Notes under the pieces: generated by a model | The model's database searches: none | The model's input: only the letters and a program-made list of their open reading frames with translations | Told to the model about the DNA's origin: nothing | Origin: Spirochaetota bacterium | Lineage (GTDB): Bacteria; Spirochaetota; UBA4802; UBA5550 | Reading direction: 5' to 3' | Assembly (NCBI GenBank): GCA_012730035.1 | Contig: JAAYBQ010000044.1 | Span: 1 to 42,649, forward strand | DNA: 42,649 bases | Shown here: in pieces, positions 1 through 42,649 of the stretch | Position numbering within the stretch: the stretch's first letter is position 1 | Layout: each line of letters starts with the position of its first letter | Translations under genes and position numbers: made by a program

Positions 1-1
1 C

Positions 2-871
2 GATTGCACTCTCGGTGAAGGGGGGCATTCCGAGATCCTTCTTAAACTTTTTCCGGAGATTAAAATTACCGGATTCGAGAGGGATGCTGCGATTCTTGAA
101 AGGGCAAAAGAGAGGCTGGCGCAGTTCGGCGACCGTGTAAAATTTGTGAATAGTAATTTTTCTGATATTGACGGGGAGTTCGGCCCGGGGAACAGGCCCG
201 ATTATATACTGTATGATTTTGGAATTTCATCGTGGCATTTTGAAGAGAGCGGCCGCGGATTCGCCTTTGCCCACGATGAGCCGCTCGACATGAGCCTTGA
301 CGGATCGGGAATAAACGCGAGCGACGTGGTGAACACATACCCCGAGAAGGAGCTTGGCCGTATATTCAGGGTTTACGGTGAAGAGAAGTGGGCTGCAAGG
401 ATAGCCCTTGTAATCTGCGAGAGGCGGCTGCAGGCGGCTATTGAGACAACCGGACAGCTGGCGTCGATTGTTATGGCTGCCATCCCGAAGAAGTTCCACG
501 TAAGGAACATTCACCCTGCCACAAGGGTCTTCCAGGCGCTCAGGATTGAAGTTAACGGCGAGCTCGAGGCTATTGAAAAGGGGCTCGTTGCGGGTTTCGG
601 GGTGCTGGCAGATGGTGGCGTGATGATGGCGATTTCGTTCCATTCGCTTGAAGACAGGATCGTCAAGAATTTTGCAAGAAGAATGAAGGATGGATGCCTG
701 TGCGGCCTGGAGCCGCAGCACTGTATGTGTCACAACGGCGCGTTCGCCGCAGTGCTGACAAAGAAACCTGTTGCCCCGCAGGATGATGAGATCGCTTGGA
801 ACAGCAGGTCGCGCAGCGCGAAAATGCGCGCCCTCGTTAAGTTGAAAGAAATACCGGCAGATGGTCTATGA
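2..871 (+). CDS. rsmH: 16S rRNA (cytosine-N4)-methyltransferase RsmH/MraW, 5'-truncated by the window edge
   Basis: The frame of the 146..871 ORF stays open back to base 2. Translation there reads DCTLGEGGHSEILLKLFPEIKITGFERD, the RsmH SAM-binding region. Later motifs are FHSLEDRIVK and NSRSRSAKMRA. It is the first gene of the dcw cluster. Confidence 0.9.
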   Translation, partial: DCTLGEGGHSEILLKLFPEIKITGFERDAAILERAKERLAQFGDRVKFVNSNFSDIDGEFGPGNRPDYILYDFGISSWHFEESGRGFAFAHDEPLDMSLDGSGINASDVVNTYPEKELGRIFRVYGEEKWAARIALVICERRLQAAIETTGQLASIVMAAIPKKFHVRNIHPATRVFQALRIEVNGELEAIEKGLVAGFGVLADGGVMMAISFHSLEDRIVKNFARRMKDGCLCGLEPQHCMCHNGAFAAVLTKKPVAPQDDEIAWNSRSRSAKMRALVKLKEIPADGL

Positions 872-1158
872 AGCATTTTGCATTAGTTTTTGTCATGAGC
901 CTTTTTGTAATACTGTACGTCTGGCAGAACATCGAGATCATGAAGATAAAGCTGGAGTATAAAAAGATGGTCCGGGCCGAGCACGTTCTTGCCGAGAGCA
1001 ATGCAAAACTGCTCTATGGCCTGGAGAAGCTCAGGAATTTCGGCAGCATGGAATCGAACGCGTCCAGGCATGGGCTCTCGGTTATAAAACCGTCGGATGT
1101 TATTGTTGTTAAGGATGATACCGGTAAAGTGAAAGAAAATGATAAAGAAGATAAGTGA
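868..1158 (+). CDS. ftsL: FtsL-like small bitopic division protein
   Basis: 96 aa with an N-terminal TM helix (ALVFVMSLFVILYVW) followed by a coiled-coil-like segment. Its ATG overlaps the rsmH stop (ATGA). It sits immediately after rsmH, the usual ftsL position. Confidence 0.6.
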   Translation: MKHFALVFVMSLFVILYVWQNIEIMKIKLEYKKMVRAEHVLAESNAKLLYGLEKLRNFGSMESNASRHGLSVIKPSDVIVVKDDTGKVKENDKEDK

Positions 1159-2653
1159 ACTTGTAAGGGAATCGTGCGGCCTTGTTTATATGGCTGAAGG
1201 GAAGTGCAGCGATATTTCCGTTTCTTCTGTTGAATACGATTCCAGGAGTGTAACCGAGGGTTCGCTCTTTGTCGCGGTCGAGGGATTCGAAAGCGACGGC
1301 CATACTTTCATAAAAGCCGCAGTTGAAAAAGGGTGCCGGGCCGTGCTGGTTTCGGGCGGAAGGGTCAGGGACTTTATGGAGATCGCGGGTTCGGGAGTGG
1401 CTCTTCTTGTTTCGAACAACACGCGTAAAGCGCTCTCTTTTCTTTCGGCCTCATTTTACGGTAATCCCTCGGCATCGCTTCATATAACCGGCGTAACCGG
1501 CACTAACGGCAAGACATCGATTACCTACATAATTGAATCGATATACTCATCGCTTGGAATCAGGTGCGGTGTAATCGGAACTGTTAATTACAGATGGGCC
1601 GGGAAGGTTATGCCCGCGCCGAATACCACTCCCGAGTCAAAAGAGATCCACGAGCTTCTTCGCCGTATGCTCGACGAAGGAGTGACACACGTGGTGATGG
1701 AGGTATCTTCACACGCGCTGGAGCTGAACAGGGCGGATGATATAGAATTTGACACCGTGGTCTTCACGAACCTGACCGGGGACCATCTTGATTTTCATAA
1801 AAACATTGAATCGTACTTTCAGGCAAAGAGGAAAATTTTTGCTCTTCTCAGCCGGAGCGTAAAATCCGCGCGCGCAGCCGTGATAAACATGGATGATGAC
1901 TACATAAGGAGAATCTACACAGAGCGTGAAATATACCCCTATGAAATGATCACCTTCGGTGTTGATCACGACGCTCTGTTAAGGGCTGACAGCTCGTCCA
2001 TCGAAGACAGGATCACCGGCGTAAGTTACAGGGCGCTCTTCAGGGGAAGACCCCTGCCGGTTTCCCTTAAACTTGCGGGCCGCTTTCAGGTGTACAATTC
2101 AATGGCCGCCCTGGCTGCGGCGGTTTCGGCGGGCATCACGGTGGAGGATGCGCTCAGGGGGATGTCGGCCATTGAGGGTGTTCCCGGAAGGCTGCAGGTT
2201 GCCGACGCGGGACTGGGGTTTTATGCTGTGGTGGATTATGCTCATACGGCTGACGCGCTTATTAACCTGCTTCAGTCTGTAAACGGTATGCCGCACAACA
2301 GGGTGATCACGGTATTCGGCTGCGGCGGCGACAGGGACAGGTCAAAACGCCCGGTAATGGGCCGAGTAGCAGTTGAAAATTCCGACATCGCGATTGTTAC
2401 CAGTGATAATCCGCGAACCGAGGATCCCGATGCGATCATCAAAGACGTGCTCGCCGGCATGAGCGGCGATAAATTTATTGTTGAACCCGACAGGGAGAAG
2501 GCTATTGCGCTTGCTGTCGGCATGGCCGGTGATGGTGACATCATAGTGCTTGCCGGGAAAGGTCACGAGGATTACCAGATTATAGGGAAAACAAAACGCC
2601 ATTTTGACGACAGGGAGATGGCTTTAAAATATATGCAGGAGAGAAAGCGGTGA
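1139..2653 (+). CDS. murE: UDP-N-acetylmuramoyl-tripeptide synthetase MurE
   Basis: Mur ligase P-loop GVTGTNGKTS and the MurE-type TSDNPRTEDP motif. dcw context. It overlaps ftsL by 20 nt. Confidence 0.9.
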   Translation: MIKKISELVRESCGLVYMAEGKCSDISVSSVEYDSRSVTEGSLFVAVEGFESDGHTFIKAAVEKGCRAVLVSGGRVRDFMEIAGSGVALLVSNNTRKALSFLSASFYGNPSASLHITGVTGTNGKTSITYIIESIYSSLGIRCGVIGTVNYRWAGKVMPAPNTTPESKEIHELLRRMLDEGVTHVVMEVSSHALELNRADDIEFDTVVFTNLTGDHLDFHKNIESYFQAKRKIFALLSRSVKSARAAVINMDDDYIRRIYTEREIYPYEMITFGVDHDALLRADSSSIEDRITGVSYRALFRGRPLPVSLKLAGRFQVYNSMAALAAAVSAGITVEDALRGMSAIEGVPGRLQVADAGLGFYAVVDYAHTADALINLLQSVNGMPHNRVITVFGCGGDRDRSKRPVMGRVAVENSDIAIVTSDNPRTEDPDAIIKDVLAGMSGDKFIVEPDREKAIALAVGMAGDGDIIVLAGKGHEDYQIIGKTKRHFDDREMALKYMQERKR

Positions 2654-4032
2654 AGGCTGCGTTCTCTATTACATCGGGAGAGATTGCTGCTGTCACGGGC
2701 GGAAGGATTCTGTGCGGCGGCAGCGGGATCAGTGTTGGCGATGTCACCACTGATTCAAGGGAGCCTGCCGGCCTGTACATTCCGATTATTGGTGAAAATT
2801 TTGACGGCCACGACTTTATCGAGGAGCTCTGCAAGTCCGGAAACGTAAAATGCTGCATGACCATGAAGGCCGGCTACGAAAGCATTGCGCAGTCCGCAGG
2901 GTCCGGGCTGATTTTATGCGACGACACGCTGAAGGCGCTGGGTGCGCTCGGCAGGCATCACAGGGAGAAGTTCAGGCCGCTGATGACCGGCGTGACCGGT
3001 ACAAACGGCAAGACCACAACCAAGGAGCTGATACACCTGGTACTCTCTTCGCGCTTTAAAACACTCAGGAACGTGAAGAACTATAACAATGAAATCGGTG
3101 TGCCTTTCACGCTGATGCAGCTTGATGATACTTTCGGCGCCGCTGTGATCGAGATGGGAATGAACCACGCGGGAGAGATTGAACGACTTGCTGATATGGT
3201 CAGGCCCGACATAGCGGTGATAACCAGTATAGGCGCGGGGCACCTTGAGTTTCTGGGGAGCGTCGAGAACGTGGCCTATGCCAAGTGCGAGATAATGAAG
3301 GGCATGAAGCCCGGTTCCACCCTTATAGCGAACAGGGACACTGAATGCTTTCATATAATCGAACGCCTGGCATCTGATCACGGGCTTGTAACTCTTACGT
3401 ACGGTCTTGATGCCGGGGCGCAGGTTAAGCCTGAGAGCTATGAGCTTTCAGAAAAAAGCACCACCGTTGTCTACAAAGAAGTTAAAATAACCGTGCCGCT
3501 CTACGGCAGGCACAATATACACAACATTCTTGCCGCGCTCGCAGTAGCAGAAACTGCGGGCATAAGCCCGGTTGAAGCCGCATCCGCCCTTTCCTCTTTT
3601 GAAAATGTCGGCGGCAGAAGTGAAATTATTCACAGCCTCTATACTGTAATCGATGATACTTACAATTCAAATCCGCTCTCATCTCTTTACGCGCTTGAAT
3701 CGGTGTGCGATGTTTTTAGGGGACAGAGAAGGTTTGCCGCGCTTGCGGATATGAAGGAACTGGGTGAGTCCTCTGCCCTTTACCATATAAAGGTGGGAGA
3801 ATTTGTGGCAGACAGAAAGTTTGACGGGCTCTTTCTGTTTGGTGAAATGTCGCAGTATTATGCCGATGGTGCAGAGAGAGTCGGGATGAGTCCTGAAAAG
3901 ATAAAAATATTCGAAAGCAAAGATGATATGTCGGCGCACCTTAAGAGTTTTCTGAAAGAGGGTGACGTGCTGCTCGTGAAGGGATCGCGTTCCATGAAGA
4001 TGGAAGAGGTTGTGAACAGTATTGTGAAATGA
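2650..4032 (+). CDS. murF: UDP-MurNAc-tripeptide--D-Ala-D-Ala ligase MurF
   Basis: Mur ligase motif GVTGTNGKTTT, then IEMGMNHAGEI and DDTYNSNP. The GTG start overlaps the murE stop (GTGA). Confidence 0.9.
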   Translation: MKAAFSITSGEIAAVTGGRILCGGSGISVGDVTTDSREPAGLYIPIIGENFDGHDFIEELCKSGNVKCCMTMKAGYESIAQSAGSGLILCDDTLKALGALGRHHREKFRPLMTGVTGTNGKTTTKELIHLVLSSRFKTLRNVKNYNNEIGVPFTLMQLDDTFGAAVIEMGMNHAGEIERLADMVRPDIAVITSIGAGHLEFLGSVENVAYAKCEIMKGMKPGSTLIANRDTECFHIIERLASDHGLVTLTYGLDAGAQVKPESYELSEKSTTVVYKEVKITVPLYGRHNIHNILAALAVAETAGISPVEAASALSSFENVGGRSEIIHSLYTVIDDTYNSNPLSSLYALESVCDVFRGQRRFAALADMKELGESSALYHIKVGEFVADRKFDGLFLFGEMSQYYADGAERVGMSPEKIKIFESKDDMSAHLKSFLKEGDVLLVKGSRSMKMEEVVNSIVK

Positions 4033-4042
4033 GGTAAAGAGG

Positions 4043-5128
4043 ATGTTCTACCATTTTGTTTTCCCGCTCAGGGAATATGTATCATACCTGAACCTTTTTC
4101 AGTATATAACATTCAGGTCTGCCGCTGCTGCAGTAACAGCGCTCCTGCTGGTGCTTATTTTCGGCGGGCCTGTAATCCGACTGCTGCAGCGCATAAAGTT
4201 CGGCGAGCAGATAAGGAACCTGGGTCCCGAAAGCCATAAATCAAAGGCCGGCACTCCGACCATGGGCGGAATACTTTTTCTTGGCGCGGTGGTGGCATCT
4301 ATAATACTATGGGGGAATTTTTCCAACCATTACCTTGTTATACTTATAGTCTCTACAGTCCTGCTGGGCACGCTCGGGTTCATGGATGATTATATAAAGG
4401 CAGTGAAGAAGAGAAAGGATGGTGTTAATCCCCGGGGTAAACTGACAGTGCAGATAGGTGTCGCTGCAATAGTTTCGGCTGCGGTCTTTTTATTCCCCTC
4501 TAATCCCGGCGAGTGCACAACGCTCTACATACCATTTATCAAGCGTGCCATAACCGACCTTGGTTGGACATGGATTTTTTTCTCGATCTTTGTCATAATC
4601 AGCTACTCAAACGCGGTTAACCTTACGGACGGACTTGACGGCCTCGCAGCCGGAACAGTCGGTATTGTTACTGCAACACTTGCGATAATGACATACCTGA
4701 CGGGCAACGTGAAGATTGCCGAATACCTGGGAATACCGTACATAGCCCATGCTGCCGAACTGACTGTTTTTCTATCCGCGCTCACAGGCGCTCTAATAGG
4801 TTTTCTCTGGTTCAACAGCAATCCCGCGAGCGTATTCATGGGGGACACCGGTTCGCTCGCGCTTGGCGGTGTCATCGGTATAGTTTCGATTATGATTAAA
4901 AAAGAATTCTTTCTCGTTATAGTGGGGGGGATTTTTGTTTTTGAGGCATTATCTGTTGTTATTCAGGTCGGGTCATTCAGGCTGAGAAAAAAGAGGGTCT
5001 TTAAGATGGCCCCCATTCATCACCACTTTGAGCTGTCGGGCTGGCCCGAGCAGAAGGTTGTGGCAAGGATGTGGATTATAGGGATTGTCCTTGCGATCAT
5101 GGGGCTTGCATCGCTGAAGATACTGTAA
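4043..5128 (+). CDS. mraY: phospho-N-acetylmuramoyl-pentapeptide transferase MraY
   Basis: Polytopic membrane protein with NLTDGLDGLA, MGDTGSLALGG and APIHHHFE motifs. Confidence 0.95.
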   Translation: MFYHFVFPLREYVSYLNLFQYITFRSAAAAVTALLLVLIFGGPVIRLLQRIKFGEQIRNLGPESHKSKAGTPTMGGILFLGAVVASIILWGNFSNHYLVILIVSTVLLGTLGFMDDYIKAVKKRKDGVNPRGKLTVQIGVAAIVSAAVFLFPSNPGECTTLYIPFIKRAITDLGWTWIFFSIFVIISYSNAVNLTDGLDGLAAGTVGIVTATLAIMTYLTGNVKIAEYLGIPYIAHAAELTVFLSALTGALIGFLWFNSNPASVFMGDTGSLALGGVIGIVSIMIKKEFFLVIVGGIFVFEALSVVIQVGSFRLRKKRVFKMAPIHHHFELSGWPEQKVVARMWIIGIVLAIMGLASLKIL

Positions 5129-5131
5129 GGA

Positions 5132-6523
5132 ATGCTGATGAACGATACTTATAGAAAAGCGCTTGTCGTAGGCCTGGGGTACAGGACAGGGCTGGCTACC
5201 GCGAATTTTCTTGCGGCACGCGGGGTTGATGTTGCTGTAACCGACACGAAAAGCGCTGATGAGCTTGCAGATATAATCGCGAAACTCGATACTTCAGTCC
5301 GGGTTATCGCCGGTAATCAGGAGCCTTCAATTCTTGATGAAGGATTTGACGTTGCCGTACTCAGCCCCGGCGTTCCCCGGATTATTCCTCTTGTCCGCGA
5401 GGCTGAAAACCGCAGGATACCGGTTATCGCCGAGATCGAGCTGGCGTACAGAAACATGAAGGGATACACCGTGGGCATAACCGGCACTGACGGCAAATCC
5501 ACAACCACGAGCCTTACCGGCCATATTTTGAGTTCACTTGGATTCCATACACTTGTTGGGGGCAACATCGGGATACCACTTATATCTCTCGCGCAACAGA
5601 CAACTGATAAAACTGTTACTGTAATAGAACTGTCATCGTTTATGCTTGAAACCATAGATACCTTTAAGCCCGACGTGGCCGCCATACTTAACGTTACACC
5701 GGACCACCTTGACAGGTATAACGGCATGGACGAATATTTCGCTGCAAAAAAAAGAATATTCATGAATCAGTCTGATGATGACTGGTTTGTATACAACATG
5801 GACAGCGACATGCTCATGGCGGCACGCGGTGAGTATCCGGTAAATTCACTCTGTTTCTCAACCGGCAACAACGAGGCAGACGCTTTTATTTTTAACGACC
5901 GCTTATATTTTTCCATGCTTGGTGTTGATCTTCCGGTTGCAAGACTGGATGATATTCCGGTACTCGGAATTCATAATGTTCAGAATGTACTGGCCTCGGT
6001 TCTAATGGTTATAGCTCTCCATAAAAAGACGGGGACATCTCCCGATCCCGGCAGAATTGTCGATGCGATACGCACGTTCAAGGGGCTTGAGCACAGGATG
6101 GAACAGGCCGGCGAATATATGGGACGTACGTTTGTGAACGATTCAAAGGCTACTACGATCGGTGCGGTAGAGATGGCCGTGCGGAGCATAAAGGATAAGG
6201 GTATTCTTATAATCGGCGGACGCACTAAAGGTGACGATTATTCAAGGCTTCGCGATGTAGTCATGGAGAAGGCAAGGGGGATAGTGCTCATAGGCGAATC
6301 GGCGGAGATGTTTGCCTCAATATTCAGCGGCATGAATTTTACAAAGGCTGCAGACATGGAGGACGCGGTTGTCAAGGCAATGCGGATGTCTGCCGAGGGG
6401 GACATGATCCTTCTTTCACCGGCGTGCGCTTCGTTCGACATGTTCACAAGCTACGACGAGCGCGGCAAGGTGTTCAAGGAATGCGTCAAGAAACTGGCGG
6501 GGGGTAAAATATCCTGGACCTGA
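5132..6523 (+). CDS. murD: UDP-MurNAc-L-Ala--D-Glu ligase MurD
   Basis: N-terminal Rossmann-like VVGLGYRTG and Mur ligase GITGTDGKSTT. dcw position. An alternative ATG lies at 5138. Confidence 0.9.
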   Translation: MLMNDTYRKALVVGLGYRTGLATANFLAARGVDVAVTDTKSADELADIIAKLDTSVRVIAGNQEPSILDEGFDVAVLSPGVPRIIPLVREAENRRIPVIAEIELAYRNMKGYTVGITGTDGKSTTTSLTGHILSSLGFHTLVGGNIGIPLISLAQQTTDKTVTVIELSSFMLETIDTFKPDVAAILNVTPDHLDRYNGMDEYFAAKKRIFMNQSDDDWFVYNMDSDMLMAARGEYPVNSLCFSTGNNEADAFIFNDRLYFSMLGVDLPVARLDDIPVLGIHNVQNVLASVLMVIALHKKTGTSPDPGRIVDAIRTFKGLEHRMEQAGEYMGRTFVNDSKATTIGAVEMAVRSIKDKGILIIGGRTKGDDYSRLRDVVMEKARGIVLIGESAEMFASIFSGMNFTKAADMEDAVVKAMRMSAEGDMILLSPACASFDMFTSYDERGKVFKECVKKLAGGKISWT

Positions 6524-6528
6524 ACAAT

Positions 6529-7671
6529 GTGATCGATACAAGGAGAAGGGGGGAACCCGATCTTCTTCTGTTCGTTGCAGTCTTTGCACTTGCTGGGATA
6601 GGCATTGCCATGAGCTACAGTGCCAGTGCTGTTATGGCCTACAGGATATACGGGGATTCATTCTTTTTTCTTAAAAAACAGGTGCTCTGGTTCATCATCA
6701 GCCTTGGTGCCCTGCTTGCGGTTCAGAATATTGATTACAGGAATTACGCAAAGTACACGAAGCTGATGCTTCTTTTGTCGCTCATTTTGCTGGTAATGGT
6801 GCTGGTGCCGGGCATAGGTACGGGGGCCAAGGGATCTTCAAGATGGCTGGTGTTTGGCCCCATGAGAATTCAGCCTTCGGAGTTTGTAAAACTTGCGGTA
6901 GTAATCTACCTGGTAAAGATATATTCGGCAGATGCGAGCGAGAGCCATGTTATGAGGCTGCTCATACCGATGATCGTTCTTGCGACAATTTTTATACTGG
7001 TAATGATGCAGCCCGATTTCGGCACTGCGATCGATCTTCTCTTTGTCTCTGTGTTTATCATGTTTGTGTCCGGGTTTCCACTGCTCTATATGATTCTGCT
7101 GGGTGTAATAAGCGTGCCGATGTTCTACCTTCTCATATACCAGGTAAGCTACAGGTGGGACAGGATTATTTCATACCTTGACCCCTGGCATGACAGGTAC
7201 GGTCTGGGGTACCACGTAATTCAGTCCTTTACCGCGTTTAAAAAGGGGGGACTTATAGGTACCGGGCTTGGTTTCGGCACGCAGAAGATAGCACGCCTGC
7301 CCGAACCGCATACCGATTTTATATTCGCTGTAATAGCCGAAGAGACAGGCCTTGCCGGGACAGTGAGTATCGCTCTTCTTTTCTGCTTCGTGTTCTGGCG
7401 CGGAGTGCAGATAGCGCTTGAGGCTCCCGACGATTTCGGCAGGCTGCTCGCGCTGGGACTCAGCCTGCTGATCATTGTGCAGGCGTTCATAAATATGGGT
7501 GTGGTTACCGGGTCTCTGCCTACTACCGGGATACCCCTTCCGTTTATAAGCTACGGCGGGTCATCCCTTCTTTCAAGCATGATTGCAGCAGGAATACTGC
7601 TTAATATATCCAGGTACAGGGACGCTGCGTACCGCGAAGTATCATTTGACGAGGTGTGGCACAATGAGTAA
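6529..7671 (+). CDS. ftsW: SEDS-family peptidoglycan glycosyltransferase FtsW
   Basis: About 10 TM segments and the SEDS motifs PEPHTDFIFAVIAEE and LPFISYGGSS. GTG start. Position between murD and murG. Confidence 0.9.
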   Translation: MIDTRRRGEPDLLLFVAVFALAGIGIAMSYSASAVMAYRIYGDSFFFLKKQVLWFIISLGALLAVQNIDYRNYAKYTKLMLLLSLILLVMVLVPGIGTGAKGSSRWLVFGPMRIQPSEFVKLAVVIYLVKIYSADASESHVMRLLIPMIVLATIFILVMMQPDFGTAIDLLFVSVFIMFVSGFPLLYMILLGVISVPMFYLLIYQVSYRWDRIISYLDPWHDRYGLGYHVIQSFTAFKKGGLIGTGLGFGTQKIARLPEPHTDFIFAVIAEETGLAGTVSIALLFCFVFWRGVQIALEAPDDFGRLLALGLSLLIIVQAFINMGVVTGSLPTTGIPLPFISYGGSSLLSSMIAAGILLNISRYRDAAYREVSFDEVWHNE

Positions 7672-8779
7672 GAATATACTTATAACCGGGGGTGGAACCG
7701 GGGGGCACATAAGCCCCGGTCTTGCCCTGTTCGAAAAACTTTCAGAGGATGGCAGCATGAACCCCTTTTTCCTGACCGGGAAAAATGATCTCAGGTTTTC
7801 TACTTTCGGTGAACTTGACAGCAGCAAGCTGCTCACCTACAGGGCGCCTGCCCTGACCCGCAATCCATTTAAGCTGCCCGGATTTGTGATCAGTTTTATC
7901 CGCGCCCTGCTGCGCGTAAAAAGAATTATCAGAAAGAAAAATATTTCGGCAGTAGTCGGCATGGGCGGGTACGTTTCAGCGCCGGCGCTCGCTGCGGCAA
8001 AGTTAAGCGGCACCCCGTATTTTCTCTGCGAACAGAACAGTGTGCCGGGCAAGGTTACAGTCTGGTTTGAAAAAAACTGCGCCATGGTTTTTTCAACCTT
8101 TGCTGAATCAGCTGAATATCTGAAGTTCCCTGAAAAGTTTGTTCATTGTGGAAATCCCATACGCAACAGCGTACTTGTATCCGCGGGTAAAACAGAGGCA
8201 AAAAAAGCTTTTCATCTTGAGCACTGCAGTAAAATTATTCTTGTCATAGGGGGAAGCCAGGGGGCAGTTAAACTGAATGAACTAACGCTGGGACTAAAAA
8301 ACAAGTACCCGCATGAATTCAAAAATACCGGGATAATATGGAGTACCGGCGATCTTTCATTTGACGAGTTCAAGAGAAGATCGCAGAGCGAGCCCGATGC
8401 CGGATCGATTTACATTTCGCCATACATAAAGCGTGTGGGCAAGGCTTACAGGGCGTGCGATATAGCAATATCCAGGTCCGGTGCCGGAGTCATGATGGAA
8501 CTTGCGGCAGCCGGAGTGCCGTCTATTCTTATACCTTATCCATTCGCGGCAATGGACCACCAGGATAAAAACGCTGACGCCTTTGTTAAAGCGGGTGCCG
8601 CAGTAAAGATAAGCGACAGCGATGCCGTTGCAGAAAAGGTGGCACCTGTACTCTTTGAGCTGCTCTCGCACCCGCGCAGGCTTAAGGATATGGCTGAAAG
8701 CGCGAAGAAAGCGGCGATGACAGATGCCGCTGACGTCATAGTTAAACACATAAAAGATACATTGATTAACAGGGGTTAG
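7664..8779 (+). CDS. murG: undecaprenyl-PP-MurNAc-pentapeptide GlcNAc transferase MurG
   Basis: MSKNILITGGGTGGHISPGLA is the MurG G-loop. The ATG at 7664 overlaps the ftsW stop by 8 nt. The track ORF start at 7583 is an in-frame read-through inside ftsW. Confidence 0.9.
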   Translation: MSKNILITGGGTGGHISPGLALFEKLSEDGSMNPFFLTGKNDLRFSTFGELDSSKLLTYRAPALTRNPFKLPGFVISFIRALLRVKRIIRKKNISAVVGMGGYVSAPALAAAKLSGTPYFLCEQNSVPGKVTVWFEKNCAMVFSTFAESAEYLKFPEKFVHCGNPIRNSVLVSAGKTEAKKAFHLEHCSKIILVIGGSQGAVKLNELTLGLKNKYPHEFKNTGIIWSTGDLSFDEFKRRSQSEPDAGSIYISPYIKRVGKAYRACDIAISRSGAGVMMELAAAGVPSILIPYPFAAMDHQDKNADAFVKAGAAVKISDSDAVAEKVAPVLFELLSHPRRLKDMAESAKKAAMTDAADVIVKHIKDTLINRG

Positions 8780-8784
8780 ACGAA

Positions 8785-10149
8785 TTGTTCAGAAAATCTA
8801 AAAGAATGCATTTTATAGGTATCGGCGGTATCGGCATGAGCGGAATCGCCGAGATACTTATAAACCTGGGCTACGAGGTATCGGGTTCAGACCTGAAGTC
8901 ATCGGATGTAACCAGGAGGCTTGAGAGCCTGGGCGCGACCATATATACAGGCCACTTTCCGTCGAACATAGGTGATTATCATGTGGTGGTTTCATCAAGC
9001 GCCATTGACCTGGCCAACCCGGAAATAATTGAAGCCCGCAGAAGGCGCATACCAATTATCCACAGGTCCGAGATGCTCGCGGAACTTGTCAGGCTTAAGC
9101 ACGGCATCGGCGTAGCCGGTACTCACGGCAAAACCACAACATCCTCCATGCTCGCCTCGGTGCTGAACGACAGCGGAATGAACCCCACTGCCATTATCGG
9201 CGGCAAGGTATTCAATTTCGGGTCAAATGCCAGGGCTGGCGAGGGTGAATACATTGTGTTCGAAGCGGATGAATCGGACGGGTCCTTTCTGAAACTTCTG
9301 CCCAGCATAGCGATTGTGACAAACATAGACGCGGATCACCTTGACCACTACAAGTACTTTGAAGGGCTCAAGGATGCGTTCCTGACATACATGAACAACA
9401 TACCGTTTTATGGTTATTCGGTGCTCTGCATTGATGACAGCGTGGTGCGCGAACTGCTTCCTCGGGTGGAAAGGCCGTATTACACCTACGGGTTCAGCAC
9501 CGACGCTGATTTTGTCGCGCGCGATGTGCACCGCAGCGACGGAATGACCTGTTTTACCTGTGATCACAGGGGGGAGGAGATGGGGAAGTTCAGCCTGGCG
9601 CAGCTGGGTAACCATAACGTGAGCAACGCACTTTCAGTAATAGCAGTTGCGACTGAGCTTGGCCTTCCGGTTGAAAAGATAAAACATGGTCTGGCCAACT
9701 TCCGTGGCGTTGGGCGCAGACTTGAAAAGACAGGAGAAAAGAGCGGAATAACAGTCATGGATGACTATGGTCACCATCCGACAGAAATACGGGCAACTCT
9801 CTCCGCTTTAAGGAGCCTGGGCAGACGGATTGTTGTGGTGTTCCAGCCCCACAGGTATTCAAGGACAGAGCTGCTATGGGATGAATTCGGACAGTCTTTT
9901 GCCGGCGCTGACGAGGTCTTTATGACCGGTATTTACCCTGCGGGTGAACAGCCGATCGAGGGTGTTTCGACTGAGCTTATATGCCAGGCAATGGAGAAGC
10001 ATGAAAACAGAAGGCCTGTGGTTGTGAACAGGCTTGATGATATACCGGCCATGGTGGTTCCGGTACTGCGTGAAGGGGATGTTGTGCTCACGCTGGGGGC
10101 CGGTGATATATACAAGGCCGGACCAATGATACTGGCGGAGATTAAATAG
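8785..10149 (+). CDS. murC: UDP-N-acetylmuramate--L-alanine ligase MurC
   Basis: HFIGIGGIGMSGIAE and GTHGKTTTSSM motifs. The listed start is TTG at 8785. The ATG at 8806 (MHFIGIGG) is an equally plausible start. Confidence 0.9.
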   Translation: MFRKSKRMHFIGIGGIGMSGIAEILINLGYEVSGSDLKSSDVTRRLESLGATIYTGHFPSNIGDYHVVVSSSAIDLANPEIIEARRRRIPIIHRSEMLAELVRLKHGIGVAGTHGKTTTSSMLASVLNDSGMNPTAIIGGKVFNFGSNARAGEGEYIVFEADESDGSFLKLLPSIAIVTNIDADHLDHYKYFEGLKDAFLTYMNNIPFYGYSVLCIDDSVVRELLPRVERPYYTYGFSTDADFVARDVHRSDGMTCFTCDHRGEEMGKFSLAQLGNHNVSNALSVIAVATELGLPVEKIKHGLANFRGVGRRLEKTGEKSGITVMDDYGHHPTEIRATLSALRSLGRRIVVVFQPHRYSRTELLWDEFGQSFAGADEVFMTGIYPAGEQPIEGVSTELICQAMEKHENRRPVVVNRLDDIPAMVVPVLREGDVVLTLGAGDIYKAGPMILAEIK

Positions 10150-10152
10150 TTC

Positions 10153-10851
10153 ATGACAAAAACCGGGTTACATGCGTTACTCTGTACTCTACTGGTAATG
10201 CTGTGCGCGCTCCCGGCAATGACAGAGACGGCATTATTCCCTGGAAAGATCGAGTTCAGGGGAGTGATCAATGTATCAGGCCGTGATATAGTCCGCAGGG
10301 CAGGGATAAGTCGTTCGGGCAAAGAGTTTTCGGTGGATATGGAGAGACTGAACAGGGTGCTGGGCAGTGACGTGATGATTGATAGTTACGAAATCGTTGC
10401 CGGGAATGGAAACCTTGTGGTAACTGTGCGCGAGAGGTACCCGCTCTTCATGTTACTTGTTGTTGATAAAGAGTTGAGTGTACCGGTACTTGTTGACGAT
10501 AATATGAATGTAATGGTATCGGGCAGTTTTTTTGAAACGGATATGCCGATAATAATTGTCAGGAGGCATGATTTTGACAGGGGCCTTGAGAACACTGAGC
10601 TCGCGAGCCTCCTGGGGAGTCTGAAGCAGCTTAAGTCGGACAGATCAGTTTTGTGCGGAGAGCTGCAGCAGATCGAAATAGCCGGGCATAATACCCTGAG
10701 GGTGATGCTCCGGAGCAGAAGAACGGTTTTTACAATGTGGAACAGTATGGCCGGATTCCGCAGGCTGGACAGGACAGCGGCATTGCTGGACCAGGCCGGC
10801 AGGTATCCCGATTCGGTAGATCTCAGGGATGAATCAGTTTTAGTGAAGTAA
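10153..10851 (+). CDS. ftsQ: FtsQ/DivIB-like division protein (N-terminal TM plus POTRA-like region)
   Basis: 232 aa with an N-terminal hydrophobic helix LHALLCTLLVMLCALPAM, followed by IEFRGVINVSGRDIVRRAGI (POTRA-like). Position between murC and ftsA. Confidence 0.65.
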   Translation: MTKTGLHALLCTLLVMLCALPAMTETALFPGKIEFRGVINVSGRDIVRRAGISRSGKEFSVDMERLNRVLGSDVMIDSYEIVAGNGNLVVTVRERYPLFMLLVVDKELSVPVLVDDNMNVMVSGSFFETDMPIIIVRRHDFDRGLENTELASLLGSLKQLKSDRSVLCGELQQIEIAGHNTLRVMLRSRRTVFTMWNSMAGFRRLDRTAALLDQAGRYPDSVDLRDESVLVK

Positions 10852-10870
10852 AGTTGCGGGGGAATGACGG

Positions 10871-12094
10871 ATGGAAGACATTATAGTCGGGCTTGATATA
10901 GGAACAACCAAAACATGTGCAGTGATCGGTTTTCTAAACGAGAACAACCAGGTTGAGGTTGCCGGTGTGGGAGTCGCCCCCTCCACTGGAATGAAGAACG
11001 GAGTCATAGTAAATATTGACAACACGGCCGCATCGATTGTCAAGGCTGTGGATGATGCCGAGCTTATGGCCGGTTACGACGTAACAAGTGTTTACGTGGG
11101 GATAAGCGGCCAGCACATAAAAGGTGAAAACTCCAAAGGTGTGGTTGCCATAGCCAACAGGAACAGGACCATAAGCAGCCAGGAGGTCAAGCGTGTAATC
11201 GAGGCTGCGCAGGCGATCGTGATACCGGTCGACAGGGAGATAATGCACGTCCTTTCCAAGGAGTTCACCGTGGATGACCAGGCCGGAATAAAGGACCCGG
11301 TGGGGATGAGCGGTGTGCGGCTGGAGGCCGAGGTGCATATTATAACAGCAGCCACGACCAGCATACAGAATATGATAAAGGCTGTTGCCAAGTCGGGGCT
11401 TCAGCACAGGGATATTATTTTTAATCCGCTCGCGTCAGCGGACGCGGTACTGGCAAAGGATGAAAGGGAGCTTGGTGTTGCCCTTGTAGACCTGGGCGGC
11501 GGAACAACTGACCTTGTGGTTTACATGGAGGGGGGAGTTGCCTATTCTGCAGTCCTCCCGGTAGGGAGCATACATGTGACAAACGATATATCTATAGGAC
11601 TTCGCACATCCATTGAATCTGCGGAGATGATTAAGAAGAAGTTCGGGTGCGCCGATCTTTCGCTTGTGGATTCGGCTGAGATGGTTGAGGTCCCTTCGGT
11701 GGGCGGAAGGGCGCCGCGCAGGCTGTTCAGGCAGGAACTGACCCAGATTATTCAGCCGCGTATGAGCGAGATCATGGAGATGATTGATCATGAACTTGTC
11801 AGGAGCGGCAAGAAGGAGATGCTTGCTGCCGGTGTGGTTCTCACGGGCGGCGGCAGTATGCTGGACGGTTCGGTCGAGGCGGCAGAGCGTGTATTCAATA
11901 TGCCTGTACGTATAGGCATACCCGGAGACATCGCGGGTCTTAAGGATGTTGTTGCAACACCGCAGTATGCGAACGGTGTGGGCCTTCTTAAGTATGGGGT
12001 CAGGATGAACAGGTTCAGGAGCCAGGGGAGATTTGGAGTCTCTAAACCGGGATTAATGTCAAGGGTAAAGAAGATACTCGAAGAGTATTTTTAG
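10871..12094 (+). CDS. ftsA: cell division protein FtsA (actin-like ATPase)
   Basis: GLDIGTTKTCAVIG and VDLGGGTTDL phosphate-binding motifs. 407 aa, immediately upstream of ftsZ. Confidence 0.95.
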   Translation: MEDIIVGLDIGTTKTCAVIGFLNENNQVEVAGVGVAPSTGMKNGVIVNIDNTAASIVKAVDDAELMAGYDVTSVYVGISGQHIKGENSKGVVAIANRNRTISSQEVKRVIEAAQAIVIPVDREIMHVLSKEFTVDDQAGIKDPVGMSGVRLEAEVHIITAATTSIQNMIKAVAKSGLQHRDIIFNPLASADAVLAKDERELGVALVDLGGGTTDLVVYMEGGVAYSAVLPVGSIHVTNDISIGLRTSIESAEMIKKKFGCADLSLVDSAEMVEVPSVGGRAPRRLFRQELTQIIQPRMSEIMEMIDHELVRSGKKEMLAAGVVLTGGGSMLDGSVEAAERVFNMPVRIGIPGDIAGLKDVVATPQYANGVGLLKYGVRMNRFRSQGRFGVSKPGLMSRVKKILEEYF

Positions 12095-12117
12095 GGGTCA
12101 GAGCATCATTGAAGGGG

Positions 12118-12180
12118 GTACGGGGCGCTGCCCCGAAAGGGCCCCGCAGGGCCGTACTGTTGCGGCAAAACAGCAGTTTT
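12118..12180 (+). terminator. GC-rich nested hairpins plus a weak stem and T4 just after the ftsA stop (candidate attenuator or partial terminator)
   Basis: GTAC(12118-21) and GTAC(12154-57) enclose two hairpins: CGGGGC-gct-GCCCCG (12121-35) and GGCCC-cgca-GGGCC (12140-53). Next comes CTGTT-gcggcaa-AACAG (12157-73), then cag and TTTT (12177-80). An alternative pairing 12121-26 with 12141-46 is also possible. Confidence 0.3.
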
Positions 12181-12233
12181 GTACAAAAAAGTGAAGTTTT
12201 TTTCTTTTATTAATGCAGAAAAACAAAAACGAT

Positions 12234-12261
12234 TTGACAAATGAAATTAATGTTTTAGATA
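12234..12261 (+). promoter_or_regulatory. candidate sigma70-type promoter for ftsZ
   Basis: TTGACA (12234-39), a 16-nt spacer, then TAGATA (12256-61). It lies in an AT-rich tract about 115 nt upstream of the ftsZ ATG. The -10 hexamer is a weak match. Confidence 0.25.
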
Positions 12262-12376
12262 TAAATAGTTTAGTGGTAATGATGGGGATTAATTCTATTT
12301 TAATTAATTAATACTGTCGTCTAATGAGACATAATACGTTCGCGTATCACACATATACAGCTTACCTGGAGGGTAC

Positions 12377-13549
12377 ATGTTCAAACTTGAAGAGGATAAA
12401 CCATTAACCACTATAATCAAGGTTATCGGCGTGGGGGGAGCGGGAACCAATGCCGTTAACAGGATGATCGCAACAGGGATGCAGGGGGTTGAATTCATTG
12501 TTGCCAACACAGATGCCCAGCAACTGGGTGACAGCCTGGCACAGGAGAAGATTCAGCTCGGGGCAAAACTGACCAGGGGTCTGGGGGCCGGGGCAAATCC
12601 CGAGGTTGGGCGTGAGGCTGCGAACGAGGACAGGGACAAAATTACAAAGGCTCTTAAGGGAGCTGACATGGTTTTTATTACTTCAGGTATGGGCGGCGGA
12701 ACAGGTACCGGGGCAGCACCTGTTGTTGCGGAAATTGCGAAGGAGGAGGGCGCACTTGTTGTAGGTGTGGTAACCAAACCCTTCAAGGTAGAGGGAAAGC
12801 GCAGGCAGACCCAGGCCGAAGAGGGTATCCGTAACCTTAAAGAGCATGTAGATACATTAATTACAATCCCCAATGACCTTCTTCTTAAAATAATTGACCG
12901 CAAGACGCCTATAGAAGATGCTTTTAAGCTTGCTGATGACATCCTGCGTCAGGGTGTGCAGGGGATCGCAGACCTGATAATGGTAACTGGCCTGGTCAAC
13001 GTGGACTTTGCCGATGTGCGCACGGTAATGAAAGAGACCGGAGATGCGCTCATGGGTGTGGGCATTGGTACTGGCGAGAACAAGGCAATAGAGGCAACGC
13101 ACATGGCAATCAAGTCGCCTCTTCTTGAGGAGACAAGTATCGAAGGGGCCAAGGCTGTACTCATAAACATAGCGGGGGGCAATGACCTTTCGCTGCATGA
13201 AGTCCACGAAGTAACAAGTGAAATAACGCGGCAGGTTGATCCTGACGCAAACATAATATTCGGCACCACCGTTGATCCGGCACTTGACGAGAGGGTAAGG
13301 ATCACCGTAATAGCAACAGGTTTTGACCGCAAAAAGAATATGCTCACGTCAACACCTGTTAAACCCTCGGTGGCCTCAACTCCCACTGGAACATCCCTTA
13401 CACTTATTGACGGTAAGCATGATGTTCAGAAGCAGGGCGCACCTGCGGCCAGAAGAACTTTTACCCTTGACTACGAAGGCAGAAAGAAGGGGAACTTCCA
13501 GAACGAGGACCTTGACATTCCCGCATTTTTACGAAGGATGAGCGAATAA
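12377..13549 (+). CDS. ftsZ: cell division GTPase FtsZ
   Basis: [13 protein letters not shown] and the tubulin signature [23 protein letters not shown] lies 4 nt upstream of the ATG. The C-terminal peptide [10 protein letters not shown] is present. Confidence 0.97.
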
Positions 13550-13690
13550 TAAAAGTCTTCCGCTGGAAAATGCAGCGTTTTAAAAATTTTCTCCCGGGAA
13601 GGTGCGCGACCTGAAGATATCTTTAGCCGGGTATCTTCTCTGTTCACCGGGAGTTATTTTTGTAATGATTTTTTTGTCCCGGATTGTCCC

Positions 13691-14473
13691 TTAAAACAGC
13701 AGCCTGCGCACTGCGGGTTTCCAGATATCGGGTGACCATACTGAAAAATAGTGTACCCTGCGTCTCAGTTTATTCGGCGGCGTTTCAAGCAGCTTTTCCA
13801 TATCATTAAACAGCTCCGGGTGCAGGGATGTATCAATTATTTTTCCGTGCGCGGGAATTATCTCTTTGCACTTCAGTAATCCCAGCCTGTGGTACGAATC
13901 CTTCATTCTATCTTTAAATATTACAGGCAGCGGCAGGTTGAACCTGCCCTTTACCTCGACTATGCTGTCGCCGCAGTAGAGTGTTTTTTTACCTGAATGG
14001 TATATTGCCATGTCGTGCGCGGTATGTCCCGGCGTGTAGATAACCTGCCAGTCCGGGAAAAGGGGGAGTTTGTCACCGTCATTCATCAGAAAATCCGGGC
14101 CTGTGATGCGCCGGCTGAATACCTGCCGTATTTTTGTCTTCTGTTTTGCCGCAACAAGCTGTGCCATAAGGCAGTCCAGTTTGTGCTGAATCCAGCCCGT
14201 GGGGCCGGAGTACCATTTATCGATGTTCTTATAGGCGGCAATTTTTGTGCCGTATTTTTTGCGCAGTAAAGGAGCGCAGCCCGAATGGTCAGGGTGCATG
14301 TGTGTTACAACCGCAAGTTTTATGTCAGGAACAGGCCTTTTCAGTCTTATTTTACAGAAGTATTCTATAACATCAAGGTCTGCAGGTGACGCTCCATCCA
14401 TAAGCAGCAGGCCATGCTCATATTCGGCAATATATAGAGTGTTTATGTATCCCTTTAACGCGTGAATTTTCAT
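13691..14473 (-). CDS. MBL-fold metallo-hydrolase
   Basis: HxHxDH motif (VVTHMHPDHSG), a later TPGHTAHD motif and a C-terminal His (PAHG). 260 aa. Confidence 0.8.
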   Translation of the reverse strand: MKIHALKGYINTLYIAEYEHGLLLMDGASPADLDVIEYFCKIRLKRPVPDIKLAVVTHMHPDHSGCAPLLRKKYGTKIAAYKNIDKWYSGPTGWIQHKLDCLMAQLVAAKQKTKIRQVFSRRITGPDFLMNDGDKLPLFPDWQVIYTPGHTAHDMAIYHSGKKTLYCGDSIVEVKGRFNLPLPVIFKDRMKDSYHRLGLLKCKEIIPAHGKIIDTSLHPELFNDMEKLLETPPNKLRRRVHYFSVWSPDIWKPAVRRLLF

Positions 14474-14717
14474 ACAGCCTCTTTAAACGGCGTATTTATT
14501 ATTGAACAATGTTTAGTATAATAATATGTGTTTAAAAAGTCAAATGGTATTTAGCGAAAGAAATGAAATTTATTACGATATTTTCTTGCAATAATTCGGA
14601 TATAAAATAATTTTATTTGAATAGATTCCGGTAAGGGGTTTAGGTGAATAAGTGGGTATGAACCCTGAAATCTGCTCACTCAAATAAAAAGATATCTGAC
14701 TTAAGCACAGGGACGCA

Positions 14718-15335
14718 ATGACAGAACCAGGAAAATTTACAGACCTTAAGGAACAGGAGAAGCTTCAGAGAAAAAACCTGATCCTTGACGTGGCAGAGAA
14801 GGTTTTTTCACAAAAACCTTTTGACGACGTGAACATGCGGGACCTGGCAAAAGAGGTGGGCATATCACCGGGTTCAATCTATACCTACTTTCCCGATAAA
14901 GAGACCCTTTACGTCGAGGTCTCGCTGCGCGGTTATGAACGTGCCATAGGGATTATGAACGAGATGGTCAATTCGGGCAACGATACCCTGGATAAGGTCG
15001 CGGTGCGCTACATGGAGGAGATGATCGACAACTACGACTACATGCGCATTGTGCAGCACTGCGTAATGGATGGAAAGTTCAGGACGAAGGAATCTATTGA
15101 TCAGCTTAAAGAGGTCTCGAGGGAACTTTTCGGCATATTCGACAGGATACTTTCAAAGGAGACCGGCGCTAAGGATCTGCGCCTTATGACTCACCTTATC
15201 TTTTCAGTGCTTAACGGCATAGTCTTCACATTCGGCAAGTACCCGGGCAGATCAAGGGAGGAGGGTGTGGCCCACATGAAGCGCCTTGCCCGGCTCTTTA
15301 TTACCCTGCTGAACAGGGATGGCAGGGAACACTGA
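14718..15335 (+). CDS. TetR/AcrR-family transcriptional regulator
   Basis: N-terminal TetR helix-turn-helix: ILDVAEKVFSQKPFDDVNMRDLAKEVGISPGSIYTYFPDKETLY. Its stop overlaps the ATG of the next gene (TGATG). Confidence 0.85.
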   Translation: MTEPGKFTDLKEQEKLQRKNLILDVAEKVFSQKPFDDVNMRDLAKEVGISPGSIYTYFPDKETLYVEVSLRGYERAIGIMNEMVNSGNDTLDKVAVRYMEEMIDNYDYMRIVQHCVMDGKFRTKESIDQLKEVSRELFGIFDRILSKETGAKDLRLMTHLIFSVLNGIVFTFGKYPGRSREEGVAHMKRLARLFITLLNRDGREH

Positions 15336-16648
15336 TGCAATCCGGGACTAAGCGGGTTGTAATACTTGGTGCCGGTTTCGGCGGACTCTTCGCGGCCGGA
15401 ACCCTTGCCGGCAAAGATATCACGGTGACCATAATTGACAGGAATAACTTCCATACATTCTACCCGCTCCTTTACCAGGTGGGTGCCGCGGAACTTGAAC
15501 CAGCAGATATAGCATACCCCGTGCGCTCGGTGCTCCGCACAAGAAAGAATATCCGCTTTCTCATGGCTGAAATTACCGGCATCAGTACGGCCGCGAATCT
15601 TGTTAAGACCGATCGCGGCGACGTGCCCTACGATTACCTGATTATAGCCACAGGGAGCAGGCCCGATTTTTACGGGATTAAAGGCGCAAGGGAGCATACC
15701 CTTAACCTTAACACCCTTGACGACGCGATCAGGCTGCGTAACCATATACTGGGCTGTTTTGAAAAAGCCTCACTCTGTAATGATCCGGCCGAAGCGGCGC
15801 GGCTGCTTACCTTCGCGGTTATCGGAGGCGGGCCCACAGGCGTTGAATTTTCCGGGGCCTTTGCAGAACTTGTGCGCGGCCCCCTGTATAAAGATTTTCC
15901 CGACCTTGACCTGGGGCTTGCAAGGATAATACTGATCGATGCCGCGCCCGGGCTTATACCCGGCTACAGTAAAAAGGCTTCGGCCTACACCGGTAAAATT
16001 CTGGAGCGCATGGGAGTAACTGTTATGACCGGATCAGCGGTAAGGCGCGTAGACGCCGATGCCGTTTTTCTTTCGGACGGGGCAGTGATAAGGGCTGCAA
16101 CAATCCTGTGGACAGCGGGAGTCAGCGGCGAGGATGTGCGGGCTGACCGGAAATTCTCTTCAAGGCCCGACCGAAGGATTGAGTCTGCCCGCACCCTGCA
16201 GCTTAAAGATGCTGAAAATGTTTTTGTATGCGGAGACATGGCCTGGTTTGAACAACAGGGTAAGCCCCTGCCGATGATGGCACCGGTCGCGACGCAGCAG
16301 GGTGTTCATGCTGCAAAAAGTATTCTGCGCATGGTACAGGGTAAAAAGCCACTGGAGTTCAGGTTCAAAAACAGGGGATCAATGATTACAATTGGCCGCA
16401 ATTCAGCCGTTGCCAGGATAGGGTCGTTCGAAGTAAAGGGGTTCCCCGCATGGATACTCTGGCTGGGCATACATATATTTTTTCTTATAGGATTCAGAAA
16501 CAAGATTTTTGTTCTTATCAGGTGGTTCGGTGATTATATATTCTTTGAAAGGGCGGGTCGCATGATAATCCCCTCGCGCGCCGAATCGCTGGCCGGGATA
16601 AAGCAAAAAAGATCAGCCGCAGGGGCTCAGGGCACCCGGAGAAAATAA
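15335..16648 (+). CDS. ndh: type-II NADH:quinone oxidoreductase (NDH-2) family FAD-dependent oxidoreductase
   Basis: Two dinucleotide-binding motifs, VVILGAGFGGL and VIGGGPTGVEF, plus a conserved GD (FVCGDMAW). The C-terminal end is hydrophobic. Confidence 0.8.
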   Translation: MQSGTKRVVILGAGFGGLFAAGTLAGKDITVTIIDRNNFHTFYPLLYQVGAAELEPADIAYPVRSVLRTRKNIRFLMAEITGISTAANLVKTDRGDVPYDYLIIATGSRPDFYGIKGAREHTLNLNTLDDAIRLRNHILGCFEKASLCNDPAEAARLLTFAVIGGGPTGVEFSGAFAELVRGPLYKDFPDLDLGLARIILIDAAPGLIPGYSKKASAYTGKILERMGVTVMTGSAVRRVDADAVFLSDGAVIRAATILWTAGVSGEDVRADRKFSSRPDRRIESARTLQLKDAENVFVCGDMAWFEQQGKPLPMMAPVATQQGVHAAKSILRMVQGKKPLEFRFKNRGSMITIGRNSAVARIGSFEVKGFPAWILWLGIHIFFLIGFRNKIFVLIRWFGDYIFFERAGRMIIPSRAESLAGIKQKRSAAGAQGTRRK

Positions 16649-16833
16649 TTCCGGCTTAATACGGGCCCCGGAGAGTTTTACCATAATCTGAATTCTGCGT
16701 AAAAAAATTCCGCGCCAGGCTGGTAAATTTCAGGTTCATCAAAAGAATAAATACGCCAACCCCTGTATTACGGTGTGAAAGAAGAAGCGGCATTACCGCA
16801 GAGCAAGTGGTTGCAGGCCATTGCTTTGAACTT

Positions 16834-17595
16834 TCAGTCCATGAGAAAGTAGAGCGACATTGACCTGAACTCGTCGTTCCTGCTGAGAAACAGGGGGTAG
16901 GACGCGGGCCTGTACATGTGTACCTGCGACTTCCTGAGCATGGGGATCATCGTCTTTGTCCGTTCCTCCATCTGCGGCACAAATTCGTGCGGTTCACACC
17001 CCGCGAACAGAACAGGGCAGTTTACCTTTGAGAGCTCGTTTATAAAATAGCTGTGCCCTGAATCGAGGAACCTCTTCTGCATTTCAGTGTCTTCATCGAG
17101 TATACGTTCCCACTTTGAACCGTTTAATGACTGGTAGCGGCTGCGCAGGTCTGTGTTTTTGATCTTTTCCCTGTAAGAGACAAGGCTGTTCAGGTATTCC
17201 TGGTCAGGTTCATGGCCCGGAATGCTCTCGGCCAGTATGCTGCTTACTGAGCCGGGGTTAATCATGGCCATGTTGAGCGCCACAAGCGCGCCTCCGCCTA
17301 TGCCTATGACAGCAGTTCTTTTAACCTTGATTTTATCGAGAAGCTCACAGAGTGTAACAGCGTGGTCAATCCAGAAATTGTCCGAAGCGCCCGTACCATC
17401 GGGCGACTGGCCGTGTCCCGCAAGGTCTGCTGTTATGGTTTTAAAGTATCCTGAAAAATATTTCAGTTCAGAATCGAATATCCTGGATGACTGGCCGTTG
17501 TCATGAAGAAGAAGAAGTATATCATTAAGGTTGGAGGATGATGAGTTTACTACATTGTACGAGATTTTGTGATACCGGTTTTTATATGAGGGCAT
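16834..17595 (-). CDS. alpha/beta-hydrolase-fold protein, possibly non-catalytic
   Basis: LLLLHDNGQSS and ADLAGHGQSP are typical of the fold. The nucleophile-elbow position reads VIGIGGGALVAL (G-x-G-x-G rather than G-x-S-x-G). Confidence 0.7.
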   Translation of the reverse strand: MPSYKNRYHKISYNVVNSSSSNLNDILLLLHDNGQSSRIFDSELKYFSGYFKTITADLAGHGQSPDGTGASDNFWIDHAVTLCELLDKIKVKRTAVIGIGGGALVALNMAMINPGSVSSILAESIPGHEPDQEYLNSLVSYREKIKNTDLRSRYQSLNGSKWERILDEDTEMQKRFLDSGHSYFINELSKVNCPVLFAGCEPHEFVPQMEERTKTMIPMLRKSQVHMYRPASYPLFLSRNDEFRSMSLYFLMD

Positions 17596-17770
17596 AGACC
17601 TTTCCTGTTAATAGTGTTGACTTCTTAAGTTACAGAGGAAAATATATCATTGTAATTTTCAATTATTTAATCATGTGCGGGATTAAAAACCCGTTTTTTT
17701 TAAGTGGCAAACCTGGAATACTGAAGAGTTGTTCCCGGGCTATTTTTTTTAAATTGGTGATACGGACGGC

Positions 17771-20458
17771 ATGGAAAAAAAAGAGAGTGCAGCTGAACCC
17801 TTTGAGGCATGGGTCATACTTGGCCGGGGATGCAGAATAGCAGGCCACAATAAGGAATTTGAACAGCTTTTCGGAAGCGAGGTCACATCAGGCGGCAGGT
17901 TCTGTCTGCAGGGGCATGACGGCGGGCAGCCATGCTCGTCATGCCTGGTTGATGACGCTGGCGATTTTCCTGAAATGACACTGTTGTCCGCTGACAGGGA
18001 GATTAACGGCAGGATGTACAGGATGCGATTCAAGCGGTTCCTGTACGGCAGCGGTTATGAATCCCTTGTGGCAGGAAGAATAATGGAGAGCGCAGTTGCG
18101 GACGCCATGGCTGTGCAGGCTGTTTCATTTTTCCAGAACTATATTTCGGCGCTCGAATCTGTAAAGGTGCTGCCGTGGAAGCTTGACCTGAATAATTTTA
18201 AACTCTACAACCAGTTCAATGAAAGACTGGTTTTCGGGCCCGGACTCTCGGGCGTTAATCTTGAGGCATGGATTGAACTGACTCATCCCGATGACAGGAC
18301 TGTATTTATGCCCGCCATTGATTCAATGATCAGGGGGGATCAGGGTGAGTTCGATGTGGACTACAGGATAACGGACGGCAAAGGGGGCTGGCGCTGGGTG
18401 CATATTAACGGCATCGTAAACCAGCGGGACAGTTCGGGCAGGGGGCTTTCTGCAAACGGGTATGTTCTTGATACGACCGTTGTAAGGGGGCTTGAGGAGC
18501 GTATAAGGGAAAGGGAGACAAGGCTGCGCGACAGCGAGAGCAGGCTTGCGAGCGCAATCAGGCTGGGGCGCATGTCTCCCTGGGAATATATTTTCAGCGC
18601 CGACAGGTTTATAACAAACCGCCAGCTTTCGGACTTCTGGGGATACGGCGATTATTATGACAGAAAGGAACCCGTCGGCAGAGAGGCCCTTGCGGGCAGG
18701 ATCCACCCCGAAGACCGGAAATTTGTGGTCGAGCAGTTTGAAAACGCGGTCTCCAGGGGCGAAAATTCTGAAATGGTCTTCAGGCTGGTAGTCGAAGGCC
18801 AGGTAAGGTATGTGCATTTTACATGGGAGGCTGTGTTTGAAGATGGCATACCGGTTAAACTGGTCGGTATTGCCCAGGACCTGACTTCGCTGCGCGCGCT
18901 GGAATCACAGCTTGAAAGGAAGGACGAAGGACTTAAGTTTATAACCGAGAGGATCGGTATAGGGCTCTGGTACATAAACGTGGCCGAAATGAAGCTCTAT
19001 CTTATGAGGGATGAATACAGCGTTGCGGGCGCGGGCGACACTTCGATTATACTGGGGCTTGATGAATTTTTTATCGCGCTTCATCCCGAAGACGTCACAG
19101 GGAGCAGGCAGTGGATCGGAAGGCTGTTAAAGGGACTTGATGATACAGGCGAAACGGAGTTCCGCTTTAAAATAGGCTCCGAGTACAAGTGGTTCAGGAT
19201 ATCAGCCGCGATCAACAACCGCGATGAGGGCGGGAACCCTTTGACCCTGAGGGGGCTTTTCCAGGATATAACCGAACGCAAGGAGATTGAAACAAGGCTC
19301 TACCAGTCGCAGAAGATGGAGGCCATAGGCAGGCTTGCCGGCGGAGTGGCGCACGATTTTAACAACATACTCCAGGTGATACTGGGGTACGGGAGCCTCG
19401 CGCTCATGGACGTTGACAACGGGAGCGAGATGTTCGAATACATAAGCAACATAGTAGATTCGGGCGAGAAGGCGCGCAGCCTTGTAAGACAGCTTCTGCT
19501 CTTTGCCAGGAGGGAGAAGTTCAAGCCCGAGCCTGTCTTTCCCGATGATCTTATAAACGGCCTTACCATGATGCTCCGGCGCGTAATAGGCGAAAATATT
19601 ACCCTTGAGTTTATACCCGGAGGGGACGCGCGCAGCATCTTTGGTGATTCGGGCCAGCTTGAACAGGTTGTGATGAACCTGTGCATTAACGCGCGTGACG
19701 CGGCAAATGGGAACGGCTCTGTCGTAATAAGGACAAAAAACGTGATTATCGATGAACCCTGGCCATGCTTCGACAGCATAATGCAGCCCGGTGAATATTC
19801 AATGATAAGCGTGACCGATACGGGCGTCGGCATTCCCCCCGAATACCATGACAGAATATTTGAACCCTTCTTTACCACCAAGGAGAAGAACAGGGGAACC
19901 GGGCTGGGTCTGGCAACAGCCTACGCCATTGTCAAGCAGCACCGCGGGTATATTGACTTTCACAGTATCCCGGGCAAGGGGAGCACGTTTACAGTCTACC
20001 TGCCGGTTTATAGCGACGGGCCGGAGGGTGTTGAGAAGGAAGAACAGGGAAGCGTTGACGATAATTACAGCGGCAGGGGAACAATACTTATCGCGGAGGA
20101 TGACGAACTTATACGCAGATATACATGCAGAATACTTGAGGATTCGGGATTCAGCGTGATTACGGCAACCAACGGGCTTGAAGCCGTTGAACTTTACGGA
20201 AAACAGAGCGATGCTGTTGACCTGCTTTTACTGGACGTAATAATGCCCGGTATGAACGGCTGGGACGTGTACAATAATATACGCGGGCCCGAACTGAAAC
20301 TCCCCGTGGTCTTTTTCAGCGGGTATGACGAAAACCTTCTTCCGGGAGACTTTAAGAGCGAAATGCCCATGAGGTATGTGCAGAAGCCATTTAAGTACTA
20401 CGATCTTGTAAAGGCTATACAGGAACTGCTGGAACAGGCAGGGCAGGGCAGGCCGTAA
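17771..20458 (+). CDS. hybrid sensor histidine kinase (Cys-rich N-terminus, multiple PAS/PAC, HisKA, HATPase, C-terminal receiver)
   Basis: H-box GGVAHDFNNILQVILGY, N-box VVMNLCINARDA, G1 VTDTGVGIP, G2 GTGLGLATAYAIV. Receiver motifs are ILIAEDDE, DLLLLDVIMPGMNG and VQKPF. PAS/PAC-like repeats include WRWVHINGIV and KWFRISAAIN. Confidence 0.9.
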   Translation: MEKKESAAEPFEAWVILGRGCRIAGHNKEFEQLFGSEVTSGGRFCLQGHDGGQPCSSCLVDDAGDFPEMTLLSADREINGRMYRMRFKRFLYGSGYESLVAGRIMESAVADAMAVQAVSFFQNYISALESVKVLPWKLDLNNFKLYNQFNERLVFGPGLSGVNLEAWIELTHPDDRTVFMPAIDSMIRGDQGEFDVDYRITDGKGGWRWVHINGIVNQRDSSGRGLSANGYVLDTTVVRGLEERIRERETRLRDSESRLASAIRLGRMSPWEYIFSADRFITNRQLSDFWGYGDYYDRKEPVGREALAGRIHPEDRKFVVEQFENAVSRGENSEMVFRLVVEGQVRYVHFTWEAVFEDGIPVKLVGIAQDLTSLRALESQLERKDEGLKFITERIGIGLWYINVAEMKLYLMRDEYSVAGAGDTSIILGLDEFFIALHPEDVTGSRQWIGRLLKGLDDTGETEFRFKIGSEYKWFRISAAINNRDEGGNPLTLRGLFQDITERKEIETRLYQSQKMEAIGRLAGGVAHDFNNILQVILGYGSLALMDVDNGSEMFEYISNIVDSGEKARSLVRQLLLFARREKFKPEPVFPDDLINGLTMMLRRVIGENITLEFIPGGDARSIFGDSGQLEQVVMNLCINARDAANGNGSVVIRTKNVIIDEPWPCFDSIMQPGEYSMISVTDTGVGIPPEYHDRIFEPFFTTKEKNRGTGLGLATAYAIVKQHRGYIDFHSIPGKGSTFTVYLPVYSDGPEGVEKEEQGSVDDNYSGRGTILIAEDDELIRRYTCRILEDSGFSVITATNGLEAVELYGKQSDAVDLLLLDVIMPGMNGWDVYNNIRGPELKLPVVFFSGYDENLLPGDFKSEMPMRYVQKPFKYYDLVKAIQELLEQAGQGRP

Positions 20459-20465
20459 CACAGGG

Positions 20466-20486
20466 CCCGGGGACTCACCCCCCGGG
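20466..20486 (+). terminator. GC hairpin downstream of the kinase stop (weak intrinsic-terminator candidate)
   Basis: CCCGGGG-actcacc-CCCCGGG (7-bp stem) starts 8 nt after the TAA at 20456-58. It is followed only by gTTATTA, so the U-tract is poor. Confidence 0.3.
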
Positions 20487-20549
20487 GTTATTACCCGATG
20501 TGACAGCCCCTTCGGGCATCCGCTCCCGAACAGAGCGCAGCGTCTTCGA

Positions 20550-20801
20550 GAGGTGCAAACTTCCACCTCTGAGGTCCAAACTTCCACCTCTGAGGTCCAA
20601 ACTTCCACCTCTGAGGTCCAAACTTCCACCTCTGAGGTGCAAACTTCCACCTCTGAGGTCCAAACTTCCACCTCTGAGGTGCAAACTTCCACCTCCGGGG
20701 TCCAAACTTCCACCTCTGAGGTCCAAACTTCCACCTCTGAGGTGCAAACTTCCACCTCCGAGGTCCAAACTTCCACCTCCGGGGTGCAAATTTCTATCCG
20801 C
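20550..20801. repeat. tandem array of 12 x 21-bp units, consensus GAGGT(G/C)CAAACTTCCACCTCT; the last unit is degenerate
   Basis: Unit boundaries counted by hand: 20550, 20571, 20592, 20613, 20634, 20655, 20676, 20697, 20718, 20739, 20760, 20781. Position 6 by unit reads G C C C G C G C C G C G. Units 7, 10 and 11 end in C instead of T. Units 8 and 12 start GGGG. There are no spacers, and five of the six reading frames are open across it. It lies between two convergent genes. Confidence 0.95.
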
Positions 20802-20909
20802 GAGGCATGACGTTCCACCCCTTTGAAACAAAAATAATCATATTCTTATGAAGTTTTTACCCGGCAGTACCTGGTTTGAGCATACCGCCGGGAATATGAA
20901 GTGCATTAA

Positions 20910-21386
20910 TCAGGAGGATTGTTTTTTCGGGGACTTTTTGCCAGGGAACCTGGATGAAAGGTCATCGAGTATGCTCCCGGCCTTTACCACATTAGCCTTT
21001 TGCGCGTATTTAACCGAATTGTAGAACATAAGCGCCGCGGAGTAGGCATCGCTCCCTGCTATTGCCATGCTGTCAGAGAGCGAGGCTGAAATCTGGCTGA
21101 TGGGCCCGTGCAGTGAACGCAGTGTTGCCACGGCATTTACGTCGCACCTGAATTCATCCATGTCCAGAAATGGAGGCGCAAGCTCGGGATTTAAAGAGCT
21201 GTGCTCAAGCGCCTTCTCGACAAAGGCAAGGGTCTTGTCACCCATTTTGGGAAGCTGGTTTTTATCGTCCCCTTTTAGATTTTTCAGAAGGGGGAGCAGC
21301 TTTGTGTTAAGGGTGGCAATAGCCTTTTTGATCTCCGAGAGATCCTGTTGAGACGGATTGAAAGAAATTAGATTTTGTTGGGTCAT
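20910..21386 (-). CDS. conserved hypothetical protein (family with an LPKMGDK...F(V)EKALE...NPEL(A/V)PPFLD motif)
   Basis: 158 aa counted from the ATG at 21386, which has AGGAG 6 nt upstream. The track start at 21392 (GTG) sits just downstream of that SD. I recall the motif pattern from widespread uncharacterised bacterial proteins, but this was not verified. Confidence 0.7.
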   Translation of the reverse strand: MTQQNLISFNPSQQDLSEIKKAIATLNTKLLPLLKNLKGDDKNQLPKMGDKTLAFVEKALEHSSLNPELAPPFLDMDEFRCDVNAVATLRSLHGPISQISASLSDSMAIAGSDAYSAALMFYNSVKYAQKANVVKAGSILDDLSSRFPGKKSPKKQSS

Positions 21387-21428
21387 ATTCACTCCTTTTA
21401 GTGATGTTTTTTTGTTCTTATTACATCA

Positions 21429-21457
21429 AAATAGAGCAATTACCAATAAAAGAGTCA
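21429..21457 (-). promoter_or_regulatory. candidate promoter for the 20910..21386 gene
   Basis: Minus strand: TTGACT (21457-52), a 17-nt spacer, then TCTATT (21434-29). It lies about 40 nt upstream of the ATG, and phased A-tracts lie further upstream. Confidence 0.25.
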
Positions 21458-21969
21458 AGCATTATTCTGTAAATAGTGTCAAAAAATTATAAAAAATACT
21501 AAAAATTTAGGTTTTTTGGTGCGGAAGTCTCTAAATTTCCCGCATATACTATACAAACGAATGGGACACTCTGTGTCGTACCTGCTGTGATATTATAAAT
21601 TAAGCATTATTTTATTAAGGATTGCTCTCTGTTTCGGATGCCAGGTATGTAATTTTATGCTTGAAGTTTGCGGTAAAAGGGTCTGAACCTTTATTCAGGG
21701 ATTAAAGGTTTAAGGAATTGGCATGATTTAAAACAATGAATTTTTTTATGAAGAGAAATTTGCACCAGGGCAGATAATTTGATACAAAATCCTGTTAATC
21801 CTGCTGTCATGATAATCATGCTTCAGACGATTAGGTAAAAGTTCAGGCAGAGCATAAAAGGTTTGATTGATAAATTGTTCAGGAATAAAAGCTGAACAGA
21901 ATTTTCAGGTATCTGATAAAGAGACGGGGTGCTGGAGATGGAGCAGCAGATGAATATGCGGAGGTTAAG

Positions 21970-24900
21970 ATGCCGGGATTCACACTGATTACGGGCAACA
22001 GGCTTGAGGTGCTTGCAGAGATGTGCAGCGCTGACCTCGCGGCCTATCCGCTGCCCCCCATGCAGGGGGAGGTTATATGCGTGCAGAGTATGGGCATGAT
22101 GAAGTGGCTTACGCTCAGGCTCGCTGAAGCGAACGGAGTATGGGCCAACTGCAGGTATATCTTTCCCAATAACATGTCATCCATGCTTCTTGAGGGCTTT
22201 TTTCCAGGTTCGGGGAACGAACGGTATTTTGACCGCGCGTCAATCCCCTGGCAGATTATGCGGGTGCTGAAGTCGGTTATGAACAGGCCCGTATTCAGCC
22301 AGATAGCTGAGTACACAGGGGATGACCCTTCAGGGGTCAGGATGTACCAGCTCTGTTCAGCTGTAAGCGATGTTTTTGACCAGTACATGACCTTCAGGCC
22401 TGAAATGATTAATGCCTGGGACAGGGGTGGTGATGCAGATCTGTGGCAGGCTGAACTCTGGAGGCTGGTAACCCGGGAGCTCGACTCGCAGAGCCCGCCT
22501 TCTCTCCTTGAGAGGCTTAAGCCCATGCTCCGTTCTGAAGGGTTCAGGCCCGCAGGGGACCTTCCGCGCAGGCTTACTCTGTTCGGCATATCATATCTGC
22601 CGCTATATCACATAAACCTGCTCTTTGCCGCTTCGTCATTCACAGATATACGCATGTACATGCTAAATCCATCTGAGGCTTACTGGGGTGATATTCTGGG
22701 TGAAAAGGACAAGCTGAAGATTATTTCAAGGTTCCCCATACCCCCATCTGATCCTGAAGCCGACCTTCACCTTGATTCGGGCAACCCGCTGCTGGCCTCG
22801 ATGGGCAGGCCGGGGCGTGACTTTATCCGCAGCATATTCTCTATGGACTGTGACACGGAGCAGAATTTTTATGAACCCGAAGGCGGAACGCTGCTGGCAA
22901 TGGTGCAGCAGGATATATTCAACATGACCGACAGGTCCCGCACCGGCGAAAAACTCACACCCGGGCAGATTGCTGATGATACTTCCATAATAATAAATTC
23001 CTGCCACAGCCCCATGCGTGAAATTGAGGTTCTGCGCGACTACATTCTTGACCTGTTTAACAGCAATGACGGGCTTGAACCGCGCGATATTATTGTCATG
23101 GCCCCCGATATTGAAATCTATTCGGGATGCGTTGAACCGGTGTTTTCGGGCAGCGGCACGGGCAAGGACATACCATTCAGGATTGCCGACAGAAAGCCCG
23201 CGGCATCGGAGCCTTCTATCGCGGCGTTCCTGGAACTGCTTGACCTGCCCGGTTCAAGGTTTACCGCTTCGCGGATAATCTCGCTGCTCGACTGCGCTGA
23301 AATTTCGGGGCACTTCGGATTTAACCTGCAGGAGAGGGAAAGGATAGCATCGTGGATAAGGGATACGAACGCGCGCTGGGGAATTGACGCGGAGTTCAGG
23401 CGAAAAATGAACCTGCCCGCGGATGAAGCCAATACATTCAGCGCGGGCATTAAAAGGCTTATTACCGGGCTGCTCGTTTCGGGCGATGAACCCTGCCTGG
23501 GGGTGCTACCTCTTGAATCTGCCGACCCCGGCGATTCTCTGCTTATGGGCAGATTTATTACATACATAAAGACCCTTGAAGAGTCCTGCCGGAACCTCAT
23601 GTCTGAGCATACACTACACGAGTGGTACGACATACTTATGTTCATGATCAGTTCACTCTTCTCTACGGTTGAGGGTGTTCCCGGCGCGATGATGCCCGTT
23701 ACGGACGCGGTTTCACTTTTGCGACAGGCCGGCATAAGCTCCGGTTTTTCTGACAGCGTCGGTATTGCGCCCGTTAAAGAATTTATTGAATCACGCATGG
23801 CATCGCCGGGCTCTGTGAGAGATTTTATAAGCGGTGCTGTCACATTCTGTGAAATGCTCCCCATGAGAAGCATCCCGTGCAGAGTTATCTGCCTGCTTGG
23901 CATGGACGCGAAGTCTTTCCCCGGAAGGTCTGCTTCGCGCGGATTTGACCTTATGGCGGCAAAGCCTGCAAGGGGGGACAGGTCTGTCAGGGACGAGGGG
24001 CGCTACTTGTTTCTTGAAACCATAATCTCGGCCCGGGACAGGCTGTACATAAGCTACACCGGGCAGAATATAATAAACAACACGACCAACGATCCCTCGC
24101 CTGTGGTGAGCGAACTTCTTGATTACATAGCCTCTTTCGGCAGCGCGGCTGAGGCTGATGAAATACGCAGCGCTATGATCACGCTGCAGAAGCTTAACAG
24201 GTACAGCAGCGGATACTTTCTGCCGGAAAGCGGACTCTACAGCTTCTCACCGGTGAACATGAAAGAGGCAGAGGCTGCGATAAAAAATCCGTCAGCATCG
24301 CCCCTCTTCTTCAGCGGCCCGCTACCCGCAGCCGGGGGCGAATACCGCCTGACGACCGCAGACCTTGCATGGTTTATGCGCAGCCCGGCCAGGGCCCTGT
24401 GCGTTTCAAGGCTGGGCATTTCTCTTGAGATAAAAGAGACCGCCCCCCTTGACGACGAGCCCTTTGAGATTGACCGCAGAACCGGTTACAGCCTTAACGG
24501 CGAGCTGCTGCAGGTTATGGCCGGCGGCGGCGACACGCAGCCGCTCTTTGATAAAATGAAGGCCGCGGGAATGCTGCCTCACGGCGCGGCAGGCAGGGCT
24601 GCCTTTGATAAATCTGCCGGCGGCGTAAAGAGGTTTATAGAGATGATTCCCGGCGCCTTTGCCCGGCCCGAAAATTTCGCAGGCTGCGAAGTCACCTGCC
24701 GTGGCGTGCATCTGCGGATTAAGCCATGCACTCTTTACGATGGGGAACCTGTATTTGCCGCCCCCTTTGGGCTGCGGAGCCTTGACCTTTTAAGGTCATG
24801 GATTGAACACCTTGTGCTCTGCGCCTGCGGTAAAAAAATTCGCACCCGTATTTTTTACGGCGAAGAGTCCAGGGGGAATTATTCCGTTAAACAGGCTGTG

Positions 24901-25233
24901 TTCGATTACGCTGCTGACGCGCAGTCACTGCTTGAAAAGCTCGCGGACCTTTACGTTGAGGGTATGAACGGGCCCGTGGAGCTCTTTCCTGAAAGCTCGC
25001 GCGCCTTTGTTGAGGCATTCAACAGTCCGGGCAAAGATGAGCCCCTTGCGAAAGGCATGAAGGCTGCGCGCGAAAGGTTCTACAACTTCAGGTATCCTGA
25101 AAACGCGGATCCATACATACTTAAGGTTTTCGGCAGCGGTTATTCTCCGGGCAGAAAGTTCAGGGATACGGCACTGGCGGTTTACGGCCCGGTCTATGAA
25201 AACATGGCAGGGGAGGTGCAGGGTGATGAATGA
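21970..25233 (+). CDS. recC: exodeoxyribonuclease V gamma subunit RecC
   Basis: 1087 aa starting MPGFTLITGNRLEVLAE, a RecC-type N-terminus. GGAGG lies 5 nt upstream of the ATG. It is followed by recB and recD with overlapping stop/start codons. Confidence 0.9.
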   Translation: MPGFTLITGNRLEVLAEMCSADLAAYPLPPMQGEVICVQSMGMMKWLTLRLAEANGVWANCRYIFPNNMSSMLLEGFFPGSGNERYFDRASIPWQIMRVLKSVMNRPVFSQIAEYTGDDPSGVRMYQLCSAVSDVFDQYMTFRPEMINAWDRGGDADLWQAELWRLVTRELDSQSPPSLLERLKPMLRSEGFRPAGDLPRRLTLFGISYLPLYHINLLFAASSFTDIRMYMLNPSEAYWGDILGEKDKLKIISRFPIPPSDPEADLHLDSGNPLLASMGRPGRDFIRSIFSMDCDTEQNFYEPEGGTLLAMVQQDIFNMTDRSRTGEKLTPGQIADDTSIIINSCHSPMREIEVLRDYILDLFNSNDGLEPRDIIVMAPDIEIYSGCVEPVFSGSGTGKDIPFRIADRKPAASEPSIAAFLELLDLPGSRFTASRIISLLDCAEISGHFGFNLQERERIASWIRDTNARWGIDAEFRRKMNLPADEANTFSAGIKRLITGLLVSGDEPCLGVLPLESADPGDSLLMGRFITYIKTLEESCRNLMSEHTLHEWYDILMFMISSLFSTVEGVPGAMMPVTDAVSLLRQAGISSGFSDSVGIAPVKEFIESRMASPGSVRDFISGAVTFCEMLPMRSIPCRVICLLGMDAKSFPGRSASRGFDLMAAKPARGDRSVRDEGRYLFLETIISARDRLYISYTGQNIINNTTNDPSPVVSELLDYIASFGSAAEADEIRSAMITLQKLNRYSSGYFLPESGLYSFSPVNMKEAEAAIKNPSASPLFFSGPLPAAGGEYRLTTADLAWFMRSPARALCVSRLGISLEIKETAPLDDEPFEIDRRTGYSLNGELLQVMAGGGDTQPLFDKMKAAGMLPHGAAGRAAFDKSAGGVKRFIEMIPGAFARPENFAGCEVTCRGVHLRIKPCTLYDGEPVFAAPFGLRSLDLLRSWIEHLVLCACGKKIRTRIFYGEESRGNYSVKQAVFDYAADAQSLLEKLADLYVEGMNGPVELFPESSRAFVEAFNSPGKDEPLAKGMKAARERFYNFRYPENADPYILKVFGSGYSPGRKFRDTALAVYGPVYENMAGEVQGDE

Positions 25234-28200
25234 GTTCAGTGTCCTTGATTCCCCGCTTGAAGGGACCAACCTTATAGAGGCCAGCGCAGGTACAGGCAAG
25301 ACATGGACCATAACAATGATCTACCTGCGCCTTGTTGTCGAGAATGAACTCCCTGTCGAGTCCATACTGGTGGTAACCTTTACCCTGCCGGCGACTGCTG
25401 AACTGCGCTCGCGCATAAGGCAGTGCATCAAGGGCGCCGTGGACTACTTTGAACATGGCGCGAAAGTGGATAACAGCATCGCGGACATAATCGAAAAGAA
25501 CAGGCAGAGGCCCGGGCTGCGCGAAAGGCTCCACTGGGCGCTGCGCGGATTTGACGAGGCATCGGTCTTTACAATTCACTCGTTCTGCCAGCAGGTGCTT
25601 TCGGACAACGCCTTTGAAAGCCGTTCACCCTTCAGGACCGCGATAACCACTGATGACCGCAAAAGGGTTCTCGCTGTAACTGACTACTGGAGGCGCACAG
25701 TATATGGCATGCCGCCGCATGCCGCCAACGTGTTAATGTCATCGCTGGGCCCGGATTTACTCCTGAGAATATACAAAAAGAGGCCGATGTCTCCTGAATA
25801 CAGGCTCAGGCCCGGGCTCGCAGACGCGGGGCCCGATGATGTTGAGTCCGCATATTCCGCAGTATGCGCCTGCTTTGAATCGCTCCGGCCGGTGTGGATT
25901 GAGCATGGTGATAATGTGCGCGCACTTATGAGCTCTACTGCATCTTTAAACGGCAATAAGTACAGGGCTGACCGGATACCGGTATATATCGCGGCCCTTG
26001 AAGACTATATTACGAAGGGTGACCCGCTGTTGTGGAACGACCGGGTGCTTAAGTTCACTCAGAGCGCCATTCTTGCGGGGACAAACAAGGGCAAGGTTCC
26101 GCCACAATCACCCTTCTTTGAAGCGATGGAGCTTATGAAGTCCGGCATGGATCGTTACAATGATACGGTAAAACGCTTCAGGATAACCGTTATAAAACAA
26201 CTCTTTGAATCGGTATCAACGGAGACTGCAATGCAGTCGCTTTCGTCTGGCGAGAGGGGTTTTGATGATCTCATAAGGGATGTCTACCTGGGGCTTGTTT
26301 CGCATTCGGGCAAACGCCTTGGAGAAAAGGTCAGGAGCAGGTACAGGGCAGCTCTCATAGACGAATTCCAGGACACCGACAGCATGCAGTTCGCCATATT
26401 CAGTTCCATGTTCGGCAGCGGCACTGCGCTCTTTATGATTGGAGACCCGAAGCAGGCGATATACAGGTTCAGGGGAGCTGACATATTTTCGTACATGCAC
26501 GCAGCCGATATGGCAGGGAGCAGGTACACACTGGCAAGGAACTGGAGGTCAACTCCGGGGCTTATTGACGCGGTAAACCGGGTCTTCGGCGGCTGCGAAA
26601 ATCCCTTTGTTTTTGAAAAAATAGGGTTCAGCACCGTAATGCCGGGTAAAGAGGGGCAGTGTGATGACCTGATCGGACCCGGCGGCAGTGTGAGCCCCCT
26701 TGTTTTTGAGATCGTTGATTACATTGCCGAAGCTGATGAACATGAACCGGACAGGGACAGGGTCATCGCTGCAAGGCTCGCGGCAGAGATAAGCTCTATG
26801 CTTGCCCGGGGTTACTCAATCGGGGGGAAAGACCTTGTGCCAGAAGATATTGCCGTGCTTGTGCGTACCAATAACCAGGCTGCCATTGTCAAGGCCTCGC
26901 TCGCGGCAGCGGGCATACCAGCCGTAACGCGCAGCACCGGTTCGGTCTTCAGTTCGGCAGAGGCTGCGGAATTATACTTTGTGCTCTCTGCAATTCTTGA
27001 CCCCGCGGACCAGAGAAGGCTTCGCACCGCCCTTGCCACGGGATTGTGTGGATTCAGCGCCGGTGATATTGCGCTGATGGCTGGCGACCATGGCGCAGCC
27101 GCTTCTGAAAAGGGTGAGGGCGCATCGTCGCGTTTTTTTATTTACAGGGAGGCGTGGAACAGGGGCTTCATGGAGATGTTCACCATGTTCATGCGCGGTG
27201 AGGATGTTGCAGCGGGGCTTTTCTCGTGCGCGGGCGGCACCAGGAGAATGGCAAACCTTCTTCATATAGCCGAGCTGCTTCGCGATGAGGCTGCTGAGAG
27301 CAGGCTTGGCCCCGCTGATACGCTCGACAGGCTGGCCCGCTACATTGCCGATCCCCCCGAAGGTGACCTTTACAGCATGAGGCTTGAAACCGATGACATG
27401 GCCGTGAAGGTTATGACCGTGCATTCATCCAAGGGGCTGGAGTTCCCAGTGGTATTCTGCCCCTACCTTGCGTCAGCATCCGGCAGGGGTGAGGATGTGA
27501 CCGTTTACCACGAGAATGACGGCAGCGGGAGCGTGCCCGTTCTATATCTTGACAACGAACTGCCCGGGGATGTAAAGCTTCGCAGGGACGAAGAGGACAG
27601 GTCTGAAACCGCAAGGCTTATATACGTTGCACTTACCAGGGCTAAATCGCATTGCAGGGTTATGATTAAGATAACTGCCGGTTTCGGCAAAACCGTGCTT
27701 TCGGATATACTCTTTACCTCAAGAAGCCGGTTAAAGGCTATGATCACAGGTGATATTGATGATGAAAGCGCGGAGCTTATGCTGAAGATTATTTCAGAGG
27801 ATTCAGGGGGATCAATCGGTTTTATCCGTGGTCAGGGTTTTGCGGCCGGGGCCGCGGTACAGGCGAAGCCTGTACCGGTACTGCAGTGCAGAGAATTTAA
27901 AGGTGACCCCTCGCAGCGATGGAGGATGTACAGCTATTCGGCCATAGCCGCGTCCCTGCACGACAGGGATGAAAAGGATGATGAAGGCAGCGTTGTCTCA
28001 TTCAGGCCCGCTGCCTGCGTACTCCCTCCGGGCGCAAGGTCAGGGCTATGCCTGCACGAAATTTTTGAAAACTGCGATTTTACCTGGGAGAGCAGGGAGC
28101 TTTTTGCTGAAAAAGCGGTTGAGTCCCTGGACAGGTACGGTTTCGGCAGCGGGTACGCCGGGCCCGTAACAGATATGGTTATAAATGTGCTGCGTTCGCC

Positions 28201-28723
28201 GCTGGACGGTGACGGCCTGCGGCTTTCGCTTATTGGACAGGATGAGCGGCTGAGCGAACTTGAGTTTCACTTTCCCGTAGAGGCGGTTGCCGGCCTTAAA
28301 AAGTTCATGCCGGGTTATGACCCTGACCAGCGCGCATACACAGCACCTGATGACCTGCCCGCTATGAAGGGTATGATGAAGGGCTACATTGACCTGGTCT
28401 TTACTTACGGCGGCAGGTACTACATAGTGGACTGGAAGTCGAACATGCTCGAGCTTTCGCATGGTGATTATTCAGCTGAAGCGATGTCAGCCGAGATGAA
28501 CAGGCATAACTACCACCTTCAGTATCATATATATACCGTTGCGCTTCACAGGTACCTTGCCATGAGGCTGGGCGACAGTTACGATTACGAAAAACATTTC
28601 GGCGGGGTCTTTTACCTGTTTATACGCGGCATGAACGGTACGGGTAACGATGGCGTTTTCAGCGCCCGGCCGGAACTTGAAATTACCCGGCAGCTTGACA
28701 GTATATTCAGGGGGCATGAATAG
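25226..28723 (+). CDS. recB: exodeoxyribonuclease V beta subunit RecB (UvrD-like helicase plus PD-(D/E)xK nuclease)
   Basis: Walker A EASAGTGKTWTI, then IDEFQDTD, YRFRGAD, RNWRS, VHSSKGLEF and VALTRAK. The C-terminal nuclease motif is GYIDLVF...YYIVDWKSN. The ATG at 25226 overlaps the recC stop by 8 nt. Confidence 0.95.
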   Translation: MNEFSVLDSPLEGTNLIEASAGTGKTWTITMIYLRLVVENELPVESILVVTFTLPATAELRSRIRQCIKGAVDYFEHGAKVDNSIADIIEKNRQRPGLRERLHWALRGFDEASVFTIHSFCQQVLSDNAFESRSPFRTAITTDDRKRVLAVTDYWRRTVYGMPPHAANVLMSSLGPDLLLRIYKKRPMSPEYRLRPGLADAGPDDVESAYSAVCACFESLRPVWIEHGDNVRALMSSTASLNGNKYRADRIPVYIAALEDYITKGDPLLWNDRVLKFTQSAILAGTNKGKVPPQSPFFEAMELMKSGMDRYNDTVKRFRITVIKQLFESVSTETAMQSLSSGERGFDDLIRDVYLGLVSHSGKRLGEKVRSRYRAALIDEFQDTDSMQFAIFSSMFGSGTALFMIGDPKQAIYRFRGADIFSYMHAADMAGSRYTLARNWRSTPGLIDAVNRVFGGCENPFVFEKIGFSTVMPGKEGQCDDLIGPGGSVSPLVFEIVDYIAEADEHEPDRDRVIAARLAAEISSMLARGYSIGGKDLVPEDIAVLVRTNNQAAIVKASLAAAGIPAVTRSTGSVFSSAEAAELYFVLSAILDPADQRRLRTALATGLCGFSAGDIALMAGDHGAAASEKGEGASSRFFIYREAWNRGFMEMFTMFMRGEDVAAGLFSCAGGTRRMANLLHIAELLRDEAAESRLGPADTLDRLARYIADPPEGDLYSMRLETDDMAVKVMTVHSSKGLEFPVVFCPYLASASGRGEDVTVYHENDGSGSVPVLYLDNELPGDVKLRRDEEDRSETARLIYVALTRAKSHCRVMIKITAGFGKTVLSDILFTSRSRLKAMITGDIDDESAELMLKIISEDSGGSIGFIRGQGFAAGAAVQAKPVPVLQCREFKGDPSQRWRMYSYSAIAASLHDRDEKDDEGSVVSFRPAACVLPPGARSGLCLHEIFENCDFTWESRELFAEKAVESLDRYGFGSGYAGPVTDMVINVLRSPLDGDGLRLSLIGQDERLSELEFHFPVEAVAGLKKFMPGYDPDQRAYTAPDDLPAMKGMMKGYIDLVFTYGGRYYIVDWKSNMLELSHGDYSAEAMSAEMNRHNYHLQYHIYTVALHRYLAMRLGDSYDYEKHFGGVFYLFIRGMNGTGNDGVFSARPELEITRQLDSIFRGHE

Positions 28724-30542
28724 AGTGAATTACGGGATTGAACAGCTTGAAAAACTCGAGGCTTTCAGCGACATGGACAGGCATGTTGCATTTTACCTCT
28801 CTTCTGTTGACGGGTACGATTCGCCTCTCTTCTTTCTTATGATGATGCTTCTTAGCCGTTCCATCGAAAAGGGTAATGTCTGCCTTTTTACTGAACGGGT
28901 TGCCGGAAGAAGCCTGTCGTGGCTTTCACCCGAAGACCCCGATAACGCCGGTCTTTATGACAGCATTATGCTTCCGGGCGTTGACGAAATTGTATCGTGC
29001 GTAAAAAAAAGTTCCGCCGCAGGTATGGAGGGTGACAGGCTGCCGGTTTTAATTTCGGGTAAGAGCCTCTACTTTCACAGGCAGATGGTATGCGAGAATG
29101 AGCTTTCGGCCATGGTCCGTTCAATGTGCAGAAATATGGATGACCTTCAGCCGCTTGACAGCCTTTTGCCGCTCTTTGGAAAATATTTCCCGCGGGTTGC
29201 CGGGGAGACCGACATGCAGGCTGTTGCGGCGGCAATCTCCCTAAGAAGGGGGCTCTCGGTGATATCCGGGGGGCCGGGCACGGGCAAGACTTCGACCGTG
29301 GTAAGAATACTTTCGCTTATAACAGAGGCAAGGCGGCTTTCGGGGTTTGATACCAGGGTGGCCCTTACCGCGCCTACAGGCAAGGCTGCGGCAAAACTTG
29401 CGCTCTCTGCAAACAGCGGCAGCGACTTGATTTCGCAGGCTGAGTCATTCACCATTCACCGGCTGCTTGGATACGGCCGCAACTCGGGGTTCAGGCACAA
29501 CAGGGGCAATCCCCTGGATTTTGATGTTGTTATTGCTGACGAGTGTTCAATGGCGGACCTGCAGCTTATGCACAGCTTTTTTTCTGCGCTTAAGCCCGGG
29601 TCGCGGCTTATACTTCTGGGTGACAGGGATCAGCTTGCTTCTGTGGAGGGTGGCGCTGTTTTCGGCGATATATGCGGTACAGGTGCTGCCTGGTACAGCA
29701 GGGATATGGCAGCGTGGTGTGCCGGCCTTACGGGGGCGGACCTGTCTTCAGCGGGTGATAAGGGCCCTGCAATTGGTGACTCGCTCACGTTTCTTTCAAA
29801 GAACTGGAGGTTCGGCAGTGAGAGCGGCATAGGCAGGCTCGCGGCTGCTGTCAATTCAGGCGACAGCGACGGGGTCATGGAGATTCTTAAGTCGGGACGG
29901 TTCGCCGATATTGAATACGTTTCGTCGTCGGGGAGCGCCGTTGTAAATGCTGTTATCAAGTCTGCCGCCGGGAGGTATATTGGCGCCGGCGATATTGCCG
30001 CACAGGCTGTCGCGTCGCTTACGGGTTCATTCTGCATACTCACTGCCACAAGAAAGGGTAATTCGGGAATGGAGAGGATGAACCGCGCGGCGGAGGCTCT
30101 TCTTGCGCAGTTGGGTGTGATTGATCCTTCGGCCCTGTTCTACCCGGGCAGGCCGGTTATGGTTACGGGGAATGACTACGCGCTGCAGCTTTTTAACGGC
30201 GACATAGGAATTGTCGAAATTGAGCAGGGTGTAGAGCATGCGGTTTTCAGATTGTCCGACGGAACATCAAGGAGTATAAGGTGCAACCGGCTGCCCGCGC
30301 ATGAAACAGCCTTTGCCATGACCGTGCATAAAAGCCAGGGATCGGAATTTGACGAGGTGCTGCTGGTGCTGCCCGATAAATGGAACCCCGTAATGTGCAG
30401 GGAACTGCTGTACACTGCTGTCACAAGGGGCAAAAAGAGGGTGACCATAGCAGGCACGGAGGATGTAATTCGTAAGATGACCTGTACCGGACTTGAGAGG
30501 ATGAGCGGCCTGAGGCCTAAAATTCACCAGCCTGGAATCTGA
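28716..30542 (+). CDS. recD: exodeoxyribonuclease V alpha subunit RecD
   Basis: Walker A ISGGPGTGKTST, Walker B VVIADECSM, then LILLGDRDQL, TVHKSQGSEF and LLYTAVTRGKK. The ATG at 28716 overlaps the recB stop by 8 nt. The track start at 28650 lies inside recB. Confidence 0.93.
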   Translation: MNRVNYGIEQLEKLEAFSDMDRHVAFYLSSVDGYDSPLFFLMMMLLSRSIEKGNVCLFTERVAGRSLSWLSPEDPDNAGLYDSIMLPGVDEIVSCVKKSSAAGMEGDRLPVLISGKSLYFHRQMVCENELSAMVRSMCRNMDDLQPLDSLLPLFGKYFPRVAGETDMQAVAAAISLRRGLSVISGGPGTGKTSTVVRILSLITEARRLSGFDTRVALTAPTGKAAAKLALSANSGSDLISQAESFTIHRLLGYGRNSGFRHNRGNPLDFDVVIADECSMADLQLMHSFFSALKPGSRLILLGDRDQLASVEGGAVFGDICGTGAAWYSRDMAAWCAGLTGADLSSAGDKGPAIGDSLTFLSKNWRFGSESGIGRLAAAVNSGDSDGVMEILKSGRFADIEYVSSSGSAVVNAVIKSAAGRYIGAGDIAAQAVASLTGSFCILTATRKGNSGMERMNRAAEALLAQLGVIDPSALFYPGRPVMVTGNDYALQLFNGDIGIVEIEQGVEHAVFRLSDGTSRSIRCNRLPAHETAFAMTVHKSQGSEFDEVLLVLPDKWNPVMCRELLYTAVTRGKKRVTIAGTEDVIRKMTCTGLERMSGLRPKIHQPGI

Positions 30543-30545
30543 GTG

Positions 30546-31865
30546 CTACCGGATATTCTTTTCAATGCCTGAACGGATAATATCGTGCAGGAGCATCCTG
30601 AAGACCATGTCCTTCTCTATCGTGTATACATCAAACAGCCGGATTATATTTCCGGAATCATTGATCCTGACTATTGAATAGAGCGCCGATGTCCTGACGT
30701 ATCTTGATGTATCTTTTGAAATAACCCTGAAGAGTATATCGGCGCATTTTGCGCGCCTGAAGTTGCCCAGTGCATTGCATATTTCACCGCGAACCCTGTA
30801 GTCGCTGTCCTGAAGCGCCGCATCGAGTATTTCAATTATCGCCGGGTCTTCCTTCAGTTCCCCCAGTATGAACGCAGCCTTTACACGCAGCATCGCGGAA
30901 GGCTCTTTCTTTAAAATATGCTCCAGTCCTTCAAGTACACCCGGCCTTTTAAATACATAGAGGGCATCCAGTGCCGCGTTTTTTACTTCGCTATCCTGTT
31001 CGGTCAGCAGCATGGCTGAAACAGTGTGAGCAGCGGAAGAATATTTCAGTTCAGCCACAGCCCTTACGGCTTCAAGCCTGAGTTCGCGTTCTTCGGAGTT
31101 TATAAGCCCGGACACAAGATAGGCTGACGATGTGTCCCTGAAGTGAAGGATAACTGCGATTGCCTTTTTTTTAACCTCGAAGTTGCTGTCGTTCCTGAGC
31201 AGTCCCTTGACCTGAGGTAGCGCATTTTTGATATCGTTCTTTATGACGCAGTCCATGGCGTAAATGCGTACAGATTTGTTTTCGTCGTCAAGAAGAGATA
31301 TTACGGTCTTCTGGAACCTTGTGTCGTAGATAAAGTTGAGCGCCTCAAGAAAGTATATCCTGTGAACGGGGTTGCTGCTGTTCCCAAGTGAGAGTATTTC
31401 CGGGAGCATCCTGTCGTCCCTTACTACACCCAGTACCTGCGCGGCCCTGCTCCGTACCCCGGCCCTGGGGGCAGAAACCTTTTCAGCAATGGGAATTATA
31501 AAGGGATTGTTCTCTGTAAGTCCCAGGAAATCTATAAGTTCAATTTCGATCCTTTTGTCGTCGCTGTTGCGCAGCAGAACGGTCCAGACGTCGGCATATT
31601 CCCTGGCAGGGTAGAGTTTAAGCGCCGAGATTATTCTTATCCTTGTTTCAAAATCCTTGTCATCAAGGTATTCATCTTTAAGGAAAGGGACAAGGGCCGC
31701 GGGTTTGTTCTGCTTTATGTATTCAAGAATGCGGGAGTATCGGGGATTGTCTCCATCTGCGATTGCGTCTGCGTCAGATCTGAAGCTGCCGGTAACCTGC
31801 GCATGCAGCAGGCACGGGCAGGCAATAAAGAGAAAAAGTATTAAACCGGCACAGAACCTGTTCAT
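30546..31865 (-). CDS. secreted HEAT/PBS-lyase-type repeat protein
   Basis: Signal peptide MNRFCAGLILFLFIACPCLLHAQ. At least 7 helical repeats carry the pattern (V/L)R..A...LG, for example VRSRAAQVLGVV, LRLEAVRAVAEL, LRVKAAFILGEL and VRGEICNALGNF. Confidence 0.75.
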   Translation of the reverse strand: MNRFCAGLILFLFIACPCLLHAQVTGSFRSDADAIADGDNPRYSRILEYIKQNKPAALVPFLKDEYLDDKDFETRIRIISALKLYPAREYADVWTVLLRNSDDKRIEIELIDFLGLTENNPFIIPIAEKVSAPRAGVRSRAAQVLGVVRDDRMLPEILSLGNSSNPVHRIYFLEALNFIYDTRFQKTVISLLDDENKSVRIYAMDCVIKNDIKNALPQVKGLLRNDSNFEVKKKAIAVILHFRDTSSAYLVSGLINSEERELRLEAVRAVAELKYSSAAHTVSAMLLTEQDSEVKNAALDALYVFKRPGVLEGLEHILKKEPSAMLRVKAAFILGELKEDPAIIEILDAALQDSDYRVRGEICNALGNFRRAKCADILFRVISKDTSRYVRTSALYSIVRINDSGNIIRLFDVYTIEKDMVFRMLLHDIIRSGIEKNIR

Positions 31866-31867
31866 GG

Positions 31868-32482
31868 TCAGGAGAAGTCATAAACTCCATGCATGTAGAG
31901 GATTGCCATTGATTTTGTCACGTTCTTGTCGAGGAAGTTTTTTTTCTGCTTCATGTACTGGTAAACTACCATCATGATTCCGCCGACGAGCATTGAGGCT
32001 GTGATAAGCGGATCGAGTTCTTTTTTAAAGATACCGTTATCGCGAAGTATTCCTATTTCACGTGAAATTGTTTCAACAATGTGGTCCGTGAAAATCTTAA
32101 CTTTTTCGGATACTTCTTCATCTATGCCCACTATGTCCCTGTACATCAGTTTAATTACAATGGGTTCATTGGAGAGTAATTCCAGGCAGGTTGATATCCT
32201 GTTGTCTATCCACCTTACAAGGACTTCTGTGTCAGGTTTTGTTTTAAGGTAGTCCTTGAGGTCATCGGGATCAAGAATGTCCTCCATGTCCTCTGACACG
32301 TTGTCAAGTATTGCGTAAAGGATCTCCTTCTTGTTGCTGAAATACTGGTAGACCGTGCCCCGGGCAATATCAAGATGTTCGCAAACCTGGCCTATATGGG
32401 TACTCTGGAATCCTTTAGAGATGAACATCTCCTTGGCTGTGTCAATAATCTGCTGCTTCCTTTTTTCGCCTTTAGGTGGCAT
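31868..32482 (-). CDS. TetR/AcrR-family transcriptional regulator
   Basis: N-terminal HTH: IIDTAKEMFISKGFQSTHIGQVCEHLDIARGTVYQYFSNKKEILY. Its stop is 2 nt from the ATG of the HEAT-repeat gene. Confidence 0.85.
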   Translation of the reverse strand: MPPKGEKRKQQIIDTAKEMFISKGFQSTHIGQVCEHLDIARGTVYQYFSNKKEILYAILDNVSEDMEDILDPDDLKDYLKTKPDTEVLVRWIDNRISTCLELLSNEPIVIKLMYRDIVGIDEEVSEKVKIFTDHIVETISREIGILRDNGIFKKELDPLITASMLVGGIMMVVYQYMKQKKNFLDKNVTKSMAILYMHGVYDFS

Positions 32483-32542
32483 GGGTATAACCTCATGATA
32501 AATGTGTTTCAGGGTGGGGGGAGTAAGAATATTGTCTGTATG

Positions 32543-32665
32543 TTAAATTCTCCTGCCGCCGCTGTTTTTTCCGTTTAATCTTCTTATTTCATCTGTTATG
32601 GGGGCCAGGGCTTCCTTGAGCTCCTCAACCATTTTATCAGCCTTTTCCTGCAGTTCCTTGCTCAT
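32543..32665 (-). CDS. possible 40-aa micro-protein (MSKELQEKADKMVEELKEALAPITDEIRRLNGKNSGGRRI)
   Basis: This is the internal ATG at 32665 of the 75-aa track ORF. Only a weak purine-rich stretch (GAAGAG) lies 6 nt upstream. The peptide looks helical and charged. It lies 60 nt upstream of the TetR gene on the same strand. Confidence 0.3.
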   Translation of the reverse strand: MSKELQEKADKMVEELKEALAPITDEIRRLNGKNSGGRRI

Positions 32666-32770
32666 ATAAATCTCTTCAGCTTTTTTTATATTATCGTATA
32701 ACCCGAAGCGAAATATACAGGAAAATATCCCGAATTTATTTTCTGATCTGTTTTTATGCGATACCGGCAA

Positions 32771-32846
32771 ATATCTGTTTCTGCAGATTAGAATGTATCA
32801 GGCCGGTTCTATGGCACGACAGCTCCATTTGTGCAGGGACAGATAT
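32771..32846. repeat. 76-bp element bounded by a 15-position inverted repeat
   Basis: ATATCTGT-tt-CTGCA (32771-85) pairs with TGCAG-gg-ACAGATAT (32832-46). That is 13 Watson-Crick pairs plus a 2x2 interior mismatch around a 46-nt centre. It lies between the 91-aa gene and the micro-ORF/TetR genes. Confidence 0.6.
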
Positions 32847-32908
32847 AATTACTATCTTTAATTAACTGCTATTTAATTTAAAATGAATAAAGATTTTGAT
32901 TTTTGTAA

Positions 32909-32936
32909 AAAATAGATGCTTTGTTCAAAAGGTCAA
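32909..32936 (-). promoter_or_regulatory. candidate promoter for the micro-ORF/TetR/HEAT operon
   Basis: Minus strand: TTGACC (32936-31), a 16-nt spacer, then TATTTT (32914-09), within a very AT-rich tract. Confidence 0.3.
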
Positions 32937-32993
32937 TAATTTTTTAATCAAATTAATAAAAAATGATCAATTATTCGGGGTAATAAATGAGGG

Positions 32994-33019
32994 CAGGATA
33001 GCCTTTTCAGGCTATCCTG
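32994..33019 (-). terminator. perfect 10-bp hairpin spanning the stop codon of the 91-aa gene
   Basis: CAGGATAGCC-ttttca-GGCTATCCTG. The stop codon (33007-09) lies in the loop. On the plus strand the stem is followed by TTTATT. On the minus strand the trailing U-tract is poor (ccctcATTTATT). Confidence 0.4.
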
Positions 33020-33282
33020 TTTATTGCATGGCCTGTATTACCTGTTTCAGGTTTAACTTTAATTGAAGCACCAATCAGCATAAAAAGAAAATCCCTTACC
33101 TCTGCGGTATCCATAGTTACTGCTTCATGGATAGATCTTCTCATTTCCTGGTCCCTCTTTTCTTCAAGGGGATTGTCAGTTTTCTGGACAGGCATTTTTA
33201 CTTCCCTGTAACTGCTGTCAGATGCAACGGCCGGATTAAATGTTTCATGGATTCCCGGCAATGATGTTATATTGATATTCAT
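33007..33282 (-). CDS. hypothetical 91-aa protein
   Basis: The ATG at 33282 has AAGGAGG 8 nt upstream; the track GTG start at 33303 lies upstream of that SD. I recognised no motif. It lies downstream of the GHKL-like gene on the same strand. Confidence 0.6.
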   Translation of the reverse strand: MNINITSLPGIHETFNPAVASDSSYREVKMPVQKTDNPLEEKRDQEMRRSIHEAVTMDTAEVRDFLFMLIGASIKVKPETGNTGHAINRIA

Positions 33283-33430
33283 GGCGCGAACCTCCTTTTC
33301 CACGTTGTACTTTATTATCGGTATTTATTAATTTTTTAGAAGTAAAATATTTATTTTTTAGAGTTAATTGCTGAACTGTTTTGCCGGGTAGAATGTTCTG
33401 ATAGAGCCGCCGGAGACGGCAAAGGGGTAA

Positions 33431-34702
33431 TTATCGCGGTGACTGGTCTTTTTTTGCTGCTCTTTTTTTATTTTTATCGGTTGCGGAACCGCTTTTTACA
33501 GGCTGATCAGCAGGTTTAACCGGTTCATCAGCCTGTTTTTGAGCCTCTTCAGCAGCTTTTTTTGCCTCATCTGCAGCCTTTTTTGCCTCTTCAGCAGCCT
33601 GCTGCCTGTTTAATTCCTCAAGGAGTTCAGATCGTTTAAGTTCGAACCCGATCTTGATAAAATCGGGGTAAAAAACTACTTTAAGAGGATTTGCATCACT
33701 GGAGTATTTTTTAAGTATGGTAATAATAAGGTTAAGCCCCAGCCCCGCACCCTCGGTGTTTTCATCCTCGTCGTTAAAGAAATTGTCATTGCTGAGTCGG
33801 CCAGGCGCGACTTTTTTAAGTATCTGCTCTTTTTCGATCAGGGTAATATTCTGCGTATTGGTTACCCAGATTTCGATTAACTCCATTGTTGACTGGAATG
33901 TTATTGTGTAGAAGCGGTTGTCCTTTTTGGCCAGTTCAAAGAAATTGCTGTTTCCGTTCTCTTCGATTTCTTCCTTGAATTTTTCAAGGAACTCATCGTA
34001 ATTTATTTCAGGGCTCACGTTCAGTGCCGGGGCCATGTATTTCTGGAAGAGTATTTTGTAATTTGCCTTGCTGGCGTTTATGCCGAGCTCCTTGAAACAG
34101 AAGAAGAGTTCACCGGCAAACGCCTGCAGGTTCTGCCTGGTCAGGAGCAGTTCTATGAGCTTGCGCACCAGTTCTGCTGAATCCCTCTCAAGGTCGTATA
34201 TGCGCATTGTTACGCGCCAATCAAGGTCCCTGATCCCCATGCCGCTGCATATTTCGGCTATATTCTGTATAATGTCCTTGACGTTAATGTCGCCCCGCAG
34301 GTCGATCATCTTGATTTTATTAAGATAATTGATTTCGCGTTCATAGAATGGATCAAGGAAGAACTGTTTAAGGTCGCGGTCGTAAATCCACTTGTTCTGT
34401 ATAAGCAACCTTATGAACTCGTCGCGTCCCCAGATGGCAAGGTCCCTGTTGTAGAAACGTTTTCCTTCGTACTGCAGGAGTATGGAAAAGAGTTTAACTA
34501 TATCCTCATCATCTTTAAAAGAGCGCATCAGGGTATCTGCCGCTGTCTGGCGTGGAATAGGCGTGCTCTGGCTGAAGCCCGATTCACGGTAGAGGCTGAA
34601 GTTTCCCATGTATCGTTCTCCCAGGTAATTGACCTGCTGTGTGTTTAGCGAGTTTACCAGTATCTGGTTGAACAGTTTTCTTATGCGTTTATTCACAATC
34701 AC
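33431..34702 (-). CDS. GHKL (histidine-kinase-like) ATPase-fold protein with an unknown N-terminal domain and an Ala/Lys/Glu-rich tail
   Basis: N-box-like KELGINASKANY and G2-box-like TEGAGLGLNLIITILKKY. No DHp/H-box was seen. The C-terminus reads QQAAEEAKKAADEAKKAAEEAQKQADEPVKPADQPVK. Confidence 0.65.
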   Translation of the reverse strand: MIVNKRIRKLFNQILVNSLNTQQVNYLGERYMGNFSLYRESGFSQSTPIPRQTAADTLMRSFKDDEDIVKLFSILLQYEGKRFYNRDLAIWGRDEFIRLLIQNKWIYDRDLKQFFLDPFYEREINYLNKIKMIDLRGDINVKDIIQNIAEICSGMGIRDLDWRVTMRIYDLERDSAELVRKLIELLLTRQNLQAFAGELFFCFKELGINASKANYKILFQKYMAPALNVSPEINYDEFLEKFKEEIEENGNSNFFELAKKDNRFYTITFQSTMELIEIWVTNTQNITLIEKEQILKKVAPGRLSNDNFFNDEDENTEGAGLGLNLIITILKKYSSDANPLKVVFYPDFIKIGFELKRSELLEELNRQQAAEEAKKAADEAKKAAEEAQKQADEPVKPADQPVKSGSATDKNKKRAAKKDQSPR

Positions 34703-34961
34703 TCTCCAGTTTTTTACGGATAATATCTGGTTTTGCCATAGTGAGGGATTGCGCCAGCCGGCGCTATATCCGACACTTTGAATTTTTGCATGGATATTTT
34801 AAAGAGCACACCTATGAAATTCGATCAAGCATCTATTTTTAAAAACAGGATTTTTTTATTCCGGCCCCTGAAACAGACAACATGACCGGTTGGTTCTGCT
34901 TTTATTGTCGGCTGAATAACACTGATATAAAACTTTTTTATCCTCCCGCAGCCGGGCAGGG

Positions 34962-36632
34962 TTACTTTTTACTCCCTTTGTTTACGAATTCGAATTCGAC
35001 CCTGCGGTTCAGGGCATCGTCGTATCTGCCGCCATGTATCTGAGGATCTGTTTCACCCAGGGGGATTATTTTTATCCTGGATTCATCTATACCCATGGTT
35101 TTCATGTACCGGACAACTTTTTCGGCGCGAAGCCTGCTTATTTTGTAATTGGCCTTTTTTGATCCCCTGCGGTCAGCATGTCCCTTTATAATGACATCTG
35201 TGCCGGGATTTTTTCTAAGGTATTCTATTATTCCGTGAAGCACGGGTACGTATTCAGTCCTGATTTCTGCTGAGTTGAACGCGAAGTAGACAGGTTTAAG
35301 TTCGGGCAGGGCTGATCCGTCAGAACGCGTAATGCCTGAACCTTCCAGGCCTTTACGGTCAGTTGTTCCGGTGTTCTCTGCTTTGCCGGAATTTTTACCT
35401 GAGGCCGAATCTGTGAGTTTTTCAGCGTAAATCTCTATATCCTGCACCCTGCCCGGCGCGATCCTGACGCGCACGGTTTTACCCTGATGCGTTTTGCCCG
35501 ATGGCCTGACCATGATCCAGCGCTCACCCTCTGCTGTGTTCAGAAGAATCTGCCCCCTGTTGTCGCTTGTGAATAGATCCCACCTGCCGGCCTGGTCTGT
35601 ATCGCCTGACAATGACTGCCTGTAGATCGAAAGTTCGGCTCCGGCTATGGCGCGGCCCCCGCTCCCGTCTTTTACGGTGATCCTGATCCCGGTTTGCAGG
35701 TTCACCGCTGCCTTCTCTTTGCCCCCGGCGCTCACTGCCCGGCCCGAAATGTATATGTCATAGCCTCCAAATCCGCCTGTCCTGTTGGAACAGAAGATCT
35801 TAAGCGCGGCTGTATCATTAAAGTATAGATCGTCAAAACGTGAATTTACAGCAGCCCCGGCGTTTACCGGGTCAGAGAATCCCTTTTCGTTAAATGTGGT
35901 GTAGTATATATCCCATCCCCCGAACCCCCCGCCCCGCCTTGATGCGAAAGAATAGACCCCGGCCCTGGTGTATGAGGGGATGAACGATAGCTCGTAGCTG
36001 CCTGAATTTATGGTTTCGGGGAGTGCCTTTATCCCCGTGAATTTACCGCTGTCCCATTCTGCCATGTATAATACCGACTTTGATATGTTCCGGTAGGGGA
36101 ACCTGGTAAAAAAGATGGTTCGGCCGTCCGCGCTCAGTGAGGGGGAGCGTTCATTCATGTTTGTGTTGACTTCACCCGGGAGCAGCTCGGGGATTGTCCA
36201 CTGCCCGTTCACCTTGCGGGATATGTATATGTCGTATGTTATGCGTTTGTTGTTGTCAGCGGTTGCAGAGGGGCTGTAGCCTCCGGGCCTGTCGGATGAA
36301 AACAAAAGTATCTGGCCGTCTGCCGATATGAAGGGTGTTTCATCGTTCGATTCAGAGCTGACTTCAAGTATGGGGCAGGGTTCAGTCCACACGCCCCCTT
36401 CGTTGGTGCAGGTGTAGATTTTATGCGTGCTCTCTTCTTCGCTGCGTGAGCTGAAAACAACGGTTTTTCCATCGGCGGTGCAGGATGGGGAATAATCATC
36501 TCCGGCTGTGTTGATCAGCAGTCCGGGATTGTTGAATGCCGCCGACTCTCCGTAGGTCAGGTATGTTGCTGTGAGAATGAAGAGTATGGCAGCCCCTGCT
36601 GCAGTCGTTTTTATCCATCTGGAGTTGTGCAT
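34962..36632 (-). CDS. OmpA-family peptidoglycan-binding protein with TolB-like (PD40/WD40-like) beta-propeller repeats
   Basis: Signal peptide (AAGAAILFILTATYLTYG). Repeated motifs are DDYSPSCTADGKTVVFSS, NDETPFISADGQILLFSSDR and NERSPSLSADGRTIFFT. The C-terminal OmpA domain reads FAFNSAEI...IKGHADRRGSKKANYKISRLRAEKV. The ATG at 36632 has GGGGA 8 nt upstream; the track GTG start at 36656 is the alternative. Confidence 0.85.
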   Translation of the reverse strand: MHNSRWIKTTAAGAAILFILTATYLTYGESAAFNNPGLLINTAGDDYSPSCTADGKTVVFSSRSEEESTHKIYTCTNEGGVWTEPCPILEVSSESNDETPFISADGQILLFSSDRPGGYSPSATADNNKRITYDIYISRKVNGQWTIPELLPGEVNTNMNERSPSLSADGRTIFFTRFPYRNISKSVLYMAEWDSGKFTGIKALPETINSGSYELSFIPSYTRAGVYSFASRRGGGFGGWDIYYTTFNEKGFSDPVNAGAAVNSRFDDLYFNDTAALKIFCSNRTGGFGGYDIYISGRAVSAGGKEKAAVNLQTGIRITVKDGSGGRAIAGAELSIYRQSLSGDTDQAGRWDLFTSDNRGQILLNTAEGERWIMVRPSGKTHQGKTVRVRIAPGRVQDIEIYAEKLTDSASGKNSGKAENTGTTDRKGLEGSGITRSDGSALPELKPVYFAFNSAEIRTEYVPVLHGIIEYLRKNPGTDVIIKGHADRRGSKKANYKISRLRAEKVVRYMKTMGIDESRIKIIPLGETDPQIHGGRYDDALNRRVEFEFVNKGSKK

Positions 36633-37030
36633 GTTGATCTTCCCCTTTTGATTCACGGTTCCCTGTATGCCGCGTTTTATAAATCAGCCGGTAACCCGGA
36701 TCATTGATGTAAATATAACAGAAAATACTGTAAAAGTGAGTAATAACAGCCTGTTTTATTTATCGGGAGGTTTTTAATATAATTTCAGTCTTTAAAACCT
36801 GTTTGCATGTAAACCTGCGGGTTGTTAATAAACATTCTTGTAAAGATGCCTTTGGGACTTTTACCGGAACAGCTGATACAAAAAAGTGGAGGGTGAATTT
36901 ATAATGATATATTTTGAACTTATATGACGATAATTAAACAGACTTGCCTGAAAACCGGCTGCAGGGCTCCTGATTGCTGCCGTAAGCCGGTATATTTAAA
37001 GCAGGCCCAATGTTCACCCGGAGGACTGAT

Positions 37031-37843
37031 ATGAATATCAGGAAACATGTTATTTTTTTCATAATAGCGATTACTGCCATAGGCGGATCACTCCTTGCAA
37101 GGGAAAGCTATGAGGATTATATTGACCAGAGAAACAAGAAGAACTACAACGATGACTACAGTATCAGCAGGGATAAACCGCTGTCAGAGATAAAACCTGA
37201 GGACAGGGAGGATGTCCTTGACGAGATAAGGGGAGCTGTCCGCGAGGAGATCGATTCAAGCCTTAAGGATGACAGGGAGAATGACAAAAAGCGCGTCATA
37301 GAGAACGACTTTGTTGAACAGGTGCGCGGCATAGTCCGCGAGGAGATCGAGGACGCCATCAAGATAAAGAAGAGCAGGTACCTTAAGCCGGGAACATTCG
37401 AGCTGGGCGGGTACATATCGTACCAGGCCAGGGGTGTGGATTCGGATGAAAACGACAACAACAACATACTCAAGGTATTCCCGCAGTTTGCCTATTTTAT
37501 TAACGAGAATATTGCACTGGCCATTAAGGGTGAGGCTGAATTCAACATTACAGCTGACACGCAGGCCTATTCCGGAGGAATAGGGCCGCAGTACGTATTC
37601 GGAGTTACCAAAAAGGAGGATATCTGCTTCTACACCGAGATAATGGCCGGAATAAGCAGGAACTCTTCTATTAATGATAACCTGGGCTACAGGTATTCCA
37701 ATGGTTTCGGATTCAAGTTTGTCATGAGCAACGGCGTAATAATAAATGCGGGCGTACAGCTTATATTTGATAATCTTGGCGAGAGCGTTGAAGGTTTTCA
37801 GAACATTATTGTGCCCACAGTGGGTATTACCGCCTGGTTTTAG
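37031..37843 (+). CDS. putative small outer-membrane beta-barrel protein with a charged helical N-terminal region
   Basis: GGAGG lies 6 nt upstream of the ATG at 37031. Signal peptide HVIFFIIAITAIGGSLLA. A duplicated motif is present: IRGAVREEIDSSLKDD and VRGIVREEIEDAIKIKK. The C-terminal ~150 aa has alternating hydrophobic strands and ends ...VGITAWF (aromatic C-terminus typical of OMPs). Confidence 0.6.
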   Translation: MNIRKHVIFFIIAITAIGGSLLARESYEDYIDQRNKKNYNDDYSISRDKPLSEIKPEDREDVLDEIRGAVREEIDSSLKDDRENDKKRVIENDFVEQVRGIVREEIEDAIKIKKSRYLKPGTFELGGYISYQARGVDSDENDNNNILKVFPQFAYFINENIALAIKGEAEFNITADTQAYSGGIGPQYVFGVTKKEDICFYTEIMAGISRNSSINDNLGYRYSNGFGFKFVMSNGVIINAGVQLIFDNLGESVEGFQNIIVPTVGITAWF

Positions 37844-37852
37844 GTAAAAGCC

Positions 37853-38698
37853 TTGTCAGCAGCAGCCTTTACGGCAGAGCAGAGGGTCAGAGCCTCTGAA
37901 CTTGTGCGGTTTATATTCTCCCTTCCGGGGTTTACAGCAGAACCCCCTCTTTTGACTGAACATTCAATAGCAGAATTTTTCAGGGGGCTTGGCGCAAAAT
38001 ATGCCGGCCTCTTCAGTTATAACGGCTGGTTCGAGGGGCTTGACCCCGAATCGACAGACAGGCTGCTTCTGTCTATGCTGCGCAGCGTGGTGGACGAGAA
38101 TGTGCTCGCCGTGTTCAGGGAATTTATTGAAAGTGCCGGTTTAAGCCTGTTTGATGCATTCTCTGCCGGGCCTGCCACGGACCTGTTCAGGCGTGAAAAA
38201 CTCTATTCCCTTGTTGAAGCTATGCTCGCAGATGATACTGCAAGGCGTTGCCTGAACAGCGCGTACTGCGTTATCAGGTACAACATGGCTGAAAGATATC
38301 TTGGTGAAATGCAGAGGATTCACCCCGGTTTATACCGTTCCGTTGCCGCTGCCGGTTCCAGGGAAATGGATCCGGGTGAGGCAGCTGTTTTTTTTAAAAC
38401 TTCGATGATACTTTTAAACAGCAGGTACATGGCCGGCGGGCCTGTGACACTCCCTTCGTTCCCTGACACTGCAGCCCTGTGCCCGCGGGGTGATGCCGGG
38501 AAACTTCCGTGTGCTGCTGATTTTATTGATATACTTGAGCTGCGGTTCAGGAACGCGGGATACTATGAGCAGCCGGACAGGGGATGCGTCAGCGCCGATG
38601 CCAGCTGGTTCGATACGGCGCGCAGGCCGGGCATGGTGCTTCAGGAGAGGCGCCTTGCTGAAATATTTTATAAATCAGCGCTGGAGAGGAACTGGTGA
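37853..38698 (+). CDS. hypothetical protein, 281 aa, no recognisable motif
   Basis: Long ORF (TTG start) beginning 9 nt after the OMP stop. Its stop overlaps the start of the next gene (GTGATG). No TM segment or signal peptide is evident. Confidence 0.55.
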   Translation: MSAAAFTAEQRVRASELVRFIFSLPGFTAEPPLLTEHSIAEFFRGLGAKYAGLFSYNGWFEGLDPESTDRLLLSMLRSVVDENVLAVFREFIESAGLSLFDAFSAGPATDLFRREKLYSLVEAMLADDTARRCLNSAYCVIRYNMAERYLGEMQRIHPGLYRSVAAAGSREMDPGEAAVFFKTSMILLNSRYMAGGPVTLPSFPDTAALCPRGDAGKLPCAADFIDILELRFRNAGYYEQPDRGCVSADASWFDTARRPGMVLQERRLAEIFYKSALERNW

Positions 38699-39558
38699 TG
38701 CAGAGAGAGGACAGGGTAAACATGGCTTTAGTTAACGCTGCGGCTCTGCTGGCTGCGGTAGCGGCGCTCTGTGAACAGCTTTCGGTATTGTTTATCTCTG
38801 TCAGGGCGGTAACGGCATTTATGCTTCTCTCTTTCGTGTTCGACATGCTCTTTACAGCGGTCTTTGCCTCGGATATTGCCTCTGCGGTAAGGAGAAAAAA
38901 GACAAAGTATTTTATGCTTTACGGAGGAGGGCTTGTGGATTTTGCGGCTTCTGTTCCACTGCTGATTTTCTGTTCTGCTCCGTCGGTAATAGTACTGGCC
39001 GCGGGAGGCGGGTCCGCGGCTGCGGGTTTTATGAAGGACGTGGCCGGCTTCTGGGGGATGCTCTCTGTAACCTGTATGCTGCGTGTTTCAAGGATGGCAA
39101 GGCTGGTTAGTCTGCCCGGCCTTGCCGGTACGGGTATGGCCGGAAGGCACTTGAGTACAATCTGCGCAATCATTGCGGCGTCACTGCTTCCCGCGGCGCC
39201 TTTGATTGCCCTTGTTATGCGCAGGGCGGGCGTGGCGCGTGCCGATGCCGTAACCGGTTTTGCAGCGGGGTTTATGCTTTTTATGATTTTTTCGGTGCTC
39301 ATACCGCTCTATTCAAGGCATTTTGTCGGCACGGTCAGTTCGGTGCTGGACGCGCTGGACAGGGGGTTAAGGCGCAGGGAGTTTTACCTTAAGGTCAGGG
39401 CGCGCGAGGAGTTCAGCGATGAGGGTGTGTACAGGCTGGTATCATTTTACAATGAGTCTTATCTTCCGGCTAAGATAAGGCAGAACGTAAAGAGCCCGGA
39501 ACCCGCCGCGTACAGGGTGCCTGAAGATGAGGTGAAAAACTTTATCAGGAGCAGGTAA
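38695..39558 (+). CDS. 6-TM membrane protein with voltage-sensor-like S2-S4 motifs but no pore loop
   Basis: FDMLFTAVFASDIASAVRRKKTKYFMLYGGGLVDFAASVPLLIF resembles the ion-transport-family S2-S3 region. MLRVSRMARLVSL has Arg at every third residue, as in S4. Two more TM helices are joined by only about 12 residues (RRAGVARADAVT). Start is GTG 38695 or ATG 38698. Confidence 0.55.
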   Translation: MMQREDRVNMALVNAAALLAAVAALCEQLSVLFISVRAVTAFMLLSFVFDMLFTAVFASDIASAVRRKKTKYFMLYGGGLVDFAASVPLLIFCSAPSVIVLAAGGGSAAAGFMKDVAGFWGMLSVTCMLRVSRMARLVSLPGLAGTGMAGRHLSTICAIIAASLLPAAPLIALVMRRAGVARADAVTGFAAGFMLFMIFSVLIPLYSRHFVGTVSSVLDALDRGLRRREFYLKVRAREEFSDEGVYRLVSFYNESYLPAKIRQNVKSPEPAAYRVPEDEVKNFIRSR

Positions 39559-39567
39559 ATTTTTTCA

Positions 39568-40521
39568 CTATGAGCTTTTATCTTCGATTATTTTGAGCGA
39601 TGTTCTCTCTTTGTCAGTTGTGCCGGCCGAATTATTGAAAATGATAATGACGTCGGTCCTGGTGTTCTTTTTTATTATAAAATAGTATTCCCATGAAAGC
39701 TTACGGACAAGGTCTATACCCCTGCCTGTTTCTGAAATGTGTTCCATTATATTTTCGCCCGTAAGCGCTGACTTTTCAATGAGCAACTCCTGTTCTATAA
39801 CAGCATTGATACTCTCGAGTATGCGTCCGCTTGTAAGCAGCCCGTTGTAGTCCGTAACTGAAACAGCGTATGAATCGTCGTTCCTGCAGAAAAAAAGGTC
39901 CACGTATTTTCCATCTTCCAGTGTGACAGGCCTGCGTTCCAGCTTTTCGGACGTAAGCCCGTGGGCATGGTAAACCGCGTTTATGATCATCTCGTTAAGT
40001 ATAAGGCTGAAGGCCATTTTACTCTTTATGGAAAATCCCCACTGTTCAATCTGTTCAGTCATCATCTCGATTGCGTCTGTTATCTGCGTGGACCTGGTAA
40101 TCCTTATGCGCTTAAGGTCGCGCATATCCTGCAGGTAGTGCTGGAGCCCGAAAATGTTTTCCTTTGTTATAAGCTTTCTGCTCAGGCCGAGCAGTTCATG
40201 TTGAGGCACGGGCTTGTGCAATACATTACCGATGCCCTTTGTGAATATCATGTTGAAAAAGGAATCGATTTTTTTGTCAGTGATCATGATGGCCGGGATA
40301 AAGGGAAAGTTCTCGCGTATGTACTGGTACAGGTCAAAGGCATTGTCGCCGGGAAGCTCTACCTCTGATACCACCAGGTCATAGTCGTAAGCCTTAAGTT
40401 TTGAGATCGCGTTAAATGCAGAGTCGCAAGTGTCAACAGCGTATCCGCTTGATTTATAGAGATCTGCAAGCTCCTCCCTGTAATGCGAGGGGTCTGCTAT
40501 AAGTATTCTGTACATTACCAT
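39568..40521 (-). CDS. receiver-like domain (acceptor Asp replaced by Glu) fused to an RsbW/SpoIIAB-type GHKL serine-kinase-like domain
   Basis: Receiver motifs are RILIADP, YDLVVSEVELPGDNAF, PAIMITD and VLHKPV. GHKL motifs are N-box LILNEMIINAVYHAHG, VTDYNGLL and ETGRGIDLVRKL. The second ATG at 40515 (MYRILIAD) is an alternative start. Confidence 0.75.
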   Translation of the reverse strand: MVMYRILIADPSHYREELADLYKSSGYAVDTCDSAFNAISKLKAYDYDLVVSEVELPGDNAFDLYQYIRENFPFIPAIMITDKKIDSFFNMIFTKGIGNVLHKPVPQHELLGLSRKLITKENIFGLQHYLQDMRDLKRIRITRSTQITDAIEMMTEQIEQWGFSIKSKMAFSLILNEMIINAVYHAHGLTSEKLERRPVTLEDGKYVDLFFCRNDDSYAVSVTDYNGLLTSGRILESINAVIEQELLIEKSALTGENIMEHISETGRGIDLVRKLSWEYYFIIKKNTRTDVIIIFNNSAGTTDKERTSLKIIEDKSS

Positions 40522-40524
40522 ACC

Positions 40525-40716
40525 TTAAACGTTCAGGTTTATATGTTTATTATACGCGAAGTTTACCCGGCCATAGTAATAAAATTGCCATGCCTGTATG
40601 CAACTTTTTTTTATTAAGAGTGCCGCCCGAACCGTTTTTTTATGGAAAAATAGGGCTGCATGAGTATTAAGGTTGATTAATTGCGCAGAATTACCGATAG
40701 TTAAATTACCTGACAT
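40525..40716 (-). CDS. possible 63-aa ORF immediately upstream of the receiver-kinase gene
   Basis: The ATG at 40716 is preceded by GGAGG with a 5-nt spacer. Its stop TAA is 3 nt before the ATG at 40521. However, it occupies what would otherwise be the divergent promoter region, and it is AT-rich with no motif. Confidence 0.25.
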   Translation of the reverse strand: MSGNLTIGNSAQLINLNTHAALFFHKKTVRAALLIKKSCIQAWQFYYYGRVNFAYNKHINLNV

Positions 40717-40773
40717 GGTCCCCTCCGGGATGTATAACAGGGCAGATTTGATAAGGAATTTTCAGGAGGATAT

Positions 40774-41466
40774 ATGAAGAAGTCTCTATTCGCGGCGGTA
40801 TTATCTTTAGTAATGGTTCCATTTTTTCTTGCGGCACAGGAGAGTAAAAGGGAATCGGTTAATCTTAATGAACTTGGAAAGCTTTATGATAAACAGATAT
40901 ATGAACTGAACCTTGACATCCAGAAACTTATTGCTGACGGGAAATTCATGGAGAACAGGGAGTTCAGGTCGCTCCCGTACCAGTCTGAAATTAATTACGG
41001 ACCCGATTCCAAAAATCCGCAGTATGTGGAACTGAAGAAGCATGTTTATACCAGGGACGGTGAACTGGGAGCCGAAATTATCGGTTATGAAGAGAAGACC
41101 ATGCAGCTTTATACAGATGGTAAAAATTTGAGTAAGCTGGTGACAATAGTCCGCAAAAAGAATTTCAGGACACTTGAAGAGGAGATCGTCACAATAGTCG
41201 ATCCTTCGCCCACGACAGAGGGGACTGATGACATTGTGCTTACACACCAGTATAACAAAAGAATACTTGTTAAGGAGAAGAAGCTTGTTGAGGTGGAGAA
41301 CACGATGGATGGCCCGATCAGGAACAGCATCAAGATACAGTTTATTATTCCCAACCTTGCAATCCTTAACAACATGCTTGTTTTTATCGCAGAGGTAAAT
41401 TCAAAGGATTCAAAGGATGCCGACAGGAAAATGACGGAGTTTCTTAACAAGGCTGCCCTGTACTGA
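40774..41466 (+). CDS. secreted hypothetical protein, 230 aa
   Basis: AGGAGG lies 5 nt upstream of the ATG. Signal peptide MKKSLFAAVLSLVMVPFFLAAQ. A strong terminator follows. Confidence 0.75.
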   Translation: MKKSLFAAVLSLVMVPFFLAAQESKRESVNLNELGKLYDKQIYELNLDIQKLIADGKFMENREFRSLPYQSEINYGPDSKNPQYVELKKHVYTRDGELGAEIIGYEEKTMQLYTDGKNLSKLVTIVRKKNFRTLEEEIVTIVDPSPTTEGTDDIVLTHQYNKRILVKEKKLVEVENTMDGPIRNSIKIQFIIPNLAILNNMLVFIAEVNSKDSKDADRKMTEFLNKAALY

Positions 41467-41490
41467 CAGTAGCCGGCCATGTTGAAGTGT

Positions 41491-41518
41491 AAAAAGCAGT
41501 CCCGCGGGACTGCTTTTT
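41491..41518 (+). terminator. rho-independent terminator (bidirectional shape)
   Basis: AAAAA-GCAGTCC-cgcg-GGACTGC-TTTTT, located 25 nt after the stop of the 40774..41466 gene. Confidence 0.85.
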
Positions 41519-41667
41519 ACGTTTACAGGAAGAAATTTATTGCCTAAAAAAAACTTGACCTTAAGGCATATAATCCGGTTTATCACCAATATGCCGTAAA
41601 TGGCATTTACCGGTCTGCTCTTAAAATCAGCGGATCTTTTAAAGAATATTTCAGGGCGGGGAGCAAA

Positions 41668-42649
41668 ATGAAAATAGCAGTGGCAGGGACAGGTTATGTG
41701 GGACTATCTATTGCGGTGCTGGCATCACAGCGTCACGAGGTTGTAGCCGTCGATGTAATAAGTGAAAAGGTTGATCTTATTAATAAAAAAATATCACCTA
41801 TCGAAGACCACGAGATATCGGATTTTCTTGCGAATAAAAAACTCAATCTCAGGGCCACCACCAGCGCGGCCGAGGCCTACAAAGGCGCAGAGGTGATCTT
41901 TGTTGCAGGGCCCACTGATTATAATGCAGAGGGTAATTTTTTTGATACATCCATACTTGAAAGCATATTCGATGACATAGCAAAGTACAACAGGGATGCC
42001 ATTGTATGCATAAAATCGACAATTCCCGTGGGATACACAGTGGGCATCAGAAAGAGGTACCCCGGCATGAAGATTATCTTTTCGCCCGAGTTCCTCAGGG
42101 AGGGTAAGGCGCTCTACGACAACCTGCATCCCTCAAGGATTATCGTGGGTGAAAAATCGGCCGATGCAGAGGTGATCGCGCAGATACTTAAAGAGGGATC
42201 ACTTGACCACGATACACCCGTGCTCTTTACCGAACCCACTGAAGCCGAGGCTATAAAGCTCTTTGCCAATTCATATCTTGCGCTGCGTATAGCCTATTTT
42301 AACGAGTTAGATTCGTACGCATTGAAGTATAACCTTGATACAAAGCAGATCATTGAAGGGGTGGGGCTTGATCCGCGCATAGGGCTTCATTACAACAATC
42401 CCTCTTTCGGATTCGGAGGTTACTGCCTGCCTAAAGACACCAAGCAGCTTAGGGCGAATTACGAGCATGTTCCTAACAATATAATCCAGGCCATAGTGGA
42501 TTCGAACAGCACAAGGAAGGATTTTCTGGCAGAGGTTATTATCTCGAAGAAACCCGAGGTGGTCGGCATATACAGGCTTGTGATGAAGGAGGGCTCGGAT
42601 AACTTCAGGGCTTCTTCAATACAGGGCATTATGAAACGTGTCAAGGCCA
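41668..42649 (+). CDS. ugd: UDP-glucose 6-dehydrogenase, 3'-truncated by the window edge
   Basis: Not in the supplied ORF track because there is no stop in the window. My translation from the ATG at 41668 reads [19 protein letters not shown]...[24 protein letters not shown]...[18 protein letters not shown]...[20 protein letters not shown], which are hallmark UDP-glucose/GDP-mannose dehydrogenase motifs. Confidence 0.92.

Follow-up and report, generated by a model that had tools for sequence, protein, structure and literature searches.

A 21-bp tandem array as a putative partner of an orphan helical-protein gene in a Spirochaetota bacterium

Comparison with related loci allows us to describe the 21-bp tandem array at 20550-20801 as what is, judged from the sequences compared, a conserved partner of the neighbouring 160-residue orphan gene, as an array of at least 120 bp lies directly 3' of this gene in 71 of 81 loci (counting loci with at least 250 bp of sequence downstream of the gene). 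The window, that is the whole stretch of DNA analysed here, comprises 42,649 nucleotides (42.6 kb) of contig JAAYBQ010000044.1. Across the related loci the array is linked to the gene, keeps a strict period, follows a dyad consensus and is devoid of coding and RNA signatures. The reading that we favour, and put forward tentatively on the basis of the sequences, is that the array is a series of dyad sites in duplex DNA, phased at two helical turns, that would carry a cooperative nucleoprotein complex, most likely of the adjacent protein acting in cis. The features of the locus are as follows.

20550-20801, no strand assigned: tandem array of 21-bp units, 11 near-perfect and one degenerate (TRF, pattern search and sequence)
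20860-20892, minus strand: GC-rich hairpin, CCCGGCGGTA...TACTGCCGGG, starting 17 nt past the stop codon of the 160-residue protein gene (sequence and fold)
20910-21392, minus strand: gene for the 160-residue orphan protein, the putative partner of the array (ORF, homologue family and 3' array in relatives)

TRF made a single call for the array (20550-20794; period 21, 11.7 copies, 93% matches, score 413). The 21-mer GAGGTSCAAACTTCCACCTCT has 11 head-to-tail matches between 20550 and 20780 with 0-1 mismatches, compared with an expectation of 0 from shuffles. Unit 12 (20781-20801; GGGGTGCAAATTTCTATCCGC) lies on the side of the gene and is regarded as a degenerate edge copy because it has seven mismatches to the consensus. 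Degenerate edge units are typical of unequal crossing-over. The original prediction, made from the letters alone, had described 12 tandem units here, and both TRF and the pattern search agree with it once unit 12 is counted as degenerate; the sequence likewise has the perfect CACCTC-T-GAGGTG that it placed before units 5, 7 and 10, its CACCTCC in units 7, 10 and 11 and its GGGGT variant in units 8 and 12. The units are of a G type (1, 5, 7, 10 and 12) and a C type (2, 3, 4, 6, 8, 9 and 11), and the variable G/C position is a low-information column in the family profile. On the minus (gene-sense) strand the unit reads TTTG[G/C]ACCTC-a-GAGGTGGAAG, which is nearly reverse-complement symmetric and matches the family dyad consensus derived from 60 related arrays. 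The core ACCTCNGAGGT has 11 copies inside the array and one elsewhere (with one mismatch) in the whole 42.6-kb window. An exact 18-mer search of the GTDB representative genomes and IMG/VR returned single chance-level matches, none of them in an array. Both strands of the array fold more stably than shuffled sequences (z = -6.7 and -6.1), which bears out the predicted folding; since the units are palindromic, this is expected of any such array.

The array occupies the 451-bp gap (20459-20909) between the convergent ORFs 17771-20458 (plus strand) and 20910-21392 (minus strand), as first reported, with a hybrid histidine kinase gene on one side and the 160-residue hypothetical gene on the other. 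Five of the six frames are open across it, no start or RBS context was found for the frames over the array and the 196-residue minus-strand ORF at 20228-20818 extends antisense into the kinase gene, again as had been claimed. The stop codon of the 160-residue gene is about 110 nt from the array. The hairpin at 20860-20892 sits where many relatives have an intrinsic terminator and has no U-tract; an AT-rich spacer (20802-20859) separates it from the array. The terminator scores in the window are only weak (-7.3), and no sigma-70-like promoter was found within 20300-22000. A scan of the window gave no tRNA and no Rfam match, and an Rfam search of the window and 12 related loci at gathering and permissive thresholds returned only eukaryotic miRNA noise and one tRNA. 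The gene content of the window is that of ordinary chromosome: a dcw cluster from murE to ftsZ occupies 1.1-13.5 kb, and recC/recB/recD occupy 22-30.5 kb. A replication origin or terminus at the array was considered and rejected, as the GC skew has no switch there. Exact-protein look-ups for the two proteins flanking the array found no record.

The true start of the 160-residue gene is probably an ATG two codons in, at about 21386, because the homologues begin MTQQNLIS. The protein has no match in Pfam, NCBIfam, PHROGs, PADLOC or the PDB sequences, and PDB profile searches with family alignments of 23 and 66 sequences gave nothing credible. An AlphaFold2 model is an all-helical bundle (pLDDT 89, pTM 0.70) with a helix over residues 78-132, for which Foldseek found no structural neighbour in the PDB or BFVD. 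By profile, the family comprises 4,484 clusters at 50% identity (E <= 1e-3), or 2,715 at E <= 1e-10, and there are at least 439 copies on metagenome contigs. It is found in Spirochaetota, Bacteroidota (among the named members Labilibaculum, Saccharicrinis, Sunxiuqinia, Williamwhitmania, Raineya and Flammeovirgaceae), Ignavibacteria and Cyanobacteria (Hormoscilla). Nearly all members are annotated 'hypothetical protein', and two names that have been given are evidently wrong. The family is chromosomal, on contigs of up to 5.7 Mb, and is absent from PLSDB and INPHARED (tblastn) and from IMG/VR.

A basic C-terminal tail following an RFPGR motif is conserved in the family, with a median net charge of +3 over 16 residues and a net charge of at least +2 in 89% of members. 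In the helical core the median net charge is -4, which makes it acidic, and the median pI of the family is 5.8; with its acidic core and basic tail the protein is therefore not a classical DNA binder. Two motifs are tentative leads only: MGDKT, which may resemble one of the omega repressor, and PGR, a possible AT-hook look-alike. Omega was not retrieved by the PDB profile search with the family. A scan for specificity determinants by mutual information between protein residues and DNA positions gave high scores along the entire protein, and is uninformative because it is confounded by phylogeny.

The homologue loci examined first all have an array of 21-bp period directly 3' of the gene, and the genes next to the pair vary (recC; Fic/AlaRS; prismane/aminotransferase; exonuclease VII/LytS-LytTR; type I R-M). 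For almost all of 80 metagenomic loci, autocorrelation of the sequence just past the gene peaks at a lag of 21 or 42, with an identity of 0.4-0.9, compared with at most 0.40 in the upstream control regions of the same loci. Period, position and dyad motif recur among homologues down to about 40% identity and in four phyla. We define the module as a homologue of the 160-residue protein gene followed by at least six abutting 21-bp units that fit the consensus, at a distance of about 0-350 bp (<150 bp in most loci); the window locus falls within this definition, with the gene at 20910-21392 on the minus strand, the array and a fitting unit. The complete genome of an isolate, Labilibaculum antarcticum (AP018042.1), has two modules, near 207 kb and 4.33 Mb, each in the order gene, terminator, array, and one of the two arrays exceeds 600 bp and has a 147-bp (seven-unit) higher-order repeat. 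One Spirochaetota MAG holds members of two paralogue clusters, as judged by locus tags, and the loci examined for these two clusters differ in unit sequence. The element was found only beside this gene family, with no copy elsewhere in the window or in the 20-kb Labilibaculum loci, and no copy of the unit stands as an operator upstream of the gene (mean z = 0.39; 3 of 54 loci above z = 2). Past the array, similarity is limited to close relatives, with no conserved distal flank, promoter or second gene. Contig ends often fall inside the arrays.

The anatomy of the array was derived from a comparative set of 60 non-redundant related arrays. Of these, 59 have a 21-bp period. Another spacing is seen at only nine of 633 junctions, and at two of 363 where the units of an array share less than 70% identity with their own consensus; in one array a +1 shift is offset by a subsequent -1 shift, which brings the register back. 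From these counts, substitutions are tolerated and indels are not. The arrays have a median of 11 units (range 6-23 in the set, up to about 30, some being truncated by contig ends). The unit sequences diverge between lineages, with ACCTCnGAGGT, GTTCnGAAC, GCAATTTGC and CTTTGAAyTCAAAG types. A profile free in orientation and rotation nevertheless extracts a common motif of 6.4 bits, compared with 2.7 bits in column-shuffled controls, with the family consensus TTTG.A..yTC-n-GAr..T.CAAA. The reverse-complement symmetry of this motif is strong at one rotation (r = 0.86) and at most 0.29 at all others, and T(-2)/A(+2) is present in 48 of the 60 arrays. The motif faces either way with respect to the gene, without preference (26-38 versus 22-34). 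At the unit's even dyad, AA/TT runs are found in about half of the arrays. The strands show no consistent A/T skew, and G is in weak excess over C on the sense strand in 38 of 60 arrays (p = 0.02). The arrays also have higher-order periods of 42, 63 and 147 bp; these and the degenerate edges indicate that unequal crossing-over and concerted evolution are the probable mode of change.

The strict period, with register shifts strongly selected against throughout the arrays, the degenerate, orientation-free dyad and the pairing of lineage-specific units with a neighbouring protein that is itself lineage-specific are what is expected of phased sites for a symmetric binder of duplex DNA. In the mechanism that we propose, the array would be the cis-acting half of a conserved chromosomal module. 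The other half would be a gene for an all-helical protein of about 160 residues; it is often followed by a terminator, after which come from six to over 23 abutting 21-bp units. A single unit would be a degenerate dyad-symmetric site for a symmetric (dimeric) protein; as 21 bp corresponds to two turns of B-DNA, all of the sites are on the same side of the helix. As duplex DNA, such an array would most likely nucleate a cooperative, phased nucleoprotein filament or wrap of about 130-500 bp. The most probable binder would be a dimer of the adjacent 160-residue protein, which may be loaded in cis because the sites start right after its own gene. The layout of gene, optional terminator and sites would favour action in cis and can be compared with R1 RepA-CIS-ori and P1 repA-incA. 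We infer that the adjacent protein binds the array and that the complex may act as a chromosomal landmark or tether, a roadblock or a titration site.

Some observations sit less easily with this mechanism. Neither a DNA-binding domain nor a fold match is recognisable in the protein, its core is acidic, and no copy of the unit stands as an operator upstream of its gene. The array is strictly 3' of the gene, a hint that it may be connected with transcription, and there are weak sense-strand biases in G.U mismatches and minimum free energy (MFE). The binder might also be some different, unlinked protein. A more specific version, in which the orphan helical protein with its basic RFPGR tail polymerizes in cis on its own 3' array into a stable nucleoprotein body of about 250 bp, is conceivable, and we regard it as doubtful. 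On this version the module would be a self-contained pairing of a protein with satellite DNA, and would represent a widespread class of bacterial chromosomal element that has so far gone unrecognised. Such a body could possibly serve as a chromosomal landmark or tether, as a barrier to replication forks or transcription, or as an epigenetic or titration device. By analogy, we propose that the array may evolve concertedly, with higher-order repeats, in the manner of eukaryotic satellites.

An RNA partner is the alternative that survives best, and we consider it unlikely. Here the array would be transcribed, by read-through or as a 3' UTR, into a multi-unit RNA that the adjacent protein binds or processes, an idea akin to the repeat antitoxin RNA of type III toxin-antitoxin systems or to a sponge RNA. 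The array is always 3' of the gene and in many loci starts 0-50 nt past the stop codon or terminator. Intrinsic terminators (hairpin and T-run) separate gene and array in 28-33 of 55-60 loci, about half, and could set the ratio of gene to array transcripts, as the terminator between gene and repeats does in toxIN; in many of the remaining loci the distance from stop codon to array is no more than a few dozen nucleotides. Most arrays are self-complementary, with folding z < -3 in 42 of 60 (the z-scores come from mononucleotide shuffles and are hence somewhat generous), and a protein with an acidic core and a basic tail is not a classical DNA binder. There is also a slight strand bias, with 705 G.U-compatible mismatches in the sense direction versus 535 (p = 0.03), and the sense-strand MFE is the lower one in 38 of 60 arrays; it is for these two biases that an RNA role keeps its small share of probability.

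The pairing data argue against it, however. Only 48% of the symmetric positions in actual units are Watson-Crick pairs, and the doubly changed pairs are compensated in 196 cases and uncompensated in 208, the same proportion as when the partner is taken from the neighbouring unit; base-pair covariation is thus not above that of the shifted-partner controls. In 13-14 of the 60 arrays folding is no better than in shuffles. One of these is L021, the closest complete relative (protein 89% identical), with z = -0.3 and +1.8. The perfect hairpins of the original prediction, which are present in the window, are specific to its lineage. The arbitrary orientation of the motif, the absence of a consistent A/T skew and the weakness of the sense G-over-C excess also weigh against an RNA, and a strict 21-nt register over whole arrays is not needed by independent hairpins. 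The loci leave no room for a sense promoter, and neither a consistent promoter nor a consistent distal terminator was found in those examined; an Rfam match is likewise lacking.

No support was found for the suggestion that the array is a multi-hairpin sponge RNA or takes part in SD/anti-SD interactions. None of the 60 arrays has GGAGG in half or more of its units (nor is GGAGG/CCTCC frequent in any), the GGA count is low with no consistent strand bias, the folding advantage is lost in L021, and a consistent promoter or terminator and an Rfam match are wanting. The anti-SD resemblance seen in the window is specific to its lineage and, with GGAGG frequent in 0/60 arrays, we take it to be an accident of that lineage. 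A conserved GGA or SD-like motif in the hairpin loops of a discrete transcript, as would mark a CsrB/RsmZ-type sponge or an SD/anti-SD mimic, was accordingly not seen in the 60 arrays, the Rfam search and the promoter and terminator searches.

It is rather improbable that the array is a DNA element independent of the adjacent protein, that is a set of sites for an unlinked nucleoid protein or regulator, or a curved or cruciform-prone insulator or roadblock. Its DNA-level signatures would be identical to those of phased sites for the adjacent protein, the AA/TT runs at the even dyad in about half of the arrays would be at home in it and the protein is free of any DNA-binding signature. A conserved global factor, however, should keep one site, and here the unit sequence and the linked protein both diverge. 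The restriction of the element to this gene family (in the upstream region of the gene, the window and the 20-kb Labilibaculum loci) also stands against independence, as does the finding that, in the loci examined, units differ between the two paralogue clusters of Spirochaetota, a difference that favours a locally encoded specificity.

The two remaining readings are jointly very improbable. A neutral, functionless minisatellite (VNTR) produced by slippage would account for the variation in copy number (L032 and L035 encode an identical protein and have 9.9 and 6.9 units, a difference of three units or 63 bp), for periods of 42, 63 and 147 bp and degenerate edges of the kind left by unequal crossing-over, and for contigs that often break within the array. 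It is ruled out by the presence of the array in 71/81 loci, its 3' position, the period in 59/60 and the conserved dyad motif; recurrence down to about 40% protein identity in four phyla, the register held by highly diverged arrays and the upstream control regions free of such periodicity all run counter to it, and we give it almost no credence. The hypervariable VNTR of the original prediction was right as to copy number and, on the comparative conservation, clearly wrong if neutrality is meant. A coding repeat, in which the array would encode a heptad-repeat peptide or protein at seven codons per 21-bp unit, can be dismissed as scarcely credible: five of six frames are open in the window, yet 44-45 of 71 related arrays (the set used for the frame analysis) have no open frame on either strand, on which ground it was rejected, the window has no start or RBS context and public gene calls over the arrays are inconsistent, one with a two-residue product spanning the array region in L029/L031.

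With the alternatives weighed, the phased operator, iteron or centromere-like array that the original prediction listed among its options is the best supported of them (period 59/60, a symmetric orientation-free motif and no covariation), and its membership among iterons or centromeres does not hold. Its interpretation as a whole survives in the phased array, fails in the SD/anti-SD sponge and missed the link to the 160-residue gene.

By analogy, the module would seem to work most like iteron-type or centromere-type arrays, yet it fails the tests for belonging to either. Iteron arrays lie beside a Rep gene in P1 repA-incA and F repE-incC, and lambda O is paired with the dyad-symmetric iterons of ori-lambda. 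Iterons are head-to-tail units of about 17-22 bp, roughly two turns, in several to about nine copies; in P1 and F they lie downstream of the gene for the binding protein, and the binding is cooperative or titrating. Most plasmid iterons are asymmetric direct repeats, and those of lambda are dyad symmetric. The array resembles them in its period of 21 in the window and in 59/60 arrays and in lying directly beside a gene. It differs in being chromosomal, absent from plasmid and phage collections and free of replication genes nearby, and in its longer arrays (median 11, up to about 30 units) of abutting, dyad-symmetric units without spacers; unlike Rep, the protein is of about 160 residues, all-alpha and acidic, with no winged-helix Rep similarity or family match.

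Plasmid centromeres (parC/ParR, parH/ParG, the omega-binding heptad arrays and tubC/TubR) are repeats coated by small dimeric proteins. The coating is cooperative, by a protein encoded next to the repeats, and builds a higher-order structure, and the repeats diverge fast in sequence. These centromeres are usually upstream of the gene and double as operators, with periods of 7-12 bp and RHH or wHTH proteins. The module shares short tandem repeats that adjoin a small-protein gene and diverge between lineages; in contrast to centromeres, the array is 3', there is no upstream operator copy and the protein is a helical bundle rather than RHH or wHTH. No ParA, ParM or TubZ gene was found among the neighbours in the window and more than 12 annotated loci.

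Type III toxin-antitoxin systems (toxIN, cptIN and tenpIN) have the order repeats, terminator, toxin and occur as modules in variable, island-like contexts; their units are of 34-45 nt in 2-5.5 copies, the RNAs are pseudoknots and ToxN is a beta-rich endoribonuclease. The present module likewise sits in variable, island-like contexts and is similarly compact, with a protein gene, a Rho-independent terminator and a noncoding tandem array. The order is reversed, however, with the array downstream in all loci, the protein is all-helical with no PADLOC or Pfam match, and neither RNA covariation nor strand polarity is seen.

REP/BIME elements closely follow stop codons as imperfectly palindromic units of about 20-40 bp, which in some cases form alternating clusters; REPs are dispersed at tens to hundreds of copies per genome and their partner RAYT is a Y1/HUH transposase. 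The likeness is in partly palindromic units just 3' of a gene; the difference is that the unit here is confined to one array in 42.6 kb and the protein has no Y1_Tnp match. CRISPR arrays are alike in that their short repeats are regularly arrayed, partly palindromic and accompanied by a gene, whereas the units here abut, with zero spacers, and there are no cas genes. No description of such a gene-array module was found in the databases and literature searched. We therefore rate it, on sequence grounds, as a putatively undescribed kind of gene-array module of unproven function, because the tests for known systems failed, there is no Rfam family and the literature searched holds no description.

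If this account is true, a family of thousands of clusters that are now 'hypothetical protein' would gain its first functional handle in the form of a cognate cis element, and a new protein-specified tandem DNA array would join the nucleoprotein landmarks of bacteria (parS, iterons, matS and Ter). The arrays break short-read assemblies and yield spurious ORF calls, and recognizing them improves annotation. Labilibaculum antarcticum is cultured and has a complete genome with two modules, which makes direct experiments possible.

The gene for the 160-residue protein (window 20910-21392, minus strand), with the noncoding 21 bp-period array directly 3' of it, forms a module that lies in the window between the following neighbours.

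17771-20458, hybrid PAS-HisKA-HATPase-REC kinase, convergent with the 160-residue gene
21970-30542, recC-recB-recD operon, divergent from the 160-residue gene

The homologue at locus L021 likewise has recC nearby; the synteny of the module with these window neighbours is lineage-specific only. The surroundings of the module often hold mobile or defence-type genes, as at five homologue loci; these genes include an IS200/IS605 Y1 transposase, Fic, a Pol-beta nucleotidyltransferase, an Mrr-like nuclease and a type I restriction-modification system. Their coordinates are as follows.

L021, 5132-6708
L024, 1521-2588
L028, 7431-7742
L036, 12048-12923
L038, 3227-7596

The presence of these neighbours suggests that the module is located in variable genomic regions.

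Two paralogous modules can occur in one genome. One Spirochaetota MAG holds members of two paralogue clusters, represented by the proteins P0005 and P0172, the assignment of both to the same MAG being based on the locus tags (PK358_12055 and PK358_10490), and the unit sequences differ between the loci examined for the two clusters. The two arrays of Labilibaculum antarcticum, at loci L121 and L122, have one common unit type, TTCCTATC..GA.AGGGAA. The second of these arrays is the following.

L122, 10546-11157, array of more than 600 bp (AP018042.1, about 4.33 Mb)

It contains a higher-order repeat of 147 bp (7 × 21), and several short ORFs of unknown function lie downstream of it, as does a group II intron reverse transcriptase. 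The public record annotates a 102-residue 'gene' inside this array. Odd gene calls over arrays were also seen elsewhere: a '2-residue' product is called across the array in L029/L031 (8498-8905) and a 173-residue ORF over that in L033. Short-read contigs frequently end in the array interior (L021, L022, L023 and L040). The arrays are thus a hazard for both assembly and annotation.

The window has a second tandem repeat of the same period.

33524-33600, 3.5 copies of a 21 bp repeat, within an ORF at 33431-34702 (minus strand)

The ORF encodes 423 residues, with no Pfam match, and the repeat translates to a heptad-like EAKKAA(D/E) repeat close to the C-terminus. This is simply repetitive coding sequence, unrelated to the intergenic array at 20550-20801.

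In the 160-residue protein, an RFPG(R/K) motif is conserved in the region of residues 148-160, and the short tail after it is disordered and basic (median net charge +3), in contrast to the helical core, which is acidic. Asn7, Ser10 and the segment KMGDK(T/S)xxFVxK are almost invariant. Together with the RFPG(R/K) motif and its basic tail, these may be elements that contact nucleic acid.
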